Positions 1-64,000 of a DNA stretch of 64,000 nt are shown piece by piece (position 1 is the first letter of the stretch; each line of letters opens with the position of its first letter). Source of the stretch: Marsupella aquatica (Eukaryota; Plantae; Marchantiophyta). The DNA lies in assembly GCA_973895155.1 (NCBI GenBank), contig OZ316891.1, forward strand, positions 5,303,708 to 5,367,707, written 5' to 3'. The notes under the pieces are model-generated. The model was given only the letters and a program-made list of their open reading frames with translations, was not told where the DNA came from and did not search any database. The translations under genes and the position numbers were made by a program.

Positions 1-797
1 GGTTTCTCCTATCATTTTAACAAATAAGTAGGAGAACGCGCAAAGTGGTAGAATTGCACACATTCCCACTTCTGAAAATAGGAGCTTCTCCTAGTTCTGA
101 TTTAATGTGGGACCCCATGTTAAAATTAAATTTCCCAGTATGTTATGTAGTAATTCCTGAGGATATCTTTGGGTAATTTTAATACTTTTAAGTGGAACAA
201 GGCACTTATATTGTTTATGTAGATTGTTAGGTTATGATTCATGCATCATTACCCATTTAGAATTCATTGACACAATTTTTATAGCCCAAATTGATGCTCT
301 GGTTGAAGATTTATGAGCAGTTTTAGTGTTTGTAGGTAAGTATACAAATTCTGGTCTGAACACAAGAGAATTGGCAAAAACCCACTTATTACCGATGGAA
401 AATACAAATACTCTACTATTGTCTCTTTGTAAGTAGGATTAAGAACACCAATATCAAACTAGGTAAAAGTCACACATAAGGTAGGATAAATTTGATTTCC
501 GACAGGGACATGTGGCAGTTTTTCCCTGTGTTCATGTTCACTCCAGCTCTGTGAAAGTTCTTCCGAGAAGAGTGTCTCACATCTTCCTATCGCTCCTGTC
601 ATCCAAGACAAAAAACCATCTGCTTAGGAGAGTCGGGTAGGAACTTTAGGGTACGATGGAGACGATCGATCTTAATTAGCGGAGTAGCAGTTTAGCTTCT
701 TTTAGAGTTTCTGATACTAAAGAGAGGGTTTTCCGAGCTTTGTGCTGACTCCTTACATACTTTGACCTAGGTATCCAGAGAAAGTTCAGGGAAAGTT

Positions 798-1043
798 ATG
801 GGTGGTAGGCAAGCAGTCGATGTCGGAGACGATAAAATAAACTTAGGCATTGAGCCTAAAAGTCGCATGAGAGAAGAGGTTGAGGAGCTCGAGGATTTGA
901 TTGAAGATGCACTCGAGGATGATGAGTTTGCCCAAGTTCTGCAGTTGGTCCCTCGGGATGAATTGAAGAACTATGATACAATGAAGGGTTTCAAGTTTCT
1001 AGCAGAGCAGCTATCTGGTTCCAGAGAGTGTGCAGCGCAATAA
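798..1043 (+). pseudogene. Small acidic protein of unknown function, paralog of 23393-23713, truncated by TAA
   Basis: Shares EDALEDDEFAQVLQLVPRDEL.NYD with the minus-strand copy; TAA sits where the paralog reads K and similarity (VQTVSVRLYV) continues past the stop. Confidence 0.5.
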
Positions 1044-1276
1044 TCTGTCCAAACCGTCTCGGTGAGGCTTTACGTTCTAACTGAAACCTGGATCTACTTC
1101 CTGTGCTGGTTGCTGATAGGTTCGACAACCTTTAGCTGAGCTGTCCATTTGAGTTGTTGCCCATGCCTGCCTTAACTTAGTTCAAGACCTCTATCGATGC
1201 TTTGTGTGTTTATTTGTTTTACTGATTTTTTTGATCCGATCCATAGCTGTATATACGTTTGTGATATTTCCTTTCC

Positions 1277-1597
1277 ATCACCCTATTCATTAAAAGTGTA
1301 TTTTATTTTGTTCAATTTTAGGCCTTGAAATGTACACTTTTTGGTCTCTAAATGTACACTTTTTCACCCCAAAAGGTACACTATAGTACAATAATCTACA
1401 CCTAAATGGTCAATTGTAAACTTGAGGGGGCAAAAATGATCTTTACTAGAAGGAGCCTCGTCCTAGTTCATTTTAAAAGAATGAACATGGTGGTATGTCT
1501 GATGGTCATCACTTTTATTTTTTGCCCAAATGTACACTTTTTATTGCCCAAATGTTCATAAATCAAATAATAATTCACTTTTAATGAATAGATTGAT
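1277..1597. mobile_element. 321-bp MITE with 4-bp TSD (TTCC), Sola-like
   Basis: TIRs ATCACCCTATTCATTAAAAGTG and CACTTTTAATGAATAGATTGAT; TTCC at 1273-1276 and 1598-1601; the paralogous arm (~23200-23225) shows the empty site; internal AAATGTACAC repeats. Confidence 0.85.
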
Positions 1598-1890
1598 TTC
1601 CCCAATCTCAGGCTGAGGCGACTTTGCTAGAAAGACCTGTATCTGCCCTTTGATTCAAATTAACCTTAGACCTACCAGTTTTTAAAATAGTCACAGAATT
1701 CTGACTACGGACATAGTCTTAAACTGAGTGCATATTAACATTTTAGTCAAAACATAACTTGCTATGTGTATTCTTTCATGTGATGCAGATTGTTGAAGGA
1801 TTCCCCGGAAGAGGAACCGGATCACGGTTACCCTTCAGGAAAAGGCTCCAAACAATGCAAAAGATTCCCCTGATCTGAAGAGTAATTTAA

Positions 1891-2099
1891 TGTTGTAAAA
1901 CACTTGCTCGTAAATCACTTAGGAGATTAAGCTTTTCTCTTAGCTTAACCTGCGCCTCCATTCTTACTTCCGGCCGCTCTCTTCCCTACTGTCGATCCTA
2001 GGTTACTACCTTCCCTCCGTTGATTCCCCTCTCCCTAAATCCTACTTATAGTGAGTCCTGCGCTCAGTCCTACGTAGCAATAGATTAGTGTTACCAACA
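1891..2099 (+). repeat. Copia 5' LTR (209 bp)
   Basis: TGTTGTAAAA...TTACCAACA; differs from the 3' LTR by 3 transitions. Confidence 0.98.
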
Positions 2100-2112
2100 T
2101 GGTATCAGAGCC
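2100..2112 (+). promoter_or_regulatory. Primer-binding site (tRNA-iMet)
   Basis: TGGTATCAGAGCC directly after the 5' LTR. Confidence 0.95.
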
Positions 2113-3756
2113 ATGCTCTGATTAGCGTCCGCAGGTATCATGCGTGTTCAGGTAGAAAGTTCCCTGACACTTAGTACCAGCAGCACTAGATTCTAGATTT
2201 ACTCGGAGCGTACTCAGGTTGAAAGTTCCCTGACTAACACGAGCACTGCTTAGAACATTCCTTGCTTGATTAGAGCAACTACTGACATTCATAAGATTAG
2301 ATTCGACTCAATCAACTCATTGCTTTGCTCAGGTTTGAAAGGTTCCCTGACACATCACTATTCTGCATTTCTTACCATTCTTCTCATTAGTGAATCAATA
2401 GTTTCTTTTTGCCATGGAACTACTGAGGATATTCTCCGACACCGATAAGCTAGATGGCACCAGTAACCACATGGCCTGGACCATTGTGGTTAAGAATCTT
2501 CTGAAAAAGGAAGACGTGTTTCATGAACTCAACTTCAACGCCAAGCCTGACGCCAACGGCAAGTACTTCATAGATGGCGGAGCCCATCTGACCGCCAAGG
2601 AGAAACAGAAGAAGAAGGACAAAGCTGTCGCCATTCTTGCATCTATAGTGAAGTTCAAATTTCTGTCCACAGTGGACAAGTTCTCCAACGATCCACCCAA
2701 GTGTTGGGAGCATTTTCATCAACGCTTTGGTGGAGATCTACTACAATGCCAGATGTTCCTGATGCAGAAGCTTCAGACTACACACATGGTCGAGGGGAGC
2801 TCTGTGGAACTCTACATCAACCGGATCAACGAGTTGGCCGGACAGCTTTCCAGCATCAACGCCGAAGTAGACGAAACGCGTCTCATGCATATCGTACTAC
2901 AAGGCCTTTCGCTCAGCTGGAATGCATTTGTTTCTATTTTCAGTGCTGATCTCTCTCGTACTCCTAAACCAAATTTTTCTAACCTTCTTGAACGTTTGCA
3001 ATCTGATGAATAATGGAGGAAGGCCAAACAGGCTCAGGCTGAGTCTCACGAAGAAGCTATGGCTGTTACACGTTCATTCACTCGCAGCCGGGGATGACCT
3101 TTTCATCGCCCCGATTCTTATCCACCTTGCAACAACTTCCGCAACACTCCGCCTCAATCTCAATCTCGGCCCAATCCAGCTCTCTCAGTTGGACGTGGGC
3201 GGCGAATCGGCACCTGCAACTACTGTGGAAAGACCGGTCACTGGGAACCAGAATGTGATCTAAAGAAACTAGATTCTCAAATCGCTGATCTTCAACTCAA
3301 AGCTGCTGGGATACGCAGGTACCAACCTCAAGCCAACAGTGTTGAGACCCCTCCTAACTACTACGATGGACCTGAGGACACCACAGAAGTCTACAACGAC
3401 AATGAGCATAATGACAATGAGCACGGTGAGTACTTTGAAGCAAACTACTCTGAGCTTGACACAACTAGCCATAGTCCTAGTGAGTGGATACTCGACTCCG
3501 GCGCAAGCACTCACGTTACAAGAGACAGTTCTGTCTTCCGCACTATCAACGCCGGCTCTCACTCCGAATCAGTGACTACTGCTAGCGGTACTCAGCTGCC
3601 TATAGCTGGACATGGTACCATTTCTATTGATCGCAATAAAGAGATCAACAAAGTTTTGTACGTGCCTGGTCTTCAACGGAATCTTCTCGCCATTGGGTTC
3701 CTCACCGACGCAGGCCATCTCATTCTTTTCAATTCAAAATCCTGCTTTGTTTTTGA

Positions 3757-4052
3757 CTCGGGGGTTTCACTTCCACAAAAATGGCATATCACGTGCGACG
3801 AAGGATAGGGTCATTTTATTGGTTCTAAGGGAAGACTTAAGAATTTTTGTAGAAGAACAATAGGGTCTTTTAAATTCAATTTTGAGACTTATAAGAACAT
3901 TAGGGTCTTTTTAATCCAATTTTTAGAATATTCCAAGAATATTCCAACTTTATAGGGGTTAAAAAATAATTTTTTTTCTTACATTTTAGGGGGTCCGAGG
4001 CCTAAAAACGTCGCAGGCGATGGGGAGGTCCCCATATAGTGAGACCCCCGAG
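3757..4052 (+). mobile_element. 296-bp MITE copy 1 (8-bp TSD, hAT-like)
   Basis: TIRs CTCGGGGGTTTCACT and AGTGAGACCCCCGAG; TSD GTTTTTGA at 3749-3756 and 4053-4060; excision restores CFVFDKDNP. Confidence 0.93.
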
Positions 4053-4976
4053 GTTTTTGACAAGGACAACCCGTCTAACATCTTCCTTAGAGGAGCTCGT
4101 GATCCTCGCAACCGCCTCTACAAACTGCGTCAACCACTGCCGCTTGTTCCTTCACACTCATTTCATCCCGACTTACTTCAGCAATCCCCTATTTTCACTA
4201 GTACATTTTCGGCCCTTTTTCCGATCCTAACAACATCGGACCCCTTCAGAAATTTTGACGCAGAAAAATGACCCGTCCGATGTGATTTACTTCGCACTTT
4301 CCCATACTTCACCCATCGGATATCGACAATCGGACATCCATCAGAATTTCCGTTTCTGATACAATCGGTACATCCGTTACTGAATGTTTCGGATAATTTG
4401 TGTCCGATTCTAATTTCATCGGATACTATAGGCCCACCAAAAGGTAATATCAAGGGTCCGATGTATTTTATATGGGATAGTCCGATGTAAAACATATCGG
4501 AGTTTGCGTAGCAATATGTATCGGGACATCCGTAGTGGTGTGTAACGCAAATTGCGATGCTGAAAATATCGGACATTTGGGAGGAGGGGTCCGAAATAGT
4601 TTACTTCAGAAGTTCTGTAGCGTATGGTATCAGATATGAGCTGGGTCACCGGCTTGACTAATAATGGATATTTAGGGTTTGTGGGGGTTTAATATTGGAT
4701 TCATGGGAATCATTTGGGGGTTTAGGTTTAGGGTTCAGGCTGAGATTGACAAAATAGGGTCCAAAGAGCATGCTGAAAGCAAGGTAGTGGTTGAATTAAA
4801 TATCAGGTTTTCACAATGGGGAACACCCCAATATGTACAAAATGAAATGGGCCTAGGTAGGCAGTAGAGCCATATGGCCGGTGACGGCTACATGAAACAC
4901 CAAAATGAGGCTCTAACTGGCCTACACTATGTGGTACCTCTAATCAAAGCTATCAGACACTATGTACCACAAACCT

Positions 4977-7457
4977 CTAAAAAGGTGTGTTGCGTCCCTT
5001 CTTCTTCTTTGGGCGAGAGCGTGGGCGGGGTACAGGTTCGGGAGCGCGAGACCCCTCATGTTGGTGGCTGCCCACAACCGTGGTAGCCACCTGCTCAGCG
5101 GATGGCGTGGGTTGGCCTGATGCAGGTCTAGACCCTGAACCACTAGATGCACCACTACGGTGCTCAGGCAAGACAGATGTCCCACCACCCCCCGACACAG
5201 CAGAGTGGAAGGAGCCCTCTCCGGTAGACCTACGCGAGTGATGGGATGCTCCACCTGCATGTGTTGTCTCTGGCCCGTGCCGTGCTGTACTCCCACCAGA
5301 CTCACGAGATGGCGCTCGCCCCCTAGAACCACCATCCTGTATGTCACTAGTCCCTCGTCGTGGAGGGCCAGCTGGTGCACTATGTACCCCGGACCGATGG
5401 CCTGGTCCCACACGACCTCTACTACCCCCTGACGGCCCGGGCCTACCACCCCGTGATGCTGCTGAATGATGGGAGCCCACACCATCAGCATCATGTGAAC
5501 CAGCACCCTCTGCTGATGTGGGGGCAACATGAGGGATAGGGGTAATCGTGGCCACTCTCGCCGACCCTGCCGCATCCTCTGCATCCTCATCACCTGCATT
5601 CTCATCACCAGCATCCTCATCGCCAGCATCCTCATCACCACCGTCCTCATCACCTGCATCCTCATCACCTGCCCCACCTGACTCCTCATCCGATCCTGAC
5701 TCCTCCTCCTATGCAATACATAGCTAGGATTAAATTGTTGTTAAATTAGTTTATATAGGGCCTCCAAAACTCTAACAAATTCACCATAACCAAAAACATT
5801 TTCATAACCTAGGGGGAACACAAACCTCTCCCAACTCATCCTCAAGGTGGCGCTTAAGAGCGCGGGGTCCATTCCTCTTTGCCAAATCCCTCTCGGATGG
5901 CCCAATAGGTCTACCCCACTCCCTTTCCTGGCAGTTCACAGTCCCAAACAAAATATCCCATTAGCATGAAACCAAGCAATCTTGGACCCCATAATGCACA
6001 CCCTACATACCCCTCATTAAAACTGTTATCATAGTAAACCCTAATTTAAAATAGGACCCCTGCCACATACCCATACAAATCCTATACCCTATATATAAAC
6101 CCCTAATCAAACTAGTTCTCAAATTTAACCCTAATTTAAAAAACTCCACAAAGTGCTACTCAATCATGAAACCCCTAAAACCTAATACCAAAGTTAAACA
6201 GTTATTGCTATAAGCCCCCTAAAAATGCCACAAAACCTGATAATTAAGCTTTCCACGAGGGGTCCGATTCTCCATCCGATTGTCTTAGCATCGGAACTGC
6301 CTCGGAACGTTAGTGCCAAAAAATGAATAACAAGAGGTCCGATGCCGGGTCCGATGCAGAAAGAATCGGACACCTATCGGAAAGCACAGGGCCAAGAGCA
6401 AATTACACCATCGGGCCGCAAAGGGTTTAAAGCATTTGGAGGCTGAAAAATGGTCACTCTTCACAACAGAAGGTCAGGTGGTCGGGGGGAGGAGCTAGGG
6501 AGGAGGGAGAGGGGACTTACAAATTCGGCCTTCAGTCGATTGGAGCCGCCTTGCCCCATCCGGTGAGTGACCACAGGTCGACCTTGCACTCGCTACAAAG
6601 CTGCTATGATGTCCTTTGGTGGCTTGGGGAGTCTTACCTCTTGTGCATGCCACTGTCGTAGCATCTGTTGGAGGGGGAGGATGTCAATTTCCTCTCCAGC
6701 TTTCCTCTTCTCCTCTGCCAGGCTGATTTCGAGATTGTAGTGACGTTTTTGCAGCCAGGCTCGGACTGCTAGTTCCTCCTCAAGCCAAGCTGCCCACTCA
6801 TCTGAGGAAAGCGCATCTGGACAGCCCTGCTCCCTAACCACCTCTGCATCCATCGGCATCTCAGCAAGGTAGTTCCTGAATTTCTCTCTTTGATGGTTTC
6901 GCATGTCTGAGAGTGAGGCGGATATCCTCTTGTTCAAGAACCTATCATCAATGTGTGCCCCGTTCTTGAATCGTTCTTTCACTTGCTCTTGAATTCTGGA
7001 TTTCTCTTCCTCCTTCTTCTTGCCCCAGTAATCTAATGGCCCCAAATTGGCCCGCACCACTTGTTTGAATTGGCTGCGAAAGAGATTGTAGCCCCTGGGT
7101 AATGGAGAGCCACTCTCTGCTTCCTTTTGCTTGAGCTCCTCTACTCGCCCCTTCTCAGCTTCCCTAGCCTCCCTCCGAAGCTTCTTCTCTCGTTTTCGAG
7201 GAGAGAGAGACTCCTCTGCATCTGCCCTGCTTCTCTTTGCCTCCTTCTTCTTCTTTGCAGCTGCAATGGCTGCTACAGCAGCTTTCTCAGCCTCAATCTT
7301 TGAGGCATCGATCAAACAAGGTCTGCAAAAGCGGGACTACTCTAGCTGCATCCTCCACACTCAACCCGGCCCTAGCAACAAAAATCTCCTTCATCACCTC
7401 ATCGTATGCCCGAGAAGGTCCAGCCCCATCCCCACCACCAGATTCGCATCCCACCAT
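4977..7457 (-). pseudogene. CACTA accessory ORF2 (TnpA/Ptta-like), exons ~7457-6521, 5927-5826, 5708-4977
   Basis: Phase-0 GT/AG junctions join AEF|EREWGRP and LGE|EEESGSDE; Lys/Glu-rich helical N-region, HRMGQGG motif, GDEDA acidic repeats, C-terminal NLS-like PKKKKGR; 4-bp frameshift at ~7316 and TAG at 6593-6595. Family assignment is inference. Confidence 0.6.
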
Positions 7458-10120
7458 CTCCCCTCCTCCTTTGAGCTCCCCTCCCAGCCTCGACAATAGC
7501 CTAAGTGTCAAGTGCGAAGCTTGTCCCGACTCGCGGGTCTTCGCACCAGCGTCGGGACTTCTTTTTTGAAATCTGGCCTGTTGCGTCCGATGCAAATTGC
7601 TTCGGACTTTCCGAAGCCGAGAACATCGGTATTGGTATCGGACCTTCCGATATGTTTGACATCGGACCCCTCATTGTTAATGGGTTGCCTTGTTTTTGCC
7701 AAGGTTTGTTCGTTTCTTATAGTATCGGACCCCTCGTAGAATTCTTTCGGATGCACCTTTTCTTTCCCAAATTAAGGGGGTGTGATGTGTTTAGTTAAAT
7801 GGGTTGAATTGGGTATGGATTCTAGAGTTTTGGGGTTTTTTGAATTTGGGTTGGGTATGGTTGTGTTAACATTTTCTTTCCATTTAAATTGACAGGTTTT
7901 TTGATGTAGGGTGATACATACCTCACTGGGAGGGTGACCGTGACGTGCATGTGACTCTTGTGCATACTAGTTCCTTCTTCACGGATACAATTTTTGGGTT
8001 TGTTCTTGATTTTCATTTTTTGGGGGATAATTTTACTCTGGTTGTGCATACCTAATATGTTAGGCTATAATGATGCAATTCTTATATAGTCTTGCTTGAG
8101 ACATTGGTTTAGGGTTTTTATGAGGATAGTGTTGTACATTTTCTTATGATAACATGAAGCCATTGTTAGGCTAATGTTTGTGTTTGGATATGATGTGCAG
8201 TACCTTGATTTTGGCATGGAGGGGTAGGTTAATTAGTTTTTTTGAGGGGGGTTGGTAGTCTTTTTTGATAATGCACTATGCATAGCGTGAGACCGCGCAT
8301 CCAAGAGGTATGATGTTTCTTGGCCCATCCATGTATTCTCCTCAGGTTGTAACATAGAGGTTTACTTTGGCAAGTTTGACACATCGTTTGCCGAGGTGTG
8401 CATGTCGTGCACTTTTTTCACTTAGCTCACTATTGAAATGCCCACCTTGCAGAGACTTTGGATATCCCACACTTTGTGTGTCGAGAATATAGCCCAATAG
8501 GCACAGCAAAGCGCGGGTATCATTGAGGTACATAGGGCAATGTCTCTCTATGTAAATCTCCTTAATTATGTTTGTATATACATCGACACAAGAAGTTGTT
8601 TAATCTAACTTACATGTTGGATATGTATGTAGATGTCTACATCCGATAGTTCCACATCGGATTCAGACTCTGACACGAGCTTGTCCGAGGGGGAGGTTCC
8701 TCCACCCCCTCCTCTTGATCGTCCTCGTGCTCCACTAGGGCCCATACCTTGCTGGTGTGTGAGATGCAAGGGACTTGTGGTTCGACATGCCTGGGAGACT
8801 TGTGAGCACATTGAGAACTATGGTCGCCATGAGGGTGATATGCCAGGTTATTTGCCTAGCCAGGTAAATAATTATACATACATCCCCCCTTTCATTTCAT
8901 GAAACGGCAATTGGTGAAATATTGTATATAATTAGCTTGCATTCAAATAACACTACTTAATTTATTGTGTGTTGAAATAGGTGCCTCGTAGACCCCCACC
9001 TCCTTTGGTTGATGATGCTGTGTGGCTAGAAGGGTTTCTAGCAAGAGCAAGGGACTTGCTTGCATCCCCCCTTGCCCATCCACCTCTTAGCCCCCCTGCT
9101 CCTATCCCCATAGTCGAGCATGTAGAGGGTGAACCGGTCTCTCGACCGGAGGTTGGGTGTACAAGAGTCCTACGTACACGACCACGGTCTCGTAGACGTA
9201 GACGGCAATATGAGCCACTGGAACAGGTAGACAACAGGGAAGAGGTGTTAGGCAGTGCCCGACCATCCAACAACGTAGATTATATTGGGGTTGATGGACG
9301 GTTTGGAGCATCTTATCTCAGTGGTAGGGCAGCCGACATTTTGAAAGACTTTGATCCTAGTCTCTTCAAATTGCCAGACTACATTCCTATTAATGAACCG
9401 GTTGAGATATGGGGTCACTCTTGGATAGTGAAAGATTCCTCCATTGGTGCTGATATAGGATATGGTCTATATGCTTTGGAGGACATTATTGTCCCTCCAA
9501 AGCCATGGAGACGTGGCTATGATGGAGAGCACCTTTTCCCTTACATTGGAGCTATATACAACGCTAAGAGTTGGAACATTTTGTTGCGTCAACACCCAAG
9601 TTGGGGGGTGTACGCATTAAGGATGGACTCAGACCTAGACGAGGTCTTCACTAGGCCGTGGCATTGTAGGATGATTGATGGTGACCCTGTTCGGAATTGT
9701 AATTTAGCAGGGTACATCAATAGTACCACGGGTAGAGGTAGAGATTTGGAGGCTAATGTAGAGTGGATCCAGATGTTTGGTCCACCTAGCACTAGTACAT
9801 ATTAAGCTGATTTCCGATGCTCAATTTTTGCGAACAATCGGCGTCCGATTCTTTTAGCATCGGAAATTCCGATTATCAAAAAATGGCAATATGCCATACT
9901 CTCAGCTTCGGATATCTTCATTTCCGATATAATTGACAACGAAACCTTTCCGATGCGTTAAAAAACGGATCATATCCGTTAGAAAACACATCGGATCCCT
10001 CAATAGAAACTTTGATTGATATGTCCGATGTTTTTTGTAACGAAAATGATGTGCGTTACAATATTGATCGAAAACTTTCCGTAGTTAATAATAACGGATA
10101 TTATATCCGATTGTGCTAAC

Positions 10121-10300
10121 ATGGCAAAGTCCGATGTTGGGAGAATGGGAAAGTCCGATGCTAGGAGTATGGGAAAGTCCGATGCTAGAAGAATGGGAAA
10201 GTCCGATGCTGGAAGAATGGGAAAGTCTGATGCTGGGAGTATGGGAAAGTCCGATGCTAGAAGAATGGGAAAGTCCGATGCTGGGAGTATGGGAAAGTCT
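10121..10300 (+). repeat. 24-bp tandem array, ~7.5 units (ATGGGAAAGTCCGATGCT.G.AG.)
   Basis: Direct reading; each unit contains or approximates the subterminal TCCGAT core. Confidence 0.9.
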
Positions 10301-11140
10301 GGTTATGACAAAAAGAAATTTTTTGATTGTGTTAGAATGAAAAGTTTTGATGTGTTAGATGGGGTATGTGGTTGCACCGACATACTCTTCCCAAAAGATG
10401 CAATCATTCTTGCATGCATGAATAACTTCATACTTGAGGCAAATGGACTTGAGTGTTGTTTTTGCCTCATTCCAAGACATATTGTTCCCTTACGGAAATA
10501 TGTGCTCAACATGCCAAGTCCAAAATACATCATCTAGAAGGAGGTTGCTTGTCCCATGTAGTCTTTGTTGCAAGTCCAACAACAACATAGTTGATAAAAG
10601 ATGAGACAATCAGGAGCCATTGACGCTGAGGCTTTGGAAGGACCAAAATATCATCCATAACTAATAAGCCATAATTATCCCATATCAAATCTAATGAACG
10701 AGGGCTTTACTATCGATGAATGACCCCTGCCAGATTTCTATTGGTTTCTCCTAGGGGAATGTAATAGGGTAACTAGAATAGGTCACTTGATGCAAAGATC
10801 TAATCTCATGATAGAGAAAAATGGATCAAGAATGGGTCCAAATTATGGGTCTTAGTAAACTCACAAGTGTATAAAATCCCCAAACACTCTAAGTCAAACA
10901 ACAAAAGTGCTAAGCTTGCATGTACAATGTAAGGAATAAGAACCACAAAGTTAAGCTCATGTTGGAGGAATAGCAATTGGGATGGGTGACCAATTAGTTG
11001 AGAAAATTTGAAGAGTTCACATGTCAAGGGAGATGGGCACCTAGCTCATAGTTCCAAATGAAAGTAGAAACCCAATTAAAGGAAGAGATGGGTGACCTGA
11101 GCATGTCGCGTCCGCTGAAATGCATATCCCATTTTGATTG

Positions 11141-11298
11141 CTTCGGACTTTCCCATTCTCTCACCATCGGACTTTCCCATTCTCCTAGCATCGGACTTTC
11201 CCATTCTCTCACCATCGGACTTTCCCATTCTCCTAGCATCGGACTTTCCCATTCTCCCACCATCGGACTTTCCCATTCTCCCACCATCGGACTTTCCG
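11141..11298 (-). repeat. Inverted counterpart of the 24-bp array, ~6.5 units
   Basis: Repeated CATCGGACTTTCCCATTCTC, the reverse complement of the 10121-10300 unit. Confidence 0.9.
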
Positions 11299-11704
11299 AT
11301 AGAAGTCCGATTGTCGATATCCGATACTATTAAAATGGCATGTTGCGATGCTAGTAGTATCAGATATATGGTTTTTCAAATTTTATTTTACAAAGGCGTC
11401 CGATGTGGAGAGAATCGGAAAAAGGAGGTAAAATGTACTAGTGTAGAGCTCCATATTTTGTGAAACATATGGATGATCACATCATGACGGTCGCTGTTAG
11501 GACCATTAGAGCTGGTGAGGAGTTATTGTGTGATTATGAGTGGGATGCACCAAAATTGTCCCTACGTTCCCGTCCAAGATAGTTTCTTGGACTTACATAT
11601 ATACATATATATATATCGGATTCTTTTCCATTTTTAACATTGGATAATTGGTTGTTCACAATATTGATGTTGATGAGATTGCATGCATTGATGTTGTATG
11701 ATAG

Positions 11705-14700
11705 AATCAATATGTGGTGCCTGATATTGGGGTAATATCACGAGCTATGCGGCAACACCTTGTTGAGGCCATGGTGGCGAATGATGGGGAGGAGAATGAG
11801 GTACAACATGAGGATGATGACTCTACCCAAGATCGGCTTGAAGATGAGGAGGCCATGGATGAGCTCATGAACCAATTTTATGAAGATGATGCTGATATTG
11901 GTATGGAGGAGATGGGTTTCACCGATGACAACACCACTCATCCTTCTAGGGGGGGCCAGCAGAAGGAATGGGAAGAGGCTCAACGTCATGCTCGTACTCG
12001 CATATTTGAGGGGAGTAGGTTATCTCGGCTCTCAGCAATAATGTTATTGTTGAATGTGCAACAAAGACATGGAGCCAGCAACCTACTTTTGGATGATGTT
12101 TTTCGTACCCTACATGATCGCATTTTACCACCAGGCAACAACATGCCAAGGTCTTGGAAGGAGGCTAAACAGGTGTTGAAGTCCATTGGTCTAAAGTATG
12201 AAGTGATACATGCATGTGTAAATGACTGCATTCTTTTTAGGGGTGAGCATGAAAATGCAATCATATGTCCTGAGTGTGAGAAGCCGCGGTACCGTGATGA
12301 CATGTTGATAGGGAAGGTGCCTCAAAAAGTTATGCGGTATTTTCCTCTCATCCCTCGATTGCGAAATCAATACCGTTGTGCAGAGTTGGCTGAGTATATG
12401 GTATGGCACTCACAACATCGTTCTGATATGGGTACAGACTCCAGTGCCATGCGAATGATGGTTGACTCTCCTGCCAATCGATTTGTAGAGGATAGATGGG
12501 GTGAGTTCAAAACTGACCCACGACATGTGAGACTTGGATTGGCAGCAGATGGTATTAGCCCTTTTGCATTGGCAGGTAAAGCAAAACCATATTCAGTATG
12601 GCCAGTAGTTCTAACAAACTACAATATCCCTCCATGGATGGCCATGAAGAAAGGTCATCTACTACTCTCAATGATCATCCCGGGTCCTAAGCAAGTAAAA
12701 AAGATTGACATCTACTTGCAACCTTTGATTGATGAGCTTTTGCAACTTTGGAGGGGAGTGGATTGTTATGACGGACGTCGCAACACTGGAGGTTTATCTC
12801 GCGCATTCACCCTCAAGGCCATTCTTATGTGGACCATGCATGATTTACCAGGTAATCACAATAAACCTTGCAATTAATTTAACCCTATTTCATCAATCTT
12901 GCACTTAATTAAAAATTGTATTTTTTTCTCTAACCTTCTTTCATTGGCTGGCTGTCCCTTGACCAATCATAGGGTTTGGATATATCTCTGGATTGCAAAC
13001 ATCAGGCTATCAAGCTTGCCCTTCATGTGGACCAGATTTGGAGGGAGTGGCAAGACGCAAGTCAACTACTTTGCGGAAGATAGTTTACATTGGTCATACT
13101 AAATATCTTCCAGCAGACCATCCTTGGAGGAGTGACCACTTCCTGTATGACACTGATGAGGGCCAACCTGATACCCGTCCTCAACCTCAGCGAAAGGATC
13201 CAGCATATTGGAGAGAGGTATGGCAAAGAGTTCAAAACCCAGATGATCCATTACAATTTCTCAGATGTGGGATGACCCGTTTGTCTGCATTATCACAGTT
13301 GCCATATTGGTCAGAGATGCCCATTAATCACTTGTTAGATCCGATGCACATTGAGGGGAATGTGGGGAGGTCATTGATTCGTCATCTATATGGGGAGAAG
13401 AACCACAATTGGAGAGAAAGTTGTGAGGAGATGGGGATGCATGGTCTTCTTGGTTTTTGGCCATCTTTGGACCCCCCTGGAGACCCCCCTAGCATCCATC
13501 CACCTTGGGTTTTGACTAGGGCAGAGCGCACTGAGTTTCGCAGACGTATTGGGTCAATGAGGTTTCCCATAGGTTATGGCGCAAATCTCCAAAAAGCATT
13601 TGGGGGGGATGATTCTCCAAAATGGCCATCTTACTTGAAAACACATGATTATCATCGGTTACTAGAACATGTCATTCCAGTTGCGATTATTGGATTGGGT
13701 AGTGAGGAACTTCGTGATGCCCTTTGGTCATTGGGAAAGCTTTTGAGATGGGTATGTCAGAAGGAGGTACAGGAGGATGAAACTGCTGCAATGGAGATAT
13801 TTGGAGTAGAGGTTATTTGTAAGTTGGAGAAGGCACTCCCTCCCTCTTTCTTTGATGGCCAGGTTCATTTTCTCATACATTTAGTGCATGAGGTTGCAAT
13901 TGCAGGCCCAGTGCATTGTCGATGGATGTATTGGGTTGAGCGTTATATGGGGGTGATGAAGTCGTACGTCTCTAATCGCGCTAGGGTGGAAGGTAGCATT
14001 GCAGAGCGTCATCTTGGAGCAGAGAGTATGTTTTATTGTACAAACATAGTTGCCACACTAGATCCTAATTAACGCTCCTAGGGGATGGATACATGAGGCA
14101 GCGCGAGAGGCGGACTATGAGGATGATAGACTCACTGGGGCATCAGGAGAGCGTCTCTTGAGCTCAGCGGAGCGTTTGCAGCTCACAACATTTATGTTGT
14201 ATAATTCACCAGAGGTTGTAGGGGAGTGGACAACATTTTATGAGGAGGAGAAGAAAAATAGTCGGCGACCATGATTATTTCCCAAGTTTCACCCATACAT
14301 GAAGTCAAAGATGCTAGAAGTGGATGCCTTGGTGGGTATTGGGGAGAGCATATCACACTTCCCAAAGGTGACTGATAAGCTTCATACCTTGATTCATGGT
14401 CCACTACTTATAGTCACGACTCGGACAGCCATGTGGTCCAAGGGAAGACATTTTCGTGTTGAACGACTTGATGAGAAGAGGGCAGCTACACAAGATTGTG
14501 GGGTGATGGGTTGGTTCACCCAGGATTCACAGAGTAGCACATTAGACAGGAATCCCATTCGGTCCACCGTCGCCCATTATGGAAAGATTGAGGAAATCCT
14601 TACCATAAAGTACCATGCACATACTACTTTGGAGGAAGTGGTATTAAAGTGCAAATGGTTCAAGATGAATCTTATGGGCCACAACCGGACATGTGAAGAT

Positions 14701-14937
14701 GATGCATGCGGTTTTACCCGGTTGAAGACAACCGCAAATAGTGTCATCAGCTCAAACTGGAGGTCCTCAGATCCCTTTGCGTTCCCCCATCACCTTGAAC
14801 AATGTTTTTACCTACCCTATCCAGATGACTCAGATTGGTCCATTGTCATGCCATACATTCCACGATCACGATCCATCGTCCAGGATAGACCTAATATAGT
14901 TATAGTGGAAGATACTGACATTCCCTCCACTAGTTAG
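11705..14937 (+). pseudogene. CACTA TnpD/Tnp2-like transposase (Transposase_21, DUF4218, DUF4216 regions)
   Basis: IHACVNDCILF, RHVRLGLAADG, YSVWPV..YNIPPW, HDLPG|FGYISG..ACPSC (intron 12852-12972), LDPMHIEGN, FFDGQVHFLIHL..GPVHCRWMY, YGKIEEI..LKCKWF; 4-bp insertion at ~14069 and TGA at 14272. Confidence 0.95.
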
Positions 14938-17106
14938 ATATCTAGTACATCAAAGGCGTAGCTAACCCCTACCATCTTATTTGTGGCTATTTTATTGGCA
15001 TTACATATTTATCGGCATTTCATGTGTTCTCACACTCTACCATTGCATAAACTATATTGCTACAAGTATCCAGGATCAAACCATGACCACAATACAATGT
15101 CCCATTGTCAATCCCATGGAATCTACATCGCACAGGCATCGGTACTCGGCCGGAGAACTAAACCTCTTTCCGATATTGAAAGTGACGGGACACATGCGAT
15201 TCAAAACCTATCGGACACATTTTTCCGTTCCAGAAACCATCGGACCCCTCGGCAAAAATGATGAAGGAGGGGTCCGATATGCTTACCTTCGGACAACTTC
15301 CGATACTGTAACTATCGCACGTAGGTTCCAAAGCAATGTCTTTCCCAATATTATGTCCATTGGTTTAAATATCGGACAATGTCCGTTTGTTTTTCCAACG
15401 AGCCTCAGGTCCGAGTGTAATTGCATCGGAAGCTAAAGCCTTACTTTTGTCGTCTTTTTGAGATGCTATTAATTTCGGACATTGTTCGATAGTTCTGGTA
15501 TGGGATAGTTTTTGCGAAGCATTTTCCATCGGTACGTTTATTTCCGATATATCATGAATCGGAAATTACGATGGTTTTAATATCGGAAGTTGTCCGATGC
15601 GTTCGGTTTCGGACGGCTAAAAGAAGCCGCGATTTGAGTATCGGAAAGAGACCAAAAATGTACTAGTGTTTGCTCACAGAAGTCTCTCACACCGACCCTG
15701 TCGACCTGTGGCATCGTCGCCTCAATCACGTGAACTACCAGATGGTACATCACATGTCCACGGGGTCCTTAGTCACTGGGATACCACCCCTTCCTCGGGT
15801 AAAACGGGTTTGCGACACCTGTGTTCTAGGCAAACACCATCGGGACAAAGCTCCCAAATATTCTTGCTCTCGATCTTCTCGACCTCTGGAACTCATTCAC
15901 TCCAACCTTTGCGGACCAGTTCATGGGCCCGGTCCCACCAAGTATATTCTCACTCTTATCGATGATTTTTCACGCTTTACTTGGGTTTACTTCCTCGCTT
16001 ACAAAAGTGATACGTTCGCAAAATTCAAGGACTTCAAGATTCTTGTTGAAAACCAATTCAACCACAAAGTTGGTTGTCTTCACTCAGATCGCGGTGGGGA
16101 ATACATGTCCGCAGAATTTCTATCTTTTTGCAGGCTCCACGACATTCGATGTCAACTCACCGTAGCTGACTCTCCACACCAAAATGGCATTGCAGAACGC
16201 AAAAACCGCACCCTACTTGAAGCTGCCCGGATCATACTAATTGATTCTGGTTTCCACTGTCTCTCTGGACTGAAAGTATCCGTGCAGCTAATTACGTCCA
16301 AAATCGATCCGGCACACGCGCCCTTCATCAGACTACTCCATTTCAGGCTCTACATGGCTCCAAGCCCGACCTCAGCCACCTCCGTGTTCTTGGTTCAACT
16401 GCATACGTTCTTATACCGGCCTCTCATCAGACCAAGCTCGGCATCAAAGCCATCCGCACCACCCTTCTCGGCTATGACGATCAATCTAAGGCCTATCGCT
16501 GTTTTGATGCTACACGCCAACGCATTCTCATCTCCAAAGATGTTACATTCGACGAGAATACCATGGGCATTCACGTCACCAATCCTATTGCCGCTCAACT
16601 ACTATTCCAATCTCTCCTCACTGATGATATTCCTACAGCTTCGCTTGCTCCAGCAATTCTTGCTCCAGAGGGGGAACCAGTGCCCGATCAAGCACTTGAT
16701 CAGGAGCCTCCAGTTCTAGAAGAGGAGCCTATCTGCGAACCTCTGGAACCAGTATGTGAACGAATTGCGCCTGAGCCACTTGTTATTAATCCTGTCCCAA
16801 CAACACCTCAACCAGCGCTACGACACTCCCTTCGGACCCGACAACCACCACCTTGGCACAACGACTACGAAATGAGCAGCAATCTCATCGAGGCCACTGG
16901 ATCTGAATGTGGAAATCTATCTGTCAAAGAGGCTCTCAAACACCCAAGATGGAAGAAGGCCATGGAAGATGAAATCAAATCTCTCCTCGACATGGGCACC
17001 TGGGAGCTAGTCTACCTCCCTGCTGGACTACGCGCCCTCACAGCAAAATGGGTCTTTCGTGTCAAGCCCAACTCAACCAGATTTCGACTGAAAGCTAGGT
17101 TCGTTG

Positions 17107-17402
17107 CTCGGGGGTCTCACTATATGGGGACCTCCCATCACCTGCGACGTTTTTAGGCCTTGGACCCCCTAAAATGTAAGAATTTTTTAATATTTTTTAA
17201 CCCCTATAAAGTTAGAATATTCTTGGAATATTCCAAAAATTGGATTAAAAAGGCCCTAATGTTATTATAAGTCTCAAAATTGAATTTAAAAGACCCTATT
17301 GTTCTTCTACAAAAATTCTTAAGTCTTCCCTTACAACCAATAAAATGACCCTATCATTCGTCGCACTTGATATGCCATTTTTGTGGAAGTGAAACCCCCA
17401 AG
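17107..17402 (-). mobile_element. 296-bp MITE copy 2, inverted relative to copy 1
   Basis: Near-identical reverse complement of 3757-4052; TSD GTTCGTTG at 17099-17106 and 17403-17410; excision restores KARFVARGF. Confidence 0.93.
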
Positions 17403-18836
17403 GTTCGTTGCACGTGGTTTTGAACAAAAGTTTGGCATCGACTACAATGAAACCTTCGCCCCTGTAGTCAAATGGTCCACTCTGCGTGCTGTCATCGCCC
17501 TTGCCATAGCCAATGGATGGGAGCTACACCATATGGACGTCATCACTGCCTTCCTCAACGGTACCCTCACAGAAGAACTCTACATGCAACAACCTCAAGG
17601 TTTTGAGACTCTTGGAAAGGAAACAATGGTCTGCCACCTACGACGATCACTCTACGGTCTCAAACAATCTCCCCGGGCCTGGTACAGTGAAATCGACTCT
17701 CACCTTCGAGAAACTGGATGGACCCGTAGCACTGCAGATCCAAATCTCTACTTCTATCACTCAGATGGGGCGCTTCTTATTCTCATGCTCTATGTTGACA
17801 ATCTCCTCATCACCGGCAGCGATTCTGACAAAATTGCTGACATCAAATCCCATCTCCAACACAAGTACCAAATGAAGGACCTCGGCTTGGCCCAAAAATA
17901 TCTTGGCATTGAGTTCCTCCAAACACCTACTGGCCTCATTTTAAACCAAGCTACCTACTGCCAGGAGCTCATCAACAAATTTGCCATCACCACATCAACG
18001 TCAATTCCTCTCCCTGAAGGCCACATCCTCACAACTGATACTTACACCCCGCCATTTGACACAAGTGCTTATTGCCATGCTGTTAGCAAACTTATTTTTT
18101 TAACTCATACTTGACCTGTCATCTCCTACGCCGTCGGCATCGTCAGCCGTTACATGAGCGCTCCACAACAACGACACTAGGATTCTGTTCAAAACATTCT
18201 CAAGTACCTACACGGCACTTATGACTATGGGATTACCTTTGTCAATACATCTACGACCTCCCTTCAAGGATTCACCGACGCTGATTTTCTTGGATGCCCG
18301 GAAATTCGTCGCTCCCGTGGTGCTTACCTGATTCAACTGGCAAACGGTCCCATCTCATGGTCCAACAAGCTTCAAAGTACCATCTCTGACAGCACCACTG
18401 AGGCAGAATACAAGGCACTTTCCGAAGGGGCTAAGGAAGCTGTCCATATTTGCAGACTACTTGCCGAACTTGATCCTCACTCCAAACTTACCGTTCCTCT
18501 CACTTCTTCAAACTCATCCATTCATCACAATCTCTCTCATGCACATATTCCTACCTCTGCTGACATCCACTTACACTGTGACAACCAGGGATCTATCAAG
18601 CTCGCCAACAATCCCGTTTTTCATGCACGCACCAAGCACATCGAAGACAAACACCATTTCATCCACAAAAGGGTGCTAGAGGGGGAAATCTCATTATCTT
18701 ACATCAACACAAACAAAAATCCCGCCGACATCTTCACCAAGCCTCTCTCAAAACTCAAGTTTGAGAAACATCGCGCCTTTATTGGAGTGAAATCTATTTC
18801 AGGAGCACAGAAACACTCCTGAAATACACCTTCCTT

Positions 18837-19463
18837 CTACATTCCATATTTTGACAAGAAATACTCTGCCTCCCGCAATGTACAAAAACTCTGATGACAA
18901 TTCCCTGAATAACCATTGACCTCCTTACTTGCTTCTGCCCAATTTAGGTAGATTCCTGGCCTACGCCCGGCTGCCACTGCATAATAACGACGTCTATACA
19001 GCATCGGCATTCTATCAGCCTGATCTTCTTGGGAGACCTGAGCTTCAGAGGGGGCACTCGGCCCATACACTTCAGCTCTCCTCAACGACACTAACATTCG
19101 GCTCTCCTGCTGCTCACCAATCCGCACCTGAGGATCCCTCCTCTCCTCCTCTATCTTCGGCATTCTGACCAGCTCATCGACATCCTGCAAACGAGTCCAT
19201 CGGGAGACTCCCCTACATCCCCTTGACAGCAATTGCAGCAATCGCACCACTACTTTCAAAACACCACATATACTCACCACTAGCACATGACGGAATGACA
19301 TTCTCGCCTTTTCTTCCTCTCTCTTCTCCTCAGTTATTTTGTGGACATCACCGTCCTCCTTTCTCTCCTCAAAAAACTTACTTGAGAGGGGGTGTTGTAA
19401 AACACTTGCTTGTAAGTCACTTAGGAGATTAAGCTTTTCTCTTAGCTTAACCTGCACCTCCAT
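18837..19463 (-). CDS. Antisense accessory ORF of the Copia with C-terminal RNase H1 N-terminal hybrid-binding / caulimovirus viroplasmin (Cauli_VI) domain
   Basis: YYAVAAGRRPGIYLNWAEASKEVNGYSGNCHQSFCTLREAEYFL fits the YAVxxGrxpGiYxxWxxxxxxVxgyxgxxxxxFxtxxEAxxf consensus; uninterrupted; start may be ATG 19463 (in the LTR) or ATG 19301. Confidence 0.85.
   Translation of the reverse strand: MEVQVKLREKLNLLSDLQASVLQHPLSSKFFEERKEDGDVHKITEEKREEEKARMSFRHVLVVSICGVLKVVVRLLQLLSRGCRGVSRWTRLQDVDELVRMPKIEEERRDPQVRIGEQQESRMLVSLRRAEVYGPSAPSEAQVSQEDQADRMPMLYRRRYYAVAAGRRPGIYLNWAEASKEVNGYSGNCHQSFCTLREAEYFLSKYGM
19384..19392 (+). promoter_or_regulatory. Polypurine tract
   Basis: GAGAGGGGG abutting the 3' LTR. 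Confidence 0.9.
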
Positions 19464-19601
19464 TCTTACTTCCGGCCGCTCTCTTCCCTACTGTCGATCC
19501 TAGGTTACTACCTTCCCTCCGTTGATTCCCCTCTCCCTAAATCCTACTTATAGTGAGTCCTGCGCTCAGTCCTACGTAGCAATAGATTAGTGTTACCAAC
19601 A
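19393..19601 (+). repeat. Copia 3' LTR (209 bp)
   Basis: Matches 1891-2099 with 3 transitions; followed by TSD TTTAA. Confidence 0.98.
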
Positions 19602-19606
19602 TTTAA

Positions 19607-20095
19607 CACCTGGTCTAAATTCACAAGTGGATGGCTGTGGTAGATACATCTCCCAGATCGAGCACGAATAGGAAGTCTTTGATATAAGTCCGTGTTAGGA
19701 GATTAAGCATGCATATGAGGAAGTCACAAAGAAGATCGGAGGATGCGCGCGTCCCAAGACATCCTAGCCTGGATTAGTTGGACTATCAAGGTCCAAAATG
19801 TTGAGTAAAGATCCAAGCTATATCTGTAGGGCAATTAGAGTGGCTAACTAAATGTATGACATTGGAAACAGCCAATTGAATTGTAGCGGAAACAGCCAGT
19901 TGAATTTGTATCGGAAACAGCCAATTGAATTATATATATAGTGACATGTATGTATGTCCAAGAAATCTGGAAATAAACTTTTTTAAAAAGGCTGTTCATT
20001 CAATTTGAGCATTTAAGTTGGTTAAATCAGTTTTCTTTTTGGTCTAGTCTGCATTTCCGACATAAAAAGTACTTTAGACCACTGTATTCGAGATC
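19607..20095. repeat. Left arm (part 2) of the inverted duplication
   Basis: cacctggtctaaattcacaagtggatggctgtggtaga... is reverse-complement similar to 22519-22929. Confidence 0.88.
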
Positions 20096-22518
20096 CTTTT
20101 TTTCTTTTTTCTTTTTTCTTTTTAGAAAGGGAAAATATATGTGAAACCACACTGAGTGAGTCTATCTTAGTCTATTGATATTACAATCTTAATTTGGTGG
20201 GTAGTTTGGTTCATTTACATTTAATAGATAATTATCTGACATTCTTCTCTGATGAAAAACTTCACTCAAGCAAGCATATATTGAAAACCATATTACTTTT
20301 CAAACTTTGATTTTGACAATGCATTCATTTGAATAGTGGATCTTATTTCAATTTTTCTTAAATTCATCAAATTATTAAGAAATCAATGATTTTGAGTAAA
20401 GCTTTCAAACCATTGGGTTGCCTCATTGAGCTGAATTTTCAAATTACTACAACTTCCTTGAGAAACCCTAACTTTCTTACTACATGACTCAATCTGTTTT
20501 TATTGTTGCCAATTTTGAGCATCTTGATAAGCTTCATAATATGACACATGAAGACAGTACGATTAGTTGAGTGTAAGGTCTTGGAGAAACGGAGTTCAAG
20601 GACCATCAATCATATTCATTTTTTATTCCAATTGTTATTTGCTTGATGGAACTTGTGGTGAAGGTATTCATTTGGCTAAATTAAGAATCTACTTGCTGCT
20701 GAAAATACATGCACGATTGCCCGCACTTATATCTTAGATAATTATTAAATTATAGCATGCATGATAATATTCTTTAAGAAGTCCTAAAGGTGGATGGCAA
20801 GATTGAGGGATACTAAAAGGTTTTTTTTGTTCTCTACAAAAAGGACATTTTCTAGTTATAATAGTAAGAATATACAAAGTCAGAGTGAACCAAATGTTAT
20901 GTCATGGAATGGCTAGGATTGTTTGGTTGAGATTGAAAGGTTAGATCTTATATGCCAAGTCTTTGGAAGTGTGTCTAGACTTTTTAGAAGTCTCAATCTC
21001 TTAGGAAGTGTGCACAACATTTTTGAAAGTGTGTCCAGCCTTTTCACATGTTCAACCAAATCTTGATGGTATTTATTTCAGTCCTTTTCTCTCTCCTTGT
21101 TGAATTTCTCCCTTTTGCATCCTTTGTTTCCTTCAATCTTGCCATCCACCTAATTTCAGATATAAGGAAGAGGAGCTATATCTTAAACAAAACTTCTATA
21201 TAATGAAAGAATTACATGAGACAAGGTCCGGATGTGACCATTGGGCTTGCATACACACAAAAAATAGCATGCAGTAAGTTGCCTTTCTGCAGTCTAGCAG
21301 TGCCTGTTGGTGTTCTCATGCCTATTGATCTGTTGTGCAAATAGGATTTGCCAAAAACAATTCATTACAGCAAAACCAGCATAATACAATTGCTAAAAGC
21401 AAGTTCTTGGGTACACAAAACTCTCTTAAATTATAATAGAGCCCGGGTCTACATTTTTATACGGACTAAAAGGTTAGCTATAGTAAAAATCAAAACTTGA
21501 AATAAGTTGGGGGTTCCATTTAAAAAACATTATGAGTCATATATAAAGTTTGGTTTTCTTGTTTTTCCATGTAAGATTAAAAAAAAAATCTAAACTTACT
21601 GTAAGTTTTATTAAAAGATTTTCATAATTTTAATAAAGTTCCTAAAAACTGTCTAGTTTGGCTGTATCTAACCCCTGTATTAAAAAAAGGTATATACCTG
21701 TGTTTAACAAGTTGAAGCAATATTTATGTCTCAATATAATCATGCACACTGCTTACCAATCCTGGAGCAATGGTTTTAATAGTACCCATTTAAGGAAAAC
21801 ATTAGGACTCAAGACTCACTTCATCCTTGCTTAGTTTCAGGAAGTACACAAGCAAAGTGGACTTAGCGGTTAATTACGCTTCATCGCTTCAAACATAAGA
21901 TCCAAATTAATTAGGGTTCATCGCTTCAAACACAAGATCCAAGTATCTAGGATAAGTTCCATGCACACAAACTGCACATGCTTGATGATGGTTATGTGCC
22001 ACAGCAGATAAATTAATTGACCAGTCTTGTAAGACTATCAACCCGACTTTCAATAAGAAACCTTAATAATTGTACTCAATCATTTCTATGCTTCTTGTTC
22101 AGGGTATAACTAAGGAGTACATTCGACAAAAGATGGTTGATTGATATTGAATTCCAGACCAAGCTGATTACATCGGAAGGGTCCTATATGTTTTGTAGCA
22201 GGCTAGGAAGCTCGCTGGCAGAGACAATTAATTGTCTTTAGCTGGTGCTCCGATTTGACACTTACGGTACTCCGCTAACACCTTGACTTTCATATATATA
22301 TTCACAAGGCAAAACTGACTCTCGAAGTAAAATACCACTGGCATATAAGTGCCTTCTCTAGTACGTGTTTGTGGGTCTTGGTAAAACTCCGCTAAACCGT
22401 ATAACTTGAAGATCCACTCGAACCGCTAAAGCAGACAAAGTCTTAGTGTTGACAGAAAAGAATAACAGACATCTATCACACACATCGAAAAAAATTCTGA
22501 CAAACTACGGCATGCTGA

Positions 22519-23960
22519 AGATCGAATAGAGTGGTGCAAAGGACTTCTATGTAGGAAAAGCAGCAAACTAGACGAAACAAAACTCAAATGCTCGAATTGA
22601 ATGAACAGCCTTCTTTAAAGTTTATTCCCAGATTTCGTGGACAGGCATACATGTCAGTATGTATACAATTCAATTGGCTGTTTCCAATGTCATACATTTA
22701 GTTAGCCATTCTTAATTGCCCTACAGATATACTCAACGTTTTGGACCTTGACAGTCCAATTAATCCAGGCTAGGATCGTTTGGGATGCGCGCCTCCTCTG
22801 ATTTCTTTGAGACGTCCTCATATGCATGCTTAATCTCCTAACACGTATGTATATCAAAGACTTCCTATTCGTGCTCGATCTGGGAGATGCATCTACCACA
22901 GCCATCCACCTGTGAATTGAGGCCAGGTGTTAAATCACTCTTCAGATTCGGAAGGTTTTTTGCATATTTCCGAGCCTTTTCTGAAGGCTAAACGGGATCC
23001 AGTTTCTCTTCCTGGGAATCCTCCAACAATCTGCGTCACATGAAAGAATACACATAGAAAATTATGTTTAGACTAAAATCTTAATATGTATGCAGTCAAG
23101 ACTGTCCGCGTCAGAATTCTATGACTTCTAAAAACTGGAGGTCTAAATTTAATATGAAACAAATGACAGCTACATGTTGTTCTAGCAAAGTCATCCCAGC
23201 CTGAGATTGGGGAAAGAAAATAGCACAAATTAACATACAGCTATCGATCGATCGGATCAACGAAAATGAATAAAACTAATAAACACAAACAGTAAGTAAC
23301 AGAAAGGCAATCAAAGCATCGATAGAGGTCTTGAACTAAAGGGAGGCAACAAATAAAGTAGACAGCTCAGCTGAAGGTTGTCGAAATTAATATCAGCAAC
23401 CAGCACAGGAAGTGGAGGTTTCAGTTACAACGTAAAGCCTCACCGAGACAGTTTGGACAGGTTTTTGCACTGCACACTCTCTGGAAGAACAAGATAGCTG
23501 CTTTGCTAGAAACTTCGCAGCCTTCTTCATATCATAATTCCTCAATTCATCCCGAGGGACCAACTGCAGAACTTGGGCGAACTCATCGTCCTCGAGTGCA
23601 TCTTCAACAAAATTATCCTCAACCTGTTCTCTCTTGCAACTTTTAGGCAAAATGCGTAAGTTTATTTCATTGTCTCCCGCATCTCCCGCATCGACTGCCC
23701 GCCTGCCATCCATAACTTTCCCTGCACTTTCTCTGGATACCTCGGTCAAACTATGTAAGGAGTCAGCACAAAGTTCGGAAAACCCTCTCTTTAGTATCAG
23801 AAACTCCTGAAAGAAGCTAAGCCGCTACTACGCTACTTAAGATCTATCGTCTCGATCGCCCCCTAAAGTTCCTACCACGCAGTCCGAAGCAGATGGTATT
23901 TTGCCTTCGATGACATGAGCGACAGGAAGACGTGAGGCACTCTTCTCGGAAGAACTTTCA
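22519..23960. repeat. Right arm of the inverted duplication, free of insertions
   Basis: Contains the empty Copia site (single TTAAA at 22930-22934) and the empty MITE site. Confidence 0.9.
23393..23713 (-). CDS. Small acidic hypothetical protein (possibly spliced at GTGAGG to an exon beginning near 23030)
   Basis: MDGRRAVDAG..EDALEDDEFAQVLQLVPRDELRNYD; conserved with 798-1043; no family recognised. Confidence 0.45.
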   Translation of the reverse strand: MDGRRAVDAGDAGDNEINLRILPKSCKREQVEDNFVEDALEDDEFAQVLQLVPRDELRNYDMKKAAKFLAKQLSCSSRECAVQKPVQTVSVRLYVVTETSTSCAGC

Positions 23961-24151
23961 GAGATCGAGAGAGATAATGAACCTTTCACTGCCAAGATAG
24001 CCATATATAGTCAGGCCTGAGGGTAAGAAACCTTATACCTGGATGTACGTATGAGGGGGGAGCAGCCGGCCGGGAGAAGAAGACCAGATGCGGGAACGCC
24101 TAGTGATCGGCCAATGCCAGGTAGGTGGGATCAGCAGAATCGGACATGCAG

Positions 24152-24366
24152 GTCGACTGACCAGTGATTTGCTAAATTTCCAAGCTATGACTGTCTTTAC
24201 ACCTACTAGCTAACATTCGTGCCAGTCCTCGCAGAAAAAAATAAAACAATTCTCACCCAAGTCGACTGACCAGTGATTTGCTATATATGTTTCCAAGCTG
24301 CGACTGCCTGTATACTAACATTCGTGCCAGTCTTTACAGAAAAAGAAGTAAAAATTCCACCCAAGC
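24152..24366 (+). repeat. Tandem duplication, ~109-bp unit x2
   Basis: gtcgactgaccagtgatttgcta at 24152 and 24261. Confidence 0.8.
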
Positions 24367-25309
24367 CAACTTTTCATTGTGTGGGCTATCCATCCGTTAA
24401 TATCAAATACATGCATGGACTGATCGACCCAGCAGGAAATATTTAGATATAGCTAGTAATTGTGTCTTAAATTTCAATTTTGAAAAGTGCTAATTATATT
24501 GTGGTCATCGAGCTTCTGAGAGCAGAGTCAGCAAGCCATTAGAGTTTCCACTTTAGTTTGAGTATATCCAACGCACCTACTTTCCACTGACCTCTGACTA
24601 TCGATCAATAAAATTATATATCTGTGGTGACTGAACAGTGACTTACATTTCATTAGTAGTAACTATACTATGGCGTACAGTGACAACAATGCACACTCAG
24701 ACAGAAAACACAAGGATAGGGCACCGTGTGCTGTAGTTTTTCCCATTTAATGTAGTGCAATTATAGGATATAGGATTAATCTTCTAGTGTAACGAGAAAA
24801 TCCTCGGTCCTTGTTTGCGAATAAGAGAATGTGGCTGCAGGAGGCATGGAGGGTGCTAGGTTGCCGATACTGGCTCATTGAGGTAGTTTGTACTGTGTTT
24901 AGGGACTGCCACTAGCTTGTAAGCTCGCAACTCACATGATTTCAATGAGTTGCTCGTATTATATATAAACTGTTCAGCTTCGATATGAACCCTTCGGATC
25001 TTGGAAGAGGTCACCTCTGTAAATAAAAATAAAGACCGTGCTGGGTACGACAGTCACGGTAGTGGGGAAGTACCGAAAAGTCAAATTGAATAATCGAGGG
25101 ATACTAATGTGGCAGCTCATACCGCTACGGCTTGGAATGGCATAAGCTTTAAATAAGCATTTGGAGCCAACGATGCTATCTTAATAATTAATGTACCAAA
25201 CGGCTGAACAGTAACTAAATAAATTCACAAAATGAAGGAGTCGATATCGATCTACTCAACATAGAGTGAAGAGGTCAATAAATTCATCAAATGAAGGAGA
25301 CATCGATCT

Positions 25310-25405
25310 GCTCAACATAGAGTATTTACATCTCGACACCTCATAGGTGCCGAAACAGCTCAACATAGAGTATGTACATCTCGACACCTCATAGGTGCCG
25401 AGACA
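25310..25405 (+). repeat. Tandem duplication, 48-bp unit x2
   Basis: gctcaacatagagtat.tacatctcgacacctcataggtgccga occurs twice. Confidence 0.8.
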
Positions 25406-27291
25406 TATTAACAGTACACAACATGAAGAATCCACACTCAACGCTACATTCCAATATGGGCAATCAAATCCTTCCGCAAAAGAGTACATATACAAAACTA
25501 ATGAATATTTTTCGTTTGCGAACAACCAGTTAATGTTGAATTGTAACATGAAAAACGTTTTACCCACTGGATTGCTCCACAGTGAATCACACATATCTGT
25601 GAGCCATGGCAACATATTTGGCGTCCTTGGGAGGAGTAAGACTGCACATAACATGAAGAATACACAACTCCTTCGACCTGTTGTGATTGAGGGGGCACAA
25701 GGCAAATGAGTGATATAGCATGTTCATCCTGGAACATGTCTCTTTTTTGTCGATCTTCTAGTCATATGTAATTCATTTAAGTAGGGACATGTAAAATATA
25801 TGCACATAAAACCACATTATGACCAAGAAAGTACAAAGGTACTAATTAAAGAGTTGAGTTGTGCACATACAGTACAGATTTTCACTTGCTTCTAGGTAAT
25901 GACATTCAATTCAATTAAAACCATAAATTTTGCAGAGTAAACCATGAGGGGAACTTAATACACCAGATGGTCACATTGATCAAATCCATTTCTTACACTC
26001 TCATGAAAAGAAAGAGAATTCACTAAGAAGTGATCGAAAAGGAAAGATTAAACCTTGATGAGGGGAACCAAATACATTCAAAATACTCTAAGTTCACTAA
26101 AATTAAGAGGGGTCCTAAAGTTAATTCAAAATCAAATTAATACAATGGTTTACCTTGTTAAGGCACATTAAAATCAAAATACTTGACACAAGATATGAAT
26201 GACACAAAATCTGAAAGGTGGATTCACCATATATATAACAGCCTCGAAATAAGTGATTAAATTAAGTGCAGCCTCTACCCCCAAAGTACAGCAAGTAGTT
26301 GGACCCATGGACCCGCCCCTCGACCAGCCACTTTTAAGTCAATGTAGCAAAGGTTCCGCATCATCCTCCAAAAAGATGGGAACTTGTTTTATGTGGAAAT
26401 TTAGGATGAACCCAACTCTTATGGCTGTTTTGAAATATGGGTTTATAGCCAAACCAACCAACATTTATAGATTTTTAATAAAATTTTAATAAAATAATCA
26501 GCAGGCTTGCCTATTTTCTATCTCATGTGGAAAAATAAGAAAATCATAGTTTAGAAGTGAGTCCAAAAAGTTAAATAAAAACCCAAGTTTTTAAACAATA
26601 CTTATTATTTTCCAGCCAACCTTTCAGTACATATAGAATATAGACCTCTGCCAATTATCCAAGCTAGAGTTACGTATCCAAGAACCAGGTTTTAGTAAAT
26701 ACGTGCCATAAATGGAAATGTCCCAAAATTGCTCCCGAAATCACTGTAACCTCAGTATATTCACTTTGGGGCCTACTCTGGCCAGGAAGCCCATATCTCG
26801 CAGGGTAGAAGGAACTCAGATATAAGTGTTGGCCAGTTGAGTACTGTAAACTCTTGTAACCCACTTTTAGGTTTTTCTTTCACTTTTCCAGATTTCTTGC
26901 ATAAATAATAAATTTAAAATAAAGTATCCACAAAATGAACGTACAGCCAACCTGTCATCTACAAAGTTTGGTGTAGGTTGCTCAAAGTAAAAACATAGCA
27001 TTGCTGCTTGTCTATTGGCTGTACGTATATAATGTTGGGTTTGAGGTTTGGGTCATTAGCGCCTTATAAAAGTATCACTACACTCATACCAAACCATCAT
27101 TCGAGCTCTAAGAGTCTTCTTGCATTGTAGTTTGGAAAGTTCGTAGATTGATCGATTCCTACTGTCTTGGTGATCGAGAATCTGATTCTCGAGTGACTTA
27201 CAGAGAGAAGGGAGTTCAGTTTGTGAGTTTGCGAAGGCCGACCACTCTCTAGTTCTCTGTAGCTTGATCGACCTCTCCGTCTTCTGAAGCA

Positions 27292-27765
27292 ATGGCGGCA
27301 GCTACGTTGGTTTATATTGAGATGGGACTGGTCGCGGTGGGGCTCGTAGGGATGGCTTTATGGTTGCTGGTTTTATTTTCGGCTCTGTTGAGAAATCTGT
27401 TGACAAAATGGTGCTGTCCACATCTACACGGAGCTCGTCCTACAGAATCTGGTCTCACAGATCTGAGTAGGCTACATTTCAATGAGATTCTCCGCGAAGC
27501 TGCCGCTGCAAGAGATCAGAACCCATCATATTTGCACGAGGTTTCCAGGGAAGCGCCAGCCGCACGTCCGAATAGGGTGAGTTTCGACACAGCTCTCCCC
27601 GAAGAGGCTGTTCCCGTGGATATCAACGAACGACATTTGCCAGAAGCTACTTTCGCACATTCGCGTCCTGAGGAGCGTTCTTTTGCGGCTCTGGAAATGG
27701 ACCCCCAACAAGAAATTCAAGTGGAGCCTGTTGTTGAAGGTTCGAGCGGAAATAAAAGACGTTAA
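27292..27765 (+). CDS. Hypothetical single-pass membrane protein, 157 aa (copy A)
   Basis: N-terminal hydrophobic helix, then WCC and an acidic/Pro-rich tail; frame preserved in the inverted paralog 30488-30974 with in-frame indels. Confidence 0.6.
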   Translation: MAAATLVYIEMGLVAVGLVGMALWLLVLFSALLRNLLTKWCCPHLHGARPTESGLTDLSRLHFNEILREAAAARDQNPSYLHEVSREAPAARPNRVSFDTALPEEAVPVDINERHLPEATFAHSRPEERSFAALEMDPQQEIQVEPVVEGSSGNKRR

Positions 27766-28317
27766 TTAAGGACGTTGAGCCTCATGGAGAGCATCTATTC
27801 TTGAGGAGTTGGCTTCAAGTCACGTGCTTTGGCGAGAAGGGACTATTAGTGTACTCGATTCTCCCTCCATATTCGATCTCTTTGAAGCAGTGGCTAAAAG
27901 CACTCAACTGCAGGAAAGTAGTGCTATCACCAGTGGTATTAATCAGCCTTGTGGGAGCATGGAATTCGGATCAATGTTAGCTGTGCTTTGTCCCTGTTAG
28001 TCTGGCTTGCTCATATGATTTCTGTTCAAGCCATAGTTTAGGGAAGATTTTCGGTTATGAAAAGGTTCTTAGCTTTGTCTAAATCAGCTTCGATGCATGT
28101 AGGAATGTGGTAGGACTAAGTACATGTGGTAGCAGTGGCAGATGTTCAAGGACAATCCACAAATAATCTGTTTGACCAGGTCTTCTTAATCAGCACAAGA
28201 ATAAAAAAAGCCCAGTTAACTTTATGCTAGCTTCATTTTATGAGTGAGGCACACTTGCAAATATTGCAGCCCGACTCTCACCTTTGTCGAGTTAATTTCA
28301 TTGAATTTTGAACCCTG

Positions 28318-29120
28318 CTGGAAATGGACCCCGGGCAAGAAATACAAGTTGAGCCTGAGATAGAAGTTGAGCCTGAAATTCAAGTTGAGCCTGTTCATGA
28401 ACGTTCGAGCGGAAATAAAAGACGTTAAGGACGTTGAGCCTCATGGAGAGCATCTATTCTTGAAGAGTTGGCTTCAAGTCACGTGTTTTGGCGGGAAGGG
28501 ACTGTTAGTGTACTCGATTCTCCCTCCATATTCGATCTCTTTGAGGCAGTGGATAAACGCACTCAACAGAAAAGTAGTGCTATCGCCAGTGGTATTAATC
28601 AGCCTTAACTGTGGGAGCATGGAATTCGGATCAATGTTAGCTGTGCTTTGTCCCTGTTAGTCTGGCTTGCTCATATGATTTCTGTTCAAGCCATAGTTTA
28701 GGGAAGATTTTCGGTTATGAAAAGGTTCTTAGCTTTGTCTAAATCAGCTTCGATGCATGTGCGGAATGTGGTAGGACAGTTAAGTACATGTGGTAGCAGT
28801 GGCAGAAGTTCAAGGACAATCCACAAATAATCTGTTTGACCTGGTCTTCTTAGTCCGCACAAGAATAAAAAAGCTCAGTTAACATGATGCTTCATTTTAT
28901 GAGTGAGGCACACTTGCAAATATTGCAGCCCCCTCTCACCTTTGTCGAGTTAATTTCATTTAATTTTGAACCCTACTTTGGTCTCTTCTTGGATGGTGCA
29001 CCTGCAGCTGCAAAGACGGGCCGGCTGGAATTCCGACGGTGTATACATCGATTGAGGCACCATATCCTGATGACGGGGACAGTGTAAAACATCGAGCAAG
29101 AATGTTTTAGGGTAATCAGA
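28318..29120 (+). repeat. Partial tandem copy B (3' end of the ORF plus downstream region)
   Basis: Restarts at ctggaaatggacccc and repeats 27691-28316; near-perfect inverted match to 29761-30598. Confidence 0.9.
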
Positions 29121-29143
29121 CAATCACCTATGGTAGCAACTAT

Positions 29144-29163
29144 AGTGTGTGTGTGTGTGTGTG
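29144..29163. repeat. (GT)n microsatellite
   Basis: gtgtgtgtgtgtgtgtgtgt read directly. Confidence 0.85.
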
Positions 29164-29760
29164 TTGTGCAATGTGGAAGTACTGCAAGTACATTCTGGTT
29201 TCCAGTCTAGAAAGAAACCAAATAGCAAAGGCTCAAAGCACAACAAGATCTTTAATTCTCTCTTCTTCGGTTCGACCTGGGCAAAATAATCGGGAAAAGA
29301 ATACTTTGAATCTCTTTGAATGGGTTCTCGGTTGAAGCTAGTGTCGCTTCTTTTCGTTGAACGGTACAGGCATGAAAAGCAAGTACCAGTTACATGAATG
29401 TGCATGAGCCTTTTTCCCCGGATCCGGCAGATAATTTCAGTGTGAGGCTACTTACTGAAGTTAGGCTTCACTGTATATCTGTGATTCTTGAGAAAACAAA
29501 TACACCTAAAACACAAACATCCAAGGCGCCACAAACAAGTTGAATGAAGACAACTGCGTCTGCTTCCCACAATGCGTTTTCAATAGAGGATTGTCATGAA
29601 TGAACTATGTACTTACTCAAAGGGATCATCATTTGGACCTACAAGTTCAAAGTTAAGCAGTAAAGATCAATGGACGGCTAGTGCGCGCTTGACTTAAACG
29701 GACCACACAAACGACGGACTGAAATGAATTGTTTGTGTTCGCGAATCCAAGTGCTTCTCG

Positions 29761-30974
29761 TCTGATTCCCGTAAAACATTCTTGCTCGATGTTTTACATT
29801 GTCCCCGTCATCAGGATATGGTGCCTCGATCTACATAAAGATTTATGGTCAAGAAACCTTAAGTTTAGATGTACAAACCCGGAATTTGCCAGATGCAGGC
29901 CGGTGCACCATCCAAGAAGAGACCAAAGACGCAAGTAGGGTTCAAAATTAAATGAAATCAACTCGACAAAGGTGAGAGGCGGGCTGCAATATTTGCAAGT
30001 GTGCCTCACTCATAAAATGCAGCATCAAGTTCACTGGGCCTTTTTATTCTTCGATCTGCTGACTAAGAAGACCTGGTCAAACAGATTATTTGTGGATTGT
30101 CCTTGAACTTCTCCCACGTACCGCTACCACATGTACTTAGTCCTACAACATTCCGCACATGCATCGAAGCTGATTTAGACAAAGCTAAGAACCTTTCCAT
30201 AACCGAAAATCTTCCCTCAACTCTGGCTTGAACAGAAATCATATGAGCAAGCCAGACTAGCGGGGACAAAGCACAGCTAAAATTGATCCGAATTCCATGC
30301 TCCCACAGTTAAGGCTGATTAATACCACTGGCGATAGCACTACTTTTCTGTTGAGTGCGTTTAGCCACTGCCTCAAAGAGATCGAATATGGAGGGAGAAT
30401 CGAGTACACTAACAGTCCCTTCCGCCAAAGCACGTGACTTGAAGCCAACTCTTCAAGAATAGATGCTCTCCATGAGGCTCAATGTCCTTAACGTCTTTTA
30501 TTTCCGCTCGAACGTTCATGAACAGGCTCAGTTTGAATTTCAGGCTCAACTTCTATCTCAGGCTCAACTTGTATTTCTTGCCGGGGGTCCATTTCCAGAG
30601 CCACAAAAGAACGCTTCTCAGGACGCGAATGTGCGAAAGTAGCTTCTGGCAAATGTCGTTCGTTGATATCCACGGGAACAGCCTCTTCGGGGAGAGCTGT
30701 GTCGGAACTCACCCTATTCGGACGTGCGGCTGGCGCTTCCCTGGAAACCTCGTGCAAATATGATGGGTTCTGATCTCTAGCCGCTGCAGCTTCACGGAAA
30801 ATTTCACGGAAATGTAGCCTATTCAGACCTGTGAGACCAGATTCTTTAGGACGAGCTCCGTGTAGATGTGAATTGCACCATTTTCTCAACGGAGCCGAAT
30901 ATAAAACCAGCAACAGTAAAGCCATCACTACCACCCCCACCACGACCAGTCCCATCTCAATGTAAACCAACGTA
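29761..30974 (-). repeat. Inverted copy C of the 27.3-29.1 kb unit
   Basis: Reverse complement of copy B and of the copy A coding region; ~640-bp spacer 29121-29760. Confidence 0.92.
30488..30974 (-). pseudogene. Paralog of 27292-27765 lacking its start (MAAA) owing to a CACTA insertion
   Basis: Similarity to copy A stops at aaaccaacgta|CACTAC (30975). Confidence 0.7.
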
Positions 30975-33143
30975 CACTACTACATATTTGCCAATTTTGC
31001 GAACGAGTTTTACAAGAGGAAGAAAACTTTGCAAGATTAATCTCATCGCTAAACTTGCAATGCGATACGCATCGCACTTAGTGAATCTATCCGCGCCGCA
31101 ACACGTAATTGCGAATCTTACACCATCGCAACATTTTCCGACATGTTAAATATTGCAAAACATTTCTGAAGCAATTACCATTGAACACTTTAGCGATGTT
31201 TACCGCTTCGTAGATTCATTGCGATGCGCCGACCATCTAACACGTTGCGAATATTTTAGCATCTCAAACTGTTTTGCGATCCTTATTGTCTCGCAAATGA
31301 GCGATGTTTATGGAATGGCTAACTTGCAATACCAGTAGGCTCGCAAACCCTGTGCCTGTCTAGGGTCTCATTTTGTGAATGTTTTGGATTCGCAACGTTG
31401 AGAACCTGGTATCTTTGGAAGGTTGCGATAAGTTCATGATGGCAATTAGCGAGCATACTAGTATCGCAAATTTAGCGATGAGGTTGCGTGGGTTGGGGTT
31501 TCGCAAGATGTTTCACAAAATATTATGAGCGCCTCAAAGAGGTGGAAAAGGAATGGGATTTGGGAGGGAGGGTAAAGGAGGGAGGATACATGTAATTTTT
31601 AGGGAGGGACAATGAAAAGGAGGAGGAAGGGAATGGGGCTAGGAGGGACAAGGAAAGGAGGGATCCAAGAGGAAGGATACAGGTTTAGGGGGCACAAGGA
31701 AATGAGGGAGGAGGAAGGGTATGTAGATATAGTTTTAGGGAGGGTTTGGATTTAGGGAGTGAAAATAAAAAGGAGGGAGTTTAGGGTTTAGAGAGGGACA
31801 AGGAAATGAGGGAGGGTATTGGTTTAGAGAGGGACAAGGAAATGAGGGAGGTTTCAGGGTATAGGTTTAGGAGGGAGGAGAGAAGCTAGGTTGTATAGAT
31901 AAGAGTGGGGGACGAGGGTGGAAAGTAAGGAAAGTATAGGGTTGAAATAGAAAGGGGTTGGGAGAAGGAGAGGAAGGATGAAGGAGGGTTTAATAAGAGG
32001 GACAGACAATGAAAGAAAGGAGGAGGGAGGTGGGTACAAGTAATAAGGAGAAAGGCTAGGGGGGGATTAGGAAAACACTGAGGGTAGAGGACTACAAACA
32101 ACATGAGTTTTCTTTGCATAAAGTCTACCAAAAGGTGCGGTGAGTGTGGGTAGGGATGGGAGGTATAGAAAACAACATTTGAAAATGATATACTTACAAA
32201 ACATAAGTTTATTGATAATTGAGAAGCACATATTTCTCCATTCTACCGAGAAGAGAAATCTTCATATCATCAAATCTAACTATATATTCGTGTAGCTATA
32301 TATCCACAAATACAGACCCCTCAAACTTGGTCCTTATCATCTTCAGGTTGGGACACAACCAAAATATCAGGCTTCTCCCCAACGATTGAACGAGACTGTG
32401 GCACATATGTGATGACAAGTGACCATTCCTCTGGGTTTGGGGGTATGGAATATAGAAACATTGTTCCACATGACTTGGAAAAGTGAATGGTTCTGATGTT
32501 TGCTAATGAGATGGCTGGAAACTAGTGGGAGACGTCTTCAGTCGTGTAAATCCACACTCATCTTGAACCACAATAGGATTGTTACCAGCAAGGTTCACTT
32601 TGAATCACTTGCACTTGAAGACATACTCTTCAAACTTTGATGTGTATCATAAGATATCACTAGAATCTCTTCTACCTTTCCATAATGTGGCACAACATCT
32701 CGAATAATATTCGTGTCATGGCAACTGCTACGGGAATCTTGAGAGAATTGTCATTGAACTCCACAATCAAAGGTACGACCCCTCTTCTCATCAAGGGAAG
32801 AAATCCTAAAATCCATCAAACCATAAGGACATGTTACACAAAAATAGACACAAACATATTCCAATTAATGGAACACACCAAGAATCTGCCTCTTCAATAT
32901 ACGTGCTTGTATTACAAATGAATTAAATTAAACCAAGTGATTCAAATAAAAGGTTACTAAGGTAGATGGAGATCACCTGAAATGTCTTCCTTGTGTTCAC
33001 ATTGCTGTCCTTGTTGTAACCACTCTCAAGGGACCATGAACAATGGTAAGAACATCATCTCTGATAGCTGGAAAATGTAATACACTCTCTCCCCTGACCA
33101 CCATGTCATCCACCTCAACTAACTTCTCCTTCATATAATCAAG
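30975..33143 (-). mobile_element. Second CACTA element, 3' remnant
   Basis: Terminus CACTACTACATAT at 30975, TCGCA/TGCGA subterminal repeats to ~31520, purine-rich tract, decayed DUF4216-type exons (33140-32977 YMKEKLVEVD..GRHFR; 32805-~32340 LDEKRG..DECGFTRLKT) homologous to 14299-14937; other end not found. Confidence 0.85.
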
Positions 33144-36100
33144 ATCAATCTATTCATTAAAACTGGAAAATTCTTTGATCTTTGGACATTTAAGCACCAA
33201 AAATATATATATTTGGGCACAAGAATTGTACATTTGGGCAGTGGGGGTTGTACATTTGGGCACCAGATGTTGTACATTTGGGGGATCAAGATTGTACATA
33301 GGAGAAAATGAAATATTAATTTGGATTCTAAAGAAAAACATTTCGGTGATAATAATGTAAAATATGTTGGATAAGAAGTAGAACTTACTTACATTGATTC
33401 AATCTGACTAATAGAATATAACTATCTAGTAAAGCTTCAATATGATCTCTACCCATATAACTAGTAAAGCTTCAATATGATCTCTACCCTTAGTTAGCTA
33501 AATTAACCTTCTACTTAGTTACTAATTGAAAGCATTTAATATATTAAATTTGAATGATACCTGGCTTACTATCCATTCAGACATTCAAGTAATTTGTTAC
33601 ATTCTAAGCAACTCGAGTTAAAACTAAGGTTTACTAGTAAGAGGCAGTCACATCCTATCATGGATATTAAGACTTCATGTAATATATAGTCTGTATTGAT
33701 ATAATAATAAATTAAAGCAATTATAAAGGTATCCAAGTCCAATTACCTCCACCTATTCAAACTAGTATCCCAAAATATTATAATAATTAGTTACTTAAAT
33801 AGATATACTATATAGTACTAACCAACAGTAAGTACTAAAGACATGTCTGATTCCAAACTAATTGACATAGACTCCCTCACTTGAATGTCTAATTCCAAAC
33901 TAATTGATATAGACTCCCTCACTCTGTTAGAGTGACTACTAAAAAACATTTGACTTACTCAACAATCCCTTCCATGTAGGTGTTGAGTGTTTTCAAAACA
34001 TTATTGGGAATGGTCAAACCTCTATCAATTATATTTTCTTCTCTAGAGCATGACTTGAATCCATACATAGCAAAATTAGCAAATTGCCAATGTTCAGTGG
34101 CATTGTCAAACCCAGGATCCACCTCCCAAGTCTTAGTGGTCTGAAAGCAACGTGAATATTGCACATGATCCGGTGCATCATGCTTACCATATTTAGGCCT
34201 CCACCATTGCACTTGGAACATAGGAGCATACCATGTACTAGTAGGAGAATTCTCATTGCATTGCAAGTCTCTTGAAGGAACTTCATGGTTTGGGTCCACA
34301 ACACCCAAAGCTCTCACCAACCAGAAACGTTCTTTCCCATTCTTCTTTTCTCATTCATCCTCTGGACGGAGAAATACAAAGTGACCCTCTTGAATGTCTT
34401 GCAGAGGAATCCAACGTGCAAGTTCTCGCTCGTGTCAAGCGCCAACAAATATTGCAGCTTGATCCTCCATCTCTTCCAGGTACTCATTCTGAAGCTCCAC
34501 CATTTCTGGATTTTGTGTACTACTACTAGGCTCCCCCAATGGTTTAGAGGTTCCTGTACTATTAACCTTGTAACCAGTTCCGTGGTTGGTTTTTGGCCAG
34601 AACTCGTATGTCAATGCTAACTGTATTTCTGCCTCCCCTTCAATTGTAAGCTCCCCAGATAATACTTGTGCCACCATCTCCCAATATTTCACCAAAGGAA
34701 ACCGCTCACGATATGATGTAGAGGTCTCATCCTTACAACTCTTCTTCAAAAACTCAATGTAACGATTAAGGAATGGGATGATTTCTTCAACCTTGCCTCG
34801 TACATCCCCGGAGATGGGTTTTGCAAACGGTTGACCTTCTAGTAAAATGAGAGAATTGGTGTTGGAATCAGTTCTCCAAATGACCTTCCGATTGGAGGGT
34901 ACCAAGGTTGTTTCACATGTGCTTTGTATTGATATATTGGAACATTATCTCTCATAGAGAAAAGAAATGCCACTGGTTTTGAGTGACCCTCTATGTCTTT
35001 TACCTTGAAAGATTTTAAAAACTCTTTGTAAGCTGCAACCTCTTGGATCAACCGTGGGACAGGATGAATGCTTTCACACTCCCAAACCTCAGCCATCAAC
35101 CCCAAAAGGGTAGAAACCTCCTTGTACTTCACTTGGTTGGATACTTTCAAAAACAATGCATCGACATCCTCATGGGTGTGACCAACCATATACTAGAAAC
35201 GACATCTGCACTGTTTCAAAAACCCCTCTACTAACAAGCTCACTGCAAAATGCCATCACGTACTAGTTTTTGTTATCTTTCCCTGAATTATCCATTTGCA
35301 AGGTCAGGTGTCTTGGCAATGGTTTGAAAGAGGTAGACATAGCCTTGGGATCAACACCAAAGTCATCATCCACCACATTTGATAACCCAAGATCTTGGTC
35401 ATCTTCAGCTCCTTGAAATCTAGCAATTGAGACTTTTTTGGGTTCTAAGTAACTTGCAAGAAATGCTTCAAAGTCCAAAAGAGATTGAAAAATTGGCCTC
35501 ATTGCAGCCCAATATAATCCTTCAATGAGGTCTCCAGATTTGTCCCCCTTGTAATCCTCCAGATCTCTAAGGCACTTGGCCAATGATGTCATTGTGAAGT
35601 CTGCATCTCCCGGCCAAAGCCCAGTGAAACTGAAGTGAGCATACACTTCGGGATCCCTTCCATGGGTCAACATCCCAGTGAGCGCAATGGGGAGCGGTTG
35701 ACCACTACCAGACAATGATTTAGGAGTGGGGACCAACCTAGGGATCCATGTCTTGGCTTGGTCCATCTTGTCATGTATAATGCAAAGATAGTTCTCAGGA
35801 TCCTTCTTCGCAAGAACCCTATGAGCAAGTTAACATATCTCCTAGACATTTGCTCACGAAGATGGCGAGCTCTTCTTTCCTCAATCTCTAAACGCTCTTT
35901 CTTTCTCTTCTCCCGCATCAACTGATCTTTGAACTCAGTGCAAAGTGTACACTTTGCAAATGCACTTCCCTTGTGAAAGTCAAAATTCATGTTCAAGGAC
36001 TCACTCCAGAGTTTATACATAGTGTTTTCATTGACCTTCACGTAGCCATCTAATTCCATTTTTGAGTATACCTCCTCAAAAATCTCTTTCTTTGTGAAAC

Positions 36101-36320
36101 AAGATGGAAGTCTGTACTCAACCGTGTCAGTACCATGAGACCCTCCATAGGGAAGATGCGGCATGGGTTCTCCGTTTTGGGTTAGAATGGACTCCAACAA
36201 AGCACGAGCATGCAAGGTGCTTCCTTGTGTCTTGTGTGAACCCTTGTTTCAGTGGAATCCAACCATGCAACCTGCTTCATATTGATTTTTGTAATCATAA
36301 TACTTGGCAGTGCTGAATCC
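33144..36320 (-). mobile_element. Sola-like DNA transposon (one terminus plus transposase)
   Basis: Terminus ATCAATCTATTCATTAAAA equals the MITE 1277-1597 TIR, followed by TGTACATTTGGG repeats; truncates the CACTA exon; far end not located. Confidence 0.7.
33955..36300 (-). pseudogene. Sola/DUF7869-like DDE transposase, frameshifted
   Basis: MPH..YRLP, FAKCTLC, HDKMDQAK, LTLQMDNSGKDNKN, MVGHTHEDVDALF spread over ORFs 35667-36215, 35263-35766, 34839-35189, 34435-34905 and 33955-34320. Confidence 0.8.
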
Positions 36321-36561
36321 AACACAATGACGGACCAAACGAGAAGTGTGACCACCCTTCTTGTTTTGCCCGATCGCAAAATCACGGCTAAGTAAAGAAA
36401 TCTCCAATACAAAACGCCCATGAGTGAGAATATCGTTTGTTTTGGAGTCTTGAATTGCGCAACCAAATAGTTAAAAAAAATCCACTTGAGACGGTAAACT
36501 GCATAAACTACGCGGTTGACTACAAAACTTAACCCATGGTTCATGTGATCCTGGAGGACGA

Positions 36562-36928
36562 CAAATACCGATATTGTTATGTTTATTGGATTGGCATTCA
36601 AGGTTGTCGGGAGAAAAAGCTATACCGGTATCGCGGTCTGTATTGGAGTGGTGTTTACAGGTCACTGTCAAGGAGGAAGAGAGATACCGGTATCGTGGTC
36701 TGTATTGGAGTGGTGTTTACAGGTGGTCAAGGAGGAAGAGAGATACCGGTATCGCGGTCTGTATTGGAGTGGTGTTTACAGGTGGTCAAGGAGGAAGAGC
36801 GATACCAGTATTGCGGTCTGTATTGGAGTGGTGTTTATAGGTGGTCGAGGAAGAGTGATACCAGTATCGCGGACTGTATTTGAGTGAGGATTACAGGTGA
36901 ATCGGGAGGAAGAGCGACACCGGTTCGC
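36562..36928 (+). repeat. ~59-bp minisatellite, ~6 units, each starting with the palindrome GATACCGGTATC or a variant
   Basis: Units at ~36621, 36683, 36742, 36801, 36857 plus degenerate flanking units. Confidence 0.9.
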
Positions 36929-38270
36929 TAGAGGAAGGACTAAGAAATGAGTCCGAAACAATTACAAATGGACATTGCCATTTGTATTCTTGTTTCAACG
37001 TTAACAATGGAATTTTGCAAACTACGTGGTGAACTGCGAGGTAATTTCAGCTGACTGTGTGGTGAACTTTGATGTAAAAAAATATTAGAATGTGGTAAAT
37101 ATTTCAAAACCTTCATTTTATGAAAGAAACGGCAAACAAATTTGAATGGAATTTGAGGAGCGATACCGGTATCGGAATAGTTTTGTTTTCTTGATCTGTT
37201 TTCATTGTAACCAAAAGTTCTATTTTCAAAATCTAACCAAAATGGAAATATTTCTGGGTTCTTTTGTCGCAATGAAAATATTTGAAGTTAGTGAGGATAT
37301 TGAAATTCACAATTTGGGATGAAGCCATCATTCCTCGCGAAGTTGAGAACGATACCCCCCCCCCCCCCCCTAAAGAAAAGAAAATAGAGTTTTAAAAAGC
37401 AAAATGACTCTTGTCTCACCAATGCTTTTATGTCCCTCCTCTTCAAAAACCCTTATAACTTCACCTTAAAAGCAGGAAATGTGTTAAAAACTCTCCCCAT
37501 GTAAGTCATCATGATGTGACATAAAGTGTGCCAATGGTCCATATAACTGGCAATATAAGGGCCTAGATCCAACATTTGAAACATGTGGCACATGGCATTG
37601 ACAAAGCATTGTAGACATTAATGGGCCCTTTTTTCGGCCCCTCATCACAAGTTCAGGCATATAGCAACCTCTATAAGATTCAAGTATGTAAGGATACCTC
37701 CCACAAGTTCAGCCAATGCTTTAAGAAAATGAAAACTCGTATTTATGTTAGGGAAAGGGTAAGAAATTTAGAACGGAAGGAGACAAAGTCTTTTTTTATT
37801 TGATTTATTTTTCCGCATATTTACTCCAATAAAACATGCCCAAGTACACGAAGTGTCCGCCATGTCTCCCAAGAGAAAAACTCCGCGTCTCTCTAAAATG
37901 AACGTCTCCCAAAGCTCCGCCTCCGTAAAATCAACGTCCTTGTAAAATCAACGTCTCCCAAAACTCAGCCCTAAACTCCAGGTCTCCCTTCTGGATCCTC
38001 TACTTGCATTCACTTTGTGCCCCACAATAATGCCCTTGTCTAGTGACAACTCTGCACAATTTGTCGAGCGTTTTGTAGTCCGGCTTGTCATTTGATTTGC
38101 AACCATTGCAGATTGGTATTTGTCCCTTCCTGAGTAGTGCTTGCGCCCGGCTGAGTGCCTGCCCTTCGCCACTATTGTTTGGATTTCTGCTGGGCTCTTT
38201 TCAAAGACATGGCCACACTTAAAATGTCGTTGGCTGCTGCAATGCTGGAGAAACGAGGACATTCCCATCG

Positions 38271-38912
38271 ATGAGGGTTTTTGTGGTCAATTTTGATGCT
38301 CCAATCAATTTTCCACGGAAGTTTCTATACCATGGATGCACTCGCTTCGTGACACCTAGGTGGATGTGTAATCGCACTGTTGAAGGGTCAAGTCGATGTC
38401 CCCATAATTCGGTTGCTGCTGGGATCTGGACAGAAAGGTATCATTTTGAGGTGTTCCTGGTTGACTCTACTATTGGGACACACTTCCCTCCAGTGCGAGC
38501 TAAGATTTTTGATGCAGCGATTGATCTCATAGGGATGCCTCCGCAGGATTTTAGTGAGAAGGAAGACTTTGTCCAGTTCGCTACTGTCCATAGAGCTACA
38601 GCAAAGATGGAATGTGTGGACGTAGTGATCCGCTGCAAAGACGGTGAGGCCATTATTAATTCCTTGTCACCTGTAAGCAATGACGACAGTGAGATCTTGC
38701 ATTTTGTCGTGCCTAATTCTGTCACTCCATGGAAGACAAAGTTGAAGACGGACAATATACCTTCAAGTTATCATACTGCACAAGGGAGGCATACAACAGA
38801 ATCTTCAAGATCATCTATTAATGCTTTAGACCCGACCACGGCATCGCAACTTAGTTTTGTTAGATGTAGATTGCAGGACTTGCTTGATAGTTTGGATGCA
38901 ACTCATATCTGA
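38271..38912 (+). CDS. RPA70 C-terminal-like OB-fold/Zn-ribbon protein
   Basis: YHGC..CNRTV..CPH..YHFEVFLVDST..IFDAAIDLIG resembles the RPA1 DBD-C pattern; intronless, uninterrupted 213 aa. Confidence 0.6.
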   Translation: MRVFVVNFDAPINFPRKFLYHGCTRFVTPRWMCNRTVEGSSRCPHNSVAAGIWTERYHFEVFLVDSTIGTHFPPVRAKIFDAAIDLIGMPPQDFSEKEDFVQFATVHRATAKMECVDVVIRCKDGEAIINSLSPVSNDDSEILHFVVPNSVTPWKTKLKTDNIPSSYHTAQGRHTTESSRSSINALDPTTASQLSFVRCRLQDLLDSLDATHI

Positions 38913-40723
38913 TGTGACCAGATGCAAGCATGACGTACAACAGTTTGTCATTTTGGGCAGGAGTCTTTTAGTTTGTAAGGTTCCTACAGGCCATGCAATG
39001 ACCTGCTATTTTGGTTTGATATGGCATAACGTGTATGCTTGGTTTGTGGGGCAAGTGGGAGCAGAATGTATGTATGTGAATGGTCGACTTATTTTCAATG
39101 TGCAATAAAGGGGGGCTCGGACCTGCATCTGTTAAATTAAGGTTGTGATGTCCATGATGCGTTTGTTAAAACATAACAGAAAGTAATTGGGTGTTAATTG
39201 ATGACTGGGTCTCGACTGGTGTTTAATCGATGAATGGGTCTTGGCTAGTGTTTAATCGATGAATGGGTCTCGGCAGTTTTTCATTTTGCAATTTGTGCGC
39301 AATATCTCAAGGAAAACTTCCAACTTCAAACTTTGATACAGGACAGCAAATAGAACTCAGCCACTATAGCGCATTTGCGGATCGCAACGACATCATGTAG
39401 TGGGTCATCATAGTTCACGGAGAATTGGGTAAGTGCCCCTCCCCAATCTCCGAACATCAACAGACAAAAAACAAAGAAACACCTGAAACTCATTGGGCGG
39501 ATCCGCGGCTCCATCGTTCCCAACGACCAGTCCGAAGGGAAAAAAAACACAAGCATACAGACAACCGTAAAAACAACGTGACCCCAAACAATACATTTAT
39601 GGTAGATGTGTTCTTGTTCCAGTAGGTGTTCATTATATTTATGGAGCATTGATGGGTAATGTATGTAAATGAATAATGGAGTTTGCACTTTGAAGGTCGG
39701 GGCAACGCCTGCAACTCAATGAAGAAGTAAGTAATCATGAAAAAATAGACGACAACTTCCATGTGATGCCTAGCCAAGAATCACTAGGCCAGTTTAAATG
39801 ATAAAATAAGGAGTAAACCCTGGAAACACATTAGTGTAGTAGCAAAAATATGGAAAATATAAACAATTAAGGGTGGCTATGGAACCCAAGCCGAGGCCGA
39901 AAGTAAAAATGCTGGGGGAGGGAACATGATTAGGGTTAGGGCACGCTAAGTGCCAGCGGCTATACATAACTAACGGGAAGGAAGACCAGTCAGGAAGGGG
40001 TAAGGATTGATCACAAGGAATGGCGGCTCATTTGCAAGCGCGAACTAAGCAGACGACTACGGGAGGCCAACTACTGTCCGCTGCTCAAGCAAGCACTCGG
40101 GGTGGAAGCAGATACCGACAATCAACACAAGAAGGGTATGAGCAACGTCAATCAAGCTGCTCATTTTTGGGGATGCCTGTTAGAATGGGCAACTGAGTAC
40201 ATTGGGACCTACGAGAATGAAGAATCGGAGAGAGCCGCTCGGGAATGGCAGGAGCTCGCTCAACTATGGGAGCTGCAAAAGTCTGCCTTCTTAGGAGGAG
40301 AACTCATTACGGCTGAATTCTTGTGGACGCCTATTGCCGACAAACTTGACGATCTTCTATTTTGTGAGAACAGAATAGTTGGCATCCGGGAGGCCATCAA
40401 CCGCTGCAACGACATACACTGGGAGTTGAAGGGTAGCACGAAGGGGTGGAAAAAGGCAATCGTGCTGGGAGAAACATCCATGGCAGCCGCTATGAAGAGG
40501 AAAGGGAAAATCAATGAAGACCACCCCTGCAAAGAGAACAAGGTCGGAGGCACCAAGGAAGCCAGTCGAGCAAGGGAGCAGGAGGCAAGAAGAAGCCGAA
40601 GAAGAGGAGGTTGACCCCATCAATGTCGTTCCAACAAGGGATAACACCTGGAAAGGCTGGGCGGTGACCTCCCCGAGGAAATGCAATTAGTTACACTTTG
40701 CACGTGAAGAGGATGCATGCTTT

Positions 40724-43613
40724 ATGGCTATGCAGACTCGGAAGTACCAGGGCTTCATGGCCGGATCCGGCTTGGAAGCTTTCGTAAAGTTACCATGGCT
40801 GAAGCCGGAGGTGCTGGATTTAGACTTATTAGAATTTGTGGGATCTTGGGAGCCCGAGACCAATTCCACAAGGGTGTATGGGAAAGAATTCTATCTCACT
40901 CCCCGAGTGGTTGCCAAAGTGTTTGGCTTGCCGACGGGCAATAAGACCAAAGTAGATACCCAGAAGACCTTGCGAGACAAGGAGTTCCAATCGTTCCCAG
41001 GGCCATCAACAAAGAATGGCTTCTTTTGGAACACCTGCACCAACCCGCACATAGGAGAGATAATCGATTTCTTGCGGGTAACCATGCACTGCAACTTGCC
41101 GAGGCCAGAGATTGGCAAGGCACAGGTTTACCTGGCGGAGAGGCCAGACCCCAGCCGGGACTACAATGGATACCTCCTCACCCAATTGAAGAAAATCTTG
41201 AAGGAGGAACAGCATGTGATCGGCAAGGGAAGCGTGTCCCGGCTTGGCTATCATATGCCGCTATTGTGCCGGTATGCCCAAAGTCAGATATTTGCCCCGG
41301 TACTTCCCCTGCAGGCAAGAGCACCAGAGGAGGTTCCGGAACCGAGGCCGGCAACAAAGAAACCGACCCAGCCTGACAGTCCTACAATCGAGCAAGTGTT
41401 TAGGCCGAGGAAGGAGGACTTGCCAATGCAGCAACCAGGCATGCAAAATCTGCTGAAATTACTGGAGAAGGAAAGGAGAACGGCAACGGCAACGGGACCG
41501 GTACAGAATACTGCTCCCAAAGTCGGCCTAAGCCGACTTACCAGGTAAAACACCTTTACTGGGGTCAAGGAGAGAAGGAGGCTGGAACACGAGCCGGGAG
41601 TCCGAATGTATGTAGGAGCCTCAAGTCCCAAAGCCAAGGAAAAACAGCCCAAAGCTCCTGGTCGCGATAGGGAGAAGAAGACATCAACGTGGAAGCCGGA
41701 GGAACCAACTGAGACCCGTGATCTGTGAGGCCGTGTTCACGGCAAAACCAGGAGAGCAGCGGAGGGAGCCGGTCGTCCAAGCCACAGAGGAGGCGATAGA
41801 AGGCTACGAACATGATGACTCCGGCTACGGGTCAGACCATCATGTTCCAGGAGTAAGGACCTGTGGCAGGTTCATCCCCACTCTTCCAAGAGTAGTTTGA
41901 GGGGACCCCACCCAGTAGAGCAGCCCCGAGTCTCCCCCACCAGATATCGCTCCCCCAAGCTTTGACGGCATAAAATAGATGGCACAGGAGTTTTAGGAGC
42001 AACTCAGGGAGGAAGAGAAGGCAGCCCTGGCTAGGGAGAAATATTTACCAGGGGAGAATGGCCGGAGCACATCAGGCGGCTCTCCAGCCACGATAGAAGA
42101 AATCCGCAAGGCGGCTTGGGAACAAAGGCCGCGATGGTTGATGCCGATGACTTCTACTCACTCCGCCTATGCTAAATAAAGCTCGAAAGAAAGAACCATG
42201 GAGTACGGGGAGATGTGTGGGGAACTTGCGCTCAACATCTTTGGGGAGGAGTTGGAGCACGGACCCTTTTTCCAGAGGGAGATGTTGGAGAAGCGCCAAT
42301 TAGAAGAAGCGGTGGCTTTGGAGAGAAGCAAGAAGGACGAGGTCATCCATCGGCTTAGGGCAAGGGAAGCCGAGGTAGAAGACCTGAAGGCGGCCAAGAA
42401 AGCCCAAGATGAGCTGCACATTAAGCGGCATGAGCTAAACATCATGCAGAGGTAATTGGATATATCGCAATCTAATAATTAGATTATCAAGGATAAATTG
42501 ACTCAGACCCAAGGAGAGTTGGCCGATGCGATCAAGGAGAGGGAGAAATGGAAGCGAGAGCTGAGGGACGCAAAGGAGGCCTACATAGCAGCCAACAACC
42601 AGGCCATGGCGGAAACCCAGAGAAGGGAGAGGGCATTGAAGGGGGAGCTCGAGGATATCCGCAGGGCCCTTGAACAGAAGGAGGCCAAGTTAGGGAAATC
42701 CTATTAGGCAATTATTATGCTACAACAGGAGCTTGCATCCCTGATGGCCAGCTTCAAGGCCAACCTACATGAAAAAGACAACCAGCTTGATCAGACTTAT
42801 GCCAAGATGAATAAAATGGAGTCTGAGGTCGTTACGGAGCTTGACAAGGAGCTGAAAGCAACCCAGGAGGAGAGGGCTACCTTAAAGAAGGAGTTGGAGG
42901 AAGCCCACAGAGAGTTGGAGAAAGCCCATAGAGAGTTGGAGGAAGCCCAGAAGGAGCTACTGGAGGCGTGCAACGACCTGGACAAATTGCATGAGGAGTT
43001 GGAGGAAAGCACACGGAAGATGGAGAACTTACAACGGCAAGCCGACAACCAAACGGAGCGGTTGAAGAAACAGGCCGCAGTATTTAAGTGCTTGGCTTCC
43101 TCAAGTCCAACTCCAATAGGGGCAACCAAGTTTCCAGGAGCAGTACTGGCCAAAGGACAAGCCGAGACACTTGCACCGGTGCCGGAGGCAAGTGGCAAGG
43201 GGAAGGGACCAGTTGCTGAAACAAGGAAGAAGAAAAAGCGAAAACCTTTTGGGTCGGGGAGTAACACGGCTTCTCAAGCCATCGTGACCAAGGAAGTAAA
43301 CCTGACACCAACCTCAGGCGGGGTCATGGCAGAGGATCCAACTGTCCTACAAGGCGGGGATGGCAAGGGCAAAGCCGGAATGCTCAGTGATGAGGCCGGT
43401 ATACCAAATCCACCACTAGAACAGATCGAGAAAGCCGTAACCTTATCGGAGGCCGTGGCCGATGCTGAGGCCAAAGCTGAGGGTGGACCCAGTCAGGCCA
43501 ATGGAGAGTTGACTCGGTCTGGAGCAGGTAATCTGTCAGAGGACGGACCTATGGTAGTGGCTACGGAGGAAGTGTTGGGGGCATCCATTAAGGATCAGCC
43601 ACCACTACCATGA
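40724..43613 (+). pseudogene. Gypsy-type 3' accessory ORF: plant-mobile-domain-like N-region plus long coiled coil, many stops
   Basis: LLEFVGSWEPETNSTRVYGKEFYLTPRVVAKVFGLPTG; heptad runs ELEEAHRELEKAHRELEEAQKEL; ends just upstream of a purine-rich tract and LTR-like sequence. Confidence 0.6.
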
Positions 43614-43649
43614 CGGTGGTGGAGGGCCGCTCCTGTTAAGGAGGGCGGA

Positions 43650-44516
43650 CGTGAAGGGAGGAGGCGTGAGTGGGCAGGGCGGGCTCAGATCTCCAAGTTT
43701 AGAATTAGGATCAGGACCAGGAGGCGGCCCTGACACTTAGCTTAGTGGGATTGCGGATCCACTGGTAAGAGCAACACTTGTGCTCCTGCCTCGTTGTACA
43801 TAGGTAGATTACAGTCAGGTTAGATTAGGCTTACGCTACAAGGAATTGGGCGGATCCACTGCCAGGATAAGTACCTGGGCAGCGCGGGGGGGGGGGGGTT
43901 CAGGGCCTTCTTCCTTAGCAAGTTTTTAGTGCACCAGCAGGGCTGGGATCAAGTACTAGTTAAAGAAGCTCTCGGTTAGTTATGCTGTGACCCGTGTGTA
44001 TATTCATGTTTCCTCATACTTAAGAGATGAATAGAGTTGGCCTCACAGCTTAGTTTGCAGATTTTGTGTATGAGAAGTACTCTTTGTATGGCAAGTGCAT
44101 GGTATAACTCAGTCAGAAAGACTCACTTTGCTATTTGTGTGTCGCATTAACTTGTTTGAAGATTGCCCACATCAACCAAGAAGGGAGTAAGCAAGGTAGT
44201 AAGAGTTGGATGTGTCGAGCTGAGAGAGGTCTTAGCGGCTTACCCAAGCCAGTTGGGGATCATTCCGGCGGCGGAATCCAAACATACCTAAAGGGAGACC
44301 AGGAGAGGAGGACAATGGAAGGCATAGTAGAGGCCGGCTTCACATCTCATGACCCGATGAAGGATATTTTCAGTATATGTATGTAAAATGTTAGTCAAAG
44401 TTAGCAGAGTCCCATGCCGCTAAGCCGTGAAACCGGCCTTGCCAAGAGCGAAACTTGCGGGAATCGGCTTGTGCAGGGGGGTTTCTTGGGTTTAGGGAGC
44501 CATGGGATGCACCACA
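43650..44516 (+). repeat. LTR-like region (one shared LTR, or an LTR 43650-44344 inserted into the LTR of a second element)
   Basis: PPT-like AAGGAGGGCGGA (43638-43649); GTGAAG...CTTCACA (44344); ...CACCACA (44516) followed by a PBS-like TGG motif. No second LTR copy found in the window. Confidence 0.5.
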
Positions 44517-44520
44517 TATT

Positions 44521-44539
44521 TGGCGCTAGATGGAGGGGG
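44521..44539 (+). promoter_or_regulatory. PBS-like motif of a Ty3/Gypsy element
   Basis: TGGCGCTAGATGGAGGGGG, 4 nt after a CA end and just upstream of gag. Confidence 0.6.
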
Positions 44540-44572
44540 CATTTCTTAAGCCGTGAGATATGAAGTTAGGTA

Positions 44573-47500
44573 ATGACTGAACCTACACCAAGGGAGGAAA
44601 GAGCGATTCAACGAGAGAGAGCTCGTCTGCAGCAGCTCGCCGGGTGGCATGATACACAGCGACTGAGAGGGGCAGAAAGAGCTAGTAGCTCCGAAATTGA
44701 GAGTGGCATCGAAGAAGAAATACCAGAAGAGGAGTCGGTAAGGAGAAGTGAGTCCCCAACCGACATGGGGGAACCGGAGGCACGGCCAGAAGAAAGGCTA
44801 GGAACCAGACTAAGATAAAGGTCACGCATTCATTACAAGGCATTTCATGGGAGAGGAGATGAGGATCCAGACGAATGGTTGGATGACTTCGAGGGAACCG
44901 CTGTAGCAAATGGAGAATCGGCCATCAAGATGCAAATTCTTCCCGGCCTGTTCAAGGGTGAGGCTAGGCCCTGGTACAAAGCATTGGATGTGGAAGATCA
45001 AGCCATCTGGCATACCTTCAAATCACTATTTGTAAAGGAGTTTCGACCCATTGGAACCTCAGAGCTAGCAGTGCTGAAGTTGGGACGACTTCAGTTCAAG
45101 GAGAACAAATCCTTCAGGAAGTTCTTGCAACGCTTCCAAAAGCTGGTAAGACGTACAAAGACCAATGCATTTGAAGGTATGCAACTTCAATGGTTGGTGA
45201 ATGCCTTACCGTAGAAGATGAGTTTTGCAGTTAGGAAGGAGAACCCAAAGACTTTAGTCGAGGCAATTAGGGATATTCAATTGTACATTAATGCAGATAT
45301 CACAAGCCGGAAGAAACAGCTCAAGTCTAAGAGCTCCTCATTCAAGGAAGGATCACCACATAAGAAAAAAGATAAGAAAAAGAAACATTCTAAGAAGTCA
45401 AGAAGTGATAACTCAAGCTCGGATAGTGGAAGTAGCAAGAGTGAGTCATCTTCTAGTTCTGAAAAAGAAAAATCCAGGAAAAAGAAGGGCAGAAGGAGGG
45501 GGAAGTTGAAAGTCAAGCTAGAGGCTAAAATACCAGATAACATCGTAGCTCTTACCGAGCAGCTTAAGGCTATAATAGCAGAGGTAAAGCCAAAGAAGAA
45601 AGTAGTACTGGAAGATAGCTCTGTATGGTGTGCCTTATGTTATAAAACCGGACACCATAAAGATGCATGTCCTAAACTCACTACTAGTCATGTTCGGCAT
45701 ATAGCTGAGGTCAGACCATGTCAGGGAGAAGTAGAGTACTTTCTAGGGGATGCCGCTGATAGTGTTTTTGGCATCAGTGAGACTGGAGCACGAGACCTAT
45801 CCAACCGACCTGCATCTCTCTGGTCAGGATTAAGGAACAATCTGGGAGAAATGTATCCTCGGATTATTCAGAATCCATTAGTAACTCCTAGGCCAAATGT
45901 GCAAAGATTTGCGGCATGCTATAATTATGGTCAACCTGGCCATTTTTCTAGAGAATGCCTGAATGCACGCAAACAAGGTGATGGACAACCAGCTCAGCTA
46001 TGTATGGGATACCGCCAGGAGGGTCACATGCTAGGACAATGTCCTACTTGGGTGGCAGGATTGGCCGCAAATCATAAACTCTTGCCAGTCAAGGTCTTGC
46101 CACCAGGTACTACCCCAGGAGGAGTTCAAATCAACCACATCAAACTCGGATGGCAAACGGATGCCGAGGCTGAGTTTGGACCATCTGATGATGAGGCCGA
46201 GGCCCTATCAACATTTTCAGAAGTGGATTTGGATCATGATTGCTACCGGGTTTCTACTCAATCCACTAGAAGGAAGGAAAGGTGGGATGGGCTGGCCAAA
46301 AATAAAGGGAAGGTTAAAGAAGAGAAGATCAACTCTTCGTCAACATCAACGGAAGGAGAAGGAAGGGCGTTGGCAACACAGGTAAGCCATGAGCCCACCA
46401 GTGAGCCCAATCCTTCACAGGACAACAACTTCAATCGAGACCATCCTAAGTTGTTCTACCCCTCTATTACGACTAGTGTTAAGGAACAACTGTGAGAATT
46501 GGAAACCCTGGAGAATACCGAAGCCATAGCTAAGGATGTGAAACGAGCAAAAGCGTTGTTTGCTTCGGAAGATCCAAGGGCTATGGAAACTGGCGTGAAA
46601 AAACAGGTCGAAGCCAATATGAAGACACCGGCAGAAGAAAAGACGATAGTCCCCTACGACCTGGCTAAAGATGTACTAGAATCTAGAGTCTCGGCAACAG
46701 TAGGTCAATTGTTGAAAAATAGCCCTTATTTTCAGAAGCAGTTAAGGAAGGCCATTCTCGACAAGCCGAGATTACCCAAGGTAGCAACCAGATCCGACGT
46801 GCTAATGATAGAAGAAGATCAAGGAGCCCCAGCATTACTATTAATGATTCAAGGAGAAATATTACTAAGGGTACCCATCGATGGAGGATTAGGGGTATGT
46901 ATTATGATTGATTCAACAGCAAAAGGATGGGGACTAACGCCAAAGATGACTGGAAGAGTGCTGAACATGGCCAATGGGTATCAGATCATTCCCACGGGAG
47001 TGTTAACCGACATCAAGACTGAGATAGGAGGGATCTTCTTTAGCATTAACTATGTAGTAATGAAGCCGGTAAATCCTACGTCATTTCGGCTATTGATTGG
47101 CAGGCCATGGCTGTATCTAGCCAAGGTAATAGAAGATTGGGGGAAGAAGGAGTTCACTTTTGGAACCCCCGCTATCACGGTATCTTGGGACACCAAGGAT
47201 GACCGTAGGAGAAGCATCAGGGAGGTAGACGGGTATGACAGTGGACTGGAGTCAACAGATGAGGTACGTTGGCTAGAATGCCTCACTAACCTGACCGAAG
47301 AAAGTATCTTTGACCAGAAGTGTCCCCCAGCGGACTATGGCAAGAACCTCTGGAGAGTGACTTGGAGGAATGTGAAGCAGAAACCGAGGACTACTTTGCC
47401 ATAGAGTCCACCTTCTTAGCTTCAATTCCGGAGGAAGCACAAGAGGTGGACCGGTTGGATGAAACGTCTAAGTGGGGAGCTGCACTCGAGACAGTGGATT

Positions 47501-47912
47501 TTCCTCAGGCATTGTGGTAGAGCCGGCAGGATCCACAATACCGTCTATCATTGGCAATAAATTAAATACCAAGGAATCGACATACAAGCCGATTACGAGG
47601 GCAGAACAAATTGAGGCCCTATTAGAAGCCGAAAGAGCATAGCGGCCTGACCCTCAGGAGGCAAGAATGGATGAGATGCACAAAAACAAGCCAGAGCCAA
47701 GGCCGGAAGGGAAGCCGACCACCAATTCAAAACCAAATAGTCCGGCACGGGGACAATCTACGGATAACAAGGGAGAAACCGACTTGGCTAGTACAGCCGA
47801 GATTCCAATTTATGGAGGTATGAGACTGGAGAGGTTGGAGGCCGAATTGGACCCAAACTTGAAGAAGCAGATTAATATGATCCAAGCACGGCAATACCGA
47901 AACTTTCTATAG
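44573..47912 (+). pseudogene. Ty3/Gypsy gag-protease, truncated before RT
   Basis: FHGRGDEDPDEWLDDFE..AN gag motif; three knuckles (CALCYKTGHHKDAC, CYNYGQPGHFSREC, CMGYRQEGHMLGQC); protease VPIDGG..LLIGRPWL; stops at 44816, 45212, 46493. Confidence 0.85.
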
Positions 47913-50110
47913 AGCCCTTTCTTTCTGTAAAATTCTGGATATCTTCCCCCCGAAGCCTGAAACTCCAAGGCCTGGGATACCAACCGGGGGGCAGGTTCAT
48001 TGTCAGATGTTTTTTTGCCAAACACTTTTGACCTTTCACCTTTGCCCATTTTAATTTTCACGACCTGGGACGGGCTACACCTTTCCAATTTTGATATTCT
48101 ATGCTCGAGAGTGTCAACTCTCTGAGTGAGGAGCGACAGAGACCAATTTTGTGAATCACTCGATCTCTCTAATCACCCCATAGATGATTCACAATGTTAA
48201 CAAAATCTCAAGAGGAAGGCCTCTGGGTCAGAAGCTTGGCCCAAAGGGGGGGACTTCCAGAGCCCAAGGATTAGACAGCCGTCAGACGAGGAATCTGCAC
48301 CCCTGGGCCCTTAGTCTTAACTAATACGTGGAGGATCTGCGAACGCTCGAAGGGTAGTTTTTATTCATTTTGAACTAATAATTATAATTATCACTAGTAA
48401 TAAGGGAACTTTTAATGGTAAAATGGAAATAACAAGGGGTAAACACGAAAAGGGCCCAATCGCAGGGGGGTCCACTTCTTTTACATGGAGTGAGGGCCCA
48501 GGGATCTGCGCTAAGCTGAGCTCTATTGGGTAACTTGAAATCAAGTCTACTTGCTCGATGTACTTCTACGCGATAATCGTGTCCTCCAAAGTTTTAGGAA
48601 AGAGGTGACACAAAAAAACGAGATACATCAGAGCTGAAGATACCATGCAAGTGATTGACAACGTGCACACGATTTTGAAAAGGAAAACTTTTCATTATTC
48701 ACAAAAATAGTTGATGTTGGAAGAGGCATCCCTCAAACCAATGCCATGATGCCAAAACGGAATTCAAAAATCTGTTGAGAAGATGACTCCAACCAAACTA
48801 CCCAAGGATGTTGGCATTGAGATGTGGGTAAGACAATCGCAGAGGAACAGAAGGACCTCAACGCTCTACGCGAGACTAGCGCAGAAAGAGATTTGGGTTT
48901 AGGGTTGATCTACGATCTCACAGTTGCAAGAGGCATTCCTCCAACCAACGTCCAGGTTCCTAAACACCTTTCAGATAAGGAAATCTCCTTTACCAGCTTA
49001 AAGCAGAAACAAAAGTGAGCGAACACAATCTAAATTTTCCGGAGTTGAATATCTACGCGAGACTCGCGTAATCCTCAAAATGCTTCAAAAACTTAAGACT
49101 CTCCCAAATGGCTTCAAATCTTAATCGTTCCACGAAGATGGCATCCACTCATCCGAGTCCGGAGTGGATTCGCGGTAGTCAAGGAATGCTTCCTTTGCCC
49201 AAGCTCGATGGTCCATCGGAGCCCGCCGCTGCTTCTTTCCCTTCCCATAGTAGACATTGACGTTTTCCTTCATGCGTCTTTTGTTGACAGTCTCCCTGGG
49301 CATCTTTCCGGCTTTCCTCGCACCCGATGCCTCCTGCCCCTCCATAGGCGACACGGAATTTCCTCCACGACTAATCTTTGAATCGTCCATTTTTGATTCT
49401 CCAGGTGTCTTACAATCGGGAAAGCCACAGGTATCTCCATCGAGTTCTGACAAGAAAAACCTTTTACATCGACATTAGGCATGAGTAAGAAGTAAAATCA
49501 TCATCTGCTGGAAGAGGAGCGTGATTCTAGTGGCAAAAAATTGCCAGGCTTTTTGTCATCTATTAGCCATGTCTTCTATTAGCAAGTTTCCTAGCCAGTT
49601 CCCCCACCATTAACAGACCCCATACGCCATGATCTGACGGCTATCCTTAAATCTAGGCCTATCTGACGGTCATAAATTATTCCATTAAAACTAGATAAAG
49701 GAATCTTCTTTGCATCTTCTCGTTCACTCAAAACCTGGCGAAGCGAAAAAGAATTATCGTGACACATACTGTAGTCTTATTTCTTACTTGTTCCTCGTAC
49801 AACACGCAATTTCTTTCTCCGTCATCAACTCATCCTGATTCACATCTCCCGCTCTCCCGCACAAAAGCAACTCTGTATCAATCTCCCGAGCTGCCGCTGC
49901 CTGAGAGCGCATTACCTGAGACGAGTGTCCTCTTGCCGAGTGCTCCGGCTGGCTCGCATGGCTGCCTGCCTGGACTCCAATTGGGAAAACTAATGCTCCC
50001 TCAATTGCCGCCGTGCTCTCTGCCTCTTGCAAGCTTCAATGCGAAATTGTCCGGGAGTTCGATGAGTTTCTGGAGGATCTGAAATTTGAAACGCCCGGAA
50101 GCGAGCTTAG

Positions 50111-53100
50111 ATGAGTCACGGAGAAGGTGCCGCGATGGCGCGACTTGTGATGAGAATGAGCGCAATTCGGTGCCTGACGCTGCTGCTGCCTTTCCTGTTA
50201 CTGCTGTTCGTCGAGCATGTTGCGATGGTTGGAGCGCTGAATGTGTCGTACGATCATCGGGCGGTGCTGCTGGATGGGAAGCGCCGGGTGCTCATCTCTG
50301 CTGGAATTCACTACCCCCGCGCCACACCGGAGGTTTGCGATTGTCCATCCAGCCAGACAGCCGGGAATTCATTGCGCTGCTTCGTTTTAGTTTTCTGGTT
50401 TCAGTTTTGTGTTTGTCTGGTCCTGTGTATGTGTTGGGCACCATGGCCGTCACCACCTCAATTTTGTGCGAAATTGAGTTCACCTTCCAACCCTGCGCGC
50501 TCGGTTTCTTCCATCACTTATGCTTTCATTTCACGGAAATTGCGTTAAATGGAATTCTTTCGGGAAATAAGTGGAAGCATTCGACGGATCATATGTGTTG
50601 ATTGGACAAGAAGTTTCTTTGTCTAGACGAAATAGAACAATATCTTACTTGTCTCTGCCCTTTAGAAATCAAGTTCTCGCTCTTCTTGCACATTGACGGA
50701 CTAATATACCTTAATTGGCAAAGTTTTCCTAGGGGGATATGTGGAGAGCATTTGTTGTCATCGTCGTTATTACAGTGACGTAAATTGGGGTCACAATTAA
50801 TATTTACTTTCTCTTTGGATACTCTGTCCTAATCGACACTACAGCCCGGACCATTCTCATCCTGATTGTACCAATTTCATCCCCAGTCCCGTCAACCACC
50901 TCGACTTGGATTGTCCGAAATTGGAGAGGCTCCCCGACGCTTTTGGAAGGCTCTCTTCATGTCAGTACTCATTCTTCGCTGTTGTGAAAACCAAGCTCTT
51001 GCCCGCTGGAAAAAAAAAACAGCCCCCCTTTTACTCATCGTACCGCTGAGGAAATTAATTCGTTGTCCTGAAAGGATTGAACACTCTCCTTTCTTGGCTT
51101 TACTGGGAACACTGGGAATGACTGTGTCCAACGAAACGAGTCTCGGCTTTGGGACTAGCTGTGTCCAACAAAACGAGTCTCGGCTTTAGAGTTGTGTTTC
51201 ATCGACCTGAAGGGATCGAGCTTGCGATTTTGTTGTGAAACCTACTCACCCTGACTGATTGATCTTTAACCAGTGTCGAACACATTGACCGGACGGAATC
51301 GAGCTTGCGATTTTGTTCTGAATACCACTTACCCTGACGGTCATCTTGTGTTATAGATTTCACGATATCAGTTTGGCTGTTATAGCCCTGTTCCGTTGAT
51401 TGGTGAGACCAATCTCGGCTTTATTTGAATTTGAATTGATGTGGTGATGGCAGATGTGGCCTGACCTAGTAGCCAAGGCAAAGGAAGGAGGAGCAAATGT
51501 CATTCAAACATATGTTTTCTGGAGTGGTCACGAGCCTGAGAAGGGCCAGGTACAATTCTGATCTGATCAACTAATCCTTCCTTACGTGTCAAGAAGGCTT
51601 TCGTTGAAAGTATGTAAGGCAGGATATGATCTGCATTATCTGGTTAGATGTTAACAGAAAGGAAACGATGTTGTCGATGTGTTCAGTATAATTTCAAAGA
51701 CAGATACGATCTCGCAAAATTCGTACAAACTGTTGGAGAAGCTGGGCTTTATATGAATCTGCGCATTGGGCCATATGTCTGTGCAGAGTGGAACTTCGGG
51801 TACTTCCTCTGTACCTACCATTTCAGTATTGCTAGTATCTAGTTCAGATTCTGAGCGTAAGTTGATTACTAGTGCTGCAGCTGATGACTGTTCCTTTCAT
51901 ATCCAGTAACCGAGATAATAACTAGGCACATTGAGTAAAAGTTTGAGCTGTTGGTACTTTTTAGAGATTGGGAGTCTATTTGACAGCAGAACTTGGATGC
52001 AGTGGCTTTCCTACGTGGCTTCGCGATGTGCCGGGCATTGAGTTTCGCACCGACAACAAGCCATTTAAGGTGTCCTGATGAGCAAGTGGAGCAATAGAGT
52101 TACTACGTTGCCCTCATGAGCAAGTCCTTTGAGCTAGCGTGTCTTAGTTCTAGACATCCATTTGTGGCTCTTATCATGGTCGTTTGCTATTAGTAGCCTG
52201 GACCCACATCACCGCACACAGAAGACTCATAGGTTTCGATGCAATGTACCGCACTGGCATTCAATTTTTCATCGAAAAGCACTTACGTAAGACTCGTCCA
52301 ATCTGATGCAGGATGAGATGGCCACATTTGTCAAAGTTATCGTTGATTTAATGAAAGAGAAAGAGCTTTTTGCATGGCAAGGTGGCCCCGTCATACTAGC
52401 TCAGGTTTTTCTCTATCCATAGCATGGAGTTTTTGTACACGTGCCGCAGTTGAGAAATGAATTAGAGAGGACAAGACGGCTGTAAGCCGAAAAACTTGGG
52501 TTACGACACAATAACCAGACTCTATATCGTGATGTGAGAGATGTTGTACTAATACTCTTTCGTAATACTTGAAACAAACCTGGTATGAAATTTGGCATCA
52601 TAGAATTGCGGGACTGTCAATCAGTCGTTTATGGGTTTGAAATCTCTTCTAAGTGGTAAAGCATGCACTACTGGCCTTTGCAAGTGTTAGACTGCTCAAT
52701 TTATCTTCGTTGGGAGTTTGGATTCTTATAATTTTTTTCTGGTTTTGATTTTCTGTTGTTCTAGGCTCTTGGACAGTAGTTTATCCATTGATTGACAGAG
52801 CGCTCGTTGCAACTGAACTGGGGAATGTGCCATGTTATTCTGCAGATTGAGAATGAATATGGAAATATCGAGTGGGAGTATGGGGAATCGGGAAAGAAAT
52901 ATGTGAAATGGGCTGCAGAATTCGCAGTGAGCCTACAAACAGGGGTACCATGGATAATGTGCCAGCAGTGGGATGCACCACCAAACATTGTAAGACTTCT
53001 ACCTCTCTTCTATAGCCTCCGTTTGTTTTACGTCCTGGTCTCATAAAACACTTTTAGTTTTGTACAGTTTCGTTCCACTCAAAACAAGACGTTTACAATT

Positions 53101-56100
53101 CTGGCAGAAAGAATAATTCCATCCTTTTTGACAATCAATATCTTTGGCCTTTCTGTTTTCAGATAGAGACCTGTAACGGATACTATTGCGATGGATATAA
53201 GCCAGGCACACCGGGCGGACCAATTATGTGGACTGAAGACTGGAATGGCTGGTACTTTTTGCTTAATAACTGGCTTCTCGATTTTGCAACCAAGTTACTA
53301 GCTTGACAGTATGGTTGATTGAGTACACAAAATGTCTCCCGGACTGAAGTTCGTAGTTCATACCTTTCGTTGGAGTTGGTTCACGATGGACCCTTCACCT
53401 GCGAAAAATTGTTTCTGATATCTTGTATACTTTGTCGTTGATACCAGCGAATTCAGCTCGGGAACTGGACACATCAGTATTAAAAGTGGAATGACATTGT
53501 TACTGTGATTACAAATAGCTGAGTAGTAAAATGAAGGTTTGTCGCAGTCGTTTGGTTCTATGCATTTCATGCGTATGACACAATTTTTTTCTTCTTCTTG
53601 TTTTTCAACAGGTTCAAGAACTGGGGCGGCCACGTGCCACACCGACCTGTTCAAGACAACGCATTTGCTGTGGCTCGTTTCTACCAGCGTGGAGGCAGCT
53701 TTCAGAATTATTACATGGTATTGTTTTATCTTAACTTCTGAAAGTAGAAAATCTGGAAGGATCCTGATATGAGATGCTTGCTTAGTAACGTTGTATCTGG
53801 AGCCGATAGTGCATACCTGCCTAGAAACGTCTAATTTTGTGAATGTTCATACCGTACTGGACTGCGGAATTAATTTCGTTGGAAATTGTGGCAGTATTTT
53901 GGAGGCACAAATTTCGAGCGAACTTCTGGAGGGCCGTATATTACTACAAGCTATGATTATGATGCCCCCCTTGATGAATATGGTAGATATAACCTACTTT
54001 TTCATCTTCCGCTCGAGAATTTTGGAACCTCCAATATCACTTATGTCTCTATTCTATGTGTGTGCTCCGAGTTCATGGCCCCATTTAGAAGCAATGTTTT
54101 TCGCTGTAACTACGTGCAATACTCGTCCGTAGGGTTGCATGGACTTCAAGAGGATGTTGCAACTTTATCAGTACTGATGGTCTGAAGAAACCCCGATGTG
54201 TATCAGATTGTTTGTCTGATTTTAGTGCTGCAAACAATGTGGAAAACAAAACATTACTTCGCATCATGCGCAGGACAAATAAGCCAACCAAAGTGGGGAC
54301 ATCTGAAGGAACTCCATGAAGTTTTGTACCTAGTTGAAGCTGCTCTGTTTGCTTCTGATGCTGAACCGGAGAACTTTTGGTTTGGTTCGAACTTGGAGGT
54401 TCTTACTTTCTCGATTTGATTGTTAGTCTCTTACTGTGGGGCTGCTTTCAGGACCTTCTAGTCTAGAATGACAGATTGTACGTATTAGATAGAAGTTAAC
54501 CGTCACAAGTAACATGTAGTACTCATTTGTACATGCATTTCCTTTGTCTGCCATAATAAATCATTTGATGAGCCAGTAATATCCATTTCTGGAGTTTACT
54601 TTTCTCTCAAGGGTCATTTCGACTTCAGAGCATCTTGCTGAATTAGATTATTTAACTTAAGTATCTGGCTGAATAGTCTTTGTTCTCTGGATCCACAGGC
54701 TCATGTATACTCTGATACATCTCCGGAAGGAGACACATGCGTGGCTTTTTTTGCAAACATCGATAATTGGGCAAGTGCAGTTGTAGACTTCCGTGGTAGG
54801 AAGTATGAATTACCTGCGTGGTCGGTTAGCATTCTACCAGACTGCAAAACTGTGGTGTTTAACACTGCCAAGGTACTCAATTTTCGGAACCCTTGAGTTC
54901 TTGAATTTTTTTTAATGTTAAAACACATGAGATTGAGTACTTTGCTTCTGCAATTTTCTGATCCTTGTTGCAGAAATTGTCCAAGATAAGTGCTTTATTT
55001 TATATTTCTCTCAATGACGATTAATTGTGAACCAATATGTAATCATGACTCTCTAATTGATGAGTTTCCCTGTCACGTGCACACTGCTAGATTGGTGTTC
55101 AAACATCCGTGATCAATATGAAAAAGCATAGGATACCTGAGGGCGGTGGTCAATCGGTTAGTGGGACTGCTCCTAATGGGCTATCTTGGGAGTCACATGA
55201 AGAGCCGGTTGGTGCTAGGGAAGAAGAGGCTATTATAGCCCAGTCTCTACTGGAGCAAATTAAGACAACCAAAGACTTGACAGACTACTTGTGGTATGTC
55301 ACCAGGTAATAGTTTTTGGTTTGATTATCTTGCCACTCTAAATTTAAGCACTGGCACATAATATCGCAAGATGATCCAAACAGCTGCCAACTTATAGTGG
55401 ATTGGTTGCAACCAGATTTGAGGTGTCCAAGGCGGATGCAGATAAGCTGAGCATGGGAAGTGGACAAGTCCACCTTGAACTCCATGAAGTGAGAGATGCA
55501 TTACATATATTTGTCAACGGCGAACTTGCTGGTAATACATAGCTCGTCGTGAATTACAATCCTTTTCATTACGAGCAGTGTGTGCATTACTTGCCTAGCT
55601 GTGCAACGTCTTATTGTGAGTAGGGACAGTGCGAGTTTAATCTCTATTAGGCTCTGTTTTTGTCTACAGGAAGTGCAGCTGGTACATGGATTCATGTGGA
55701 CCAGCCAGTGACTCTACACGAGGGAGCAAATGAAATTGCTCTACTCAGCATGACAGTTGGCTTAACTGTGCGTAGTGAGACTCTTTCGCTGTGGTTTTTT
55801 GAATAAAGTTGGAAGTCCAGATAGGTTTGGGGAGCTGGGTCATGAGTTTGTGATCAAACACAATAAATAGAAGAATATATCTAGAAACAGTTTCTTCTTC
55901 TTTTTCTGATAGTCACCGTCATGCATGAACTGACTTAACGCTGACTGAAATCATCTAAGATCTTATACTGACTGAGAACTCTGACGCACGAAATCAGCAC
56001 TATGGCGCATTCCTCGAGAGAGAAGATGCAGGTATCCGAGGGACGGTGAAAGTTCTTGGACTTCCATCTGGAGACAAAGATCTCACCTCTGCAAAGTGGG

Positions 56101-58062
56101 TGCATCAGGTACTCCTTTCTGTGATTAGTTGAATGCAACTACGCATTTTCGTAGTATCCTACATCTTTTGTTGAATCATTCTACCCAAGCTAAGTTTTTC
56201 CACAGTGTTGATAGTGAAATCTAGTCAGTTTTCTTCTCGGGATTGAAGTACTCTCAATCCACATGTAATCAATTTATCGATTTTATAATATCGCTCATGC
56301 TTTATTACAATTTTACTGCATCGCTATCCAACCCGAATAGGTGGCAAGGTTATTTGTCTAAATAGTCGGCAAATAGTAATCACTAGCCTCGAGGATTTTG
56401 ACAAAGCTTCATGGCACCAGATTTGCAAAGGTCAGAAACATTCTTGATCTACTCCATGCCTGGTCCTCAAAATTATTATTGCGCAGATAGGGTTGAAAGG
56501 AGAAAGCCTGAATCTCTTCACCGGCGTAGGTGCCGCAAGTGTGAAATGGCTTCCATCAAAGGAATTACCCCTGAACAAGCCTCTGATGTGGTACAAGGTA
56601 TCTATGACTTTCTTGACCTGCTTTCCTTGATGGTGCTCGAGCCATGAGCATAAAAGAGTATTTGTTGCAGAACATGTTCCCGGATTAACCCATAATAATA
56701 GGTAGATGGGAGAAGCATAGCTCCTTGATGGTGCTCGAGCCATGAGCATAAAAGAGTATTTGTTGCAGAAAACGTTCCCGGATTAACCCTTAATAACAGG
56801 TAGATGGGAGAATCATAGCAACTAATAGTAACTAAGTGGATAAAGGGAGAGTTTTCATGTCAAGGAAAGATTGCTCAGCACTGACACGAGAATGAATCAA
56901 CTGTGACCTCCACAGACAACATTTCCTACGCCACCTGGACATGATCCAGTTACACTGGATCTGGGTAGCATGGGGAAGGGTCAGCTTTTCGTTAATGGCC
57001 ATCATCTTGGGCGATACTGGCCCACCATGTTTTCACCTGATTCGGGTTGCACTGACGTTTGTGACTACCGAGGAGCTTATTACCCTGAGAAATGTGTCAC
57101 TCAGTGTGGTCAGCCTACCCAGCGATGGTAAGTTCCTTCACTCAAACTGGGTCGATGATTATATATGGTTGGAGTGGCATAGCTTGAAACAACGTGTAGG
57201 AGTTTTAACTTGAGCTTTAACTCGACCTGGAACAGGTATCACATTCCTCGTGAGTGGTTGGAGAAAGATGATGACAACCTCTTAGTTTTATTCGAGGAGA
57301 TGGGAGGAGATCCACTTGCGATATCAATTGCCACACGCTCTCAAGAGACCATCTGTGGACATGTATCGGACTCACATCCCCCTCCTGTGAGTAAGTGGAT
57401 CCAGTCTAGTAAGTTAAGCAATGGGCACCAACAAAAATTGGTTCTGCCAGAAGTGAGGCTGGAGTGTTCCAATGGACGGCAGATATCTCACATTGCGTTC
57501 GCCAGCTTTGGCAATTCTACTGGCACGTGTGGCAATTTTCAAGCAGGAACTTGTCATGCGTCAGTTTCCGCTTCTGTTATTGAGAAGGTAAAGCAACTGC
57601 CAACTTGTGTTAGTTCTCTTTATAACTGATTGAATGGTGACAATTTTCTGGCATGAAACCAAACATCTTCGTGTTAATTTCATGATGTAAAAGATGAGAC
57701 TCAGGTCAAAGAACTGCACATTCAGGTATTCACTAGCGTTTTCTAAATGTTTCTGTGTTCAGGCGTGCAAGGGAAAAACCCGATGTGCAGTACCAGTATC
57801 AACAGAAGAATTTGGTGAAGATCCTTGTCCAGGACATCCAAAAAGTTTGACGGTACAGGCCATATGCAGAGCCTCAGACGAGTCACCTAACGAGAGTTCT
57901 AACGATGATGAATATTTTGCACCTGTAGTCAATACCAACAGATGGCAACGGAGCCCAATTTTGCTGAAAGACAGCAACCGATGGCAAACGGGTCCAAGAT
58001 ATGGTAAGCCCAGCTGGTCAGTCATTTCTGATGGACCAGCGAGTCAATCACGCACCTCATAA
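50111..58062 (+). CDS. BGAL: Beta-galactosidase (GH35) with signal peptide and C-terminal SUEL lectin domain, BGAL9-like; 19 exons, 943 aa
   Basis: Exons 50111-50332, 51454-51549, 51687-51799, 52003-52069, 52312-52404, 52846-52989, 53163-53251, 53612-53717, 53895-53982, 54274-54398, 54699-54872, 55091-55305, 55416-55531, 55670-55767, 55998-56108, 56487-56597, 56916-57127, 57236-57587, 57763-58062 (2832 nt, all GT-AG). Motifs [78 protein letters not shown]. Confidence 0.97.
56624..56819 (+). repeat. 98-bp tandem duplication in BGAL intron 16
   Basis: tccttgatggtgctcgagccatgagc at 56624 and 56722. Confidence 0.9.
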
Positions 58063-61000
58063 AGAAACGAGCTGCGTGATTGACGAGTTGGTCTTTAATC
58101 TACTGCAGATTATGTACTCTACTACATAATTTGGAAGGGCCTGGAACGAGATTTATCATAAGGAGATTTTGAAGGTTTGTACTACAAGGTCATCTCATAG
58201 ACATACTTGCTATTACCAATCAGTTACCGGCGACAAAGAGTACAGGTTATGAGAAGTGTGTATATGTTTCACGGTTTCAAATAAGATCTGCAATATGAGT
58301 ATGGCTTGAAAATTGGTTTGTGAAAGGAAAGAAAGAGATCTAGAAGACTGTTACATAGTGCCCTCTTGGATGAAAGAACTCAATTCTGTAATTTCGGGTA
58401 GAGTATAAAAAAACACATATTACCAGAGAAGAAATTCATATTTAGAAAAGTTATGTTGTGATTTCAATAACAAAACAATGTAATTAGAATAAACCATACT
58501 TTGCCATACAAGGGCTACTTGGAGGACCCAATCGCTACACAATGCTGCATTTTAGGGGCTCATCAACGTGGGATGTTTCAAAGTTCTGCCAAATACACTA
58601 CATGATTTAGTCAGTGATCTCCTAATTCTTGATTTACATTTTAAAGAAAACCTTATTTATCTGATATGTGGACTTTGGTTTTTCATGAATCACATGTAGT
58701 ATATATACTTAGATAGGTACCTAAACAAGTTTTGCATTTAAGGTATGTTTCATGGGCTTCCACTAGGTCCAACCTGGGTATGAATTGCATATTTAATTGA
58801 TCAGGAATATTTAATGTTTTCGATTGCATACCTAAGTGATCACTTTAAGAGAGATAAGCAAGGATGGATGGACGGTTGAATAGATGGGTGGAGATACTGA
58901 ATTTTACCTACCATTCAAAGCTTCTAGGGGCCATAACAAACAGATAAAGTCAAACAGATAAACTCCTCTAGTTGAAACTTACTCATCGTCCAAATTATCT
59001 TCTCAGAAAGCTAAGTAGAACCTACAAGGCCCAGGATACGAAAATGATGTAATTTCAGTGCAAATGGAGAGGTATGCTTAATGGAAAATAATTCCTATTC
59101 TACTATAACCTAGGTCTAAGAGCTTTCCATTTAAGAGACGATTGAATGTGTGCTCTCAATCTTAGACCTTGAAACAAGATTGATGAAACCACTTATTCGC
59201 CTGTGTTTTCTGTCCAAACTCAGAAATATGAGTGGATGGTCCAAGGTGAAGCTTGCTCTGACTTTGCATCAAGGAGTTCACCTGAATACTACAATCTACA
59301 GTAGCATTTCAAGTGAACATGATTTAATACCGAAAGTTACCAACCCTCCTCCAATTGAACTCATTGTATAACACAATTGTTCATAATTATATAACTTTGA
59401 AGACCTATTTTGTAACCCTGAGTTTGTTTTTCGTTCTGTGCAAGTCTCTAAAAGCATTATCATAATTTGCAAACGTTGAAAATGATACAATTTTAGACTT
59501 TGTTTCAACTAAAATGATGCTCCATGGACTCGGCCTTTAGCTGTGGCCCATGTACCAAGGAACCTTTACACGTTCATTTGTGGTCACTTGGAAACAATTT
59601 CAACAGCAAAGTTTGATCTTTGTCATCTCCCTGGATATTCCACAGAATTGGCTCTTCTTGAGCTTGGTCTGCAAAAACCTTTCCAACCAGTCTGATAACT
59701 CTAGTTTTCCTGAAGAATAGAGGGAGTTCGGAATTTCTAAAGATGACTCCATGATCACTTAGTGCCCACACTTCATCAGGATCAGGATTGCCATAAGATC
59801 TGGGAATGTGCAAACCAGGAAATTAGTTTATGGTCAATTCTTTCATGAATTTCCACTTTGTGATATTCAGTGATTTTGCAAAGACTAAGATTTTTTGAAG
59901 ATGGGATATAATGATACTTCTCCTTGATTTTGAGAGAGACTGACCACCTTACACCTTAAACTTTATCTTTTCTTATTAGTTATTGAACTCTAGAAAAACA
60001 AGATGGAGTCACTGACTTGAGGGAGAAAGTTATTAGGAGAATAGGGAGTCTCAAAGCTTCATGGTTAGCGCCCCATTTATCGCACTAACTGTGGGGCATA
60101 CATCATCACTGTGCAAGCCCTGAAAAGCAAGACCAATAGAAACACCATACAACCCTTAGCGCAGACAGCAACAGAGGGAAACACTGGGACAACAACCTAC
60201 TGACCAAAACAAGGGACATCTATGTATTATAGGTTAAGGTCGTCAAGGTGATCTTTCATTTTTAGGGGCTTTAGACTGGTGCCACCTTAGCCTTTTTGGC
60301 CTTGATTATATCTCATCAAAAATAGATCTTATTTATATGGTCCTTGAGATTTTTCCCTTGGGGTATTGGCTGTGCAAGTTACAAATCCAGATTTGAACGG
60401 ACGGTCATGATGCACTTAGGTCTTGGCTAAAGTCTGTTTAATCAGTGTTTCCTTCCTTAAGGAACACCTAAAGACCTGGGCTTATTCCTTTATGGGATAA
60501 AAGGTCTTTATGGGATAAACCCCTGGTCCTTAATCGTATAAGTTACAGTAGTGAACCCGTGCGGATACAAAACTACGAACAAACGTTCAATTGTCATCGA
60601 CCGAAAGAGCGCACTTTCGTCGTTGTCGTCTGTGTGCTCTACTTCAGTGGACGTCATCGCGTCCAATGATCTCATCTTTTCCTCGATCTCCTTCTCTATG
60701 TGTTTCCATGTTTCTTCTTTCATTACTCTTCTTGTAAACCGCAAATTGATCGCTCCGTCGGCCGAGACAGAGTAAGTTGGAAGAATAGTGAGGAAATGAG
60801 AAAGTGAATAAAATTACCATCCTCAGTCTGGAACGAATTTATGCTTCGGTTTTCTCCAGTGAGGAAGAAAGTTGAGCCGAACTGTTCCTGGAAATGGAGA
60901 GTACTTTCGTCCGGAAAGAGGCCGATAAAAGTTGAAAACAACAGAATTTTATTTGGAATTTTGATTACGTTGTTGAGTGAGGGAGAAAGTTGAAGGGAAT

Positions 61001-62462
61001 CATGCCGGAAAACTTAGTTCCGGAAGATTGAATGCCGAGGACTGTACAGCGATGAACAAAGATGAACGGATCTTGTAGAGAGACGGGGAGATAAGTATGT
61101 TCAGTGCTGTCCATCTGTCGTGTTGCTATAGCTGAGCTGGTTATCTGGTAATGAACAAAACAACGTACGCACATCAGCGTCCATCGAGTAATCTCTATCC
61201 ACTCCGTAATGTTTTGCCTCTCAAGATTGTGGAGGAGTCAGAGTCTCAAACGTCAGCTCTCTCCATTACGCTTCAGTCGTTCCGACTCCACGGATGGCGT
61301 GAAAATCGGATGTCTGCTTCATATGCCAGAGCGGTGTACGGTAGAAGCTTTTACTGAACGTTTACGTGACAACATTACTATATAATTAAAATTATGTCGA
61401 GAAGGCGATTACCGTGTACATTGCGGAAAGTGTGGAGGAGGAGGTGCAATAACGATGGCGAGAAGCTCAGCGTACTGACGCCTCGTCAAGAGAGGATTCC
61501 TAGAATGAGGGGTCGACCTATGCTCATTCGAAGTCGTACTCGCGTCCACTGCTCTCCTTTTGCCATGTTACTGGACGGTGTCATGTCTACGATCGTCGCT
61601 CCCTTCCTGCCGCTCCACTTGTTGTAATGATTGCAGCGTTGTTCATGATGGATTGATTGAATTGTGCGATCAACTTCATTTGCCTTCCATTTTTGGATCA
61701 AGCCGTCAAGTGACCGATGATCATCGCTTAGGAAAATGAAAGCTGTTTGTTGCTTGTTGAATTTTCGAATCTTGCTATATTTCGAGTCCACGGATAAAGT
61801 AATGCATCCTCTAAAGGCACTCTCTGGAAAAGGTAATCTGATTTTAAGTACTGGTATCAGATGCTCCCTTGACGATCCCTAGATTGTACCATCAATTACG
61901 CTATGGGAGAGAAGAGAGTAGAGCTGAGACACAGTTTTTCAATAGTTTCAAGAGCTGTGCATTTAATTAGCTGATCTAGATAAATCGTAATGCTCAGTTT
62001 CAACGTAGGACATGCATGGCGGTGGCATCTCTTCGTTGGTGAAGAGATCGTGAAAAGAGGTATGCAGATTGAAGCAGCCGCTACGCAAGAGACTGGGGAG
62101 AGACTGGAGACCTTAGTGGTGCTGAAACTCCAGTTCTTAACTACTACCTTCACAGATTTGCTATCCGGTAGAGATTCTGAGAGCTCTTATTAAGGTCGGT
62201 TCAAAATTAGAGGTCCGTTCCCGAAACAATTCGATGTCAAACACAGGAGTAAGGGACAGAATCTTCAGATCGGCATCGGCACTTTTCGAAATTCTAACAC
62301 AACCCAATCTGCTCTCGGCTGTTGGCGTCTCTTATCTGTTTGTTCGAATCGGCTTTCCAAGAGGACCTTTGATTCATATATTTCTTGCCGGAACGACAAT
62401 TTGCTGGCATAAACTCGACTGAATAGAACCGGCTGTAGCTTTTCTAGTGGCCGCAGTCTAGG

Positions 62463-62706
62463 GACCTCCAGCGGGGTCACCTTTCCCATTCCTGTCTGTC
62501 TATTTCCGCCCTGTACAGCTATTGGCAGAGTTCTGAATGATGGGATATTATTGTGACCTCCAGAGGGGTCACCTTTAATTCCCATTCCTGTCTATTTCCG
62601 CCCTGTACAGCTATTGGCAGAGTTGTGAATGATGGGATAATTGACTGCCCATCCCTGGGTGGCAATGTAAGAAAATTGACTGCCCATCCCGGGATGGCAA
62701 TGTAAG
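62463..62706 (+). repeat. Two adjacent direct duplications (~92-bp and ~35-bp periods)
   Basis: gacctccag.ggggtcaccttt..ctattggcagagtt.tgaatgatgggata twice; attgactgcccatccc..ggcaatgtaag twice. Confidence 0.8.
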
Positions 62707-64000
62707 GAAAGTGAGGAGGAAGGAGAAGAATCAATGAAACTTGATCCGAAATCAAATGGCCGCTATTTGACACGGATCTTGGACTGCCGAAGTGAGACTG
62801 GATTACCGTGTCACTCATGCAAGGTGTACGTGACGGAAAGCGAACGAACCGAATTAAACAGAATATAAGTTGGGGCAATGAAACCATTGCACACGGAAAT
62901 GACGGAATATAAGTTGCGGCAATGAGTGCATTGCACCGTAGGGTGATAGCGGGACCTGGTGTAATTGGGTAGGCAAGGAAATGAACGAAGGGGGCGGGGA
63001 AAGTGGGGATTGACAACAATTTATTTTTTTGCCTTAGTTTCTGCAATCTTAGTGGAGCAGAGTTGTGACGGGAGGGAGCTGGTTTAGCAGCTGGTGTGAT
63101 ATGATAAATTTTACAAGGATGTGAAGGTGAGGAGGGTTTAGGGTACCAGTGCTTATTTCCTCTCTCCCACTTAGGCTTCCTCTCCCCCCCTCACCTTATC
63201 TCCCACAAGATTAAAAAATGAGGAGAAAATGTGAAAGTAAACCTTGGATGTTTTTGATTGTGGCCAATTTCAGCAAAACCTTGTAGCTCAAAAACACACA
63301 ATTCCACATATTTTCATTTTTATATTGGAAATTGGATTTCCATGCGACCTTGAATGTACCCAGTTCAACAATTCGAACTGAATAGTTCAAATGTCACTAT
63401 GTTTGTAGTTTTATTCACTAAGTTACAACCATTCATAGATTTTCAACTTTCTATAATAAGCACGATTGATTGCTACCAATCTTTGTAATGCAAAACGCAA
63501 TATTAATATTGCACATTGCAATTCTCTCAGGAATTCTCCTTCAATATTGGGTACTTCAAGTGCATTGTTGGGGGTGACGTTCACTAGCTACCCAGTTTGA
63601 GCAAAATATCTTACCTATGTGATAGCATTTCATGCAAGAATACAATTGAGAGGTAAACATCAGCAGCCTATGGGGCTCCTGGTCAGCTTGAAAATCAGTC
63701 CATACATCAATAGCTTTAGAGTTTTATTCACTAAGTTACAACGATTCCTAGGTTGGCAATTTTCTATAAACATGACTTGTTATCAATCTTTGTAATGCAA
63801 AGAACCAGAGCCACAACTCAATGGTACTCAAGGTATAGGTATCACTAGTCTCGGTATTGGTAACTACCAATGTTCACTTTCAAATTGGATGAAACTTTGA
63901 TAGGGAGCCAAGATCACTCAATCTAATGCTCTTAGCAATTATATTTGTATATTGCTCATTGCTCAAATTGTAGTTTTGTAGTTTTTTTTTGTTTTTTTGT

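Follow-up and report, generated by a model that had tools for sequence, protein, structure and literature searches.

SET-domain genes carried by DNA transposons are already in print, in the EnSpm superfamily and outside it. PAG2 of the red-algal Plavaka elements (EnSpm/CACTA superfamily) has a SET domain (PF00856), for which the available text of the report only proposes an action on chromatin (10.1101/2025.02.11.637652), SET genes are also reported from HarbingerS and MuDR families of Phytophthora (PMC12730594), and SET-bearing Helentrons have been described (PMC4067079), the Helentron SET resembling Clr4 and matching the SET model with an E-value of 3e-24 quoted in that paper. The possible novelty of such cargo, raised in a first-pass annotation of the locus studied here, was thus overrated. 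In the portions of the literature available to us, the reported oomycete and red-algal transposon SET genes have no tested function.

Like PAG2, the family described here places a SET domain on an EnSpm-superfamily DNA transposon. However, PAG2 is, by its published description, an accessory gene of its own, in which the SET domain is joined to an adenine DNA methylase (PF01555), a domain that Pfam did not find in the pieces from the window, in the family proteins P0003-P0005 or in 34 further members, whereas the window element has a plant transposase of the TNP2 type with the SET exon behind the predicted first exon of the transposase. HarbingerS, MuDR and Helentrons likewise carry SET genes but, going by the accessible descriptions, belong to other superfamilies and hosts, and the window SET family differs from the Helentron SET in being divergent, with an INS motif and without post-SET cysteines. 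SETMAR/Metnase also has a SET domain adjoining a transposase; it is a domesticated host SET-mariner fusion, whereas the window element is of a mobile type with a terminal SET exon. For Spm elements, both En/Spm with its TnpA and TnpD and the Arabidopsis Spm3, the available text of two reports describes alternative splicing that gives a transposase and an anti-silencing regulator from one CACTA transcription unit (10.64898/2026.08.24.746577, PMC13547354), as is proposed here. TnpA as described there binds DNA, and its coding sequence lies with or behind that of the transposase, whereas the alternative product of the window element would be an enzyme fold that is encoded in the first intron and shares the zinc-finger exon. 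The published plant transposon anti-silencers VANC and TnpA are, in the descriptions at hand, both DNA-binding proteins, and the accessible part of one paper states that no transposons other than VANDAL elements are known to modify their own sequence. A literature search, with Repbase, subscription journals and bioRxiv supplements outside it, found no publication on SET-bearing bryophyte CACTA elements, and the accessible text of PMC11982613 does not mention them.

Nested elements and the interrupted SET gene

The window, a stretch of 64,000 nucleotides from contig OZ316891.1 of Marsupella aquatica, contains three nested elements, a Copia LTR retrotransposon that holds an outer CACTA element, which in turn holds a second, smaller one (Table 1). 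The Copia element has a TTTAA duplication and its LTR pair differs at 3 positions. The outer CACTA has CACTAGTACATTTT ends, with perfect 14-bp terminal inverted repeats starting with CACTAGTACAT, and lies between copies of a TTT target duplication (4193-4195 and 15669-15671); TCCGA/TCGGA motifs are clustered subterminally, with counts of 11 (4001-4500), 10 (15001-15500) and 6 (15501-16000) as against 0.57 per 500 nt outside. The inner CACTA is flanked by TAG on both sides (9787-9789 and 11444-11446), has 24-bp subterminal repeats and holds a minus-strand transposase remnant at about 10328-10567 that matches the host transposase at 70% nucleotide identity across 224 nt. Terminal inverted repeats starting with CACTA together with a 3-bp duplication, by which CACTA/En-Spm elements are recognized, were found in both the outer and the inner element. 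Since the Copia LTRs are near-identical and the outer CACTA lies inside Copia, the CACTA inserted after Copia; we infer that its family moved recently in evolutionary terms. The open frame of the left arm, which has no Pfam match and no match among 124 long proteins, is possibly part of a spliced second gene together with 4977-5708, and a TnpA role for it is a guess.

Table 1. Features of the nested elements in the window (position 1 is the first letter of the window)
Feature	Position	Strand	Remarks
Copia LTR retrotransposon	1891..19602	+	LTRs 1891-2100 and 19393-19602; insertion target of the outer CACTA
Outer (host) CACTA (En/Spm) element, 11.5 kb	4196..15668	+	Terminal inverted repeats, target duplication, subterminal clusters
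Left-arm open frame, 247 aa, Lys/Glu-rich	6596..7336	-	Internal TCCGA clusters on its flanks
Exon 1	8633..8863	+	Ser/Asp-rich start, CxCxxC...H motif from 8750, phase-0 donor; PF13963-like
Intron 1, predicted	8864..8980	+	GT-AG, 72% AT; sole GT-AG pair in the range tested
SET exon, 5' part	8981..9789	+	GxG, FPYxG, DGDP, NLAGYINS and N292 motifs
Nested non-autonomous CACTA, 1654 bp	9790..11443	-	CACTAGTACAT termini, TAG duplication
SET exon, 3' part	11447..11582	+	GEELxxxY, final Tyr codon 11535-11537, stop 11580-11582
AT-rich spacer, 122 nt	11583..11704	+	72% AT, 44% T; predicted second acceptor for exon 1 at its end
TnpD/TNP2-type transposase	11705..14937	+	Intron 12852-12972; Transposase_21, DUF4218, DUF4216

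The first-pass annotation had seen a truncated open reading frame of 274 aa and had proposed that deleting the insert together with one TAG restores a SET-domain protein. The stop-to-stop frame 8981-9805 is indeed 274 aa long, and once the insert was removed together with one TAG and the predicted intron was spliced out, a protein of 391 aa could be read up to the first stop, with the four SET motifs in the order that had been claimed. A family profile built from 41 relatives, with the window sequence excluded, recognizes the joined protein as one domain (293 bits versus 234 bits for the interrupted form), and the spacer at the junction is 17 residues long in the window, a length shared by 13 of 13 manually selected, intact close relatives. 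The 45-aa piece 3' of the insert matches PF00856 with an E-value of 2e-4 (22.1 bits against a gathering score of 22.4), and the 269-aa piece 5' of it has no Pfam match when searched alone. A gene model of Calypogeia fissa (P0003) joins its exons at the same residue as the predicted intron. Within the 5' part of the SET exon, a low-complexity linker is followed by a basic RxRPRxRRRR stretch, a family-specific pre-SET region and then the motifs. The CACTA copy in the window is inactive, for its SET exon is interrupted and its transposase carries a frameshift near 14069 and a stop at 14272-14274; the dead copy still keeps its introns.

The SET family and its fold

A single search against 1.84 billion representatives recovered 79 family clusters (50% identity), 52 of them below 1e-10. 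One of the 79, the repeat protein P0066, is a false match and was set aside, and P0001, P0002 and P0006 were excluded from the residue tallies. All members with a named organism come from the liverworts Calypogeia fissa or Riccia sorocarpa, most members being unnamed, and P0003 is 70% identical to the window over the searched region. Median identity is 40% among 52 complete SET domains, yet in the family the FPYxG and DG motifs are nearly fixed, as are G193 (83/87), G195 (83/86), Y226 (80/81), D266 (75/76), N280 (67/73, with Gln in 6), N292 (70/70), E328 (57/58) and the final tyrosine, Y333 (54/56). The position of the histidine in RFINH is Ser in 72 of 73 members, which bears out the earlier remark that this His is replaced; the likeness to PR-type domains suggested alongside it is not specifically supported: PRDM3 reaches a Z-score of 10.1, no more than about 1 below the highest scores, and PRDM proteins are absent among the best 60 PDB sequence matches listed. 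A post-SET cysteine cluster is lacking, as had been noted, none of 52 members having a CxC in the 30 residues that follow the final Tyr.

Profile and structure comparisons agree with the SET assignment made from the motifs. P0003 (34.1 bits) and P0005 (30.0 bits) exceed the PF00856 gathering score, and 23 of 34 further members have a Pfam SET match at an E-value of 0.05. The AlphaFold2 model of P0003, an intact relative that was used for the fold comparisons in place of the joined window protein, has a mean pLDDT of 76 with 148 residues above 90. Foldseek matches this model to SET8, MLL1, LegAS4 and G9a (E-values from 5.5e-7), and Set1, PRC2, SET8 and SET7/9 give Z-scores of 10.7-11.4 (PRC2 11.1, SET7/9 10.7), LegAS4 also falling in the range 10.1-11.4; the best match has a Z-score of 11.4 and an rmsd of 2.7 over 126 aligned residues. 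As modelled, P0003 thus has the fold of a SET domain. Since enzymes of H3K4, H3K27, H4K20 and H3K14 are tied in these comparisons, the fold predicts neither the substrate nor the direction of the effect. SET8/KMT5A, LegAS4/RomA, MLL/Set1 and EZH2 share with the family the fold, the GxG and YxG motifs, the Asn and the final Tyr, but identity to such minimal SET enzymes is only 16-28% with no clear nearest family, and the region at about residues 130-185 of P0003 is family-specific.

The motifs RFINH and ELxFDY with the final Tyr are given in the accessible text of PMC3980110. Glu and Tyr of ELxFDY are retained in the family at the frequencies given above, and the combination of the RFINHxC His with post-SET cysteines, canonical for SUV39/SET1/SET2-type enzymes, is not found in it. 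The best PDB sequence match of the family is LegAS4 (E-value 9e-4), which reads RYINFS and also lacks the His; when P0003 was used alone as query against the PDB, no match had an E-value below 0.07. As LegAS4 is described as an H3K14 methyltransferase (PMC10653858, in the part available), the missing His does not imply an inactive enzyme, though some SET proteins are inactive according to the accessible text of PMC12886896.

The exon layout of the window recurs at three further loci (L001-L003) at about 35% identity. In five pairwise DNA alignments among these loci and the window, 54-80% of conserved codons are divergent at four-fold third positions, compared with 32-37% at second positions. 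Synonymous sites near saturation and retained core residues point to purifying selection on the SET sequence. CACTA transposase sequence lies behind the SET part in 7 of 100 family gene models, the neighbourhood being readable for these 7 of the 100 proteins. For P0047, P0049, P0056, P0074, P0079, P0080, P0097 and P0101, which form a divergent branch, no transposase link was seen. Conversely, the SET part is present in 2 of 120 long transposase relatives, both from Riccia, and in none of the named flowering-plant transposases among them. In a tree of 49 of 123 transposase rows (11 chosen plus every third of the rest), the five SET-linked rows group with one further Riccia row at values of 92/83, inside an eight-row branch with 100/100; the SET tree comprises 61 of 101 rows with more than 70% coverage (FastTree, midpoint root, without displayed support). 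The size of the family and its linkage to the transposase uphold the earlier assignment of the SET gene to the CACTA element, and the sequence comparisons support the view that the gene is an established component of a CACTA lineage and not a one-off host fragment.

Searches for a donor of the SET exon gave nothing related. None of 42 candidate stretches from viral contigs belongs with the family, 4 of 43 candidates from prokaryote genomes passed tblastn but were at background on the family profile (best E-value 0.06 per million sequences), and a viral fold library returned only generic SET matches of at most 23% identity. Since the viral and prokaryote scans need short exact patterns, they are weak evidence on the donor.

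A first exon probably common to SET and transposase

The window transposase matches Transposase_21, DUF4218 and DUF4216 with E-values of 2e-40, 6e-30 and 1e-6, respectively. The AT-rich spacer before it closes with the sole YAG of 11590-11800, in phase 0 with the transposase frame, and phase 0 is likewise that of the exon 1 donor and of the SET acceptor. An exon 1 with the CxCxxC...H motif also lies ahead of the SET exon in L001-L003, and was not seen in L004, a short locus. The L002 and L003 versions match PF13963 at E-values of 1e-4 and 7e-4, below the gathering score, and those of the window and L001 have no PF13963 match in the Pfam search. On a profile built from 91 transposase N-termini, exon 1 of the window scores 11.3 bits, narrowly above all of 500 shuffles (best 10.7). 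The CxCxxC motif occurs within the first 200 residues of 91 of 117 other CACTA transposases, and in a transposase of the sister branch (P0120) it is in one frame with the rest of the protein. These matches, though weak and below the Pfam cut-off, suggest that exon 1 encodes the transposase's own N-terminal, PF13963-like zinc-finger motif.

A transposase zinc finger in exon 1, a stop at the end of the SET exon and an in-phase acceptor before the transposase together make two alternative products of one transcript likely, and we predict that alternative splicing probably yields either a zinc finger-SET or a zinc finger-transposase protein. The transposase frame of the window also has an ATG of its own at 11747, so that the transposase could instead be encoded by a gene of its own, as is the case for several Arabidopsis Spm families (PMC13547354, 10.64898/2026.08.24.746577, in their accessible text). 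In L002 the phase-0 acceptor is one of eight YAGs in the scanned range, chosen by frame, and the exon downstream of it compares to the transposase with an E-value of 0.09. The proposed sharing of exon 1 with the transposase, like the inactivity of the window copy, is absent from the first-pass annotation, which also had neither the stop that closes the SET exon nor the in-phase acceptor at which the transposase frame begins.

Predicted function and its alternatives

On the simplest reading of the layout, which we adopt as a hypothesis, the first intron of the transposase gene acquired a SET exon that now serves as an alternative terminal exon. In intact elements, exon 1 would join either the SET exon or, with that exon skipped, the transposase. 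The protein with zinc finger and SET domain would be a lysine methyltransferase that marks histones on the copies of the element and counters their silencing, perhaps directed there by the shared zinc finger, through partnering with the transposase or through the subterminal repeats, and by the basic stretch. By analogy, the basic stretch that precedes the SET domain could serve as a nuclear signal or as a nucleosome anchor. Non-aromatic residues at the Phe/Tyr-switch site allow di- or trimethylation; since 54 of 56 members have a non-aromatic residue two positions ahead of the final Tyr, the family may by this rule add more than one methyl group. SAM-dependent activity of the zinc finger-SET protein is likely. 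A histone substrate with a self-protecting effect, for which we put the chances slightly below even, is predicted by analogy with VANC and TnpA, which is why an anti-silencing effect is favoured here. The reading as a whole, from the SET exon in the transposase gene through alternative splicing to a histone methyltransferase that shields its own copies, appears to us evenly poised between right and wrong. A bolder version, rather doubtful, would make this an old bryophyte CACTA lineage with a histone methyltransferase as splice alternative, a zinc finger as address label and a switch between chromatin writing and jumping, the methyltransferase being the first anti-silencer of a land-plant transposon to be an enzyme.

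The sequence evidence is identical if the enzyme is active and acts to restrain the element, by laying a repressive mark or by methylating the transposase or another non-histone protein, with the splice choice serving as a brake on transposition. PRC2 and SET7/9 are among the tied fold matches, and H3K27me3 lies on many transposable elements in Marchantia (10.1101/2022.10.24.513474); on the other hand, the published transposon-borne chromatin factors VANC and TnpA act, in the accessible accounts, as anti-silencers, and we consider self-restraint unlikely. More improbable still is that the SET fold serves without methyl transfer, as a reader or decoy that binds histone tails or host silencing factors and might, for instance, tether the transpososome or steer insertion. 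The family-wide change of NH to NS, the lack of post-SET cysteines and a Phe at position 221 in 21 of 83 members would fit such a role, but GxG, Asn280 and the final Tyr, which are cofactor and catalytic positions, are kept in spite of the low median identity, and LegAS4 is active although it lacks the His.

A single SET-transposase fusion protein in the manner of SETMAR is very unlikely. Database gene models P0075, P0076, P0077 and P0119 do join SET to transposase, but they exit the SET exon at differing points, P0075, P0077 and P0119 losing the end of the domain, and the SET frame ends in a stop; in none of 4 loci (the window, L001, L002 and L003) does any codon after the final Tyr and before this stop begin with GT, as an in-frame donor would need. 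The passive Pack-CACTA capture of a decaying host SET gene, to which the dead window copy and its tolerated insertion in the SET exon might point, is largely refuted and scarcely credible given the deep family, the signs of purifying selection, the common exon layout of L001-L003 and the absence of any ordinary host SET among the 79 hits, which also speak against the one-off decaying fragment that the first-pass annotation had allowed for.

The favoured reading, in which the element writes histone marks on its own copies, is directly testable, because the family is small, intact members are present in sequenced liverworts and the group includes a genetic model, Marchantia. The family may also bear on unusual bryophyte transposon marks such as H3K27me3. 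Caution is advisable with gene annotation in these plants, as some Riccia gene models labelled 'SET domain' are parts of transposons.

Open frames and repeats within the host CACTA element

The left arm of the host CACTA element carries two open frames on the minus strand (see the table), one of 247 aa that is Lys/Glu-rich and another of 243 aa that is of low complexity and has a basic cluster at its end, and no family match was found for either of them. The subterminal repeat motif TCCGA/TCGGA also forms internal clusters at 6001-6500 and 7501-8000, with 8 copies per 500 nt in each, on either side of the 247-aa frame. These clusters are possibly binding sites for a regulator encoded by the element. 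In the nested inner element, the 138-aa ORF at 10121-10537 consists of the 24-bp subterminal repeat of that element, has no match in Pfam and is probably not a gene. The transposase frameshift is positioned at TAA-T-TAA (14062-14072), which looks like, and may be interpreted as, the excision footprint of another CACTA element, composed of a 3-bp duplication and one base.

Inverted repeats around the Copia element

The long inverted arms enclosing the Copia element perhaps represent a foldback or MuDR-like element that would have served as its insertion site.

Additional features of the window
Feature	Position	Strand	Description
Two open frames	4977-7336	minus	Orientation divergent from transposase unit
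Inverted pair, 212 nt	3757-3968 and 17191-17402		96% complementary; both within Copia, one on each side of CACTA
Long inverted arms	530-1842 and 22803-23982		80-92%; enclose Copia
Small ORF, ~155 aa	27292-30974		Hydrophobic N-terminus; duplicated in tandem and inverted

Divergent members of the SET family

Two proteins of Calypogeia fissa, P0074 and P0104, are divergent SET-family members with a different, Cys/His-rich N-terminus. No link to a transposase was seen for these two proteins, and they may represent either another carrier or a domesticated copy.
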